The position numbers were made by a program, and so were the translations under genes. This document shows, one piece after another, positions 1-64,000 of a stretch of 64,000 nucleotides of DNA. This DNA is from Hydrolagus affinis (Eukaryota). The stretch is from NCBI GenBank assembly GCA_012026655.1, contig JAAILG010001538.1:1-64000 (forward strand), read 5' to 3'. A model generated the notes under the pieces. The model made no database searches. It was not told the origin of the DNA and was given only the letters and a program-made list of their open reading frames with translations. Within the stretch, counting starts at the first letter, position 1, and each line of letters begins with the position of its first letter.

Positions 1-1529
1 AGTGGGGAAAACGCAAAGTCACTACAGTACTCCCGAAGCGAAAGGCACTAACTAACTATATCAACTGTAAAGAATATTGTTACAGTGAATTTGGGGTTCA
101 CTCAGAGGTAATCCGTTTGCAATCAAAATTTCAACCATGATAATACCAGAGCAATGAATAAAATAAAGGATGTGATGTTCAAAACGAATGAACCAATGGA
201 CTTCTAAATCCCAAATGTAACTTGATACATCGTTCACATTTCTGCATAGTTGCTGCTAAAAAATATATAACTGCATTTTTGAAGCATATGGTGCAGATTG
301 TTTCTCTTTGTTAAACACAGCAGAGTTTTAAAGGTCGAATACAAGAATATATAATGTGAAACAGATGGTGAAGTTGGCTGTTTTACAGTACAAATGTGAC
401 TTCCTATAAAACTGACTTGGATTCAGAGTCTGGAATAACTTGATGAGTGTATTGAATTGACTGAAATTGGAAGTGTATATTTTTTTCTTACTGAGCATCA
501 AATAATTATTCAATGATTAATTGTCAAAAATTTCAGAGTGATGGAATAAATGGGTGAGTGATGGATTTGCCTGTATAAGGTGCTCACTTTATATTGGTGG
601 TTTTAGGTTCATGCCCCGACAACATTGCCTTCTGACAGCTGCACCATTATCCATTCAACATAAAAATTACCACAAGGAGAATCTGAGATTGCGACATTTT
701 AAACCACAGCTAACTCAGTGATTAGGCTACTGCTAGTTCTGCCATTATTGCATCAGGTCAGTGTGAATGCTTTGAATGCAGTCCCAGAGAACTCCAGGAA
801 CACTGCAAAATGCTACTGCCTCAAATTACGAGAGCTTTTTCGGCCTCTCCCTCTGTCCCACTATCTATTCACTCCAATTCCCTTGAGTCTATTTTCATTG
901 ACTTTGCTCTGTTACTGTCTCCCTCACTTTCATTAAATCAGCAACAACAACTTGCATTTTCATATTGCCACTCGAAGCACAATCTACACTCACTGCTTCT
1001 GTCTACTAGTCTCCTTCCTAAATTGTAAATTGTGTTCCCTGACGTGACTCTGGGTATCAGTCTTGGCCTCCCCCTGACCCCACACCAGATTATCATTCTT
1101 CCATTAACGTCACTCAGTTGAACAGATTTTGAATGAACCCATGAAATCTACCTGCATCCCAGAGCATTGGATAACTTTAATCACCTATGAGGCTAAAAAT
1201 GTAAAAAGTTATTCCAATGTGTAACTAAGAACGTAAATTGATTTTGAAAGAAAGACACTAAAGGCTTCAAAGGGCACATCACCTTCTTCCTTCTCCCCAC
1301 GGGTTACATGGCTCATGTTTCTCTGTGGTTTTTCAGTAAATGCCTACTCCACGTTGTGTGTCTGATGTGTAATACCTACCAGACAACTTATCAATTTCAT
1401 TGCACCTTCATCTCCCAAAGGGGAGGAAATGACTCAGGATAAGAGAAGCCCCACCCTGAGCAATGGTTGCAGGAAAGTCTTTTCAGATCTCATTATTGTA
1501 AGTGAGATAATACAAGGGGGCATAGTGTT

Positions 1530-1752
1530 AAAATTAGAGCAAGGTCATCTAGGAGTGAAATCACTTTTTCACGCAAACAGTAGAGGAAATATTTCTCCCA
1601 AGAGTGCATGGTTGCTGGACTGAGGTGGGTAGAATTTTTTTAGGTAAGGATAACAAAAGATATGGAGCAAAGGCAGATAATTGGAGTTGAGCTACAGATC
1701 AGCCATGGCGGAACAGGCTTGAAGTTCTAAATGGTCTACTCCTGTTCCTATG
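1530..1752 (+). mobile_element. CR1 LINE 3' fragment
   Basis: CR1-type 3' end: ggagttgagctacagatcagccatg...gaacaggcttga...aaatggtctactcctgttcctatg. Confidence 0.7.
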
Positions 1753-2597
1753 AGATGTCTCCAGATGCTTGCGTTTCTCGGCTTTGCTTAGGTTGCTTTT
1801 GAGTTAGCTAATACTATCGAGTAAAATCAGTGATCTGTGGTATCATATGCTGTTATTTCCCAGCCAAGATAATATATGAGGGGCTTGGAAAGAAAGAAAA
1901 AGTCAGCCAGGGTTCCTGCTTCCCAATGCTATCTGCTGGAAAGTGATATGTGTGGAGGTTCAGTTGTTAGACTTCCCCACCCTTACCACTGACATTTCCT
2001 GACTAGACTTACATGTGAAGAATGCATGAATCAGTGCATTTCAATAGGAGTGATGATAGAATAAACAGATGTTGGACTGAATCTTACATTTGCATGATGA
2101 CCAACATTTATGGGTGTCTTGTTTTGCAATGTTAATAAAATGCATATTCAGCTCTCTCGTCAATCCAATGAGCTACACTGTCTATGAGGTGGGTAATATT
2201 TCTCTGAAGCAATTTTTAAAAATAAAAGTGGGAGAGCGATGATAAATAAAAGCAGTTTGACTTTAGAGATGTAGAAACCAAAAGGTCGGCCACTTGTGGT
2301 GATGAGCAGAGGATGGGATGAGTAGCAAGCCTGAATTAGTTGAGTGGAGTTGGGTAGAAGCTTGGAGAGATAAGGAGGTGCCAAGAAGTGTGGATGTATC
2401 TATTGGAAAGGGTAACAAGCTTGATCCTCTGGGTAGCCGGGAGTGGAAATTGGACGATCGCAGTGTGAAGTTTGGTGCAGGTGGCTGAGTTTCGAATGAG
2501 TTGCAGCTTGTAAATGGTGAAGCTAGGGAGACCAGTATTTTTGTTAACAATTAAAATATATGTTAGACACATATATTATGCACTGGAAAAGACCAAG

Positions 2598-2950
2598 CCA
2601 CAACAACTTGCGTTTATTTAACGCCCTTCTCACCAGATAGGGTCCCGCTACACTTAACATTGGCGGAGTCTAACCCCGAGGCAGGGGGAGAGTAAAGGGG
2701 GAATGAGCAGGATATGACGAAGGTGTGAATGAGTGTTTCAGCAGCATTGGGTGTGAGATGCGGGGAGAGGGCATGGAGGTGAAAGAAGGTTTGGTGAGGA
2801 GACTGGATTTCGAGGGAGAAAGGAAAGATGAGGATTGATCTGAATGCCAAGATTGTTTATCCGTTCAGTTTGAAAAAGACCAGGGGCAGGTTGAGGATGT
2901 CGGAGCCGGACAAGTAAAGGTGTTGGGGTGATTTGAGGAGGAAGGCTTCT
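2598..2950 (-). mobile_element. L2 LINE fragment with (caa)n tail
   Basis: caacaacttgcgtttatttaacgccc tail; minus ORF LTPNAAETLIHTFVIS matches the L2 ORF2 C-terminal motif. Confidence 0.7.
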
Positions 2951-4409
2951 ATCTTATACATATTCCAAGTTTTGCCCACATCTATACAGTCACTTCACTT
3001 TCAGTACATTCTGTGAAGTTCTTTGAAACGTCTAGAAAATGTGATAAGCGCTATATCAAATGCAAGGATTATAATTATTATATTCTGTTGGGAGGGAATA
3101 TAAATTCAAATTTGTGTCATTCAAATTTAAGATTTTAAAATCTGCGAATGTAACTATAGTTACAGCTGATGGAGAGAGACGCGTATAAAGTTTGCATTTT
3201 TCTTCTCACTCAAGCTTTCCATGACAAAATCTATCAGCAAGCTTCATGTTTTTGAAGAATCCAGGAATGGTGCAAGTCAATCAGCACACATTCTCCCAAC
3301 ACATTCTTTATGAGTCTGCAGTTAGCTATACTCGGGTTTGCGTGCACACCCTATTTATATGTATGAACTTGTAAAGGTCCTGCTCTCTTCATTCTTATGA
3401 AGGTTTGTTTTGTTAGAAATTTAACAATAATGAGAGCAATTTATATTTTGCGTGTGATTCTTATATACGGTATGTTGGCAGTGTAGAGTAGCTCTCAGAA
3501 GTGTTATAATGCTTGTTGGTTTAAACAAATTCTCTTAACAGCTCATAAATCATCAACTATTTCATTTTAAACAGTGGTAAACAAAGGCCTTTATTATGTC
3601 CAGTTGGTATAGATACATCTTTTTATAAAAATACAATGCTTTTCTACCATAGTATATGCCATATGGAATGTCCCATAACTGTACAACCAAAGACCTTAGC
3701 ACTAATACGGTGCTGGGGAGAGCACTGCATTACTGGAAATGCTGTCGTTACATCGAGGACCTGTCTGCTTGTTCAGGTGGACATTCAAAATCTCAAGGAT
3801 CTCTTCAAAAATAGAAGGGAGCTTCTCTCAATAATCCCCCAGATAAAATTGGTCATTCCCTGAATGAATTTTTGTGGGACAGAAAGAAGCGAGGTCTAAT
3901 TTGCACTATTGCTTAGCAAGATTTTACTGAAGGAATCTAGTTCGAAACTCTAAAAGATTTCCTTTGAAATAGCAGAGATGAGAGTCCGAGGTCTCTTGCT
4001 CGAGTGCTGACTGTCCTCTTGCAGAGCCTGTATTTTAACAGAATTCGCACTAGTAAGGCCTGTTACGATGGGGTTTTCCAGTCCCAGGCTGCATTTTACA
4101 AATATTTGTTGATGAATTAAAAGATGGCACTGGAATTTGGAAGGTGAAGTGTTTTCATTTAATTTTGGGATTATCACTGGTTATATTACTGCTGGTAATA
4201 ATTACCACATGGAACAACAACAACAACAAAATTACATGGCACCAAAAATGTGGTTAAATCCATCTATTAAGAACCTTAGGCTCACTAGAAGCTGGTTCGG
4301 TTCTACTGGTTGGGAGGGGAATAATGAGCTAACATTGCCATTTCTGACCAGTGTGGCCTTTGCTGGAAGGTGTGTGTATGTTGTGTGAATGTATAAAATG
4401 TATTGAGAA

Positions 4410-5039
4410 CTGTTGTATATTGCCCATCTCTGCCAATATCTCACCCCTAAAGCTGCCGAAACCCTGGCCTATGCATTTGTCACCTCTCAGCTGGAGTACT
4501 CTAATGCCCTCCTCGCCGGTCTCCTTTCCGCTACCAGTCATAAAATTCGGCTCATTCAGAACTCTGACGCCCACATTCTCACCCAAATCAAACTTCCCTG
4601 ATTAACCCAGTCCTTGCCAATCTTCATTGGCTTCCAGTCACAGAGCAGATCGACTTCCAAGATCCTCACTGTCGTGTTTAAATCCCTCCACTCGTTTGCA
4701 CCCCATTACCTCTGTAACCTCCTCTCTCCACACATCAATACCTGCTGCCTCCGTTCTACTAGGTCTGCCCTCCTCCTTGCCCCCGAATCTTCTGCTCTAC
4801 CATCGGCGGTCGTACCTTCAGCCACTACGTCCCGAAGCTGGAACTCCCTCCCTCAATCCCTTTACCTCACCCCCTCCTTTTCCATTTTCAGGTCATGCTT
4901 GAAGACCTTTCTGTTCGACCATGCCTACAGTCACCTTCCCCCTCCCCTTCCCCCTGGCTAGGCCCCGGGCTCTGCTATTGTAAAGTGCTCTGAGACACCA
5001 TCCAGCATGGAGGGAGCTATATAAATCAAGTTGTTGTTG
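4410..5039 (+). mobile_element. L2 LINE 3' fragment
   Basis: ORF YLTPKAAETLAYAFVTSQLEYSNALLAG is the L2 ORF2 motif; ends gctatataaatcaagttgttgttg. Confidence 0.85.
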
Positions 5040-6136
5040 AAGGAGGGATAGATTTTGCTGAGATTCTATTTCCCCCTCCCCTACAGCCGAGGTACTGTCT
5101 GCCTGTTTAAGTGGACGTTATAAAATCCCACAGCACTATTTGAAAAGAAAAGGCAGTTTCTCTGGGTGTCTTAACCAACAATCTGGTCACAAAATGGAGT
5201 GCATCAGTCACTGAGGCACAGAAGCCAATAAAATGTAGAATGTATTATCAGTGAAAATCAACCAAAAAATGGTCAAAAGCATTCTCTAGTTATCACTGGC
5301 TAGTTAGTGGTGGTGGGGGTTGGGTGGGGGATTCACTTTTGACTATACTATAAAATGTTGTAAACTTCCCCCTTCTGTTGCATTTGAAATCAGGAGATGA
5401 TTTTGTGCAAGATGTGTATTTAATATTTTTTCAGATGGAGTTGTGATAGCTGTATTATGTACTAATAATAATACTTATTACATTTTCAAGATGTCTTAAA
5501 GTGCTTCACAGAATATGTTGTAAAGTGAATAGACTGTATATTTTGGGGGTGGGGGGTGGGGGCAAAACAGATCTCTAAATGTTCCAAGTGAATCAGAAAG
5601 GATGCATCTTCATTTCCCCTGCACTGCACCTAAAACATGATCCAACTTGGTTTAGTACAGATATATTGATGTTTAATTTGAACTTTAAAAAAACATAATC
5701 AAACACAAAGATTTCAGAACAGACTGTGGAAATGAAATACACTTCCTCAGAGGGCTGTAGAAGTTGAATCAATTGAAATGTTTCAATGTTAGAATAAAAA
5801 ATAAAAATAATCCTTACATTTCATACAGCTCTTTCTGATCAGAAGGTCGTCTCACAACCTTTCCCAGGATTTCCTGTATAGTGTGTTGATTCTATTTTAT
5901 AGACAACATGGCAGCTAACTTGTACTACTGATCGAACACAGACTTGCCTAGAATTGTGCAAATGTTTGGGAGGTGGGGGGAAGGGGTGTTTCTTCACTGC
6001 CCTGTGGACTATTTCCACCTGGAGGCCACAGACAGGTTGGCCACCACTGGATTAGTCTATATATTGACTGGCTTTAATGCGCTATGTATTAGATACACTT
6101 CAGTACATGATTACATATTTTTTTCCCCTCATTTAG

Positions 6137-6241
6137 AGCACGGATGATAGCTATGGAAAAGCAGATTGCCAGCTTGACTGGCCTGGTTCAGTCTGCATTG
6201 TTCAAGGGAGGCAACGCCAATGGTACCAAAGAAATTACCAG
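6137..6241 (+). CDS. KIAA1217: KIAA1217/SKT coding exon A (first in window)
   Basis: ttttcccctcatttag acceptor, AG|gtaaga donor; 105 nt, phase 2-2; reads ARMIAMEKQIASLTGLVQSALFKG, the MEKQIASLTGLVQSAL motif of the SKT/SRCIN1 family. Confidence 0.95.
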
Positions 6242-6832
6242 GTAAGATTTAAGATTTGCTTTTACATTGTTCCTTAAAATAATTCATAAAAAATTCTCCC
6301 TGACCTCTTCAAGATCATGACGATATCTCTATTTAATTATAAACTGCTGCATGTGACTGAAATTACATTGATCTGTTGGGAAAAAATAGTGATGGAAAAT
6401 GGGATTTATGTTGGGGGTACATTCTCCTGCCCTGAAAATGTCTCAATGTCTTAGTCAATAACTGATCCCGCTGACTTCATTCAAATGGTTTTGCTCGAAT
6501 GCTGGTTGCACCATCTATTGAGCGTTCTCTGTCACGCACGGTCCAGTGGCTGTTTGTCAAGTAATGGTGTACCCAAACTTTTAAAGCTGAGTAGAGGCAG
6601 AATTGATTTGGATGTTTAAACTGGGAGATGGATAGAGACAAGGCAGCCTTGTTAGAGATCCATAAAACTCCATCCCATGCTATCGCGAGACGCAATAGTG
6701 GCTTTGGCTGCACATATGCAAACAAGCCAGTGCACTATTTCTGTCACCTTCTCACCCCATTGTTAATAATTGATATTTTCCCAACAAGATGAAGCAATGC
6801 GTTTAATTATGTGCTTTTGTTTAAACTTCCAG

Positions 6833-6879
6833 TGAAAAGATCAGGATCGGATCGATCCCCGGCAGTTCTGAAGCAGGAG
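6833..6879 (+). CDS. KIAA1217: KIAA1217 coding exon B (47 nt)
   Basis: ttaaacttccag acceptor, GAG|gtactt donor; (S)EKIRIGSIPGSSEAG(G); phase 2-1 bridges exons A and C; SEK start matches human SKT as recalled. Confidence 0.8.
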
Positions 6880-7064
6880 GTACTTGTTTTATTTTTCCTT
6901 TCCACCTCTTTCCTTTCTCCCACTCCCTCCCTGAAGGCCTTTTCCTAACTAAGCAGCTATTGTTTACATAAGAATAAATGGTGGGTATGGTCTTCTGCTG
7001 TTTCACCCAGAGGGAATGCTGAGGTCAAAAGGTTAGGTTTCACTGGAGCATTGGAGCGGTCTTG

Positions 7065-7445
7065 TGACTCTTGCATACTCACCCAGACCAAAGTCTGTTA
7101 CGCCATCTCACCAGTTCTGGCCGGGCTCCACCGACTCTCCATCACCGAACGGATCAACTTCAAGATCCTCACACTCGTGTTCAAATCCATTCACCTCCCT
7201 ATCTCTCCCTAGCTCCTCACTCCCACAATCCACCACCCGGTGCCTCTGTTCAACTTGCGCTTGTCTCCTCCTTGTCCCTCGCAGCCTCCGCTCAACAATT
7301 GGAGGTCGGGCTTTCAGCCATTACACCCCGAAGCTATGGAACCCTCGCCCTCTTCCCTCTGCCTTGCCCTCTCTCTGCCCCTTTTCAAGTCCCACCTGAA
7401 AACTTTACTACAACCATGCTGATGGCCACATCCTCCTACCCCCAC
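7065..7445 (+). mobile_element. L2 LINE 3' fragment
   Basis: LLVPRSLRSTIGGRAFSHYTPKLWN; similar to the other L2 copies in the window. Confidence 0.75.
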
Positions 7446-8124
7446 AATGCAATTGTTAATGTAATATGGATTATGGATCTGTCCACATTCTGCAGCCTGT
7501 CAAGCATTAACATCAGCCATGTTTCTTTGTGCGAATATCTACATGCACGCAGTAGCATGTTTGCTTACAAAATACACACTCACTGCAATTTACAGTGAAA
7601 CATTTTGAGAAGTCCTCCTGATGTGAAAGGTGCTCTACCAAATGCTAGCATTATTATTAATAATATAATAATGCAAAATCCACTGCCCTTCAGTGCACTC
7701 CCCTGCACCCTCTAATTAAGATGGATTAAAGCAGTCATCTACAAATACAAATCTGTTCACAAAATACGCAGTAAAATCCACTTTACAGTATATTCTGTGA
7801 AGTGCTTGGAGAAGTCTCGATGATGTGATAATGTACTCTGTCAAATGCAGGGATTAGTATTAAAACAGCATAATTTTTTTTACGATGTCTGGCAAATCCC
7901 CCCAAATTCAGAACAGCTGCTTGCAGTTCACGCTGGCAACATTCAGTTATCTAGCACTGTAGTTGCTGCTTGGCATAGTTTGGCTTCAGTGCTGTGTCTA
8001 CAGCATGCAGGGCGGGGCTTCCCCAGCCATTTCTAGGGTAGGTTCTAAAAACTGTACCGGCAAACACCGAAATCCGGGAGGTGAGTGGGCCCAAACCATG
8101 CCGGATTATCGAGATTTTACTGTA

Positions 8125-8275
8125 TTGTTAAGGTGCCATTCCTGCCCTTGTTTGAACCAGATCTCTGTTATTGCCACTGCACCGTAATCCCATGTGGCAA
8201 TCTGCGCCTGCTGCTCAACGATTTTATTTGTCACACTCCGTGCATTTAGATGCATGCACTTCAAAACTGCTTTTT
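8125..8275 (-). mobile_element. CR1-type ORF2 endonuclease N-terminal fragment
   Basis: Minus ORF LKCMHLNARSVTNK...AVAITEIW matches the APE endonuclease NARS..NK and ITETW motifs. Confidence 0.75.
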
Positions 8276-8976
8276 TCTGCTTTGCATTTCCCCCCTGACT
8301 GAACACAGGTCTCATGCGAGTGCTCTAACCACTGAGTTACAGGAGCTCCACTTGTGAGTGCTCCCCTCTCCTCCTGAACTCTCTGTGGCTGCGAGGTGAC
8401 CACCATCTGAAATGTATGATCCATATTCTCTATTCCAGAGAATATTAGGCACAGATTAGCAAGATTTAGCAAGATTAGCACCCTGTTTATTTCCCCCACT
8501 ACCAACCCGCCCTCATTAGGTGGATAGCAAATATCAGGAGCTTTCTGCAAGCTTTCCTTTCAGCAACTTGGGATGTCCTCTCAATGTGAAAGGCGTTATA
8601 TAAGTATAATTGTGTTGTTGTTGTTGTGGGTGGGCTACACAGACCAAACTCTGTGCACACCTCAACACCTGTTGCCCCAAGCCTCAGTGTTTCCTGATCA
8701 GTTCTCTGATGGACCAGTATCTTCAGCATGGTAGGGGAACTTTACAATCCAACTTGTGCCAGCCACTTTAATGTTCTCAAGGTTGGACAGTAAGGGAGAG
8801 GAATTCAGAAGAGGTTTTTCCTTCTTTACACCAGTGGAACAACTTGCTGTGCTCAGGTACTGATTTTTCTTTGACCTTTGAAGAGTCCTATCCCACTTTG
8901 TTAACAATTTGGCATTTCCATTTCCCGGATCATGTTTCCCTACAACTTTCTGAATAGGATTGAATACTGGAATATA

Positions 8977-9192
8977 CAATAAAAGCCTGTTTATCTGGCA
9001 CCCGATCAACCGGAACTTCTGTAAAACCGGCATCGCAAAAAAAAATTAGCATTCGATTAACCAGAATTTATCTGGAAAAATGTACTAAAAATTATTTTTA
9101 TTTATTTTTTGCGTTTTCAGCCGAATATCCAGCACACGCTTTAACTGGCATTGGCCAGTTCCCGAGGGTGCTGGATAAACAGGCTTTTACTG
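8977..9192. mobile_element. Tc1/mariner (Tigger/pogo-like) MITE, short copy
   Basis: TA-flanked; left caataaaagcctgtttatctggcaccc, right gggtgctggataaacaggcttttactg (about 27-bp TIR). Confidence 0.88.
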
Positions 9193-10275
9193 TACTACAC
9201 TATGCTGTAGTGTACTCTGGGAGTTAACAGAGTTAACTCGGGCTCAATTCCTTTCAATTGGGAGCCTTATTAGTCATTGTTGAAAGTAGGCTTATTCCGT
9301 TCATCCTGCCTGGATTGAAGTGTATGTTCTGCCAGGTGGTGACATGGAATATTATGTAAAAACAAGATTCGACATTTTGCGATCTTATTTGAAGCAGAAT
9401 GTTGAATTAAAAACACCAAAAATGAAAAAGATTCTTAGATAATGTGTGTGTCCCCAAATCAGATGTGGAGAAATCGTACAAATCGTAGACAGTTGCGTGA
9501 ATTGTTTCCCACTCTTTAGAAGACAGAAAATTAATATTGGTGTCACATGTGGCACATTTAATGCCATTTGTTAAATGAGTGTTTCTGCTAACCACTAATT
9601 TGAAACTGATGCCATCCTGATTTCCTTTTGCACTGTTATAAGAATCCTTCCATGGGATATAGCATCATACCACATCATTAAAACATCGCGTTTAAACCCA
9701 CAACCTTGTGAATCCAGAGGCAAGAATTCTACCAACTGAGCCAAGTTGACACTGAATACATATTTTCAAGTACAATATTCACTACTCTTTTATTGGCCTG
9801 ATTTGAAATCACTGATGCAGTGCCCATATATCTAGAACAATGCAAATTATCCCTTCACTGGAATCACTCAGCATTTCCGATCCAACCTGAGATATTAGGA
9901 TTGATCACTTGGCAATTGTTCATATGAAGTAATCTTTTTGTTGAGTGTTCAGATGGGAAACCGTACTGTGTAAATGTAACATAAAGATAGATAGTGTTAG
10001 AGACTGGCCCATCAATGACTCCATGTCCATGGATTCTCAGTGGTTGGTCAACTGGCAATGCACTATAAACAATACTGAAGTCTGGACTCATAGCACTGGG
10101 ATCTGAAGGCAGAGCTATAGATTGGTCACACAGTATAATTGCTGAGCTCCATCCCGGTCTTCACCAAAAAGAAGCACATTTGATTTTCTTTTATTAAAAC
10201 TATAATTTAATTTTCGTACAAACTGTCAAACTGTTTTCTTTCGTCTTCATTCAATGTAATAATCTTTCTCCATAG

Positions 10276-10439
10276 GGTCAACGAATGCCACAGCAGCAAA
10301 GGACTCTGAGATCAATTTAGAAACATTGAGTGACGTCATTCAGATTTCTGCCTCATGTACACATCAGCTACAAGTATTTGAGTTACGAAGAAATGTCCTA
10401 GACCTCCGCCAGCAGCTTCAGCAGTTAAGATATCTACAG
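10276..10439 (+). CDS. KIAA1217: KIAA1217 coding exon C
   Basis: ctttctccatag acceptor, CAG|gtattg donor; 164 nt, phase 1-0; ends FELRRNVLDLRQQLQQLRYLQ (start of coiled coil). Confidence 0.92.
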
Positions 10440-10483
10440 GTATTGTTCATCTTTCAACAAGTTTAATAACCACATAGCACATG

Positions 10484-11005
10484 TGAATGCTGCATTGTCA
10501 GAGGTGCATGCTTTGAATGAGACTTTAAACCAAGATATGGTCTCTCTATAATAGAATCAGTAGTCTCTGATAATACGCAGCAGCTCAGGAAGCATTTATG
10601 GAGAGAGGAACATGAGTTAAAGTTTCGGGTCAATGACCTTTTGTCAGAACGCTGCCGTTGAGTTCTGACGAAACGTTATCGACCTTTAACGTTAACTCAT
10701 TTTCCTCCGTTTCTCCATGGATGCTGCCTGACTTGCTGTGTGTTTGAATAGGGAGACATTGAATCTATGAAAATAGGTGGTCATTGAAATACCATTGCTA
10801 TTTGTAAAGGCCTGGAGTTTTTCCTGGTATCCTGACCAACAATCTGTCAGATAACATTAATCATTCACTTCATGGTTGTTTGTGTGCAAATTGGCTGCTG
10901 CCTACAAAATGCACAGTCACTACACTTAACGGTCTATCTCATGATGCTGTTTGAGATGCCTCCCTATCATGAAAGGCACTATATCTCAAATGCAAGGCTT
11001 ATTAT
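10484..11005 (+). mobile_element. Old Deu-domain SINE interrupted by the inverted-repeat element
   Basis: tgctgcattgtcagaggtgc...tgagactttaaacc, then ttttcctggtatcctgaccaaca, tgtgtgcaaattggctgctg and L2-type tail. Confidence 0.6.
10572..10745. repeat. Long inverted repeat, Penelope-like, with degenerate hammerhead-like cores
   Basis: Arms 10572-10650 and 10662-10745 pair across an 11-nt spacer; each arm reads gttCTGAc(g/a)A-stem-(GA)AAc(g/t)ttaactc-...-tctcca...atgct(g/t)cctga. Confidence 0.75.
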
Positions 11006-12145
11006 TGTCATAAATGGATATAAATCTCATGTTTTGAGGCTATGAAAAACATCAATAAGAGAGCTGGTGAGTTCAGCATCCAGAAGCTCTGCTTCTTTAA
11101 GTTTAGATGCTCAATGGAGCTTCTCATATTGAATGCACTTCAATGACACAAAGTGGTGTCAAGCTGTGGGCATTGATCATTTACAGCTCTTACAATGTAC
11201 TGCCTCTCTGTGCTGCATGTTAGCTACATCAAGCAGTGCTTTATTTCAGCTTGTCAGAGTCTTGCATCATGTATTCCAGTCTCACTGGGTGCTTTATTTT
11301 TCAAAAATTGTCATTAAGTTACTTATGGTGAAACCCCACTTACATTGCTCCCCAGGAGGCAGTTAAAGTGAATAGTGGTTGCTGCTGAATCCGATAGTGA
11401 GCAACGCGCTGAACAGCATGATATAGATTCATTTTGGCAGTCGGATCCGCTCGGTAACTTGGAACAATCTGAGCATAGGCCAGCCTCTCTCCAAGGTCAC
11501 AGTGTTCCACGTAATGCATGGCACAACATGCGCGGGGAGTAGAAGGTCAGAGTTCTGACTAATAATGCAAACCTCTGAAGGGGGTGAGGCCACGAATAAA
11601 CTAGCTGCCTGTGGCTATACTTTCAGTGCTTCCTTCTTTCCCCTAGAGTTTGTTGTTTGGTTAGCTGGGTGTCTTGACACACACAGAAATCTATCAACGT
11701 GGTTAAGAGTATCGCCAAGACCGAGAATTGTATGTATATCACCTAAACATGGAACATGGCTTGCCTGGAATGGAAATATGCACTCTCTTTCTCTCTCTCT
11801 TTCTTTGGAGAGTTGCACCCTGATCACCTAATTCTGGAGAGTATTAACCATAGGATGATGGCAAGAGCCAAGGCTCCACAATTCCAAAGTGCATTAGGGT
11901 ACAATTGGAGTCTAATGAGCTAAAACCACAAAGCTTGCCATTGAAAGCACTGTTATCATCAGCAGTGCCCTGGAGTACTGCAGCCCCGCCTGTCCCAGGA
12001 ACGGGATTACCAAGACCTCTGCAGAGGATTGGCTTATTGCAGATATTCTGTTGCTAAGCATGTCGTCTTGGAGCCAGTTAAGGTCAAAGAAGATCCCACA
12101 AGGAGTACAATCCTACAGTAGAGTTTAAAATGAATGCCTGTGTAC

Positions 12146-12450
12146 AACAACTACAAATTACATATGTATAGCGTCCTTCACGCCCGATAGACATCCCAGG
12201 GCATGTACAATCAGGGGTTTTGGACCCGAGCTGGAAGTTGGGGTCAGGAGAGGTGGAGGGGAAGTGGGGGTGGCAGTAGGAGGCTGGCAGAAGGCATGGT
12301 CGAAGAAGAAGTCTTTAGACTGGGCTTGATGGAGGCAGGAGAGGGGGTGAAGTGGACGGATTGCTAGTAGGGTTCCCGAATTTGGGGGCAGAGATGCAGA
12401 ATGCTGGACCATCAATGGTGGGGCAGGAAGTGCGGGGAAAGTGCGAAGGA
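12146..12450 (-). mobile_element. L2 LINE 3' fragment
   Basis: acaacaactacaaattacatatgtatagcg tail followed by purine-rich antisense L2 body. Confidence 0.7.
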
Positions 12451-13194
12451 CAGATGTGTGCTAGAACATTGTGGTTTTAATTTACATGCTAGTTGTAGAA
12501 CTTCCAAGAACAATATCATACCACACCAAGTTTAATGACCTAAAATGACCAATTAAATTACATTGAAATAAAATGGTAGTAGGCTGTAAAACAGAGATTG
12601 AACAATATGGGCATCAATAATATTTAACAAGTATTATTGCTTATCGACTTTGATTGCAATCTCACTCTTTAGGTTCTGCTTATGGTGCCTGAATAAGATC
12701 TTTAATTGCTTATCATCCAGTTTTCAATGCTGGCGCTTTTGAATGAGCAAACTAATTGAGCTCCCTTTGTTTATCTGAACCATCTGATTCCATGCCCCTA
12801 ACCTTTGGAACTCCCTTCATCTACCTTTCTAGCTTGCCCTCTCTATCTGTCTTAAAAGCCAAACTCATCTTAAAAAGTACTCTTCAACTGCATAGTCTCA
12901 TCCCCTTCACGCTTGCTCGATGTCTAACCCTGTCTTTGTAAACTTATCTTGAGACACGCTGACTTATCCTGCAAGAACGCTGTATATAAATGCAAGCTGA
13001 ATTAAATAAGGTTTAAGATTGTGCAGAATTCTGGAAAAATATCTTGAACTTAGTTCTATTGGGGAGGCTACTTTTTAATAGATAATTACTGTAAACCTGT
13101 GCTTCTGAATTTACAAAATCAGGTGTAGTTTAGTTCAGATGAAGACCTTCAGCCCATCTGATTTCACCTCTCCAGAATACTCTTCCTACCCTGT

Positions 13195-13489
13195 GGAGTC
13201 CTGAAGCTCAGTGGTTAGAGACTTTGTAAGCGAAAGACCTGGGTTCGATTCCAAGCAGGGGAAACCTTGGGCAAATTTCTTTACTCCACACACCTGATCA
13301 TAATCCCTCAAAGGAAACACTAATAAATTGGTCATTTCAATCCACGACTGTTTATGAGATACTGCTGTGTGCAATTGGTCACCAATATATACAGTAAATT
13401 CACTTTACAGTATAATCTGTGGCGCACTTTAAGACATTTAGAAAATGTGCAAAGCGCTATATCAAATGCTAAGATTAGTATTATTATTA
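13195..13489 (+). mobile_element. tRNA-derived SINE (short form) inserted in an antisense CR1 remnant (about 13110-13960)
   Basis: ggagtcctgaagctcagtggttagag A-box, gggttcgattcc B-box, Deu-like core, tail gcgctatatcaaatgc-(att)n. Confidence 0.88.
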
Positions 13490-14589
13490 CCCCGCCCCCT
13501 CCGTCACAGCATCAAGCTGCTTTGTAAATGACTACAGTGTCCTTGCCTTAACCACCCTTCCTGGTAACTTGTTATAGTCACTAGCTAACCTGCCAGTTGT
13601 TAATTAACCTGAGTGAAGAAAATCCTCCTGGTATATATCATGAGATTGCCCGAAGCAACTCTACATCTGTGACCTCTTGTTCTGCTGCCCTGAAGTATTT
13701 TTCAAACCCTTTTAAAATTATAAACATCTCTGAGTCATATTCTTCTCAGATTGAAGAGCCCTAACTTGTTTAATTATTGCTCTCATGGCTCATTCCTCTA
13801 ACATGCGGGATCAAACTTGTTGCACTAACACTATGTCACAGAGACCAGAACTGTATACAACTGTATTCTAGGTGTGGTCTGACCTGAGCACTGTGCAACC
13901 GGAACAGGATTTAAACTCAAATGATTTTGCATTATAGTCCCAACATTCTGGTCACCTTATTTACTGCACCTTGGGACGTCCTCTCGATGTGAAAGGCGCT
14001 CTATAAATGCAATCTTATTGTTTTTATTGTTGTTGCCTTTCACTGTTCAGACATTGCGAGTGGTAAATCATCTTGGATCTCTTTCAGCTTCTCTCTTGAC
14101 AAGTTCAAGTCCATCCATGGAGTACATATGTTTCCTATTCTTGTATCCTACATGGAATAGCTTGCATTTATTTGTATTAAACCGAATTTGTTAAGACTGA
14201 ATTTAAGAATGTTCTACCAATATAAGTCTAGGAAGGAAGCCCAGGGCCCATTGCTATTTTTCAGCTGGGTAAGGGGAGACCTGATATTTACCTTTTCTGT
14301 AAAAATATTCTCCTTTACCTGCTTACTCTTTATTTGTTGGTAGATTTATGTGTTTCTACAGCTGTGGGACAGACTTGCACATTGCCAACAGATGTGTTTG
14401 GAAAAGCTTGCAGATGTCCCTCCTAATTTAAATTTAATGAAGGACACCCAATAATCAGGGCATCAAGTCCAACAGGACTTTCAGAACCAATGACGTCTGG
14501 ATTTTGCTAAGCACAGAAACCCCAGCCTGAGGAACTTCAGATAATCCCAGAAGATGTGTAGTCAGGTGGCAAATTTGATAGTAAAATTT

Positions 14590-14818
14590 GATAATTTCAA
14601 AAGGGAATTGGGTAGGTATTTGAAAAGGAAAAATGTGCAGGGCTCTTGGGTAAGAGCGGGGGAATGGGAACTAGTTGGATAGCTTGCGATTTGAAACATC
14701 TAGAAGACATAAAAGCGCTATATCAAAATGCAAGGATTATTACAGCTCTTTCAAAGAGTTGGCACAGGCACGATGGGGCCCAATGGCCTCCTTCTTTACT
14801 GTAAGATTCTAGGTTTCT
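14590..14818 (+). mobile_element. CR1 3' fragment with a nested ~58-bp SINE tail (about 14685-14742)
   Basis: ttcaaaagggaattgg...ggcacaggcacgatggg...aatggcctccttct; insert flanked by atagct / acagct. Confidence 0.75.
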
Positions 14819-16595
14819 TTGTGTCCTTTTGATTACAGCACCTGCAGTACTGGCCATCTAGCTCTGCATCTTTGAAATATTTGCACGGGCTCCTGCCTGC
14901 TGGAAGTTGCGGTCACATTGGAAATGTACTCAACAGCACCTAAAAATGGGACTAAGATTCCCACGATTCACAACAGGGCAATGTATCAATCTTAAACAAA
15001 CAAGGATTTTCTACTACTATAGATGGTCTGAAACCTACTTTGGTATTTAATGGATGTGTGGAGTTTCAGCGCCATGCAGATAACAAGGATGTAATACTTT
15101 TCACTGATACATGTGTGTAGCCAACCTGATCAATGTCAAACCTGCTTTGAAAGCAGACTTGTTGAGGTAAGTTGCTCTGCAAAATAATGATGTGGTCGTG
15201 AGAAAATGTGCAGATGTTGGTTTTAGCTTCTGACGGTGAAAAGCAAAACATCACACCATTCCTCCAAGTTGCTGGTAGCAATTTTTTTAAATTAGATAGT
15301 CACTGCAATAGGTAGAAATTCTCATTTATTGAGTAGTGAGCAGCTCGTGACCTGAGAAACAGTTCCTATTTCTATTCCATGGAATATTTAATTAAAAAAA
15401 CTCTGGAGTTTGTGCTTGTTATCTCACTCGACTGTAATGGCGGGTGTTTGTTTCATGCTCTATTGAATCTGCGTTCCAGCATTTCCTGGGTTTCAGTGAT
15501 TGTTATTCCTATATATCTTATGTTTGGAAATGCCACTGTCAACACTCGGATATTTGCCAACTTACCTACCAACTGCTGTGCATTCATGGTTGAAAGAGTC
15601 TTGGAAGGGGGATGAAGGAGCATTTTCAGAGAGTTGGGCCAAGTGTTGGTCAATTATTGCACAAAATATTTGCTTTCTTTTCGCTCCATCTGTACTTCTC
15701 TTAAAAAAAGATGATTTGGCCCCCACAGCTTCTCCAGGTAACAGAGCAAAGCGTTACAAGAATAACTACCTGCATTTTCAAGGTAGCATTGTCCAGCCAT
15801 CCCCCAGATGAAATGCTATTCCATCCAGCGGCCTGGCTAGAATCGGTGTCAGTCAAAAGTAGGATATTTTCAAATCTCAAACCACGCGTGCTTTACAGTT
15901 GAGATAAATGGTACATTCAGTTGGACACTTGAGTTATTTCTGTCACTGCTTCCCTTCATAATGAACAGCATCGAATGTCCAAAAACTGGCATGGGGCAAA
16001 TATAAGAAAATCCTTATATTCCTAAATGCATTCTGTTCTGTATTTAATGTATTCCTTCCACAAGCGCATCATCTTAAATTGCTCAGTGTCACTGTATCTG
16101 CTTCAAGTTGAAATGTTGGGACAGTAAACAGCTCTCTAGCTCAAGTTAATCACTCTGCCTGGTCACAGCCTGTCACAAATTCAAGATTCAGAACCCACTG
16201 TTAGCAACTGAATCAGTCATACTCCGTGACCCTGGCAGGACACAGTAACAGCTCTGGTTCAAGACAGTGTGCCAAATGATTTGTATTAAGTCTCTCTGGT
16301 TAAGCAGGAACTCATGTAGACTTGGAATGTTAGATCACTCTACAATCAAAGCAGTTTAGCCTGGAATGGTGAGGTAAGTAATAGAAAGCTAACACTAGGC
16401 AGCAAATAAACCGATGAATTAGTAGGAATCACACTGACAAAGATGACAGGTTGGAGTTCAATGACTTCTGGTTCTGAGGAATAACTGGATCCGATGGCTG
16501 GAGTCAAATGCAGTCTCGTTTTTACAAGTCTTAGACCAAATCTTTTAGGACTAAAGCTCTTTCTTCTCTCATTGACATCCCACTTACCTTTCTCA

Positions 16596-16890
16596 CAGCT
16601 CAGTGCAAGCAAGAGTACAGTTCACTTGCAAATGAGAGACCTGGGTTCGATTCCAGACAGGGCAAACCCTTGAGAAGTTTCCTTACTCCACATGCCTGAT
16701 AATAATCTCTCAGTAAAAAAATAAATAGGTCATTTCAATCCACGACTGTTTGTGGGACACTGTTGTGCGCAATAGGCTGCCACATTTCGCCCACGAATAT
16801 AGTTAATTCACCTTACAGTATATTCTGTGAATCATTTTGAGATGTCTAGAAGACATGAAAAGTGCTATATCAAATGCAAAAATTGATATA
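16596..16890 (+). mobile_element. tRNA-derived SINE (short form)
   Basis: gagagacctgggttcgattcc B-box, tcaatccacgactgtttgtgggacac core, ctatatcaaatgcaa tail. Confidence 0.85.
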
Positions 16891-18209
16891 TTTTTAATCA
16901 GTATAATCTCACTCACTCCCCACATTTCCCGAGTTATCAAAATTATACAAACACATACATCAAACAAAAAGCTGCTCCTCTAACTTCCTCAAACATACAT
17001 GGGATGATGGCGTCTGGCTATCTGGGAGGGCTTAATCTGATGTCAGATCTGGGTTCAAAGTAGATATTTGCATGCAAAATACAGCAGTTACTTATTTGGG
17101 AGGCTCTTTTGTTTTCCCCAGACTTGATAAGTTTGCCACTGAAACTTGATAAGTACAGTAACATGAATAGTAACATGAACGTCTGCTCACTTCAACCAGG
17201 GTGTGTGAGGACTTAAATGGATGAAATAGCATTTTATACCTTCATACCACATGGGACGGCCAATTTACTGCAACCAGACCTTGCATTTAGTCTATTTCCT
17301 TCTGGTCCACATTTTTGTGAAATGTGAGGAATTTATAGTGTTTCTGTGATGTGGGTTGTGTGTATATGTATATGTTTAAGTATGTAGATGTTTGTACAGG
17401 GGTGTGTGTCAGAGAGAGAGAGAGAGACTGAATGAGGGGGTGTGTTTGCCTGCCTGCTTGCTTCCCTACCATTTTTTATACCATTTACAAATGATTCCTA
17501 AGGTTTATTTGGGGGAAGAAAATGAAAAGAATAAATCTTCCAATGAGTTGGTTGTCTGGCTCAGACTTTAATTCACAAGTTCAGATTGTGAGTGATAGTT
17601 TTGTGATTGTTTCATTTAAAGGGACATTATCACTGTCGGAAACTTACTGTTTGAACTCTCCAGTGGCACATATGAACAGGTGGCACAATGATGGATTTCA
17701 CAAAACTAAATTGTTCAACAAAGAGCCCTTTTCCTTTGTATATTTTGCTTAGAGGATGAAACAACCAGAGAGTATAACAGAGTCTATTCAAAGTATTGTC
17801 TTTAGACATCTTCCTGACGTGAAAGGCACTATACATATGTAACTTTGTTGTTGTTGTTGTTGTAGATCTAATGGTTTTGTAAAAACACATTTATAAACGT
17901 AATTTGATTGTGGGAAACATCTGTTGTGTTTCTATATAACCTGGTTGATACACTTCCTCCATTATTTCTTCTCTCCAGTGTTTGATGTCTCCAGTGATGA
18001 TGAAGAGCCACATGTACGTCAGAGCAGCTTCATTGAGTTTAATGGGGAAGATGCTTTGGGCTGGCCTGGGAGCCAATCTTTAGAATTAACAGCAGTTCCC
18101 TTTGAAGTGCTTTAAAATGTTTTGTCATGTCACATGTCTCAAACACAAGTTGTTTCTTTTATTTGTTTCTACACAGAAGATTGTTCCAACATGGAATATC
18201 GTACCTTAG

Positions 18210-18587
18210 AATAATAAAAATCCTTGCATTTGATATAACGCCTTATCACGGTTTCAAGACATCTCAAAGCGCTTCACAGAATATACTGTAAAGTGAATTT
18301 ACAGTACGTTTTGTGGCAAAATGTGTCAGGCAATTGCACACAACAGTGTCCAATGAACAGTCGAGGATTGAGTGACCAAATGATTACTTTGTTTTTAACT
18401 TTTCCTTGAAAGAAACATTAACCACTGGAAAAGCGATTTGCCAATCAACCAACAACCAGATTACTGCTCAGTAAACAAAGTTTTGTGGAGTAAGCTAAAC
18501 TTGTCTAACGTTTTGTTCTGCCAGGAATCGAATCCAGATCGTCTTGCTTCCGAGGCGAACGTTCTAACCACTGAGTTACAAGACTCC
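18210..18587 (-). mobile_element. tRNA-derived SINE (long form)
   Basis: Reverse complement of the family: aataa..tccttgcatttgatata...ctaaccactgagttacaagactcc. Confidence 0.88.
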
Positions 18588-20894
18588 AAAATACTTTGCT
18601 GTTGAGGCAAAGTCCAAAACAAAATTTCAAAATTTTGAAAAAATAATATTGGAAAACTACTATTGTAAGATATGAGGAAAGAGCAGTGGAATGGGGATAG
18701 AGTAAATGGCTCCAATGAGGAAATTCACATCAACCCAGACACAATGGGCTCCAGGGCCATTCCTGTTCTGCAAACATCAAACAATTCTCTCTTTGATCTC
18801 CCCAAGAATTAATGAAGGATCAAATATCAAAATGTTTGCAATTTTACAGTAATTATTTAGATCCATGCAGATAGAAAGAAACAAGATTTTTTTAATAGTG
18901 CAAATGTGAGCAAAACCAACATTAAACCACAATTGGCAACAGGTCGCATGTGGGTGATGGCTCTCTTGTGTAGAGCCAGGTTCAGAAAGCACAGGAAATC
19001 TTGCACAACCTGCAGGACTTGTGCCTTGTCAGCCAGTGTTTTCTTCTCTATTCTCTCCTCTCAAGTGTGAGATGAGATTAAATGAACTGAAGAGTTCATG
19101 TCTGAATCGCTCTTGTGATATGTGCTGTGGTATTGGCAGTCACACCGTGATGTCTTGCCTAAGTAGCCATTTTTCATATATGAACTTGAATAGTGAGTGA
19201 ATATCAATAGCTTGTTGGGCCCTCATCACTGTTGAGCAGTGTTTGTGCTTCTACATTCAGCTCCATTGCTCCATCTATTTATCCAATATTTTAAATGAAA
19301 CGCATACTTTCATAAACAGTATTTAAAGGCTTGTTTACTTTCCCAACAGTTTGACAGCCCTGAACAATATGTTCTTGGAAATATTTTGACCGCACAGAAA
19401 TGTTTAACATTCCAAGAAATGCTCCCCACTCCTTGTATGTTGCAACCTGCCATTTGGTATTATACATCAACATGCTGGAAGCCAAAAAAAGACCATGATG
19501 GGAAAGGAGAGGGTGACAGAGTACAATGCAACAGAGCGAAATATAATGACAATCATGGTTTGAAAATTCCTGCTGTTGTCAATTCCAGGGGCTCTTGGTT
19601 TTAGAAGTTTTCAGTGTATTGACATATTCCAAGTCAAAAGACACGTAATTGGCTCTTCCTTCCCAGGGCCTTCGCTGTAAAAGCTTGCAGCTTTCTAAGC
19701 GTTTCACAAGCGTTCCAGCAAACGGGTGCAGTTGAAACTGATGAATACAGGTTTTTACTTAGATATGAAGTTCATGTAATGGGGTCGGTTGGCTGCAGCT
19801 GTATTTGGAACAGACATGTTTCGGGCAGAATCCGATTGCGTAACTGACGATATTCGAGCTGTATTGTCATTGAAAATTTAAAGAGCATAACAAAATCTAA
19901 ATGGAATCCCCCATTGCTTTCTCATTAGGATTCAGGCATGTGCAGTGACATTGCTGGTGGTTCCAGCGAGCAGAAGGGTTACAACTGCGAATGAACAATA
20001 AAGGGACATGTCAGGCTCTCTACAGAGTTAATTTCTATTCCAATTACAGTGTAAAGTTTTCTCAGAATCAGATGGGATGCTTAATAGTGCAAATTTAAAT
20101 CTGTAATAGCCCATGTTGTGCGATTTTCTACATCCTAAGTCTCAATCCAAGTTATTAAGCAGCCACCACTGTGATTTTGTTTAAATATATAATATTGGAA
20201 TCGTCTTTGCTACCTGATGTCACAGTAAATGCTAACTAACCAACTTGTCCTGTTAAATTCACAGGAAGAGATTTTGACCAATGGATATTGTAAGACAGTA
20301 AAAATTATCCTTGCATTTGATGTAGTGCTTTTCACGTATTCTAGATGTCTCAAAACGCTTCACAGAATATACTGTAAAGTGAATTGACTCTATATTTGTG
20401 GGTGAAACATGGCAGCCCATTGACTGTAATATTCTTACCTCCATGTGCAAACTGTTGGCCATTGTGTCATTAAAGTGACTGTTGGTGCAAATAATTTACC
20501 GGAATAGGCATTCGAAGGCATTGAATACTTTGATATCACAGCATAATTTTGACTCCCAAAATGATGCAATTTAGAATCATTTAATTTTTTCAAGGAATCT
20601 GTTTAGTCTCACATTGCCAATTCCTCACCTAGCTTCAGTGGCTCCCAGTGCTGTCAAGCAATTCAAGAAATGATTTCCCATGAAATGTGCTAAAATGTAA
20701 GTTTTATTTTACTACAAAATTCGTCTAAACCCCCCTTTTTTTTTTACTGGCAATGATTATCAGTTTATATCGTGGTTTTACTGACTCAACTGATCGATGA
20801 ATGAGTTATTCTTCCCCGATCACACACTGATTCTGTCTGCCTGGAAAATATGCAACCGATATTTTCAAGTTGAAAGTATTGTTTAACATCATAG

Positions 20895-21150
20895 GTCAGC
20901 CTGGTTCAGTTAGTAGTACACTTGACTCTGAGTCAGAGGATTGTCGGTGAAAACCTTATGTAGTCTGTGCTGACACTTTAATGCATTACTGGGGTGTGCT
21001 ATATTATCAGAGGTGATGTAATTCAGATAAAATGTTAAACGTCTGTTAAAGTCTGGCTGCCTAGGTGGATGTTTTAAGTTCCCACGGCATGATACAAGTA
21101 GCCATCAATCCCCAAAATAAAATTGGTCACTCACTCCTTCGCTGTTTGTA
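20895..21150 (+). mobile_element. Old Deu-domain SINE (SacSINE1/AmnSINE1-like)
   Basis: ggttcagttagtagtacacttgactctgagtcaga head; gtgctatattatcagaggtg...cagataaaatgttaaac...ggtggatgt core. Confidence 0.6.
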
Positions 21151-21159
21151 TAAGTTGAC

Positions 21160-21757
21160 TTCATAACATCCAGGATTGACTATGCAAACTCTCTCTGCTT
21201 GTCAGCCTCCCCAACTCCTAACTCTATAGACTGTAGATCATCCAGAACTCTGCAGCCCATGTCCTCTCCCGCACCAGATTCCATGACTCTAAACACCCCC
21301 ATCTTCGTATAACTCCACTGGCTTCCCATCACATAGAGGATAAGATCCTGGTCCTCACCAAAGTCCCCCATGGCTTGCTCCCCACAACCTCTACGACCTT
21401 CTAAACCCCTCCTAGCCTGCCCCCCGCCCCCATCCTTTAAATGTGCTCTGGGCTGCTTCACATCCCTCGCCTCACCCATCCCACTATTGGCAGGCAGGCC
21501 TTCTGCCACTCTGCCCCCACCTTCTAAGAACTTCTCCCAACATGCTATCACCTCTGCCTCATCGCGTCTTTTGCCACCTTCGAGATCTTTCTCAAGACCC
21601 TTTGACCGTGCCTTTGGTCACCCTCCTTCCCCCTGTCCTCCACCCTACCTGATCCCACCCCCCAGCTTGGGTTTGAAACACTGATTGTCTAGTCTAGTGC
21701 CTTGTGATGTCCTCCGAAACTGAAAGGCGCTATACAACTGTAATTTTGTTGTTGTTC
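21160..21757 (+). mobile_element. L2 LINE 3' fragment
   Basis: atccagaactctgcagccc...ctccactggcttccc...tttgaccgtgcctttggtcac...aaaggcgctatacaactgtaattttgttgttg. Confidence 0.85.
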
Positions 21758-23439
21758 TTTGTGCGGCAGAGCTGTACACAAATTGACTGCCATGTTCACC
21801 CACAAAATACTCAGTCATATCACTGTGGAGTGTACCCTGCAAGCTACTTTGAGATGTCTCAACAACATGATAAAGCACCATATCGAAAGCAAGGATTATT
21901 ATCACTACTTTTCCAATCCAGACATTCCATGTATGCCTTGAGTGTATATATGTAGAATTTGTGTATCGGAGAAACAGCATTAAAAGGGAGCATCACTGCC
22001 CTGTATGTTGAGAAAAGATGCTAACTGAATGAATTTCTTTTGAAGCTCATAAGCATCTGCTAACCTGTATCATTGAAGCATCTCTGGGAGATTTGACATC
22101 AATTTGGCTGTCAGAAACATTGATTGCTGAGTGAAGCTTCTTTGTGAGTGAAACACATAGGACATTCACTAAACAGCTATTGAAATAGCCGTGGGAGATC
22201 TGAAGTGGATTCTATTCACAGGGAAGGAAATATTGTACAAAAATGAATATAGTTCTCTAAGGAATAATGTACACCCCATTAGCCTTCAGCTTCCTGTTAT
22301 AGTAAATAGTAGCAGTCATTCCTAAATTATAGTAAAACAGTGTCAAACTAACAATTCACAACACACAATGACTTATATAATCATGGTAAATATAATTAAA
22401 ACTCAAAAGATAAACAAAGTCCTATTAAGGATAATGATTTAATTTTAATTATTATGAAGTATGAATGGATTAAATTACTTTCTTGAAGGGCACACAGAGC
22501 AGCAAGAATGGATTTGGCTCCTATTTGCGTTCAAACATGTTGACCATACTGAAAGAACTCTCATCAAAAGCTGTCATATTGATTAAAACTAACAAAGCTG
22601 TTCGTGAGCTGTGCATAATGTGAACCACGAGAGCTTTGGGCAAACTAAAAATAAAGCTATGTGCGTACGGCTTTCAAATACATCAGGTCATGGATGCCAT
22701 GCTAGTGGAAGGAAAGGATGGTAACAGCATGAGCAAACAGACAGAGAAAACAGTTCAGACTTTCAGAGAGGACTTGATGGGTAACAACTGAAATAGTCGA
22801 GTTTTTTTTTATCATTACTGTTTCTTTGAAAATAGAATGAAGGTGAAATTGGTATGTGTTGGCATACAAGCATTAAAGGCTGATATCAACTGCTTTCTGT
22901 TACAGCTAACTACTGAGAACAGAGTAATTAAGAAACAAACAATTTCAGATAGTCATCAAAGTATGTTGCTCCTTCCCCCTTCCTCCACTTTAATATAGGT
23001 CAAGTATAACTTATTGAGTTCTACAGTGTCCTAAAAGTAAATCCAATAGTATTAAATCCATGGTATTAATTGATCAATATTACAGGAAGCAGTACTCTCT
23101 TACTATTAAAAAATAACATTGATTTAAATGAAGATGGTGATTTTGTCCTTTAGTTCATTGAAGAACAGAATAAAAGCCATCGATGTTTAGTTTCCATCAT
23201 CATAAAAATACTTGCATTTGATATAATGCTTCATCGCATTGTTGAGATGTCTTAAAGAACTTCACAGGAATTCAAAGTGTCGTGACTATTTTATTGGGAA
23301 ATGCGGCAGCCAATTTGCAATGTCCTGCAACAGGCATAAATATTGATAAGCAGGGAGGAAGCTCCATGCACCAAATAAGATCGATTATGTTCAAGCAAAT
23401 AGAAATTATCTTCAGTATTGGGGAAATCTGAGTGACTAG

Positions 23440-23875
23440 CTGGAGTTTCCTGAGCGAAGGCATTGTAGTTTACCTGCTGCAAAACTGAATGACCTTTTTG
23501 GTCGTTTTGAGATGTTTGAAAATAAACAAGTGGAAATATTGACAACGTAATGAAGTGCTGGTATGTCGGAAGTACAGACCTGTGTCTAAAAATATTAAAC
23601 TGAGCTCCCACTTGCTGTTCTTCAGGTTGATGTCAAAGCTCCCTTGACACTATTTGAAAAGAGAAGAGTGTTCCTCCCGGTGTCCTGGTCAAAAGCCGCC
23701 AGTTGAATTGTAATGAATTTTCATTGCACCCATGGCTGTTTGTAGGATCTTGCTGAGCACAAAATGACTGGCATGTTTGCCTCCAAAAGCATTTATTACA
23801 CTAAATAGCAATTAGTGTAAAGAGCTTTGAGACCTTTCAGTGCTATAAGGAGCTGTAAAATAGAAGTTATTGTTT
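23440..23875 (+). mobile_element. Old Deu-domain SINE remnant
   Basis: ttcctcccggtgtcctgg...gctgtttgtaggatcttgctgagcacaaaatgactg...gagctttgagac. Confidence 0.55.
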
Positions 23876-24946
23876 TCAAATTGTTCAGTATGCTATTCGA
23901 GAATCACAGAGAAAGTCAATGGGGTTGTTAACGTCTGAAAGACCTGGTAATTCACAAGATATCAAAATAAATAATAAATTTAAAAAAGTGTTCTACACAT
24001 GCATAATAATAAGAATCATAATATACAACACATGTATCCAAGCTTTACATGGCATTTCTGCCATGGAAGAAAATAATAATCCTTCCATTTGATGTTGTGC
24101 CTTTCATACTCAATGTGCTTCACAGCATTTGATATAGAGCTTTTCACGTCTTCTAGACATTTCAAAACGCTTCACAGAATATACTGTAAGTGTATTGTCT
24201 GTATATTTGTCCACATATTACATATATCCAAGCTTTATATGCTTGGATATATTCGAAAATATTTTCACCCACAAATGTACAAAATATAAAAAATATATTT
24301 TGTAGGCAAACAATACTGCTAATTTGTGCTCAGTGATGGCTAGGCTAAGCCATGAAGTTTTAGCCTAGTCATTTACCTAGTGTTAGCATGTAAGTTAAAT
24401 AATACTTAAGATTTTTCAGAATTGTGGAAAATATCTTCATTTATAACTGGAAAGCCAGTTCGTTTTAACAATTGCTGTAAACAAGCTTCTGAATTCACAA
24501 GATCACAAGGCCCTTCAGCTCATTTGAACTTTCCAGAATACCCACCCAAATTGATCAAAAGGCAGATGGTGGGGCAGGCAAATCAAGGGCATGTTTAATG
24601 AGAGAGATATGTACTGTACCATACATCTGTACAGACATTGTGTATTGGTCACAAAGCCATGAAGTACAGAAGAGACATAAAACCAGTGTGCAGTTTCAAA
24701 CAAGGCCTTGGTGATTTGACCATGTAATAACTGACCTCACATTCTGGAGCTGTTTCCGTTTACATCTATATTCACAACATGCACTTCAGTTGTGTATAGA
24801 CCCTGCCTGAAGCAAAGGCAATTTATTATGCAGGATGAATAATCTGTACATTGATGTACCTTCAAAGGATTCACAGTGAAGAAAGGTTATGTGGAATGGG
24901 GAAATTATGCAACTGTTCTAAGAGAACACCAAATATCAGTATAGAC

Positions 24947-25670
24947 TAGGGTCCGTCCATATGGAAATTTTCCGATTTAGATATATCAACGGCCTCATAT
25001 TGAGATATACCGAAATATCGATATTTTCGGGTTTTTCGTACTGCGCATGTGCGCGTGGCGCGCACATTCGGGGCCTATCTCCTCAGGAGGTAAATATCTT
25101 TCTCTCTCTGTGTCTCTCACACTCACTCTCTCCATCTCTGTGTTTTTCTGTCTGTGTCTCTGTGTCTCCTCTCTCACATCTCCCCCATCTCTATCTGTAT
25201 GTATGTTATCACATCCACCCCGTCTCTCCCACCACACCCCCCCCATCGCCGTCCCTCTCTCCTCCCCCCCACCGCTGCTGTCCCTCTCTCCTCCCCCCCC
25301 CCCACCACCGCCGTCCCTCTNNNNNNNNNNNNNNNNNNNNNNNNNNNNNNNNNNNNNNNNNNNNNNNNNNNNNNNNNNNNNNNNNNNNNNNNNNNNNNNN
25401 NNNNNNNNNNNNNNNNNNNNCCCACCCCCACCCCTTGTATATTGTATTCTAGGACTATGAATACAATATGGCGGCTTTGCACATCGGTCTGCGCATTGTG
25501 TATAGAGATGAGCATTCTGGGTCTTGTAGTTCAGTGTGCTTGCATTCCGATTTTTTCCCTTGATATATCGATTTTTCGATATATTTATATTTTTGAAATG
25601 CCTATATCGGCGTATCGATATGAAAATTATATCGGGTTTTAGCGATATATCGATATATCGCTGGACCCTA
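24947..25670. mobile_element. Non-autonomous hAT element (TAGGG ends) with perfect 8-bp TSD GTATAGAC
   Basis: GTATAGAC at 24939-24946 and 25671-25678; ends TAGGGTCC / GGACCCTA; many subterminal ATATCG/CGATAT motifs; spans the N gap. Confidence 0.9.
25321..25420. other. Assembly gap (100 N) in C-rich low-complexity sequence
   Basis: Run of 100 n flanked by CT/C-rich tracts. Confidence 0.99.
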
Positions 25671-25742
25671 GTATAGACATATATTTACATCTGAGATCCT
25701 GAAATCTCATTTCAGGATTTTAAAAAAATTCTCATTTCCTTT

Positions 25743-25980
25743 TAATAATTATAACCCTTGCATTTGATATAGCGCTTTAACAAGTCTTTGAGATGTTTCA
25801 AAGCACTTCATAGAATTTACAGTAAAGTGAATTCAGTATATTTTATGAGCGAAAATCGGCAGGCAATTGCGCGCAGCAGTGTCTCACAAACAGTCATGGA
25901 TTGGGTGACCAACTGATTATTCTGACAGACGGTCGGAATCTCGGTTTGATGTCTCATCCAAAAGACGGTGCATACCAGAC
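25743..25980 (-). mobile_element. SINE 3' portion, variant retaining an extra Deu-like segment
   Basis: Antisense tail and core followed by ctcggtttgatgtctcatccaaaagacggtgc. Confidence 0.75.
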
Positions 25981-26019
25981 TTTCGGGGGAGTGTTGGAAT
26001 CACTTCTTAATTGATTTAA

Positions 26020-26366
26020 CTCTGTGACCTCCTAACCCCTACCAACCTGTCCGCTCCTCTGCTCAGCTGGCTCTGGCCTGCTTCACGTCCCCTTCCCTGC
26101 CCGCCCCACCATTGTTGGGCGGGCCTACCCACTGGAACTGCATTCCTCCATCCCTACGCCTCGCCACCTCACTTGCCACCTTCAAGGCTCATCTCAAGAC
26201 CCTCCTCTTCAGTTGTGCCTTTGGTCACCCTACTACCCGGCCTGCCTTCCCTACCTTCCACACCTCCTGATCCCAACCACCAGCTCGGATGCGGTTCCCT
26301 GACTGTCCAGCACCATGGGACGACCTCTTACTGAAAGGCTCTGCACAAATCTATTTTGATGTTGTT
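26020..26366 (+). mobile_element. L2 LINE 3' fragment
   Basis: ccaccttcaaggctcatctcaagaccctcctcttc...gtgcctttggtcac...ctgactgtccagcac. Confidence 0.75.
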
Positions 26367-26681
26367 CATTTCAAGGGTTGAACCTTACTTCCCCCCCACC
26401 ACCCCAGGCCACCTCCTTTTCTTGGTCACCAATTACCACGTGCAACTGGGAAATACATGTTTGAGCTGATACCAGATGCAAAAAATGACCAGAAGATACC
26501 TCTCTTTGATAGTTCTCACCATTTTCTCTGTGGTAAAAAAACCAAAGCCTTTACATGGGATCTCCACACAGCAGCAGAACAGAACGTTGCTATAGGTATC
26601 TACTGATCTCAGAGCAGTTCCACAATTTTTTCTATTTGGAATTGCTTTTGAGATCTTCCATCGCATGGACATTAAAATCCT

Positions 26682-27002
26682 GGAGTCCTGTAGCTCAATG
26701 GTTAGAGCACTTACCTTACAAGTGAGAGACCTGGGTGCAATTCCAGGCAGGGCAAAACCTTGGGCAAGTTTCCTTACTCCACACTCCTAATAATAATTCC
26801 TCAATAAAAAACAATAATAAACTGGTCATTTCAATCCATGACTATTTTGGGGAAACTGCTGTATGCAATTAGCTGCTGTGTTTCGCCCACCAAATATACA
26901 GTCAATTCACTTTACAGTATATTCTGTGAAGCTCCTTGAGACATCTAGAAGACATGTAAAGCTCTATATCAAATGCAAGGATTATTATTATGATTATTAT
27001 TA
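26682..27002 (+). mobile_element. tRNA-derived SINE (short form), near full length
   Basis: ggagtcctgtagctcaatggttagagcac head; tail ctatatcaaatgcaaggattattatt. Confidence 0.9.
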
Positions 27003-27932
27003 GATATTATTTGGCACTATTAAGTGCTTCGTAATGCTACCCATGTAAAAGGACACAATAAAAATGCAAGTTTTTGTTGCCCTATGATGTTGTTATTACC
27101 ATTGCTAAATACAGTACTTCCTATACACGATGGAAGAGGTTTAATGCATTGAATGGTCTTCTCCTGCTCCTATTAGTTTAAGGGCTTCAAAACATTAATT
27201 CGAACTGAAAGGTTCTGCCAAAGTGCAAGGTGTTTCCATTCTCGGATATGTGGTGTCTTCTTTTAATCAAGACATCTTTGCCCCTCTGCAATTTTTTTGA
27301 CCTATAATATTTGCTGTTGAATATTTGGCAGAAACTTTGATCTGAGGCTGGTGAAATCTGTCAAAAGGTATCCTTGCTGCAGTTTGATAAATGTAAAATT
27401 GGGTTGCCGTTAGGAGACGGTGTCATCCACAACTCTGTGCACAAAACTAACCTTTTCCCCCTGTCAGAGCAGAACACTACATAATATCTGGTACTTCTCC
27501 CCTGCTAACTCAGGCAGCAGGTTTTCTACAAGTAAACCTCCCTCTTTTCCTTTCTTCATGTTGCACCTGGAGACTTCTCTTACCCTGGTTCAGCTTTAAG
27601 CATTGCCAACAGTTAAGCGCTTCCAGATGCTATCCATGTGAAGGGTCCTTAATGAATGCTAGTTGTTGTTTTTGATTGTATTTACCCCCACTTTTTTCTT
27701 ATTTTGATATAAGAAATTTTAGGATTAGCATAGAAAAGTCAGAAGGCATTGACAAACCGAAAGCCTTTTGCTAGGTGTCATCCTCAGCTAACTTAACATC
27801 TGACCATAGGCTTCAACCATTTTCTCTTTCTAGATCCATCCCTTGAACCAATGTGTTCTTCTATGGCCATTTTAAAATAAATCTGTGTAACATTTTCCTT
27901 CTTGTGTCCAAAAAGTACTGTAGTTGGAAATA

Positions 27933-28438
27933 CAGGTAGACCCTGCTTAACAAACGCTCGGTTAACGAAGGTTCACTATAACGCAGGTTTATATTTGTAC
28001 CACCTATCCGCTTAGCGAAGGCTGCGTTCGCTATAACGAATGTTTAAATCTTGCGCGCTTCTCGTCTTCCCTGGCTGCCTCCGCAACACACGCTCAGGCC
28101 TTCGCTAATACAGGTTGAGAGTCCTGAATCCAGCAACCTCGGGACTGAGGCCAAGCCGGTTTTAGAACGTGTTTCTGATATCCGAAGTCCGGATTATGGA
28201 ACATTTTACGGATTCCGGACAACCCTACCACCAATCGTCCCAGTGTCCGGATTGCGGAACTCCGGATTTTGGACGCTCAACCTGTACACTGAAAATATTA
28301 GCGTTAGGAACCGCTAGGAACTAAACTGATTTTTTCCCATACAGAAATACAGTAACGGGCTACCACTCGCTTAACGAAATTTTCGCTTGATGAAGAGTTT
28401 TAAAGTTCCTAACCCCTTAGTTAAGTGGGGTCTACATG
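27933..28438. mobile_element. Tigger/pogo-like MITE (outer element)
   Basis: TA-flanked; caggtagaccctgcttaac / gttaagtggggtctacatg; internal (c)gcttaacgaa-like repeats. Confidence 0.82.
28111..28284. mobile_element. Tigger-like MITE nested in the previous MITE
   Basis: TA-flanked; caggttgagagtcc / ggacgctcaacctg; internal tccgga repeats. Confidence 0.85.
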
Positions 28439-28904
28439 TACAAGATAATAAAGGGATAGTTACCAATTTACAGAAACAGCTGCACTTTGATACATTCGAC
28501 TAGGGTGTTGTGTGTCCATTGAGCCCTTAATCACAGATGATTGGAGCAAAGCAGTTTCTTCCGAAATCTAAAATCTGAGCTCTCAATTTGGTAAGAACAT
28601 TGGATTTTATCATGTCTGTAGCTCAAACAAAATGAATACTGCAATTTGCCGTATTTAAATGGTGTGAATTTCTGTCTTAATTATTTGTGTAGACATGACG
28701 ATTATGATAACTGATGATTCTGTCAGTCGCCTTTATCCAGACTTGATGCAATCCCAGCTCCACAGAATAAAGTTGACAGTTAAAATAAGACTAGGCTGTG
28801 GGGGTATTCATTTGAAGTGGTTTATGGGGGCCTGCAAAGCATTCAGACGTCATGGATGTTAGTGAGGCAGAGGAAATTGAACCTGAATTCTTTTCCACTG
28901 ACAG

Positions 28905-29080
28905 CTGCAGAACCAAGAGATGCTCAAAGGGATGTTGAAGAAAGCGGAATCTGAAATCAATAGCAGAGTTAGTGAAGCAATGAAGAGAATGGAAGATCCA
29001 CTGCAGCGACAGCGCATGCTGGTGGAGGAGGAGAGACAGAAATACCTCACTGAAGAGGAGAAAATAATACAGCAACTCTG
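28905..29080 (+). CDS. KIAA1217: KIAA1217 coding exon D (coiled coil)
   Basis: ttttccactgacag acceptor, TG|gtatgt donor; LQNQEMLKGMLKKAESEINSRVSEAMKRMEDPLQRQRMLVEEERQKYLTEEEKIIQQL; phase 0-2. Confidence 0.96.
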
Positions 29081-30510
29081 GTATGTCAACTGATGTCAAA
29101 ACCCACAGGGACTACGAATATATGATAATGATTGTTTTTAAAAAAAAATCAAACTATTGTACCGATATTATTAATGTTACTAGGAACAAGGTTTAATTTT
29201 GCTTCAGCGTCTTTCAAGTGCTTTATGGTTTTGCTTTATTTACCCTGTGTCTTTTCAGGTTCCTAGGTTTCCTTTGTAGTTGTTTGCTTTGAATTTACTC
29301 GGTTTCTTTAAAACTTGTGTTTGTGTGAGAGAGAGAGACAGAGAGAGACAGAGAGAAGAGAGCAAAAATGAAAGGACGCTGAGTTATGGAACTCAAGCTG
29401 CCTTTCCTTCTGGCTTCCTGCGCATTCTGTGCTGCAATCAAATGTTGGATTTGATTCCTGGTCTGAGCTTGCTTCAGCCTGAGTGGTGTGTTTGGTGCAA
29501 AACTATTTGCCTCAGTGTCCTTTAGCTCAGGAAGGGCAACAAAACATTCAGATTTCCCATTCCTGTTGGCTCTCAAAAGCACATGTTGTGTGCCTGTGTG
29601 TGGACATTGAGTGAGAATGGAATTGGTGGTGATTATTATGCAACAATGGCTCAATGGTGTGCTGATACTCACTGTACAGACTCACACAAGAAGAGAGCCT
29701 ATTTGGGAAAAGCATCAGATAGATTCACCATTGGTTCCCACAGTGTTGAGCCCTTCACGAAAGGAAGCGGGAAAATTGGTAACAGGGGGAGGAAATTTGA
29801 AAATGGCAAAAATCATTCTGCTTTCCCTCAACAAGACTGTGACAATTACAATTTCACGGCAATATCATAAGCCTCACCAGAGGCAAATTTAAACTCAAAA
29901 AGCCACTTTATTGACGAGATGTTTGAAGATAATCTACAATTTGTAGAGAACTTCTCGATTTATTGAAAAATGCTTGATTTAATATCAAACATTTCATCAT
30001 TTGTGCTTCCTTTCCATCTGCAAGGTGGACACAGATTAGTTAAAAAGCTAAATAGTGTCAATATTTAGGAGTTTTAATTACTTAACAAGATTCCACTAAA
30101 GGTTGGTTTACACTAAGTTGTAGGTCACGTTTTGTTATATAAACAAGAATAATTTCGAGTAACGTATGGCCTGTGACCTGAATTTCAGCCCAGCAATTGT
30201 TAAAGCTTTAAGATTTACGTTCAAAATCATACAAATTGCTTGCTTTTAGTCATCATTTGGAAGCTGTTTTTGAACTGCGGATAATCGGCGTCCAAATTAA
30301 GACAGAAATTAAGGCCTTTTGAATGTTTAAGACAAAATGGCTAGGACTCGGTGGAATTTTAGATCTCAACTCTGTATACTCCAGTCAGTTAGTTATTCCC
30401 AAGGCCAATAGAAACTGTATGCAAACTTGCACATACAGAGAAGTGAGAGACACGCTCACAAACATATACATACAGAAAAGAGAGAGACGCACTCACACAA
30501 AGACACTCAC

Positions 30511-32220
30511 AAACAACACAATTACACCCGTATTGCGCCTTTCACATCAGGAGGACATCACAAGGTTCTGGACAGTCATTGTTTCAGACCCGAGCTGGGG
30601 TCATGGATGCGCAGGGTGGAGGGAAAGGGGGGATTTGGGGTGACTGATGGGATCATCGAAGAGGAGGGTCTTGAGGCGGGACTTGAAAGAGGCCAGGGAG
30701 GGGGCGAGGCGGAGGGACTGCGGGACGGAGTTCCAGAGGTTGGGGGCAGAATGGCTGAAGGCCAGTCTGCTAATGATGGGACAGATGAGTCAGGGGACGT
30801 GGAGCAGGTGGGAGCCTGCTGAGCGAAGGGGACGGGCAGGCAGGTTGGTAGGGGGTTAGGAGGTCGCAGATGTAGGGTGGGTTGAGGCAGTGGAAGGCTT
30901 TGAATGTGAGGACCAGGATCTTGAATTAGATCCTCTGGATGATGGGGAGCCAATGGAGTCGGGCGAGGATGGGGGGAGATGAAATCACAAAGCTTGGAGA
31001 GGTAGAGGACATGGGCTGCAGAGTTCTGGATTATCTGAAACTTGTGGAAGGAGGAATTGGGAAGGCCGACAAACAGGGCATGTGCGTAGTCAGCATGGAT
31101 GTGATGAAGGTAGGAATGAGGGTTTCAGCGGCCTTGGGGGTAATGTACTGTGAGGTACTGGCGGGCTTGGACAATATTGCGAAGGTGAGGGAAGACAGAG
31201 CGATTCATTGCTTGGATGTGGGGGAGCAAAGACAGTTGAGGATCGAACAAGACACCTAAGTTCCTGACCGACTTGGTGAGGTCGAGGTTGATGCTGCTAG
31301 CTCCTGATGTTGCTAGCTCCTGATGCTGGCGCAAGCAACCTCAACATTCAACTGTAGAAGGTTAGCTCTCATCCACTGTAGAAGGTTAGCTCTCATCCAG
31401 GACTTGACATATGACAGGCAATCTGACAGGACGGTGGTAGTCCTGGAGTTGAGGGTAGAGGCAGAAATATAGAGTTGGGTGTCATCTGTATACATATGGA
31501 AGTTAACCCCATGTCTGCGAATGATGTCACCAATTGGGAGCATGTAGATATTAAAACGTAGGGGCCAAGGACAGAGCCCTGGGGGACACCACAGGTAACA
31601 GTGCAGGGGCTGGAAGAGAAGCTATTGATGGCAACAAAGTGGAGATGATAAGAAAGATAGGAGTCAAACCAGGCGAGGGCAGTTCCATGGAGGTTGAGCT
31701 GGGAGAAGAGGCTGTGTAGGAGGATGGAGTGGTCGACCGTGTCGAAGGCAGAAGAGAGGTCGAGTACAAGGAGGCAGAGAGAGCCCTGATCGCAGATGTT
31801 AAGAATGTCATTAGAGACTTTGGCCAGGGCTGCCTCCGTACAATGGGAAGCACGGAAGCCACATTGCAGGGGTTCGAGGAGAGAATGGCGAGAGAGAAAG
31901 GAGTGAAGCTGGGAAGCAACGACTCGTTTCAGGACCTTAGAGAGGAATGGGAAGTTGGAGATGGGGCGGTAGCTGGAGAGTAGGGAATGGGTCTAGTGAA
32001 GGTTTTTTCAAGATGTGGGTGATGACAGCAGTTTTTAGAGGGATGGGAACAGTGTCGGTGGATAGGGAGAGGTTGGTGATGTCAGTTAGGAAGAGGGCTA
32101 GGAGATGGAGCTGGGAGATGAGGAGAGAGGTGGGAATGGGGTCAAGGGAGCAGGTGGTGGGTTTCATTTTTCGGATGAGTGCAGAGCGGGAAGGGGGAGA
32201 GATAGGGTCAAAGGTGTGTA
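30511..32220 (-). mobile_element. 5'-truncated L2 LINE (~1.7 kb) with degenerate reverse transcriptase
   Basis: Minus ORFs KPTTCSLDPIPTSLL...KTAVITHILKKPSLDP and [24 protein letters not shown] (YADD-type motif); frameshifts; (caa)n tail at 30511. Confidence 0.93.
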
Positions 32221-32489
32221 GTGTCGATTGGAGATGGATCTGGTGTGTCCGCCCACACTTGCGTCGTCAATTAGACAATCGGCAGCAGCACAGGAGGCCG
32301 AAGGTGCTGAGTAAATTTTTCTTGTGTGTTTTTAGTGGAGGGGAATCTTTGTAGCAAAGGATACTGTTTATAGCGAATTCCGCGGAAAAATTGTGCCCAC
32401 ACTTTTCTATTGGCCCAGGTTATTACCATGTATTTACTAAGTATTTCATATCTGATAATAAATCTGATAAGGACTTTTATGATACAATA

Positions 32490-32800
32490 TATTATACATT
32501 TATATAGTGCATTCCACATCAGGAGGATATCTCAAAGGGCTGGACACTGACTGCTAGCTGGGCAACCAAGCTGGGATAGGAGCCAAAGGTGGTAGGGAGG
32601 GTAAAAATGACTGAAAGCGCAGATGTAGAGGTACATTTTGAGATGGGTTTCGAATGAGAGAAGGGAGCAAGTTAGTGGGAGTTCCAGTGAGTGGCGGCAG
32701 AAAAGCTCAAAGTTGGGAGGGATAGGGTGCGGGACAGGAAGCAAGCCGGTGTTGGCTGAACTAAGAGAGCTGCTGGGGCAGCTGAATTTGTGGCAGGTCA
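32490..32800 (-). mobile_element. Older L2 3' fragment
   Basis: tacatttatatagtgcattccacatcaggagga tail plus antisense body. Confidence 0.6.
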
Positions 32801-34035
32801 GGAGGGTAAAAGCCCATTTCCTGGCTGTGTTGGAGGGGTTGGCCTGCAACCAGGAATGTTAATGACAGCCCAGCATTCAGATTGACCAGGAAAAGCACTT
32901 TAATGGTATTGTCTTGTTACCTACCTGCAGTGCTAAAATTGGTTGTTAACCACAAATGAACCCAATCCGCTATCTGCCTGCAAATGTGCATCAATGCAGG
33001 AAATTGCTTGGGATCACACTGTGGAAACAGCAGATTGTACCAGGGGATCGCACTGCTTGAACTCTGAGCTACATGGCTGAGTCTAGTATCTAACTAAGGT
33101 GTTACTAATAGGGATACAGTTTATGGCCACAGGTAGTATTAGCTACAGCAGTCATACGTTTGTCTCTCTCACTTTATAGTATCCATTTACTCCACTCTGC
33201 CAATTCAACTCATTAATAATCTATAAAATATAATATTTCATCTCCTACGCAATGTGCCAGCTACAAACATCACCGGGGGTATGCCACTGACTACGTTGAC
33301 GTAACAGTGCTCCTTCCCCCATTGTTCCCGATTTCTCGATGGTCAGGTCCATTTCCATAAGCAGTCAGTGCAAGTTGCCCTTCATTTGTGAGTCTAAGCT
33401 GTGGTTGTCAGCATACTATTCAATTGTGGACATTACAGTCAAGCCCCATCCTGTCCTCACTCAATTTCCACACACGAGCATTTTGCAGCAAGGGTCACTG
33501 GCTAGCAATTGGGAGCTTGGATCCAGTTGATTATTCCATGAATTACGACTCATTGTAAAGCATCTAACAAAGCCCAACAAAACCATTGCCTGGTCAACAT
33601 TTTGACACACTTTGTTCAGCAATTTTGTTTGCGCATGTTTTATTGAAAACATTCAAGCTTTACTGCTTGCAAATACACATAAATAGCGTCTGGCTAGCAG
33701 CCAGCAGCTGTAGAATCTGAGGGAATTGCTCTGGTCATTGAGTGTGACTGTTGTTTGTACAGAATACGATTTAGGTAAATTGCTGTTTAACAAGTTAATA
33801 GTTTACAGTATTATTTCCTGTCATTTATTTGCACTTGTAATTACTTTATTTTTTTTTACTATGATTGCACTGGGGAGTTGAGTACTTCCATTGTAAGTAC
33901 CATTGTCAGCATCAAACACAAACCCTGAAGAGTGAAGCTTCCTCAACGCTTCCCCAATAAAATTCCTAATTGCCAACTGCAGAGGAACCATTCTTACTGT
34001 ACTATTTCCCGTGCTAGCGGTGATACTAATACTTA

Positions 34036-34270
34036 ACAATAACAATCTTTGCATTTGAAGTAGCGTCTTATCAATTTTGTTTAGATACTTCAAAACGTTT
34101 CACAGGATTTTACTGAGAAGTGTATTGACTGTGTATTTGTAACTGACCAGGCAGCAAATTAGTACTCAAAAATATAGTCAATTCACTTTACAGTATATTC
34201 TGTGAAGTACTTTGAGATGACTCGAAGACTTGATAAGGCACTGTATCAAATGTGAGCAATGTTATTATTA
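34036..34270. repeat. Back-to-back inverted pair of SINE tails
   Basis: Minus-strand tail about 34036-34139 and plus-strand tail about 34168-34270. Confidence 0.75.
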
Positions 34271-34274
34271 AAAA

Positions 34275-34582
34275 TGTCCACAACTAGCCATGAAGTGAGG
34301 GATCAATTGTATCCGGTGGCTTGTTGGCCATCACACTGTGAGAAACTTCCTTCTCTTTTTGAGTGATGTCATGGGATCGTTTGTGTCCATCTGAATTGGC
34401 AATAGGATCTTGTTATTTACCTTTCATCCGAAGGACGGCACCTTCAACACTGCAAACACTGCAGCACACCTCCTAACACTACATTGGAGTATCAATACAG
34501 AACTATATGTTTGACATGTTGACGTAGGGCTTGAACCCACAATTTTCTGACTCGGAGGTAAGAGGACTGCCAATTCAGCCAG
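34275..34582 (-). mobile_element. Old Deu-domain SINE
   Basis: tcatccgaaggacggcacc...tgcagcac...cttgaacccacaattttctgactcggagg...gccaattcagcca. Confidence 0.65.
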
Positions 34583-35995
34583 GCCCACTTAAATTATGAT
34601 ATTGTACAGTGTATCTATCTGATAAGCAGTATAACATGTAGAGGAAGGCTTATGTGGAATCACATAGAATGATATGGTACAGAAATAGATCATTCAACCC
34701 AATTCGGTGTCAGTCTTTATAGTCCACATGAACCTCTACCTCCAAATACCCCTCTGTTCTCTTCTCCACCCAAACTCTGCTGCCTGCATCCTCATCCAAT
34801 GTAAACTCCCAAGATGTGTTTCTCCATGAAGGACACTATATACAGTAAATGCAAATTGTCTTTCTTGTGTACATCATGTTTCCTCTTAAATATATTGAAT
34901 GTTTTTTGCTTCAACCAAACTTATTTGACATATCAAACAACTGAGTCACGGTGATGAGGTGGGTGACGAGCTTAGGATGAAGCATGTTTCCACCCAGGCT
35001 TAGCTACACATGTAAATAACAACAACTTTCATTTATATTGCTCCCATCACGTGGGTAGCGCCTCAGAGCTCTTGACAGTGGCAGAGTATGATAACAAATA
35101 ATCCATGTATCTGTAGCTATAAACCCTTATTGGTGCTTGTTCCGACAATTTTAAATATGATCAAATGCTTCATTGGAGTGACTTGCAAAACTGTGAGATC
35201 TGCTTCAATAATTTTAACGGTGGTCTGCAAATGGTTATTCTATTAACAAATATGACCCAATCTTCTTTATTGGTCTTAATACTTGACACTTGATATGTTA
35301 CCTCAGTAATTGTGGACTAATGCAGCCAGAGCTCATTGACGTATTGTGTATTTTAATCTAAATCTGCCTGATTGATTTATTGACAACGCTTTCCCAGCAC
35401 ACTGTACTGACTGACTGTAAATATAGCTACACATTTTAGCTACTACTGAATATTCCAGATATAGAACTGCTGGAAACATAATGATGTATTACTAGAGGCC
35501 CAATGTGTTAGTGGCTATATGCATATTGTCTGTACGTATGTTACCAGACTCTACAGTTCGTGGCTTGAAATTTCTGAGGCTGTGGTAATTTAAAGCAACG
35601 ACATCAATGTAAGAGTACAGTATGCATCGCATCACCTATATAAACTGCAAGGCAACAATATCAGTGTTTCAATCTAGTTGAAAAAATGGGGCAGATTGCT
35701 CTTTGTGCTCTTTTTACAAGTAGATAGTGAGGTCCCAAAAAGTAACAGGAATTGCAAAGGATTCCTGAATATTGAAACCTTTTGGTAACTGAACGAGCAT
35801 CACACCGACCTGAGGAAACTCTGCTTTGAAGTGTCCAGAAGGAGATCAGGAGTCATATGTCCCTGTGCAGCTCCCATCGTGTTATTGCTAGGTTTCAGTG
35901 AACACAACCACTTTGTGAACGCTGCATTTTAGACTATCAGTGGTCATTCACTTCATGGCAGTTTGTGGGGCATTGAGTGTTGTGTTTGCCTACAT

Positions 35996-36724
35996 CAGGG
36001 ATTCTCAAACTTTTTAGAGTGTAATATCTTATGGAGAGCCTCCCTGGACTAAGACAGAAAACAATTGCACCTCCCCATCAACAAGGCAAAGAACTGAAAA
36101 TCCTGGATTTTGCAATACTAGTTCATCGAGTAAAATGGCTTTGATCAATATAACCCTAACCCTAATCCTAACCCTAACCCTTAGGATCAATATAGTTATA
36201 ATAATAGTAGCAGTGTCAAAATGACTCATTTTATTATGCAAAGCACCTTTCATGTTATCTCGTGCAAATCACGACAGCTAAAATAAAACCGTACAAATAT
36301 TTTAGAAAATCACAACATTAAACTATTATAGATTATGTCAGTGTAGTATCCATCAGTCCCACCTTACCAGTAGGAGTGAACATGTTCCTCGTTGTACCTC
36401 AAAGACAATCAGTTTCATTGTCCCACCCTCCCCTCCGTCCTTTCACTTGGATTGATGGCTTGTTTCAGACTAGGGCCTGCTATTGGTCCGCACTCCAGTC
36501 AGTCAGTGTGGATGCCCCCCACACCAATGCCACGGGGATACTTGTGGTGAGAAGCATTGTCGCGGGAAACTTTGCTGCAGAGTTCGGTTGTTGGCGAGCA
36601 TCTTTGGTGGGACATGGGGCCTGTCGCACAACTCCTAGGACTGTTGGCACGTAGGCCACTCGCACCTCCCCTGACACAACTGCTCCTCCCCGGGGAGATA
36701 CAACCCATAGTTTGAGAACCTCTG
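35996..36724. mobile_element. Non-autonomous hAT (Charlie-like) element
   Basis: TIR cagggattctcaaact / agtttgagaacctctg; 8-bp TSD gcctacat / gcctacgt (one CpG-type difference). Confidence 0.85.
36151..36180 (-). repeat. Short telomere-like (TAACCC)5 tract, one variant unit
   Basis: taaccctaaccctaatcctaaccctaaccc. Confidence 0.85.
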
Positions 36725-36792
36725 GCCTACGTTAAATACCGTTACTACATTTCAGGGTAAATCCTCTGAAGCCGTTCGGAGACATTTCGACA

Positions 36793-37177
36793 AATAAAAA
36801 TAATAATCCTTGCATTTGATATACTGCTTTTCACATCTTTTAGATGTCTCAAAGCACTTCACAGAATATACTGTGAAGTGAATTGACTAAATATGTGGGC
36901 GAAACGCTGAAGCAAGTTGCGCACAGCAGTGTCCCACTGCCTGGATTGAATTGACCAATTTATTATTTCTTTTGAGGGATTATTATCAGGTGTGGGGAGT
37001 AAGGAAATCTGCCTGAGGTTTCATTATACCGGGAATTAAACTAGGTCTCTCGCTTGCAACAACAACAACAACAACATTACACCTGTGTAGTGCCTTTCAC
37101 TTCAGTAGGACGTCCAAAGGTGCTGGACCATTATTGTTTCATAGGCAAGTGCTCTAACCGCTGAGCTACAGGATGCC
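36793..37177 (-). mobile_element. tRNA-derived SINE (short form) with an L2 tail inserted in its tRNA head (about 37057-37143)
   Basis: Antisense SINE; head split ctctcgcttg|(caa)n...gtttcata|ggcaagtgctctaaccgctgagctacagg. Confidence 0.85.
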
Positions 37178-38726
37178 ACATACACGGTAATAAGATGCTG
37201 TATCAGATGCAAGGATTATTTTATTATTACTGTACCTATTTTACAGAACATCTTTGACTCACAAATGTCTCACCTGCAGTGCCAATGAATGATTACAATT
37301 GGGAGAATTCAGTTCAATTTTCCTGATTTGTCAAAAAAAAGCAGACATTCTTTATTGACCAGTTTTGACCATTAACTTATTGACTTGGGTTTCAGAATTT
37401 TCATATTTGTATTCCCTAATCTTCTGCGTTCACATAACATCATCCCATGCACTGCCTGTTAAAATATTGGTGGCAAAGGTCTTGATGATGCAACCAGCTA
37501 TAAGCCTCTCTTTGTGGCTATGTATGGGCACCTTATAGCAAATGGTATTGTATTGTATTATACTGAATTGTGATATGAGTATTGCTTTTGGTCATTGAAT
37601 GAGTATGAAATTATGTAAAGAAAAATATTCTGTCAATTCAGTCCTTCATATTCCTACTGGAAGCATCATGCTCACTGTTGGATGAATTTTTTGTTCCTTT
37701 CAGGATGTGAAATGTATTGTTTTAAGTAGTCACTGCTGTGTAAAATGCTGCTCGTCAAAAAGAGCGCAGAATGCCTTCGGTAATGAAATGGAAGTGGAAA
37801 ACAAATGTGAATTCAAAGCAACTAGAGACAAAGTACACTTGCACAAAAATTCCTCTGAATATTTCAAAACCAACACAGTCATATGCTCAATGAGACAAAT
37901 TGCAATCCTGCTGGAAGCTGTTCTCTGCTGAGGAGAACTTTAATTACGCTCAAGACTGACATGAAAGCCAAAGGCAGATTTATTTAAGGAACAAACATGT
38001 CACAAACCTGTGTGTGTGTGTGGGTGTGTGTTATGTGGTGGAGGGGAGGTGGTTTGAAGAGAAATCATTGATTGGTGTTTAATTGTAACTAAATATCCAC
38101 AGTGTGGTTCTTTATTAAAATTGACTGGAAGTGAATGGAACGCACAGAGAGGGAACCAACTTCACAGCAGAAGCTGCTTTTATGGCAGCCAGTATAGAGT
38201 AAGAACGAACATGAATGATAGGAAACTAATGCAATACCGACCTTGAAAAGACTGCTGAGCTACTAAACAATGTGAATAGAGTTCACTTGTATTAGTCCTT
38301 AAACTCTCGTAAGACCATAAATAAATAAATCACAAAATAAGACTGGCCATTGTGGGATGTATAGTTTCTTGGGAGTTGAAAACCTCCTGTGGGCCTTGCC
38401 AGAAATGATGTGAAGAGTTACTATATCAATCTAATTGGAGTGTTGCAGGTTGTCAGGCTGACTAAACCTGACTTGGAAACAACAACTCTTGTCTCTCCCA
38501 ATGCTTTGTCCTTCAACATGTTCACAGTAAATTTGGATAGACGTTGAGAGTTCAGATTTGTTGTACTTTGAGTGAGTACTGCCCTCTTGTGTTAGTTGTA
38601 GGCAAAATAAGCCAAATAAAATGATAACTATTCAATTGGAAATAACAGTTTATATGTAGCAAAATGAAGGTGTGGGTATGGTTTTTTTCCCAGTCAAAGA
38701 TTTAGATGTATTATGGAGTCAGAACA

Positions 38727-38925
38727 TAATAATAATAATAATAATAATAATCCTTGCATTTGATATAGCGCTTTTCACATCTTATCAACATCTCAAAGCG
38801 TTTCACAGACTATACTGTAAAGTGAAATTGACTATATATTTGTGGGCAAAACGCAGCAGCCAATTGCACACAGCAGTGTCCCACAAACAGTCATGGATTG
38901 AAATGACCAATTTTATTATTGTGTT
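38727..38925 (-). mobile_element. 5'-truncated SINE with (TAA)8 tail
   Basis: (ata)n-tccttgcatttgatatagcgc...ggattgaaatgaccaatttt. Confidence 0.85.
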
Positions 38926-39792
38926 TTTTTGGCGTGTACATATACTTTTAGGTGTGTACATATACTTTTCCCAGAGAGCAAGTGTTGGCTGTGATTCAGT
39001 TCTCACTAATATTTTCCAGCTTTTTTTTTTGGTGTGGGGAGGGGTATCATTGGATAGAGGAGACCAGGGATCAGGACAATAACAACATTATACTTATTAC
39101 ACCCTGCCCTTCTTCACTGAGGATAGCCTCTCAGAGTGCTGCACAGTGGCAAGGGAGAGGGTACTTTGATGACAGATTGTTCTTATAATGGGATTCAAAG
39201 GCAGATAAAGGGCAGGTGACAGCGAGGGATTTCAGGAGATTAGGGACAAACTGACCAAAGCTACAGCAAGCAATGGCAGGAATGGGTGGGGGAACACGCA
39301 GCGGGCCAAAACCCTGGCCGATTTGTCTCTGCCTTTTCCAAGGGCAATAAGGTCAGTTGTAGAGTTCATATTGCTGTCCTGGATAAGATTTAGCCTAGAT
39401 CAGGGATTGAACCTGTGTGTTCCTGATCTGTGTGGCTCAGTTACAACTTTACAGACAGGGTTGTTGGGTGGGGGGAAACTTAGGGTAGCTTATAGGAGAT
39501 GTCTGGAAGACCATGGCAATATCAAATGCAAGTAAGGATTATTATTAAAACAATGAGTGTGTAATGAATTCTTCATCCTACATCCCCACCACACACACAC
39601 ATACACACACATTTGCCCTGCAGAAGTTAACATCACTGTGTGAGACAGCACTGCCCTTCAGATCAGCTGAGTTTCTGAATAATAAATAAAAGAATGAACA
39701 GGATCTAGTGTTGGAGGTGCAGCAGGCATCGATCCGGAACAGGTAGAAAATGAGCTCTGTTATAATGTGTTGTATTTTCTTCTGATTTATAG

Positions 39793-39923
39793 TGGGCTAG
39801 AGAAATCTATAGAAGAGCTGAAAAAGGACTGCACGTCAGCCCAGCAAAAGGTCACTCTGAAGGATGTAGAGGAAGGTGCAGTTGCTTTGCGCCACGTGGG
39901 AGAATCGCTAGCAGGACTTAAAG
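39793..39923 (+). CDS. KIAA1217: KIAA1217 coding exon E
   Basis: tctgatttatag acceptor, AAG|gtaacg donor; GLEKSIEELKKDCTSAQQKVTLKDVEEGAVALRHVGESLAGLK; phase 2-1. Confidence 0.95.
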
Positions 39924-40064
39924 GTAACGCACTTCAATCATTATCACAAATAGGAACTGTATTGCAAGGCTTAAAAAAAAGTTGATCACTCGATCCTCTA
40001 CTCTTCATTGGACACTGCTGCTCGCCATTGGCCATTGGTTGAGAAGTCTCAATAACGTGACATG

Positions 40065-40638
40065 TCACTATATTATGGAAACTCCCTCCTTGTTGGCTTT
40101 CCCAGCTCTTCCCTTCATAATCTGCAGATCATCCAGAACTCTGCAGCTCGTGTCCTCTACTGCACTTGACTCCGCGACCCCACCACTACCACCCTCGCCC
40201 AGGACAATTGGCTCCCCATCCACCAGAGGATCGAATTCAAGATCCTCGTCCTCACTTTCAAGGCCATTCACAGCCTTGCCCCTTCCTGTCTCTCTGACCT
40301 GCTGTCCCCCTATCAACCTGCCCACCCACTCCGTTCAGCGGACTCTGGTCTGCCCCGTGTCTCCCACCTGACTCGCCCTACCATCGGTGGACGGGCTTTT
40401 GGTCTCTCTGCCCCCACACTCTGGAACTCCATCTCACAGACCCTTTGCCTCGCTTCCTCCCTTGCCTCCTTCAAGACCGGTCTCAAGACACTCCTTTTCA
40501 ATTGTGCCTTCAGCTGTCCTCCACCTCTCTCTCTACCCTGCCCCTCCTCTGTGCTCAGGACCCGAGCCCTGACTGTTCAGCGCTTTGGGACGTCCTCCCG
40601 ACGTGAAAAGCGCTATATAAATGTAATTTTGTTGTTGT
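40065..40638 (+). mobile_element. L2 LINE 3' fragment, relatively intact
   Basis: atccagaactctgcagctcg...ccatcggtggacgggctttt...aaaagcgctatataaatgtaattttgttgttg; CpGs retained. Confidence 0.88.
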
Positions 40639-41639
40639 ATATTACTGTTGATAAAATGCTTTATTTAAACATATTGGCCTGAGCAAGGTGTCCTACAACG
40701 ACAGGTTAGGTTGACAGGCAATTACAATGGGTTTCGGAATGAAGTGGAGCATGTGAGCCAGTAACTAATGTAACTAAGTCATAATAGCAGGGCCCCATGC
40801 AATTGAATGGGTTGTGTGTGCCTAATGTGGCCACCGAGCAGGTTTCATACACAATAGCACCATGATCAACAGCTCCGCTGACACAATGTAGGATCAGTTA
40901 AGTGGAGAAGGAACCAAACTGGTAAATGCTACCGCTGTTCCCAAACTGCACATGTTGGCCAATTTGGGGCTTGAAGTCACAGCCCAGACTTTCACTCCAG
41001 TGCAGCGCCATTGCAGCGCTGGGGAAGCGTTCCATTGTCCGATATCCTGTTTGGGTGGACGCTAAAGAAGCATTTCACTAGTTCAAAAAGAGAAGGATGT
41101 TTTTCTTCCCAGCTTCCTGGGCAACAACCCCCTGGATTTATTGACCGTGACTGTTGCTGTTCATTGCCTAGTTGTGTTTGCCTGTGGATAACGTTACCAC
41201 ACTTAACAGTAAATTACCTTTGGGATGTGATAAGGCGATATAAAAATAAAAGCTCTTTCACTTTATGTGCATTACTTTATTTACTTTGCATCAAACAACG
41301 AGATCCTCCGTGATCATTCCAAGGGAGTTTCGGTTCCTCAGGTATATTGGTAAAACAGCCAGGGACATCCTGCTATTGCTAATGACCGATTATGATCAAG
41401 ATATTCAAGGAAAGGGAAATATAATGTGATTGAAATATTTTCATAAATAACACAGATCTGAGAAATTAGAACGAATAGTTTACCACTGAGGTGTCACGGC
41501 CTAGGAAGCATCCACTCGTAACCGCAAATTGATTCTTGTTTTGCACGCTGCACTCCGAACCCGTGCATGGATTGAGTCCATCCACAGTGCATTCTGATGT
41601 TTGACACATGCTCACCCGAGTTTGTGTGTGTGTTTGCAG

Positions 41640-41787
41640 CTGAGTTCCCACCTCTGCAGAACAAGATGCGGGCAGTGCTGCGAGTAGAGGTGGAAGCAGT
41701 GAAGTTCTTGAAGGAGGAGCCTCACAAGTTGGAGAGTCTGCTGAAAAGAGTCAAAAGTATGACTGATCTGCTGACTGGTTTAAGAAG
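41640..41787 (+). CDS. KIAA1217: KIAA1217 coding exon F
   Basis: tgtttgcag acceptor, AG|gtaatt donor; EFPPLQNKMRAVLRVEVEAVKFLKEEPHKLESLLKRVKSMTDLLTGLRR; phase 1-2. Confidence 0.96.
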
Positions 41788-42863
41788 GTAATTTTCACTT
41801 CAGTGTCATCTTTCCACGTGTTGTGTATTAGAACATAGGAATTACTAGACGAAAGAAGACCAAAGTATATCCAGTTTGCCTCCCACGGTCCTGTCAGTTG
41901 CATGCACGTGCCACATCCCAAACTATATACTGTATCCCACAATATTATTTCCCAAAAGAAATCTATCTAATTTGCTTTAGAAAATTAGATAAATTCCACC
42001 CCCCCGCCCCTCCACAACCATTTGAAATATTAAACATAGTTTGTGAAATGTAACAGTGAATTTGGTGATTGTTTCTTTTTGATTTTTTTTAAATTAAGAA
42101 ATTTGTCAGAAATCCCACAATTGTATGCGGTGACCAGCCATCAACCCCTTTGTTAGGAGGATTTAGTCAATGAAAAGCATTGCTGTTCTCTTAGCTGTTT
42201 ATTGCTGCTGCAATGAGAAAGCAGCCCTTTGTGAATGCCCCTCTCTCCAAATGGACTTTTTAAATTGTCATAGCTGAGTTGCACTTGAGGCAATGGATTT
42301 AACAATTGAACCACTAGTGGCGTTCAGAGTTGTAACATTTCAATCAAACCTAAAGCTCAATGTTAGACTTCAGGGGATGAGAGGAATCCATCTGAATCAC
42401 CATTAAACATTTATTATAACCTAATCCTAAAGACATAAAGAAATTGATATTGTGCACGTTAATCTTCTGTTTGCCTCCTGCATTTCAATACAATTTCAAC
42501 CTGTGAGTTTTGCTCTGTTTATTGCTTTTATGGAAATTTGCTGAACAGTGATTTTTTCAGAAATCTGTTCCTGAGCATCAGGATGAGTGTGTGTGGGTGG
42601 GGGATTGGGGAGCTCTCTTTGCAGCTGAACTAGCTGTAGAATGACATGCTTGACATGCTTGACAAGAGAATTGAGCCAGCCCTCTGCTGTGGTGGTCTCG
42701 GTGGTCCTGTTCCTGAGCTAGACTGGTTCCTGAGCCAGGCAGCACCCCAGGACACTGCTGATGACAGCACAGGCCGCCTGGCTCATCAGCAGGACTTGGA
42801 TAGGCAGAGTGGTAAAGAAGGGTCGGTCTGAATGGCCTGTTTCATTGCTGTGGATTCTATATA

Positions 42864-43500
42864 CAGTAAAAAGCCTGTTTATCCGTGACCCAATCAACCG
42901 TAACTGCCGTATAGGAAGATAAGAACATAAGAATTAGGAGCAGGAATAGGCCATTCAGCCCCTCGAGCCTGCTCCGCCATTCAATAAGATCATGGCTGAT
43001 CTTCTCACCTAACTCTGATTACCAGTATAACTGGCATCTCAAAAAAAAGGTCCCCATTCAAACGGCACAAGCGCGGTGGGGCATTGTTTTCCCCTCGTAT
43101 CGGTATTTCGGAACGCTGTTACTAGCATGAAGGTGGCGCTGACATTTTTTTCCCTCACATCAGTATTTTGGCTTGCCGCTGGTAGAGCCTTAAGTCTTGC
43201 TGCCGTTTTTTTCCCTCACGTCGGCCATTGTTGAAGACAGATTGTATACCTCTTTCCCAGCATCATGGCTTCAAACCAGGCATCTACCAGCAAAAGAGAT
43301 TTTTAGGTGAATTTCTAGGTGAATAACAAAGGTCTGTTATTATCTGTCATTATTGAGTCTATTATTAATATGGTATGTGTTAAAATAAGCAAATTTTTTT
43401 TGTGTTGGGTTTTCGGCGTCGGATCCGCCCGAATATCCGGCATGCCGTTTAACCGGCATTGGCCAGGTCCCGAGGGTGCCGGATAAACGGGCTTTTACTG
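42864..43500. mobile_element. Tigger/pogo-like MITE, long copy of the 8977-9192 family, with nested CR1 tail
   Basis: TA-flanked; cagtaaaaagcctgtttatccg / cggataaacgggcttttactg; subterminal sequence shared with the 8977 copy. Confidence 0.88.
42919..43016 (-). mobile_element. CR1 3' tail fragment nested in the MITE
   Basis: ataagaacataagaattaggagcaggaataggccattcagcccctcgagcctgctccgccattcaataagatcatggctgatc. Confidence 0.85.
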
Positions 43501-43815
43501 TAATTCAAAGTAATTAGTCAGTTCACTTTAATAATAATGATTATAATATATTACTGTACAGTATATTCTGCGAAGCACTTGCAAAAACCTCGAAAACATG
43601 ATATGGCGCTATATCAAATGCAATAATTTCCACTGCAAGTATCTAACTGCCTTTTACTTTAAGACCGTAATCGATTTATCCTCCTTCCGCTCAGCTCCTG
43701 CCTCACGCCCTCACCCTGTCCACCCCACCATTGGAAGTCAGTCTTTCAGCTCATTTGCCCCCCACTCTCTGGAACTCCATCCCGGAATCACTTGGGCTCA
43801 TCCTTTTATTACCTC

Positions 43816-44143
43816 GTAGCTCAGTGGTTAGAGCACCTGCCTTACAAGCATGAGACCTGTGTTGGAATCCAGGCAGATCAGGGCAAAACCTTTGGCAAGT
43901 TTCCTTGCTCGACACGCCTAATAATAATCTGTCAAAAAAAAACAACACAATAATAAAATTGGTCATTTCAATCCACGACTGTTTGTGGGACACTGCTGTG
44001 CGCAATTGGCTGCTGCATTTCACCCACAAATATAACCAAATCAAATATACTGTCAATTCACTTTACAGTATATTCTGTAAAGTGCTTTGAGACGACGTTA
44101 AGATGTGAAAAGCGCTATATCAAATGCAAGGATTATTATTATT
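43816..44143 (+). mobile_element. tRNA-derived SINE (short form) interrupting an L2 remnant
   Basis: gtagctcagtggttagagcac head, full core and tail; L2-like sequence on both sides. Confidence 0.88.
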
Positions 44144-44776
44144 GTTGGGCTACCTCAAGGCCTTCCTCTTCACTCATCTTCCTCATCTCTACCCCCTCCC
44201 TTGGCTCCTGAATCCAATCCCCAGCTCAAGTGCAAACAGTCAACTATCCAGCATATTGTGCACATCCTCCCATTGTGAAAGGTGTTATATAAATGCAATT
44301 TGTTTGTTTGTTTGTTTGTTCTCGTTTAGGGCTTTCTGGGGCATTGCCTGATACTGGAAATACACAGTCAATGTGCTTTGCAACCTTTCTTGCCATTCCA
44401 CCATTGTGGCTGGGCTCTCAACCACTACGCCCTAAAACTCTGTAACACTCCTCCTCTAACCCTCCACTTTGCCCCTTTCTTCCACGTCTTAAGGTCATAC
44501 CTGAAGACCTTCTTATTCAACTGTGCCTACGGTCCCCTACCCCCCTCCCCGGCTCGGAGTCGAGCTCCACTACTGGCAGACGCTCTGGGACACTATCATG
44601 TGTGAGGGTGCTTTATAAAATGCAAGTTGTTGGTGTACAGAAAAAAGAACCTCCTGTGAAGTGCTTATATCAAATACGAGGAATATGATTATTAAATGGA
44701 AAATTCATCCTGAACTCAATCCATTTGCTTTAATTATAAGATCAACTTGTTTGTTTGTTTGTTTGTTTGTTTGCAG

Positions 44777-45311
44777 GCTGGTAACAGAAGGCCTAGGGAG
44801 AGGAACAGAATCCACACAGTCGTTAGACCATCCACCCACTGTTGTGGAATCAGAAATGCCCAAAGAGGCTCCTTTCCAAGCTGTGGAGCAGGTGACCGCA
44901 CGCTATGCGTCTCTCGCTCAGGCACCTCCTGCCGCATTCCTTGAGACACAGAATTCCCTGGTGAAGTCAGAGGCTTCCATGGTCGTCCATCACATCCAGA
45001 GCTCCCCTGTGCTGATCCAGCCTTCCCACCACTCTTCAATGTTGGTTCACCCTTCACAGAGTCCTCCCGGAATCCCAAAGCAAGCTCACAATGTCTTGGC
45101 CACAGTTCAGCCTCAGACACTGTCTTCCTCGGCTGTTATAAAGCAATCACAGGAATCCATAGAAAGGGTACCTCAAACCCAGAGTTCTCAAACTCTCCAG
45201 CCTCTGAGCCCCACATCCACAGCGCAGCCTCCGTCTACCCAGAACCTCTTTATTGATGAGATTCACGCTGCAAGTGCTAAAAAAAGCATCCATCGAAAAA
45301 TGAGTTTGGAG
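44777..45311 (+). CDS. KIAA1217: KIAA1217 coding exon G (Ser/Gln/Pro-rich)
   Basis: (gttt)n-gcag acceptor, GAG|gtagcg donor; 535 nt, phase 2-0; LVTEGL...HHIQSSPVLIQPS...QNLFIDEIH...MSLE. Confidence 0.93.
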
Positions 45312-45433
45312 GTAGCGTTTTACTTTTGATTCCAGTCACTTTTGCTGTAAATCATTTTGCCCCATTTTGAGAGGCCCGTGACCTAGATCAAATTGATGTG
45401 AATTATCCGGTTTTGATTTGCGTTCAATTGCAG

Positions 45434-45614
45434 GCCGCGGAGAGAGAGTGGGAAGAGAAGAGACACAACATTAATCAGTATGACGGGAGGGAGTTTGAAC
45501 GGCTCCTGGAAGAAGCGCAGGCCAATTTGATGAAAGCAATTCCCAGTCTGGAAGTGGAACCCGAGCAGAAGACAATCCAGAAACCAGATGAGGCGGACGG
45601 ATTCAAACAACTAG
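45434..45614 (+). CDS. KIAA1217: KIAA1217 coding exon H
   Basis: caattgcag acceptor, CTAG|gtgtgc donor; AAEREWEEKRHNINQYDGREFERLLEEAQANLMKAIPSLE; phase 0-1. Confidence 0.94.
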
Positions 45615-46778
45615 GTGTGCTGTGTTTTCTCTGTGCTTGTGATCAATACAGTTCAAGCACAATACATGTTTTCATGTCGGGAGGAAGTCGTGGGCACTTA
45701 ACAATAATAGCTTGTGAAGAGAGAAGGGAAGGGCAAAAGCCTTTTTTTTTACTCAGTACTAAACCCTTGATGTGTTTGTGAATGAAACAATTGGTGGCAG
45801 GTGGTCTGGGTAGTGAGGTGAGACAGAATACAGAGCTCCCCTAGCTACATCCCCTAATCTGACCACACTGGAGAGTGACTGAGAGTGGGCTAAACTTAAA
45901 TCGCTTCCCCTTATAGCTGCTCTCACAAGATTGGTTTGGTTAAAGAAAGCCCTTCGGTCCATTTGATCTCCAGATTACCAGCTCTACAGTCTGTCTCCCA
46001 CAGCATCAAGCTGTTTTTATTAAAAAAAATTGGTCTAGTTTCCTGGTAATCTATTCCCATCATTAGTTGCCCTTTGTGTAAATAAATACTTCCTGGTATC
46101 TGTTCTGAAATAGTTGCTTGCAACCCTAAATTAGTGTCCCCTTGTTCTGCGTCCTGAAATACTTCCCACACATTCAGGAAGTCACAGTGCAGCGAATTGT
46201 AGGCATAAAGCAAGGTCTTATCCAACCCAGCACATTGGAAGAATATTAAAACCATCATCATGGTTAAAACCCAAACCAATGACCCGTGATTACTGCTGCA
46301 TCTTATTCCAAGCACCAGCCCTACAACCCAGCACCAATGGGCCTTGGTGAGGGCCACCAGCACAGATGCTTGTGATGCTCTAACAATAACCCTGAGGCTC
46401 CCTCCGCTATGTTGGTAACTATTTTGCACAGGTGTTTTAACTACATTAGAAATGATTCAGTTGGATAGCGCCAACCATTTGCTTTCTGTGGTTTGCACTA
46501 TGGTAAATGTTCGAGTCAGCTGATATTCTGCCCAGTTTAGTTGAGATGATTACATTGTGAGCCCAAGCATTGCACAAAGAGTGGGCCATCAAATTGTTCC
46601 AAATACGCGTTGGCTGAGTGAACCATCACTAGAATTGTAAATGGTTGCAGTTCAGTTTAAATTGCAGCTTTGGTCCCGAGCCGTAGGTGACGGCCCTGCT
46701 TTCTTTAATTTGACACCTGTGTGTGCCAGAACCAGATTGAGTTTGAAGCAACGGCATAATCTGGATTGTTCCTTGCAG

Positions 46779-46930
46779 AGGAGATGCCGCCTGAAAAGGG
46801 AACCGAAAAACCCATGAAGTCACCTCCTCCGCCACCTCCACGCCGGTCCTACCCTCCGGGCTCCGGCCTGACCACTGCCAGATCAGGGGAGGTGGTCGTG
46901 ACTGCCAAGAAAGACATCGTTGTCATTACA
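46779..46930 (+). CDS. KIAA1217: KIAA1217 coding exon I (polyproline)
   Basis: ttccttgcag acceptor, ACA|gtaggt donor; KSPPPPPPRRSYPPGSGLTTARSGEVVVTAKK; phase 1-0. Confidence 0.94.
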
Positions 46931-47732
46931 GTAGGTGTTTGCTTCCGAACGTCAACTGATTGGTTCACACAGTTTGACAACCAAAATAGGCCAGACAAGT
47001 ATCCACGATACCCACAGAAGAACAGTCTCAGGTCTATTTGAAGTGCTTTGAGATGCCAGGTCATGATCAGGTGCTTTATTAAATGCAAGGATTATTATTA
47101 TACACTGACATTTCTTATGATATGCTGCTCCATTTTTTTCAGCCAGAGATCCCATTGTTGACCTGTTCCCAGGCTTCTATATATCCCCCTCTAAAACCTG
47201 CTACAGGGAAACACCTCTCAAAAAGACCCTATATATTTATTCTCGCTTGTTTTTTTGGACAACTATTTCACTTTAGGGCTTCCCTCACCTGCACCCCCGA
47301 GATTGGGACCTCCCACTTGTGTGGGATTTCAGAATCAGTGAAGGATTATCGCAACAACAATGGCAACAAATTACATTTGTATAGCGCCTTTCATGTCAAA
47401 AGGAGGTCCCAAGGTGCTGAACACTATGACTTTTAGCACTTATTCTGTTCTCTTATCACTAGCTACCTTCTGCTATCCCAACCATTCTTCAAGCATTTTC
47501 TATCTTCTCATGACTCTGTCATATCCACACTCTTTCTGTCTGTACTTCCCAACTCAAATCCTTCCTCTTTGAACGTGCCTATGATCGCCTTTCCCCCCCA
47601 CCCACCCCGGCCCTGTTTCTAATGCTCCCCTTTAAAGTATTCCAAGATGGTAACCTATCTGAAGAGCACTATACAAACACAAGTTGTTGTTGTAAGGTGT
47701 ATTGGATAAAAGCATGCTGTGTTCCTGTTTAG

Positions 47733-47882
47733 ACTGATGAAGAGAACAGCCCAGTACAACCACCGAAGTCACCGAAAAGTCCATTGGAGATGAAGGGAAA
47801 ACTACAGCCTCCAGCTCCCATAGTAGCCTCAGCCATCAAGGATGATGAGGATGAAGGTGACCGGATAATGGCAGAACTCCAG
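47733..47882 (+). CDS. KIAA1217: KIAA1217 coding exon J
   Basis: ttcctgtttag acceptor, CAG|gtactt donor; 150 nt, phase 0-0; TDEENSPVQPPKSPK...SAIKDDEDEGDRIMAELQ; absent from the ORF track. Confidence 0.94.
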
Positions 47883-48270
47883 GTACTTGTAGAAGCAAAG
47901 GAGCCCTTTTATTTTTAGCTTTGCTGTAAGTGTTACCAGACTTCAAGCCCTGACTTACCTGTGTTGGTTAAACTGTGTGTTTATCTATTTCAAACTGGGT
48001 TCCTAGCCTTGTTTTTTTTAACCTTCAGAAGGTTTTCATACTAAATAGATGTTTAAATTGTGGTGTTTCTTAGCAGGATTTCTTAATAAGTAATCTGAGT
48101 CCTGTTGATTGTGGCTCCTTCCAGAAATAAATACGTCATGTTGATCTCGACACAGTCACTTCCACTTTTTCGTAATATCCTGTGAAGCGCTTTGAGACAC
48201 TTTAAAAAGCTGTATTAAATGCAAGGATTATGATTATTATTATTATCTCCACTCTGACTGATTTATTTCT

Positions 48271-48640
48271 GTAGTTCTGTAGCTCAATTGTTAGAGCACT
48301 CGCCTCACAAGCGAGAAAGTTCGATTCCCAGCAGGGAAAAACTTTGGGCAAGTTTCCTTGTTCCATACGCTTCTGTTTACCTAGCAGTATCTAGGAAGCC
48401 AGTTGTTAGTTGATTGGTGAATCGCTTTTCTGGGGGTAATAATTCCTCCAAAAAGAACAATTGATCACTTCAATGAAAACTGTTTGTGGAACACTGCTGT
48501 GTGCAATTGACTGCTGGGTTTCGCCCACAAAATATATAGTCAATTCACTTTACAGTATATTCCGTGAAGCGCTTTGAGACGTCTTGAAGCTGTGATAAGA
48601 CGTTATATAAAATGCAAAGATTATTATCATTATTATTATC
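48271..48640 (+). mobile_element. tRNA-derived SINE (long form)
   Basis: tgtagctcaattgttagagcactcgcctcacaagcgag; carries the ctgtttacctagcagta...gattggtgaatcgcttttc segment. Confidence 0.88.
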
Positions 48641-51600
48641 ATAGCAGAGTTTCAGCCCGTCATTGGGAATTCTGTTGAGATTCTTCGCTGAGCAAAATCT
48701 AGTCAAGAAAAAAATCATGAACTAGATAGAGTTTGTTCTGAAAGCAGAATTCTCAGTTATTCAAAAGCCATCACAATGGGGGCAAGAACAGGAACAATAC
48801 TGCAGTGTTGAGCTGGAGACTAGGTCATTATACCCTGGTATCACCATGTTCCCCACCCCAGCTTTATTTGAAAGTAACTAGCAGTCACAACGAGGCAATT
48901 TCCAAATGGGGACACAGATGTCACTGTATCTTTCCTTAGCTGAGCAGAAGCAAGCCTTTTAAAGGATGAAATGCTCATTTTTGCTGTGCACTTACTGACA
49001 GTAATGACTTAGTGTAAATGTATATTCTTTTGAAACCTTTCGGAATGTGCTGCAGTGAGGATTCAGAGTTAAACGTGACAATTGTGGATGTGGTGTCTGC
49101 TAAAGGGAACGGCAACTATACGTTCAAACAAGCGAGCTGTCATTGGGGACAACAAGTTAAAGAGGTGTTTCCTGTGGTCGTTGTTTGTGACAGAGGTCAA
49201 AGTGAGCTCTTTGCCCCATTCACCTAATTTGCCCCAACCCCTCAGTGCTCACCCCCAGCTTAAATGCAAAACCTGGAACATTCTCCCGCCATGGAAGCTT
49301 CTATATAACTGTAAATTTGCATTGAGTTGTCAGAGGCTAGGTGTGTTTTACATAGTCCTGTGTATGAAGTGGGGTTGGTGGGCAGGGATGGAATGAGACA
49401 CTGCAGAAAAAATAAAACCTGCAAATAGATCTTTAATGTTACCATTATTTCGGTGCTTCCACCGGTTCTGTCACAATCTCCCCCGGAGTGTGTAATAAAT
49501 CTAATAATCTATTAGATTTTAATAAACTGTATTAAAAACATACTACCACAGAAGCACCTCTCCAGCCCCCACTGGCTGAGTTTGGCCCCTTTCACGCTGC
49601 AGCGGGGATTGTGGCAGAAATGAAAGCTTAGTGGATTTAAGCAGTGGAGAAGCAGACGAGAAAGAAAGTCTGGCTCTGGATACTCAAGCTGAGAAAACCT
49701 TTACGCTTAATAATCCATGTAACGTGACGTGTGAAAGGATGTCTTGGTCGAGAGCATTTGTTGCGGGCCACATTTGGATGGGAAGAGCGCATTAGCTAGG
49801 GGTTTGAAAGGATGCCCAGTGTAAACATGTTTGTCAGCTGGTGATTTGATCGCCCAAATCTCAACGCCTTCATGAATTATTAACATGTAGTTTTAACAAA
49901 CTTCTTTTCTCTCTTTCCACTTTGTTCTTCCCGGTGACACATGTGCTGCGACGTGTTTGACGAGTGACATTTGCTGTTTAACATGACAACGAAAGCGCAG
50001 ACTTCCATTTCAATGCAGTATTGTGAAATGCCTGTCAACCCGATTTACCTGCACTGAACTTGCAGTGAATTGCCTGATGTGAAAAGGCAATTTTCAGCAC
50101 CTGTTGCGTTGTGCGCCTTTCTTTAGGCTGATGGCAGAAACAGTCCGTTTGTCTGGCTGACCGAGTGTGTTTGGAAGTGAATGTACAAGGTGCATAATAC
50201 GCAGCAGGGTGACCTTCCACAATGACTGAGAAAGTCATTTGAACAGTTTCAATCGGCTTTTTTGTGGTCCACTCGGAGATATCTCCAGTGAAAGATCGTG
50301 GTTAATCGAGTTAACTTCGCAAGCAATGTGGACTGAAAACCTATGAGCAGCGTTTAATTTACATTGAAGCATCCATGCTAGTTTTATTTGGGTGATTTGC
50401 AAACAAAAAGAGGCTCGTACAGTTCAATGTTACCACGGTTGAACCTCATGATTCAGTTGCCTGTAGCTTCTCATGAACTTAGGCTTAAAACCGTTGTATT
50501 AAAATGTTAGACTCAATAGAATTAATAAGATTTATAGTTACACAGTGCTTGTCACGTCGGGAAAATGGCTCAAAGCACCTAATAATTTTCCACTAATCCG
50601 CGTGAGTTTAAGTTTTACTTTCCCTTTGGCAGCATTATTTTCTGGTCATTCTTTATTCACAATTGTGGAAAAATCAAAAATCAAAACTTAATTATAGAAT
50701 TTTTGAAAATTTTGCAGGATCTTAAATTTGTAAGACAATGGTCTTCAGGCTATGACTTAGCATGTTTTGGGACTCAGGAATGGCATTCTGTGCTGTTAAC
50801 TAGTTTGAGTGAAAAATTATGGTGGGGTGCTACATTGGCCTGGGGTCAGGGAGGAGAAACATGAGTGAGAATTTCACCAGGTGCTAGAAGTACATGTGTG
50901 TGAATCTCCTTTGAGACAGTTGTGAATTTGGCTGCAATGTTTGTCAACAATGACAGCTGGCATATATATATGTGTGTGTGTGTATTATACATATATATCA
51001 CAGAGCAATTCTTATGATGGGATCAGATGCCAAGCAGTGCAGATGGGAGAAAGGGGGAGGTGACCAGAGGCACAGGTGAAGAGGTAGGTTTTAAGAGCGG
51101 ACTTAAAGCAGAAAGACAAATTAAGGGGGAGACAAGATTCAGGAGTGGAGGGAAGAGGTTCCAGAGATTATGGTGGTGCAAAAGAGCGGGGTGGACGTGT
51201 GGGCAGGGTGAGCCGTGGACAGAGCAATGGGGTAGAAGGAGATCAGAGAGATAAGGGCATGGAGGGCGTTATAGGAAAGGCTGAATAGCTTGTCTAGTCT
51301 GCCAAGCCTTGATTCCAGCCACAGAGAGGAAGAAGGGCCACTGAAAGGCAGCCACTTTTGAGAAAATCATGTCCCAGTGTGAGTCAGCGCTGGGCTGGTG
51401 GGGTTGGGGGGAGGGCGGTGGGGGGAAGGAGGGGACAATATTCTGTTTCGTAAATGCCCAGTGCCTGTATGAAGTTATGGGGCTGGATCAGCACTTTTCA
51501 TGGTGGGAATACAAGGTCCACAAGCGGTCAGTGTAGCAGAGATTATATGTGTGAGACTAGTACGAAGCTGCTGATTTGTGGAAGCTGTTTGACTTCACGT

Positions 51601-52499
51601 TGAAAGCACTCAGTGCAGCATTTTTCTCTGTGTCAAAACAATCACAGTTTAAAGGAAACTAATCATGTTCTCACCGGCTTGGATTATCACCTTAATATCC
51701 TAGTTCCAGCTTTTTCAAGCACATTCTGTCATCATTCCTGTTGGACTCCTGTTCATCATATATTATATGGCAGTACATTGACTAAGTGAAGCCTACATTA
51801 ATAAAATAATAGGGAAACTCGTATACCTTCTCCTTTGACTTGTTTGCTTGTGAGGTATTAATAGATATTGCAAAGGGCTTGAAATTTGGGTGCCAAACTG
51901 TGACTAAGCGCTTTCCCAATGTAAAAAAATGTAAATGAAGTGTATTGTAAAGGATGAATATTTGGAAACTAGAGGTCACTATCCTTGCCACCTTTTTGCT
52001 TTCAGGCTGTTTCTAGGATGAGAAATGTCTCGAATGTTCTTGCTGATTTTCCTGATTCATTTCGGGAATACAGTACGGCCATCTTATGATAATCGGGTAA
52101 CCACACTATGCCATTTACTGTTTCCAAGAAGAAGTCAGGGAAAATCAGGAAACTTGCAAAGGCTCTTTTGTGGCTGATATTTTTCACAGTAACTTGATAA
52201 TAATAATAATCCTTGTATTTGATATAGCGCTTTTCATGTCTTCTAGACATCTTCAAAGCACTTCACAGAACACACTGTCAAGTGAATTAGCTGTACATTT
52301 GTGGACGAAACAAATATATTTGATGACCTAGAAGGTGGACTTGGTTTGACACAGGAAGCTAAAATGCTTTACAATGAGGCTACACTGTACATTCTCAACC
52401 CTACAGTAATTTTTAGCATTTACAGCAAGATTTATTTTTGGTGTGTCTGATATGTGCAGATAGATAGCCATCATCATGTTTAAGAGCATAGCATAGAAT

Positions 52500-52680
52500 C
52501 TATCGCCTCAAAATCCTCCTCTTCATCAGTCCCATGGTCACCCCAAATCTCCCCCTTTCCCTCCACCCCCCCATGTCCCCATCCCTAACCCCAGTTTGGG
52601 TCTGAAATAATGATTGTCCAGCGCCTTGGGACGTCCTCCTGACGTAAAAGGTGCTATACAAGTGTAATTTTGTTGTTGTT
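52500..52680 (+). mobile_element. L2 3' end
   Basis: Matches the antisense of the 30511-30670 tail; gtccagcgccttgggacgtcctcctgacg...ttttgttgttgtt. Confidence 0.8.
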
Positions 52681-53740
52681 GGAAAGGAATGCGCACTCTC
52701 TCCCTGTAGGGATGCATCCTGCTTTGCCTAATTTGGGTAAGATCAAGGGCTCATTTTTATCCATAGGAGATGTTTTTTGGCTGATCTAACCAGGCAAACG
52801 TGCTTGAAAATATGTAACCTGAGTGAATATTTAGCTTGAGAGGATTTTTCATGTTTCCTTTGGTTCTGCTCAGTTCTACAGATGGCTCTTCAGTATCGCT
52901 CATTTAAGAAATGCAGAGATTTTCAGCCTCACAAATGAACCAACGGCTCCTCCAGTGGCCTAATGGGTAAAGGCAGATAGGCCACACACACAGGCTGCAG
53001 TCAATAAGTCATCTGATCTCAGGCAGGGCTTGTGTAGCACCAGTGGTTGGTGCTTTAGTATTCCTGGCTTAGAAAGGGGGAAAATCAGCACAAATGCCTG
53101 CTTGCAACAAATAGCAGGGAGAGAAGATGTGTATGTGAGCACCAGGGCGTAGAAATTAAACCTCGGCCTGGATTTACTATGTATCTCTTCTCAACAGTCC
53201 AGAGCATTCAGAATTTAGCAAATTCTTGGAATACGGTCTCAATGTAGACGCCAGTTTTCAGCCATTTATTTTAAGAACTAAAGTAAACCAGCTTCCGAAT
53301 AACACAAAATTCAGCGATTTATCAGATTCTGGTTCTAAACTACAATAAATCGATCCGCCAGGCAGAATATCTTTCCCCAAAGACCCCAAATGTTTATGAT
53401 CTGAGCCTTGAGACCATTGTTTGAACATTTGAAATCTTAGAATCTTGGTGAATATTTAAAAATTTAGTCTTAATCCTTGAGTCGGTTATGTTAATGATGT
53501 AATAATCCTTCCATTTTATACAACGCCTTTCATATTGTGAGTATGCCTCAAAGTACTTCACAGGATATAATATAAAGTGTACTGACCGTGTATTTTGTAC
53601 GTGAATGACTATACTGAAAAACAATGGTAAAATAACTTTTTTTTTAAATTCTTCCATGATCTGTGATGTATTTTATATCTTGACTCCATTGCAGTCTTGC
53701 ATTCTTTTTGTTGCTAACCTGATGCACTTTAATCTCCCAG

Positions 53741-53860
53741 GCTTTCCAGAAATACTCAATTATGGATGTAAGTTCAAAACCAGGTGTTGAGCAGCCCAGA
53801 GTTGAATTGCAAGGCAGAGACCTAAGGCCCATGGCTTTAATATCACCCAAAGAAAAGAAG
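53741..53860 (+). CDS. KIAA1217: KIAA1217 coding exon K
   Basis: gctaac branch point, aatctcccag acceptor, AAG|gtaaca donor; 120 nt, phase 0-0; AFQKYSIMDVSSKPGVEQPRVELQGRDLRPMALISPKEKK. Confidence 0.93.
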
Positions 53861-55256
53861 GTAACAACTATGACATTGGAATCTGAGCTTGCCACACTTC
53901 CACGCATCGCATATTTTGCCTGCTTCAAGTACTAACAGCTTGTGCTGTATCTGTACTGCGTTCTTCTATAGTTCACTCTTCACCACTGCACTCTTCTGTA
54001 CTTCAATCTTCTCTACCGCAGGCTTATCTTGCAAAGCTCACTGGAGTGCTTTTCCGTGATGTAAAATTCAAGTCTGCAGAGAATGAAAGTTGGTTGCCCT
54101 TTGCCAATACACCACACAACCACCAACTCACCCCTCCCTCCACACTTTCAAATCCCACCTAAAGACCCTTTTGACCGTGCTTACGGCCACCTCTCCCTCT
54201 CCCCTTGGCTCGGGGTCAGACTCCACCACCACCAACAACAACAACAACAAAATGACATTTATAGAGCGCCTTTCATCTCGGGAGGATGTCAAGCACACCG
54301 GGATGCTACCCTGGTGTAGGGCGCTAGATAAATGCAGGTGGTTGTTGTTGACGTATGCCAATCGTGTTGCTGTGGATACAACAACGGGAACAGCAACTCA
54401 CATTTATATAACACCCGTCATGCAGGGCAGCGTTAGGGAGCACCTCATTTTAGAAGGATTCTCGTGGGACTGTGCTGAATGCCTTGTTATTTTGATCGGT
54501 ATCTTGTTTTCTCGCCATTTTTCCAAAATATATCGAGCTGAATTAGTACACAGCTCCCCCAAACCAAGAGGGAAACTAATTGACTTGCTCGCAGCTCTCC
54601 AGAATCACAAACTCTCAGCTCGATGCTAATGAGTGGAGTCAAAAGGAGCACTAGGTGTCTCATTGTAACCCTCCCCCCCACCACGGCCAGCCCATTACCA
54701 CCAAAAAGACTAGAGCTTACTGGACAGACAACAAGCACAGAATCTATGCCCAGTTGTTTCAAGCTCAAATGTCAAATGCTCTCCCTTCTAGCATCCTTCA
54801 GTGTGTTTGTCACCCTCCACTCGAACACAAACATTTCTGACTGTACCAGCCTGTGCTCTGTGATCACACATTGCTGTGGATCAGTATGTTCTTTTGCAAG
54901 GCTTCAGGTAAAACACAAGCAGGTTAGTGAAACTGATGCTGTCTCTGTATCCTACCAAGGAAATTAAGGAACAGCTCATTTTGAAGGGAACGATTCTAAG
55001 GAATCAATAGCGAGCAGCAGGAAGAACATAACATATCAACAGTTATAAGAATCTATTTAAAGCCATAGAAATTTATAACGCAGAAGAAGGCTGTTAGGCC
55101 CATCATGGCTGAAATCGTAGTTTCAACTTGTTTAAATTCAGAAAAATCATTTCAAATAGTTTCTTGTTGGGAAGCAGGATTTTAAATACATCATGCCACC
55201 TCCCCAATAGGTCAGTCAGTAGAACCACTCCGTAAGTGTCAAAATCTAAACATTGT

Positions 55257-55616
55257 GGAGTCCTGTAGAACACTCGCCTCACCAGCGAGAGGACCCGGGT
55301 TCGATTCCCGGGCAAGACGAAACCTTAGGCATATTTTCTTACTCCACATGCCTCTGTTTACTCAGCAGTAAGTAGGAACCCAATTGTTAATCGATTGGTG
55401 GATTGCTTTCTGGGGATAATCCCTCCCCCACAAAAAAGAACAATAATTTGGTCACTCAATCCATGATTATTTGTGGGACACTGTTGTGTGCAATTGGCTG
55501 TGGTGTTTCTCCCACAAAATACTCAGTCAATCCACTTCACGGTATATCCTGTGACATGCTTCGAGACATCTCAACAACTTGTTAAGATGCTGCCTCATGT
55601 ACATATCATGCAAGGA
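55257..55616 (+). mobile_element. tRNA-derived SINE (long form)
   Basis: ggagtcctgtag...gggttcgattcccgg B-box; long-form internal segment; decayed tail. Confidence 0.85.
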
Positions 55617-57910
55617 CAGTACCTGAGTTCTCATTTCTCAAGAACAGAGGAAAGTCTGGATTATGTGGGTTCCTTGTTGTTTGATGTACCTTTTCTAGGT
55701 CGACAGGCAATGAACCGAGTGATCGTTCCCTGACCTTCTTTCCTCTCAACCAGACTTGGAATAAAACCATTGTTATCATTGTTCCCCTTCACTCACCATC
55801 TGTTGCATCACCTAACCCACTCACTGCTAATCCACTAATGCGGACAGAGACAGCCTCTGGTTCTGCTTGCGCTGCTGTTTGCATTTACCGCACAAACAAA
55901 ACAACTTCAATTGTATGGCATTTTGTGAATGAAATCAACTTTGATTGAATACAAATATTTTCTAATAAGCAGGAGCTGGGGTTGATATAAACTGGACTAA
56001 CCACTGAAAGGCTTAGCGATGTTGCCTGCAATACTTTTATGGAGTAGTTACATCCTTGCTCAGATAAATACGAAACACAACAGATTGAACATGGGCTGTA
56101 TTTTTATGTAGAGAGGCCTTAAAAACTTAGAAAATACTGTTGGACTGTATTCTATATGATGAAGTCTTGCATTTGGTGAAGCAACGATGGTTCTCTCTTT
56201 TCACTACATGTTAAAGCATCTCAAATATTTGAACTAGATTATCATTGAAACCAATCACATCTTAAAACACCACATAAACAATTTTACTGGGGGCATACTG
56301 CAGTATTCCAGTGTTCAGTGTGTTAATTATCACATCCAATGCTTTATAAACTGCTGCAAATGTAGACACTATAATTCTTCAGGGGATTCAAACTAAATTA
56401 TTTTGAAGTGTAGTGACTGCGTAAATCTGTTGCAGATTTAATTATCTTTTAAAAGCTTGGAGGCAGGACTGCTCTCTTTCAATCTCTCGCTCCTTCCCCA
56501 ATGTGCTACACACTGATTGAGCCCATTTCCTGAATTTTAAACAATTCCAGTGCCTAACCGCATTGATTCCTTCCAGCTTCCTCCTTTCTTTTCGCTCTGT
56601 GGCTGCAGTGCTTAAATATCCACTGACTTTAAGGTTTCTGTTTAAGAACAGACTTCTGTCTGAAAACCAAACAGGACATATGTCTGAGTCTTTAATTGGA
56701 ATGGACAATTCATGGCTTATTTTTCAGCTTTAAGAATTCCTGTTCTTCATAACAGACACCTTAAAGACAGCAGTTTGGGTATTTTGCTGACCCAGCCACA
56801 CACTGCTCAAATATTCTCAATAAGACATGTCAACATTTTTGTGGCATTTTATAAATTGACCCTTGTATCTTTGTGCCCCTTTACAATGAGATTGAGTATT
56901 GGCAGAAAATGTACAAAAGACTGTTTAACTCTTTGATTTGTGCAAGTTAGATGCTTGTTATTGCGAGCAACTGCGATTTGGGTGGTGCTCTGATTAGACG
57001 AGAGAGCTTTAAAACATCTACATTTATGCACTTGCTATCAGTAATCACTACTGTACAATGAAGATAACTGAAAATGCTGAATTCAAATCAATAGTCTAAT
57101 GTTAGAATCTAAACTCATTAAGGACTTCAAAGATGTGAAGTGCAGCTGGGCTTTCGTATGCATAATACCAAATCCCATCATAAAACTGTGCACCTCATTC
57201 ATAAGTGCCCTGTCCTATAACTGAAGATTGGCTAATCGATTCGTATCTACATTGTAAAACCACTGTATACTTCTGTGACTGCTTCTACTTAACCTGAACT
57301 AGGACAGGATTGGATTTTTTTTGTGTTTATGTCTGACGTTGCCTTGTTTGCAGCATATTGGTGTGTGCTTTGCAAGGAAAGCTTGGTGACTACAATTCAG
57401 ATGCAGTTGAACTCTTATTATCTGAACATAATAATAATCCTCGCATTTCTTATAGCGCTGTTCACATTGAGAGGTCGTCTCAAGGCCCTTCACAGAATAT
57501 ACAGTGAAGTGTAGTGACTGCGTATTTTGTAGGTGAATACGGCAGTCAATTTTGCGCACAGCAGCATGCACGTCACGTAGACTCACTACTGATTTCCAAT
57601 GTAGTTTGAACACACATGATATTAAAATGTAACTGTTATTGTAGCTTGTGATCATTTGTAACTGTTTAATGTTTCTTGGTTTGTTCATATAATAGGAGTT
57701 CTCTGTACAGAAATACATTTTGCTTGCAACCTGCAGTTTATTTTAAGTGTCTGTGTTTTCAGTTTGATGTATTTTTTCCTGGAGACACAGGTTAGACTGT
57801 GTTACCACACATGGTGTTTGGTTTTTCTCATAGAAGCCTTGCTTGATTCCTGAAGAGGGTACAAGAAAGGTATTTTCTATCTTCAAAAGCCTACATTGTC
57901 TTCTGATCGA

Positions 57911-58220
57911 GGAGGCCTGTAGCTCAGTGGTTAGAGCACTCGCCTCACAAGCGAGAGACCTGGGTTCAATTCATGTCAGGACAAAACCTTGTTTCCTTAC
58001 TCCACACATCTGATAATAATCCCTCCAGAAAAGAAAATCAATAATAAATTGGTCACTTCAATCCAACGACTATTTGTGGGACACCGCTGAGCACAATTGG
58101 CTGCCGCCGTTCGCCCACAAATATACAGTCAGTTCAATTTAAAGAATAATTTGTGCAGCACTTTGAGACATCTAGAAGACGTGAAAAGTGCTGCATCAAA
58201 TGCAAGGATTATTATTATTA
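57911..58220 (+). mobile_element. tRNA-derived SINE (short form)
   Basis: ggaggcctgtagctcagtggttagagcactcgcctcacaagcgagagacctgggttcaatt; tail caaatgcaaggattattattatta. Confidence 0.9.
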
Positions 58221-59066
58221 TCCTTATCCTGTACCCCTTGAACACTAAAGCACATTCATCTCACATTACATCAAACTCCTATTTGCTGTGTTCAGTGGTG
58301 TCTATTTCTGCTCCAGGTAAAACACTCCGAAAAAGATTCCTACCGATGTAAAAATGTTCTAGACAAAAAGGCAATGCTTTGTAAAACTTGTAAACTGAAA
58401 TCACAGATGTCTCGCTATTTCTAAAAGAGAATGTACTGTTTTGCGGTTGGCTCCAGGCAGACACTAGCTGGTGGCTTGACATTCTATGTGTGGAAATGGA
58501 AATTTCACAAAGGGTTTTGCTGCTTCACAATTTCTAAATGTATTTCACCGGTATCCATGGGCTTGCTTGTTTTGTTTGAACACCCAAGTGTTAAATGTTC
58601 ATTTGCTGGTTTGGAGACAATGGCTATTAGTGCAAGGCTTTTCAATCAGAAACGCTATTTCCTTTGGAGAGCTGAGAATATGAAATTGGGGCTGTGGTAA
58701 CTGAAAGTGCGGAAGGAGGTGACTTGAGGTAAATAACAAAATCTTGCCCAAGCTATAACCTCTGCTTTAGAACTTGGCGATAACCATTTCTAAGGTGTGG
58801 ATTCGAATGCGCTGACTTTTGGAATGTAAGTGTGACATGGTAAACGGATTTTTGTTTCGCTTTTGATTTCTGCTTTCTTTGCAATTGCAGTTTTTTTTTG
58901 GTGGTGGGGGATGTTGCAGATTTTTAACTGGTGAAATGCAACAGGTTTGTTATTGTTGGGCAAAGTGTTTTTACCAGACCTTTGAATGCATCCGTGTTTA
59001 ATAAGAATGTTTCATTCCTAACTTGTCAAGCTTGTGTTGGTGAATAATATATTATGATCCTAGCAG

Positions 59067-59144
59067 AAATCAGACATTTTCAGTGAAGATAATCAGGCCA
59101 TAGACACACCAAACGAGGGCCAGGCTGAGCTGGAATCCACAGTG
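59067..59144 (+). CDS. KIAA1217: KIAA1217 coding exon L (78 nt; TAGCAG tandem acceptor may add Gln from 59064)
   Basis: GTG|gtaagt donor; KSDIFSEDNQAIDTPNEGQAELESTV, 26 codons, phase 0-0; size and position match a small human exon as recalled. Confidence 0.8.
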
Positions 59145-59306
59145 GTAAGTGTCTTAAATGGTGGAAATTAATAGTAATAATGATAAAAAAAATTGTTGAA
59201 GCTTATTAACCAATTTTTGCTGCATCGTTAATGTTTGCGGCAATAAAAAATCTTTACTGTTCAGCGAATATTTGCCAATTTTATTATTCTTGACTGCCTT
59301 GTACAG

Positions 59307-60998
59307 GATTTCTCAGACAAACGTGAGACCTCTGCCTTCATCTTTCATTCGGACAATTCCCAAATTGAAGTCCATCCTCAGAATGACACAACTGTGCCTC
59401 AGGAGGCTCCCAGGGAGACCCACAAATACGTGGGAGACGAAGACCAATCTGCCCCGGAACAAACACAAGTTGCGCTCGTATCTGCTGAAATTGAGCGCAA
59501 TGCCACTGTGGACAAAGAGCTGGTGCCTGCCTTAAGAGGTCACGGATCAGTTGTAAAGGGTGAAACAGCGTACAGACTCCACGAACATGACCGAGTGAGA
59601 GAAGTGGATTACACATATTCTGCAAATATTCCCGATATGAACGAGGTTGTTAATCCGTCGGTTACTCACCCGGTTAGCACAGAGAAGGGCCAACCTTTCA
59701 TGCAACAAGTCACCTCCTTTGTCAGCCAGCAGGATTCGATTGCTAATCGATTTCACCTTCAAGAATTGGAAGCGCCGACGGTAGAGTCTGGTCCGCCAGC
59801 TGGAGATTGTAGCCAGCAAGTAGTACTGAGACCAAGGACTTCGAAGAAGGTTATCGTCAGGTATGCTGAGGATGTTGACTCTTCGGGTTCTTCTGAAGAT
59901 GAGACATCGTCAGCTGATAACATCGCGTTTATGATCACAAACACCAAGGTGCAGGCCCTGTCCAGTGGTGAGGTCAACGATTTGGTAAACCAAAAGGGAC
60001 AAGGCATCCAGACTGTGAGCGTCGATGCCAATCAAGCGATGACGGCGCATCAGTACAACCCCCAGGAGACTGGGAACGAATCCCTGGAGTTCTGCACTGA
60101 TAAGAAACCAGTGATCATCATCTTTGACGAACCTATGGATATCCGATCAGCTTACAAACGATTGTCGACGATATTTGAATCTGACGAAGAGCTGGAAAGA
60201 ATGATGGCGGAGGAGAGCATAGAGGAAGAAAACGAAGACGTGGAAATAGCAGCTGAGACCCTGTACTCCGCGAAGCTCAATAACATGAACAATAATCAAT
60301 CATATCCAGAATCTTTCACTGCGAATTCAACTGCTGCTTTTGAATCTGATGAATCTAGTGGCATGCACTTTGGTTTGGAAAAATGGAACACAGCAAACGA
60401 GGCTAGTTCTAAACCTCTCCAAGACGAGACATCCATAGCTGACTGCGTGGACAACAGTAAGAATGATTCCAAGAAGAAATTCAAGTTCAAATTCCCCAAG
60501 AAGCAACTTGCAGCCTTGACCCAAGCGATCCGTACAGGCACGAAGACCGGGAAGAAAACTCTGCAGGTAGTGGTCTACGAGGACGAGGAGGAACTTGACG
60601 GAACTGTGAAGCAGCACAAGGAAGCAAAGAGATTTGAGATCACCCGGTCAAAGAGTAAAGATGAAGCCGCCAGCAAAATCAGCGAGCCAAAGCAACACAG
60701 CTCCAACGATGCTGTGTTGAATTCAACCAGAACGGATCAGATTCGGAAAAACACTTACAAGACTTTGGATAGTCTCGAGCAAACCATCAAACAGTTGGAA
60801 ACGACCATTAGTGAAATGAGCCCAAAGGTCTTGGATCAGGGGGATGAATACACAAATTACACCACATATTTCTGCGATTCCCCTGGAACGGTTCAGGATG
60901 AATACAGACCTCCTGCAGATCAATCCCTGCTTCCTTCTGGAAAGGCACCTCCGTGCGCCAAAGACAAACCAGCACTCCTTCCAAAAATCTCCACCAAA
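59307..60998 (+). CDS. KIAA1217: KIAA1217 large coding exon M (1692 nt; 3' boundary uncertain)
   Basis: ttgtacag acceptor in frame with ORF 59394..61040; motifs DNIAFMIT, KKPVIIIFDEPMDIRSAYKRLSTIF, KKKFKFKFPKKQLAALTQAIRTGTKTGKKTLQVVVYE, TLDSLEQTIKQLE; donor placed at AAA|gcaagt. Confidence 0.88.
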
Positions 60999-61556
60999 GC
61001 AAGTGCCCTTCTATTCCCTGATCGCTGCTTCATGTGGTGATGTGACTCCTCTTTCTGGTTTCTAACAGCTGATGCAATAATTGGTTAAACGTATCTTTTT
61101 GAGTGTGGTGTTGGGGAAATCTAATGTTTATTAATCTGACTGCTGATCTGAGCTGAGCTGAGCTGGGCTACTTGATTTTCTTTTATTAATTGGCAGCATA
61201 GTGGTGTACTCACGTAAACCGGATCTTGTTTCAGGTAAATGTACGCTTCCTGTAAGTTAACTTTATTTTTGTTTTCTTGCGTCTTGCATCTCTAACCTCA
61301 GTAAGAATCTGGGTGAAAATGGGGACTCTGATTCTGTTGCTCATGCATGTAATGAATCAACGACCTTTCCTAATCTTAGGGTCATGGTGATCTATGCAGA
61401 TGCAACGCAGAATAGCATGTCTGTGATTGATCCTGTCTGGTGATTCAATGGCCTGTATTCTGATTTCAAAATATTTGTCCACAGGTATTGGAATAAAACA
61501 ATCTAAAATTCTGGGGATCTCTTTTTTTAAACGAGGAACATTCGTTCTGTTTGCAG

Positions 61557-61706
61557 GGTTCAAACCTGATGTCTCCCACTAGCAGAATGCCGGTGTCTGT
61601 GGGATCCAAAACACAACAGCAGCGGCAGCAACAGCAACAACAGCAGAGCAACGCAGAAAAAGCAACCAAACCCAAGCTCCAAGACCCACAGCGCCAGTTC
61701 CGACAG
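61557..61706 (+). CDS. KIAA1217: KIAA1217 coding exon N (polyQ)
   Basis: tctgtttgcag acceptor, CAG|gtagtt donor; 150 nt, phase 0-0; GSNLMSPTSRMPVSVGSKTQQQRQQQQQQQSNAEKATKPKLQDPQRQFRQ. Confidence 0.93.
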
Positions 61707-62415
61707 GTAGTTTTGTTTTAGATGTCTATTGAGAGGGTAATGAAGGGTAATAAAATATTGAGGGATTTCAGAATTGTCCTCTTTGCAAAAAAAAATTGTG
61801 GACATTCAGAGTTTAAAATTGTTTGCAACTGTGTCTGGTTTTAAGTTATATTGCGATCCTGGGGTTGACATCAGTGTTCAGATGCTGATGAATCGTGTGA
61901 AAATCCTGGTCTCTCCTTTGTAACTCACAAGTAACTCACATTTCTTGTCTGTAACCTCCTCTTGTGTATCTGTGTCCTCTCCAGCAGTTAAATCCTTTTA
62001 CTGGTGACTCTACTATTGTACCGTTTCCTGTTCCTTTTCCCATTTAGAGTTTGTGTGTATAAATAGAATGGCTGAGATAACCTGTGCTGAACAATCTTCA
62101 GAACTAACGACTGGATGGTTATGTGTCCAGGGAATGAATTATGATGTGAATCATTGTTTGATTAGTATTTTTCCCCAATCTTGCCTTTTAGCATGGTTTT
62201 CCTAACACATCATAATCTTCTTTTTTTTTATTTTCTTTCCACCTTTATATGTTGTGGGTTTCACCAGGTCCTTTAATCTTCCACGATGCTCACCAGGATA
62301 ATTAGGTTCTACACTGTTAATTCTTTGTCTATCTGGGACTGTTCTGACAGACCCCAGGGTTGAAATTGTTGCTGGCTTTCTGATAAACTTTGTCTCCCGC
62401 CATCTTTGTTTGCAG

Positions 62416-62907
62416 GCTAATGGAAGTGCTAAGAAAGCTGGTGGGGAGAGTAAGGCTACTTCCCCTACTTTACCTGCTTCTAAGATCCCAGCCCTTTCTC
62501 CCGGCTCTGGGAAAATTAGCTCTATGTCTGGTCCTAGCGGTGACACTAACCCTCCTAGTAACCCTAATAAATACGCCCTTCCTGCTACTAATTTTACTCC
62601 AGCTGCCGGGCGCTCCACTACACTTTCACCTGTGTCTCACATCCCCTCTGCATCTAATGGCAACCTGAAACTTCATACTCAGAACCCTCCATTAACAGGC
62701 AAATCTCAGCATCCTTCCCTCCCACTACATGTGCCAAATGGCAGATCCTCTTCCTCATCCTCTTCCCCCTCCCTGGTTTCTCCCACCTCATTAATTCAAG
62801 GTGTGAAGAGCATCAGGACAATCCATACCGCTAGCTTCGCAAGCTACAAGCAACAGAACAGCAGCCAGAGTAAGCCCAGTGCGGCCACTCTCAAAGAAAC
62901 GACATAG
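62416..62907 (+). CDS. KIAA1217: KIAA1217 terminal coding exon O
   Basis: ctttgtttgcag acceptor; ANGSAKKAGGESKATSPTLPASKIPALSP...IRTIHTASFASYK...LKETT then TAG at 62905-62907. Confidence 0.96.
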   Translation, partial: ANGSAKKAGGESKATSPTLPASKIPALSPGSGKISSMSGPSGDTNPPSNPNKYALPATNFTPAAGRSTTLSPVSHIPSASNGNLKLHTQNPPLTGKSQHPSLPLHVPNGRSSSSSSSPSLVSPTSLIQGVKSIRTIHTASFASYKQQNSSQSKPSAATLKETT

Positions 62908-64000
62908 AGGCAGCACTATGAACGCATCATTATTAACCACATCATTTATTTTCTGATTTGCAATAGAAAGCTGTTAATGATTATATATTGGTACAGTCTT
63001 TACAAAATATTGCATTAAAATGTAACCAGAATTAGCAAATCTGTGTGTCAGCCTGCAAACACTGACTTACCTTTGCAGTGTGTGGGGAAATGTGAAGTCC
63101 ACTCGCAGTGTTTCTCTTGTAAATATATGTCCCAAATTAACCAGGCCTAAAATCAGGGGGTGCTATGAACGAATTCAGGGTGAGATATAAAGAGAGTAAT
63201 AGCAAAGACATTCACCTAACAAGTTATTTTCAAACGCATTGTTTTGTATACAGAGTATTTTTTCACGATGCGCAGATGATATTGAGTTAACTATTGTAAA
63301 GTTTGAATAATGAGCACTGTGGGATGATAAAGTGAGCTGAAGTAAATTGAGCATAAATTATTGCATACCTACACATTGCTGCATGAAACGATCTCCAGCA
63401 CTGGATGAGGGATGAATTTAGAAGCCAGAGCAGGTTGAAAGAACAAGAACTGGGATGACTGCAGCAACGCAAATATTTTTTGCACTGAATAAATTTATTC
63501 AGCACACTGCTTCAGCTTTTCACCTTGCTAGAATATAAACAAGAACATGGGACAAACACTTTATTTAATGGCTAAAATGTTAACTACAGTGCATATCAAT
63601 CTAGGTTAAAGGCAGCCACGGGGTGAGGAATTGTATGTATGTGTTAAGTATATTTTTCACTATTTACAGCCAAACATATTCTGTTGAATCCAGACATAAA
63701 CTAAGCAAATCTGCTGTTTTGTTTTTAAATTTCTATTGCTGATAGTTCAACAAATATTATCTAATGTTCCACAAAATGAAAAGGAACAATAGAATGCGGA
63801 TTAAATCTCTGGTTTCGAACCAGTGACTAAAAGCCTTGTGGTGTAGATATACTGTCTGCTGTACTGCCTAACAAAATGCATAATGGTTTTTGGAGTGAGG
63901 TGAACAACTGTTTCATATTTTGCTTTGTTTTTTATATATAGGTGGCATTTCTTTCTAATTGCTCCAAAGCTGTGGTTTTGTACTTTCAACCAATGGTTAT
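62908..64000 (+). other. KIAA1217: KIAA1217 3' UTR / downstream flank (true end unknown)
   Basis: AT-rich, no recognisable interspersed repeats, follows the stop codon. Confidence 0.7.
63488..63493 (+). promoter_or_regulatory. Candidate polyadenylation signal AATAAA
   Basis: Canonical hexamer about 580 nt after the stop; ATTAAA variants also near 63014 and 63800. Confidence 0.45.

Follow-up and report, generated by a model that had tools for sequence, protein, structure and literature searches.

A decayed head-to-head pair of Penelope-like element ends in Hydrolagus affinis, probably left by priming on two strands, and its high-copy family

Within the window, a 64,000-nucleotide stretch of Hydrolagus affinis DNA (contig JAAILG010001538.1, positions 1 to 64,000), we found a hairpin at about 10545-10744 that is very probably the decayed head-to-head pair of pLTR ends of an endonuclease-bearing Penelope-like element (PLE) with a Neptune-type linker, likely produced by one insertion event in which both DNA strands were primed. 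The inverted pLTR, the one-sided tail, the duplication and the hammerhead are already in print, and the window copy matters little in itself, being a decayed, most likely now inert and otherwise ordinary member of its family. The family, in turn, is a large natural data set on the origin of the inverted ends and tails of PLEs, an origin that the accessible parts of the literature call undefined (PMC8557442) or unvalidated (PMC11167929). Counts of ends like those reported here were not found in print; supplements and subscription papers, for example the hammerhead alignments of PMC4209133, may hold this family.

The hairpin contains an inverted repeat whose arms (10605-10650 and 10662-10707) are 80% identical and enclose an 11-nt loop (10651-10661), and the predicted fold of 10540-10780 reaches -118.8 kcal/mol (z -13.3), with none of 200 shuffled sequences equally stable. 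Both results agree with the initial annotation, made from the sequence alone, which had described arms of about 80 nt across an 11-nt loop. It had placed the element at 10572-10745; the motifs lie where it put them, but the element is larger, since alignment to the family profile starts the left arm at 10545. This left arm (10545-10650, minus strand) is a pLTR end running from family position +1 to about +106 and has the short, tail-less form of the outer end. Sequence and family junctions identify 10651-10660 as a central filler unique to this copy, the junction (10656-10660) ending in TTG directly before the right arm. The latter (10661-10744, plus strand) starts at family position 0, a hot spot of 5' ends, matches positions 121-200 of the 260-position profile and is broken off at about +79 in the alignment, without its outer 25-55 nt. 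The two window arms differ at 21.5% of 79 aligned nt and diverge by 15-19% from the pooled family consensus, among the more decayed copies. A target-site duplication above chance is absent at this copy, the best score being 7, a value of at least which was reached by 39 of 150 random flank pairs.

Each arm carries a damaged minimal hammerhead. On the plus strand (10661-10698; sequence, family counts and fold), the 5' strand of stem I (10661-10664), CUGACGA (10665-10671), an extra A, stem II (10673-10685), CG-U-U (10690-10693) and the 3' strand of stem I (10694-10698) can be recognized; CTGACGA is intact, TTAA stands at 10686-10689 instead of GAAA, AACGTT lies at 10688-10693, and one stem II pair is broken by a G to C change at 10674. 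On the minus strand (10612-10650; sequence against family counts), GAAAC is intact, the motif reads CTGACAA (10647-10641) through a G8 to A change at a CpG, stem II forms four of five pairs with A-C as its closing pair, and G16.2 has become U, so that the stem III palindrome is lost on this arm too. An intact catalytic core is therefore present on neither arm, the plus arm being without GAAA and the minus arm having both G8 and G16.2 changed, and Rfam hammerhead models found no match in the window stretch. The earlier description of the plus arm (CUGANGA intact, GAAA lost) and of an inactive relic with two broken cores was accurate. For the minus arm it was right about GAAAC and the CpG-type loss of CUGANGA and wrong in taking stem II to be intact. 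Its view that the damage to the two arms is "complementary" does not hold: the arms decayed independently, G8 and G12 being variable CpG sites.

At the level of the family, the hammerhead was assessed in 269 distinct arms that extend across the motif. Its prevailing form has a 4-bp helix I, CUGACGA, one extra A, a 5-bp helix II, GAAA, the palindromic CG and U-U, and the family consensus thus contains CUGANGA, GAAA, NUH and a 4-bp stem I and fits the published minimal hammerhead, palindromic 15.2-16.2 included, in line with the proposal that each arm held one. The core is kept in 101 of the 269 arms and core plus stems in 73; in the subset chosen regardless of motif, the figures are 14 and 7 of 62. 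Stem pairs are formed in 89-97% of arms (77% for the CpG pair), and 264 of 269 have U at N17. At G8 and G12, which lie in CpG dinucleotides, 14.5% and 21.9% of these arms are variant; the other core sites range from 0.4 to 4%, a difference that neutral decay after insertion would give. As for compensatory changes in the stems, one double change was seen, G-C to A-U at 10.1-11.1 in 9 of 269 arms, and stem changes are otherwise mostly one-sided transitions. The Rfam models found no hammerhead in a younger copy (L169), whose sense arm has one core change.

GUU is cleaved more slowly than GUC. It does belong to the cleavable NUH sites (PMC3138052). Once transcribed as part of a host RNA, even an undamaged pair would likely not cut, its sense hammerhead being paired with the antisense arm. 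The minimal hammerheads of metazoan PLEs, as described in PMC4209133, share with the family the 4-bp helix I, CUGANGA, the extra base between 9 and 10.1, G10.1-C11.1, the palindromic 15.2-16.2 and the absence of a helix III loop; the family differs in its 5-bp helix II and in an N17 that is mostly U. Opposite-strand pairs 100-700 bp apart were noted there, whereas the window cores lie 10-15 nt apart and are both broken.

The Penelope-like origin proposed at the outset is supported by the position of the arm, which on its own strand comes after remnants of RT and GIY-YIG. Locus L076 has a decayed GIY-YIG frame between two arms, one downstream of it and the other, inverted, upstream. In 25 of the 30 loci retrieved with the L076 interior (the query locus and one duplicate included), the arm stands behind a GIY-YIG remnant in the same orientation, and in 15 of the 25 retrieved with an RT-bearing stretch it lies downstream of RT remnants, the remainder being one that ends inside the pLTR, three with an arm upstream only and six without an arm. 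All copies seen are broken, and the single ORF is read from fragments, no intact one having been found. These fragments contain DKG, GRPI, GVAMG, RYIDD, a CX4CxxC linker and a CCHH-type GIY-YIG, and their Pfam matches (RVT_1, E 3e-5; GIY-YIG, E 3e-4) are both under the curated cut-offs. RT with DKG followed by a C-terminal GIY-YIG, with the motifs in order, occurs in L377-L385; the CCHH pattern, a CxxC ahead of YIGET with two His further downstream, in L377, L380 and L385; and the linker CQRRRCNTC in L376-L378, L380, L382, L384 and L385. The endonuclease CCHH motif defines EN+ PLEs, and a CX2-5CxxC linker between RT and endonuclease is a trait of the Neptune clade that is common to Nematis too (PMC8557442). 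By these definitions, and as judged from sequence, the parent is an endonuclease-bearing PLE of the 3-kb class, with RT plus GIY-YIG and a Neptune/Nematis linker, and the arm is its pLTR end.

Among the ORF-bearing loci, L076:2629-3705 (G000:C449) is a textbook inverted insertion, a 5'-truncated PLE of approximately 1.1 kb whose pLTRs are inverted, with a single tail and an 11-bp duplication, and L362:185-960 has a pLTR upstream of the ORF start in direct/tandem orientation, interrupted just behind the tail by the insertion of another repeat of approximately 215 bp. A genome search with a generic GIY-YIG profile returned a different PLE-like family and was discarded, as none of 20 loci had the arm. 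Loci L101-L120 (L103 = G000:C59892, L106 = G000:C131211) belong to a second, younger GIY-YIG family without the hammerhead arm; telomere-like CCCTAA repeats abound in its 3' region and form a short run at the end of it. Several of these copies run into GGACTCCGTC-type satellite.

The family is large. A genome search gave 2,164 first-look candidates, and all 40 of those scored matched. A 21-letter mid-arm motif occurs exactly 9,039 times (control, 0), which sets the family at no fewer than 9,039 arms. Sixty 10-kb stretches chosen regardless of content held 19 arm matches grouped as 13 loci (reversed control, 0), a density of about 1 locus per 45 kb in this 600-kb random sample; provided that long contigs are representative, this corresponds to roughly 24,000 loci. 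A weak, very diverged arm match with its own hammerhead-like core (L078:8413-8531) perhaps represents an older related family.

To describe insertions independently of their structure, we took 89 loci that carry the mid-arm motif, selected in the order of the contigs. Short palindromes made up 43 of them, three had inverted arms around a longer interior and 43 had one arm only; most insertions are stubs of 140-270 bp without an ORF. Duplication scores of at least 10 were found in 25 of 49 pairs, compared with 1 of 600 shuffled pairs. In a pooled set of 127 pairs, 62 have a clear duplication, and the other 65 were excluded from the tail count. The duplication measures 14 bp in 28 of the 62 and 13-15 bp in 44 (range, 11-20 bp). 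A 35-nt tail is present on exactly one arm in 61 of these 62 pairs, the last having two short ends; the long end lies at about +136 and the short end mostly at +95 to +105, with five shorter. Solo arms being long in 21 cases and short in 20, an independent choice of ends would put exactly one tail on about half of the pairs. Profile ends alone, taken for 46 unbiased two-arm loci, gave 36 with one tail, 5 with two tails, 2 with none and 3 unclear, and such ends overshoot: L316 changed from two tails to one once the duplication had fixed its ends.

These counts bear directly on whether a non-autonomous palindromic element, be it a MITE or the small palindromic retroposon of the initial annotation, moves as one unit. 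The copies are short, hairpin-shaped and numerous, with nearly half of the structure-blind loci being short palindromes, and the stubs resemble MITEs or microRNA hairpins closely enough that they may be mis-annotated as such. The idea is nevertheless refuted in the sample examined, and we give it practically no chance of being correct. Centre layouts differ in all 43 short palindromes, the two ends are unequal by about 35 nt in all but one of the duplication-bounded pairs, and the arm itself is the pLTR of RT-bearing elements. MITEs make short duplications of fixed length, whereas those of the family vary, which together with the asymmetric ends speaks against a MITE. Of the two outcomes that the initial annotation had named as refuting it, a consensus without the hammerhead elements and a MITE family, neither was observed.

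The two arms of one insertion are more alike than arms taken from different insertions, with a median distance of 9.3% (111 pairs) against 14.6% to others. Subfamily letters at six non-CpG sites agree at 86-96%, where about 50% is expected, and rare letters are common to both arms in 27 of 123 pairs, against 4.6%. Conversion within the hairpin could be an alternative source of such common letters.

Our observations lead us to favor a pathway, read from relatives of the window copy, which has neither a detectable duplication nor a right outer end, in which an RT-endonuclease, likely a dimer, would nick the two strands of the DNA with a spacing of about 14 bp. Each free DNA end would then prime reverse transcription near the 5' end of the element RNA, at a distance of about 100 nt for one and of about 136 nt for the other, the latter giving rise to the tail. 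For both cDNAs, synthesis would as a rule end on the first base of helix I or close to it, likely the RNA start, and repair would join the two cDNA ends with a few filler bases. The dimer, the two primings, the one shared RNA, the RNA start, the repair pathway and the present inactivity are all parts that we infer from the pattern of ends and arms. Against this pathway, about half of the loci (43 of 89) have one arm only.

Alternatively, a single nucleic acid of the same element might have folded back or primed itself to give the mirror half, the endonuclease trimming the other end. The literature proposes self-priming, with an antisense template (PMC3846280), as well as resolution of the tail by the endonuclease (PMC8557442). 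A route of this kind would need no second priming to account for a single tail in each insertion and for arms that are nearly identical; it would also suit the short fold-back-like fillers at several junctions. We consider it improbable, because solo arms end short as often as long (20 to 21). The tail can also lie on either arm of ORF-bearing insertions, the ORF-linked arm being long in L076 and L381 and short in L124, with the inverted partner opposite in each. Finally, in L361 and L375 the inverted pLTRs directly adjoin 5'-truncated ORF sequence that they do not mirror, a structure that plain fold-back of adjacent DNA would not give.

The 5' ends of the arms are concentrated. They fall at -2 to +1, around the first base of helix I, in 28 of the 89 loci, a density of 0.167 per nt compared with 0.010 further downstream and 0.011 further upstream. 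A 5' end directly behind the cleavage site was found in 1 of 89, which argues that cleaved RNA is not the main template, in line with PMC11167929. In ORF-linked pLTRs, the first base of helix I lies within CCCAGT, and an A/T-rich hexamer lies about 29 nt upstream, an arrangement that we take to resemble an initiator and a TATA position.

Additional letters at the junctions may bear on the same point. Among 2,452 exact AG-core matches, the pLTR's C stands in front in 1,866 and another letter in 586; G precedes in 46 of the first 100 non-C matches listed (25 expected, p 5e-6), and TG, TTG and GTTG occur at 180, 101 and 34 of the 586 non-C junctions, TTG and GTTG several times above chance. A copied cap plus untemplated bases, known from other retroelements, would fit these letters. 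The extra-G signal was not visible in the small structure-blind set (2 G among 18), and a related organism's RNA reads, which mapped to both strands of one pLTR copy, began at no common position. Two other explanations were considered. Spliced RNA as the source of the 5' end has some appeal: a pyrimidine tract followed by what resembles a CAG acceptor immediately precedes helix I, which is also where the Drosophila Penelope intron ends (PMC4209133; start site and intron in PMC2377424). This source is not supported: 30 junctions of the GTTG type and 60 others had no conserved exon upstream, and 19 RT loci had no conserved donor to match. Snap-back onto stem I predicted A at -2, where the younger subfamily has T in 7 of 9, and was rejected as the main source of the extra TG.

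We tentatively go one step further, at something short of an even chance, and speculate that the stubs are a fossil record of PLE insertion, in which one dimer copies one RNA twice, from two fixed starts 35 nt apart, onto both strands of a cut staggered by 14 bp, the copies reaching a capped 5' end of the RNA that coincides with the first base of helix I. If true, this would explain the inverted pLTR and one-sided tail of all endonuclease-bearing PLEs and would map a promoter without RNA data.

The closest experimental parallel is the Poseidon protein of the green anole, PAc, which in vitro cuts both strands and extends them, has two internal start sites that bound the tail, needs no ribozyme cleavage and is predicted to be a dimer (PMC11167929). 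On the pathway favored here, the family would resemble it in two internal starts that define the tail, extension of both strands and an uncleaved RNA template; it differs in having the CX4CxxC linker, absent from Poseidon, and in a start region that is GU-rich on the hammerhead strand, compared with AC-rich in Poseidon, as far as the accessible part of that paper describes them (PMC11167929). Our counts provide sharp predictions for this existing in vitro system, namely, one tail per two-arm insertion, a 14-bp stagger and 5' ends at helix I rather than at the cleavage site. Insertions of the EN+ PLE Pen2a in Adineta likewise have a head-to-head pLTR, a tail of about 35 nt at one end, a duplication and RT followed by GIY-YIG (PMC3846280; general scheme in PMC8557442). 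Duplications there are 8-10 bp in the accessible passages, against about 14 bp in the family, most of whose insertions are ORF-less stubs. Animal non-LTR retrozymes, found in vertebrates, are also short pLTR-related sequences with type I hammerheads, but they form head-to-tail tandem arrays, unlike the family loci (10.64898/2026.07.22.740005, accessible part). No head-to-tail arrays occurred among the 89 structure-blind loci or in the 600 kb of random DNA, in a short-read assembly that may collapse arrays.

The window copy lies on the transcribed strand behind a host-gene coding exon (10276-10439, plus strand; AG at 10274-10275, GT donor at 10440-10441) that is defined by an open frame and by stranded RNA reads of a related organism, which cover it and end at 10439, the donor. 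The distance of about 130 nt from the exon given originally is 132 nt to the start chosen at that time; the element itself begins about 105 nt after the donor. The hairpin had been assigned to the KIAA1217 pre-mRNA near a splice donor, and of this the donor stands, while the name KIAA1217-like is a lead only: the top Atlas match (0.91) is for another exon and under the tool's recognition threshold, exon 10276-10439 gave no usable Atlas match, and Pfam was uninformative.

A strong predicted fold at this distance from a donor, in a copy also found in contigs from runs of two other organisms, could suggest that the hairpin was retained because it affects splicing or editing of the host gene. We regard this as very unlikely. 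The arms are more than one-fifth apart and well diverged from the pooled consensus, and at the density of family loci given above a position near a donor is expected hundreds of times in a genome, so that a role at the splice donor is not supported. In organisms A and B, the window copy is about 99% identical, like its flanks, which dates the insertion before their split; in organism B the hairpin, with 1 difference in 184 nt, is kept no better than the adjoining flank (2 in 275), values too close to test selection. No read showed the window copy to be transcribed or edited, the reads over the hairpin coming from other family members and therefore giving no measure of its editing.

Several minor features of the window were also observed. 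High-copy repeats of other kinds, as judged by read depth, flank the hairpin at 10469-10530 and 10810-10960. Inside the exon, at 10309, one contig from run X9 has 4 extra letters, either an allele or a contig error, that are absent from RNA reads of the same organism (depth 2 and 5). Farther along, 31396-31992 (minus strand) is a stop-free stretch that is presumably the remnant of a LINE reverse transcriptase.
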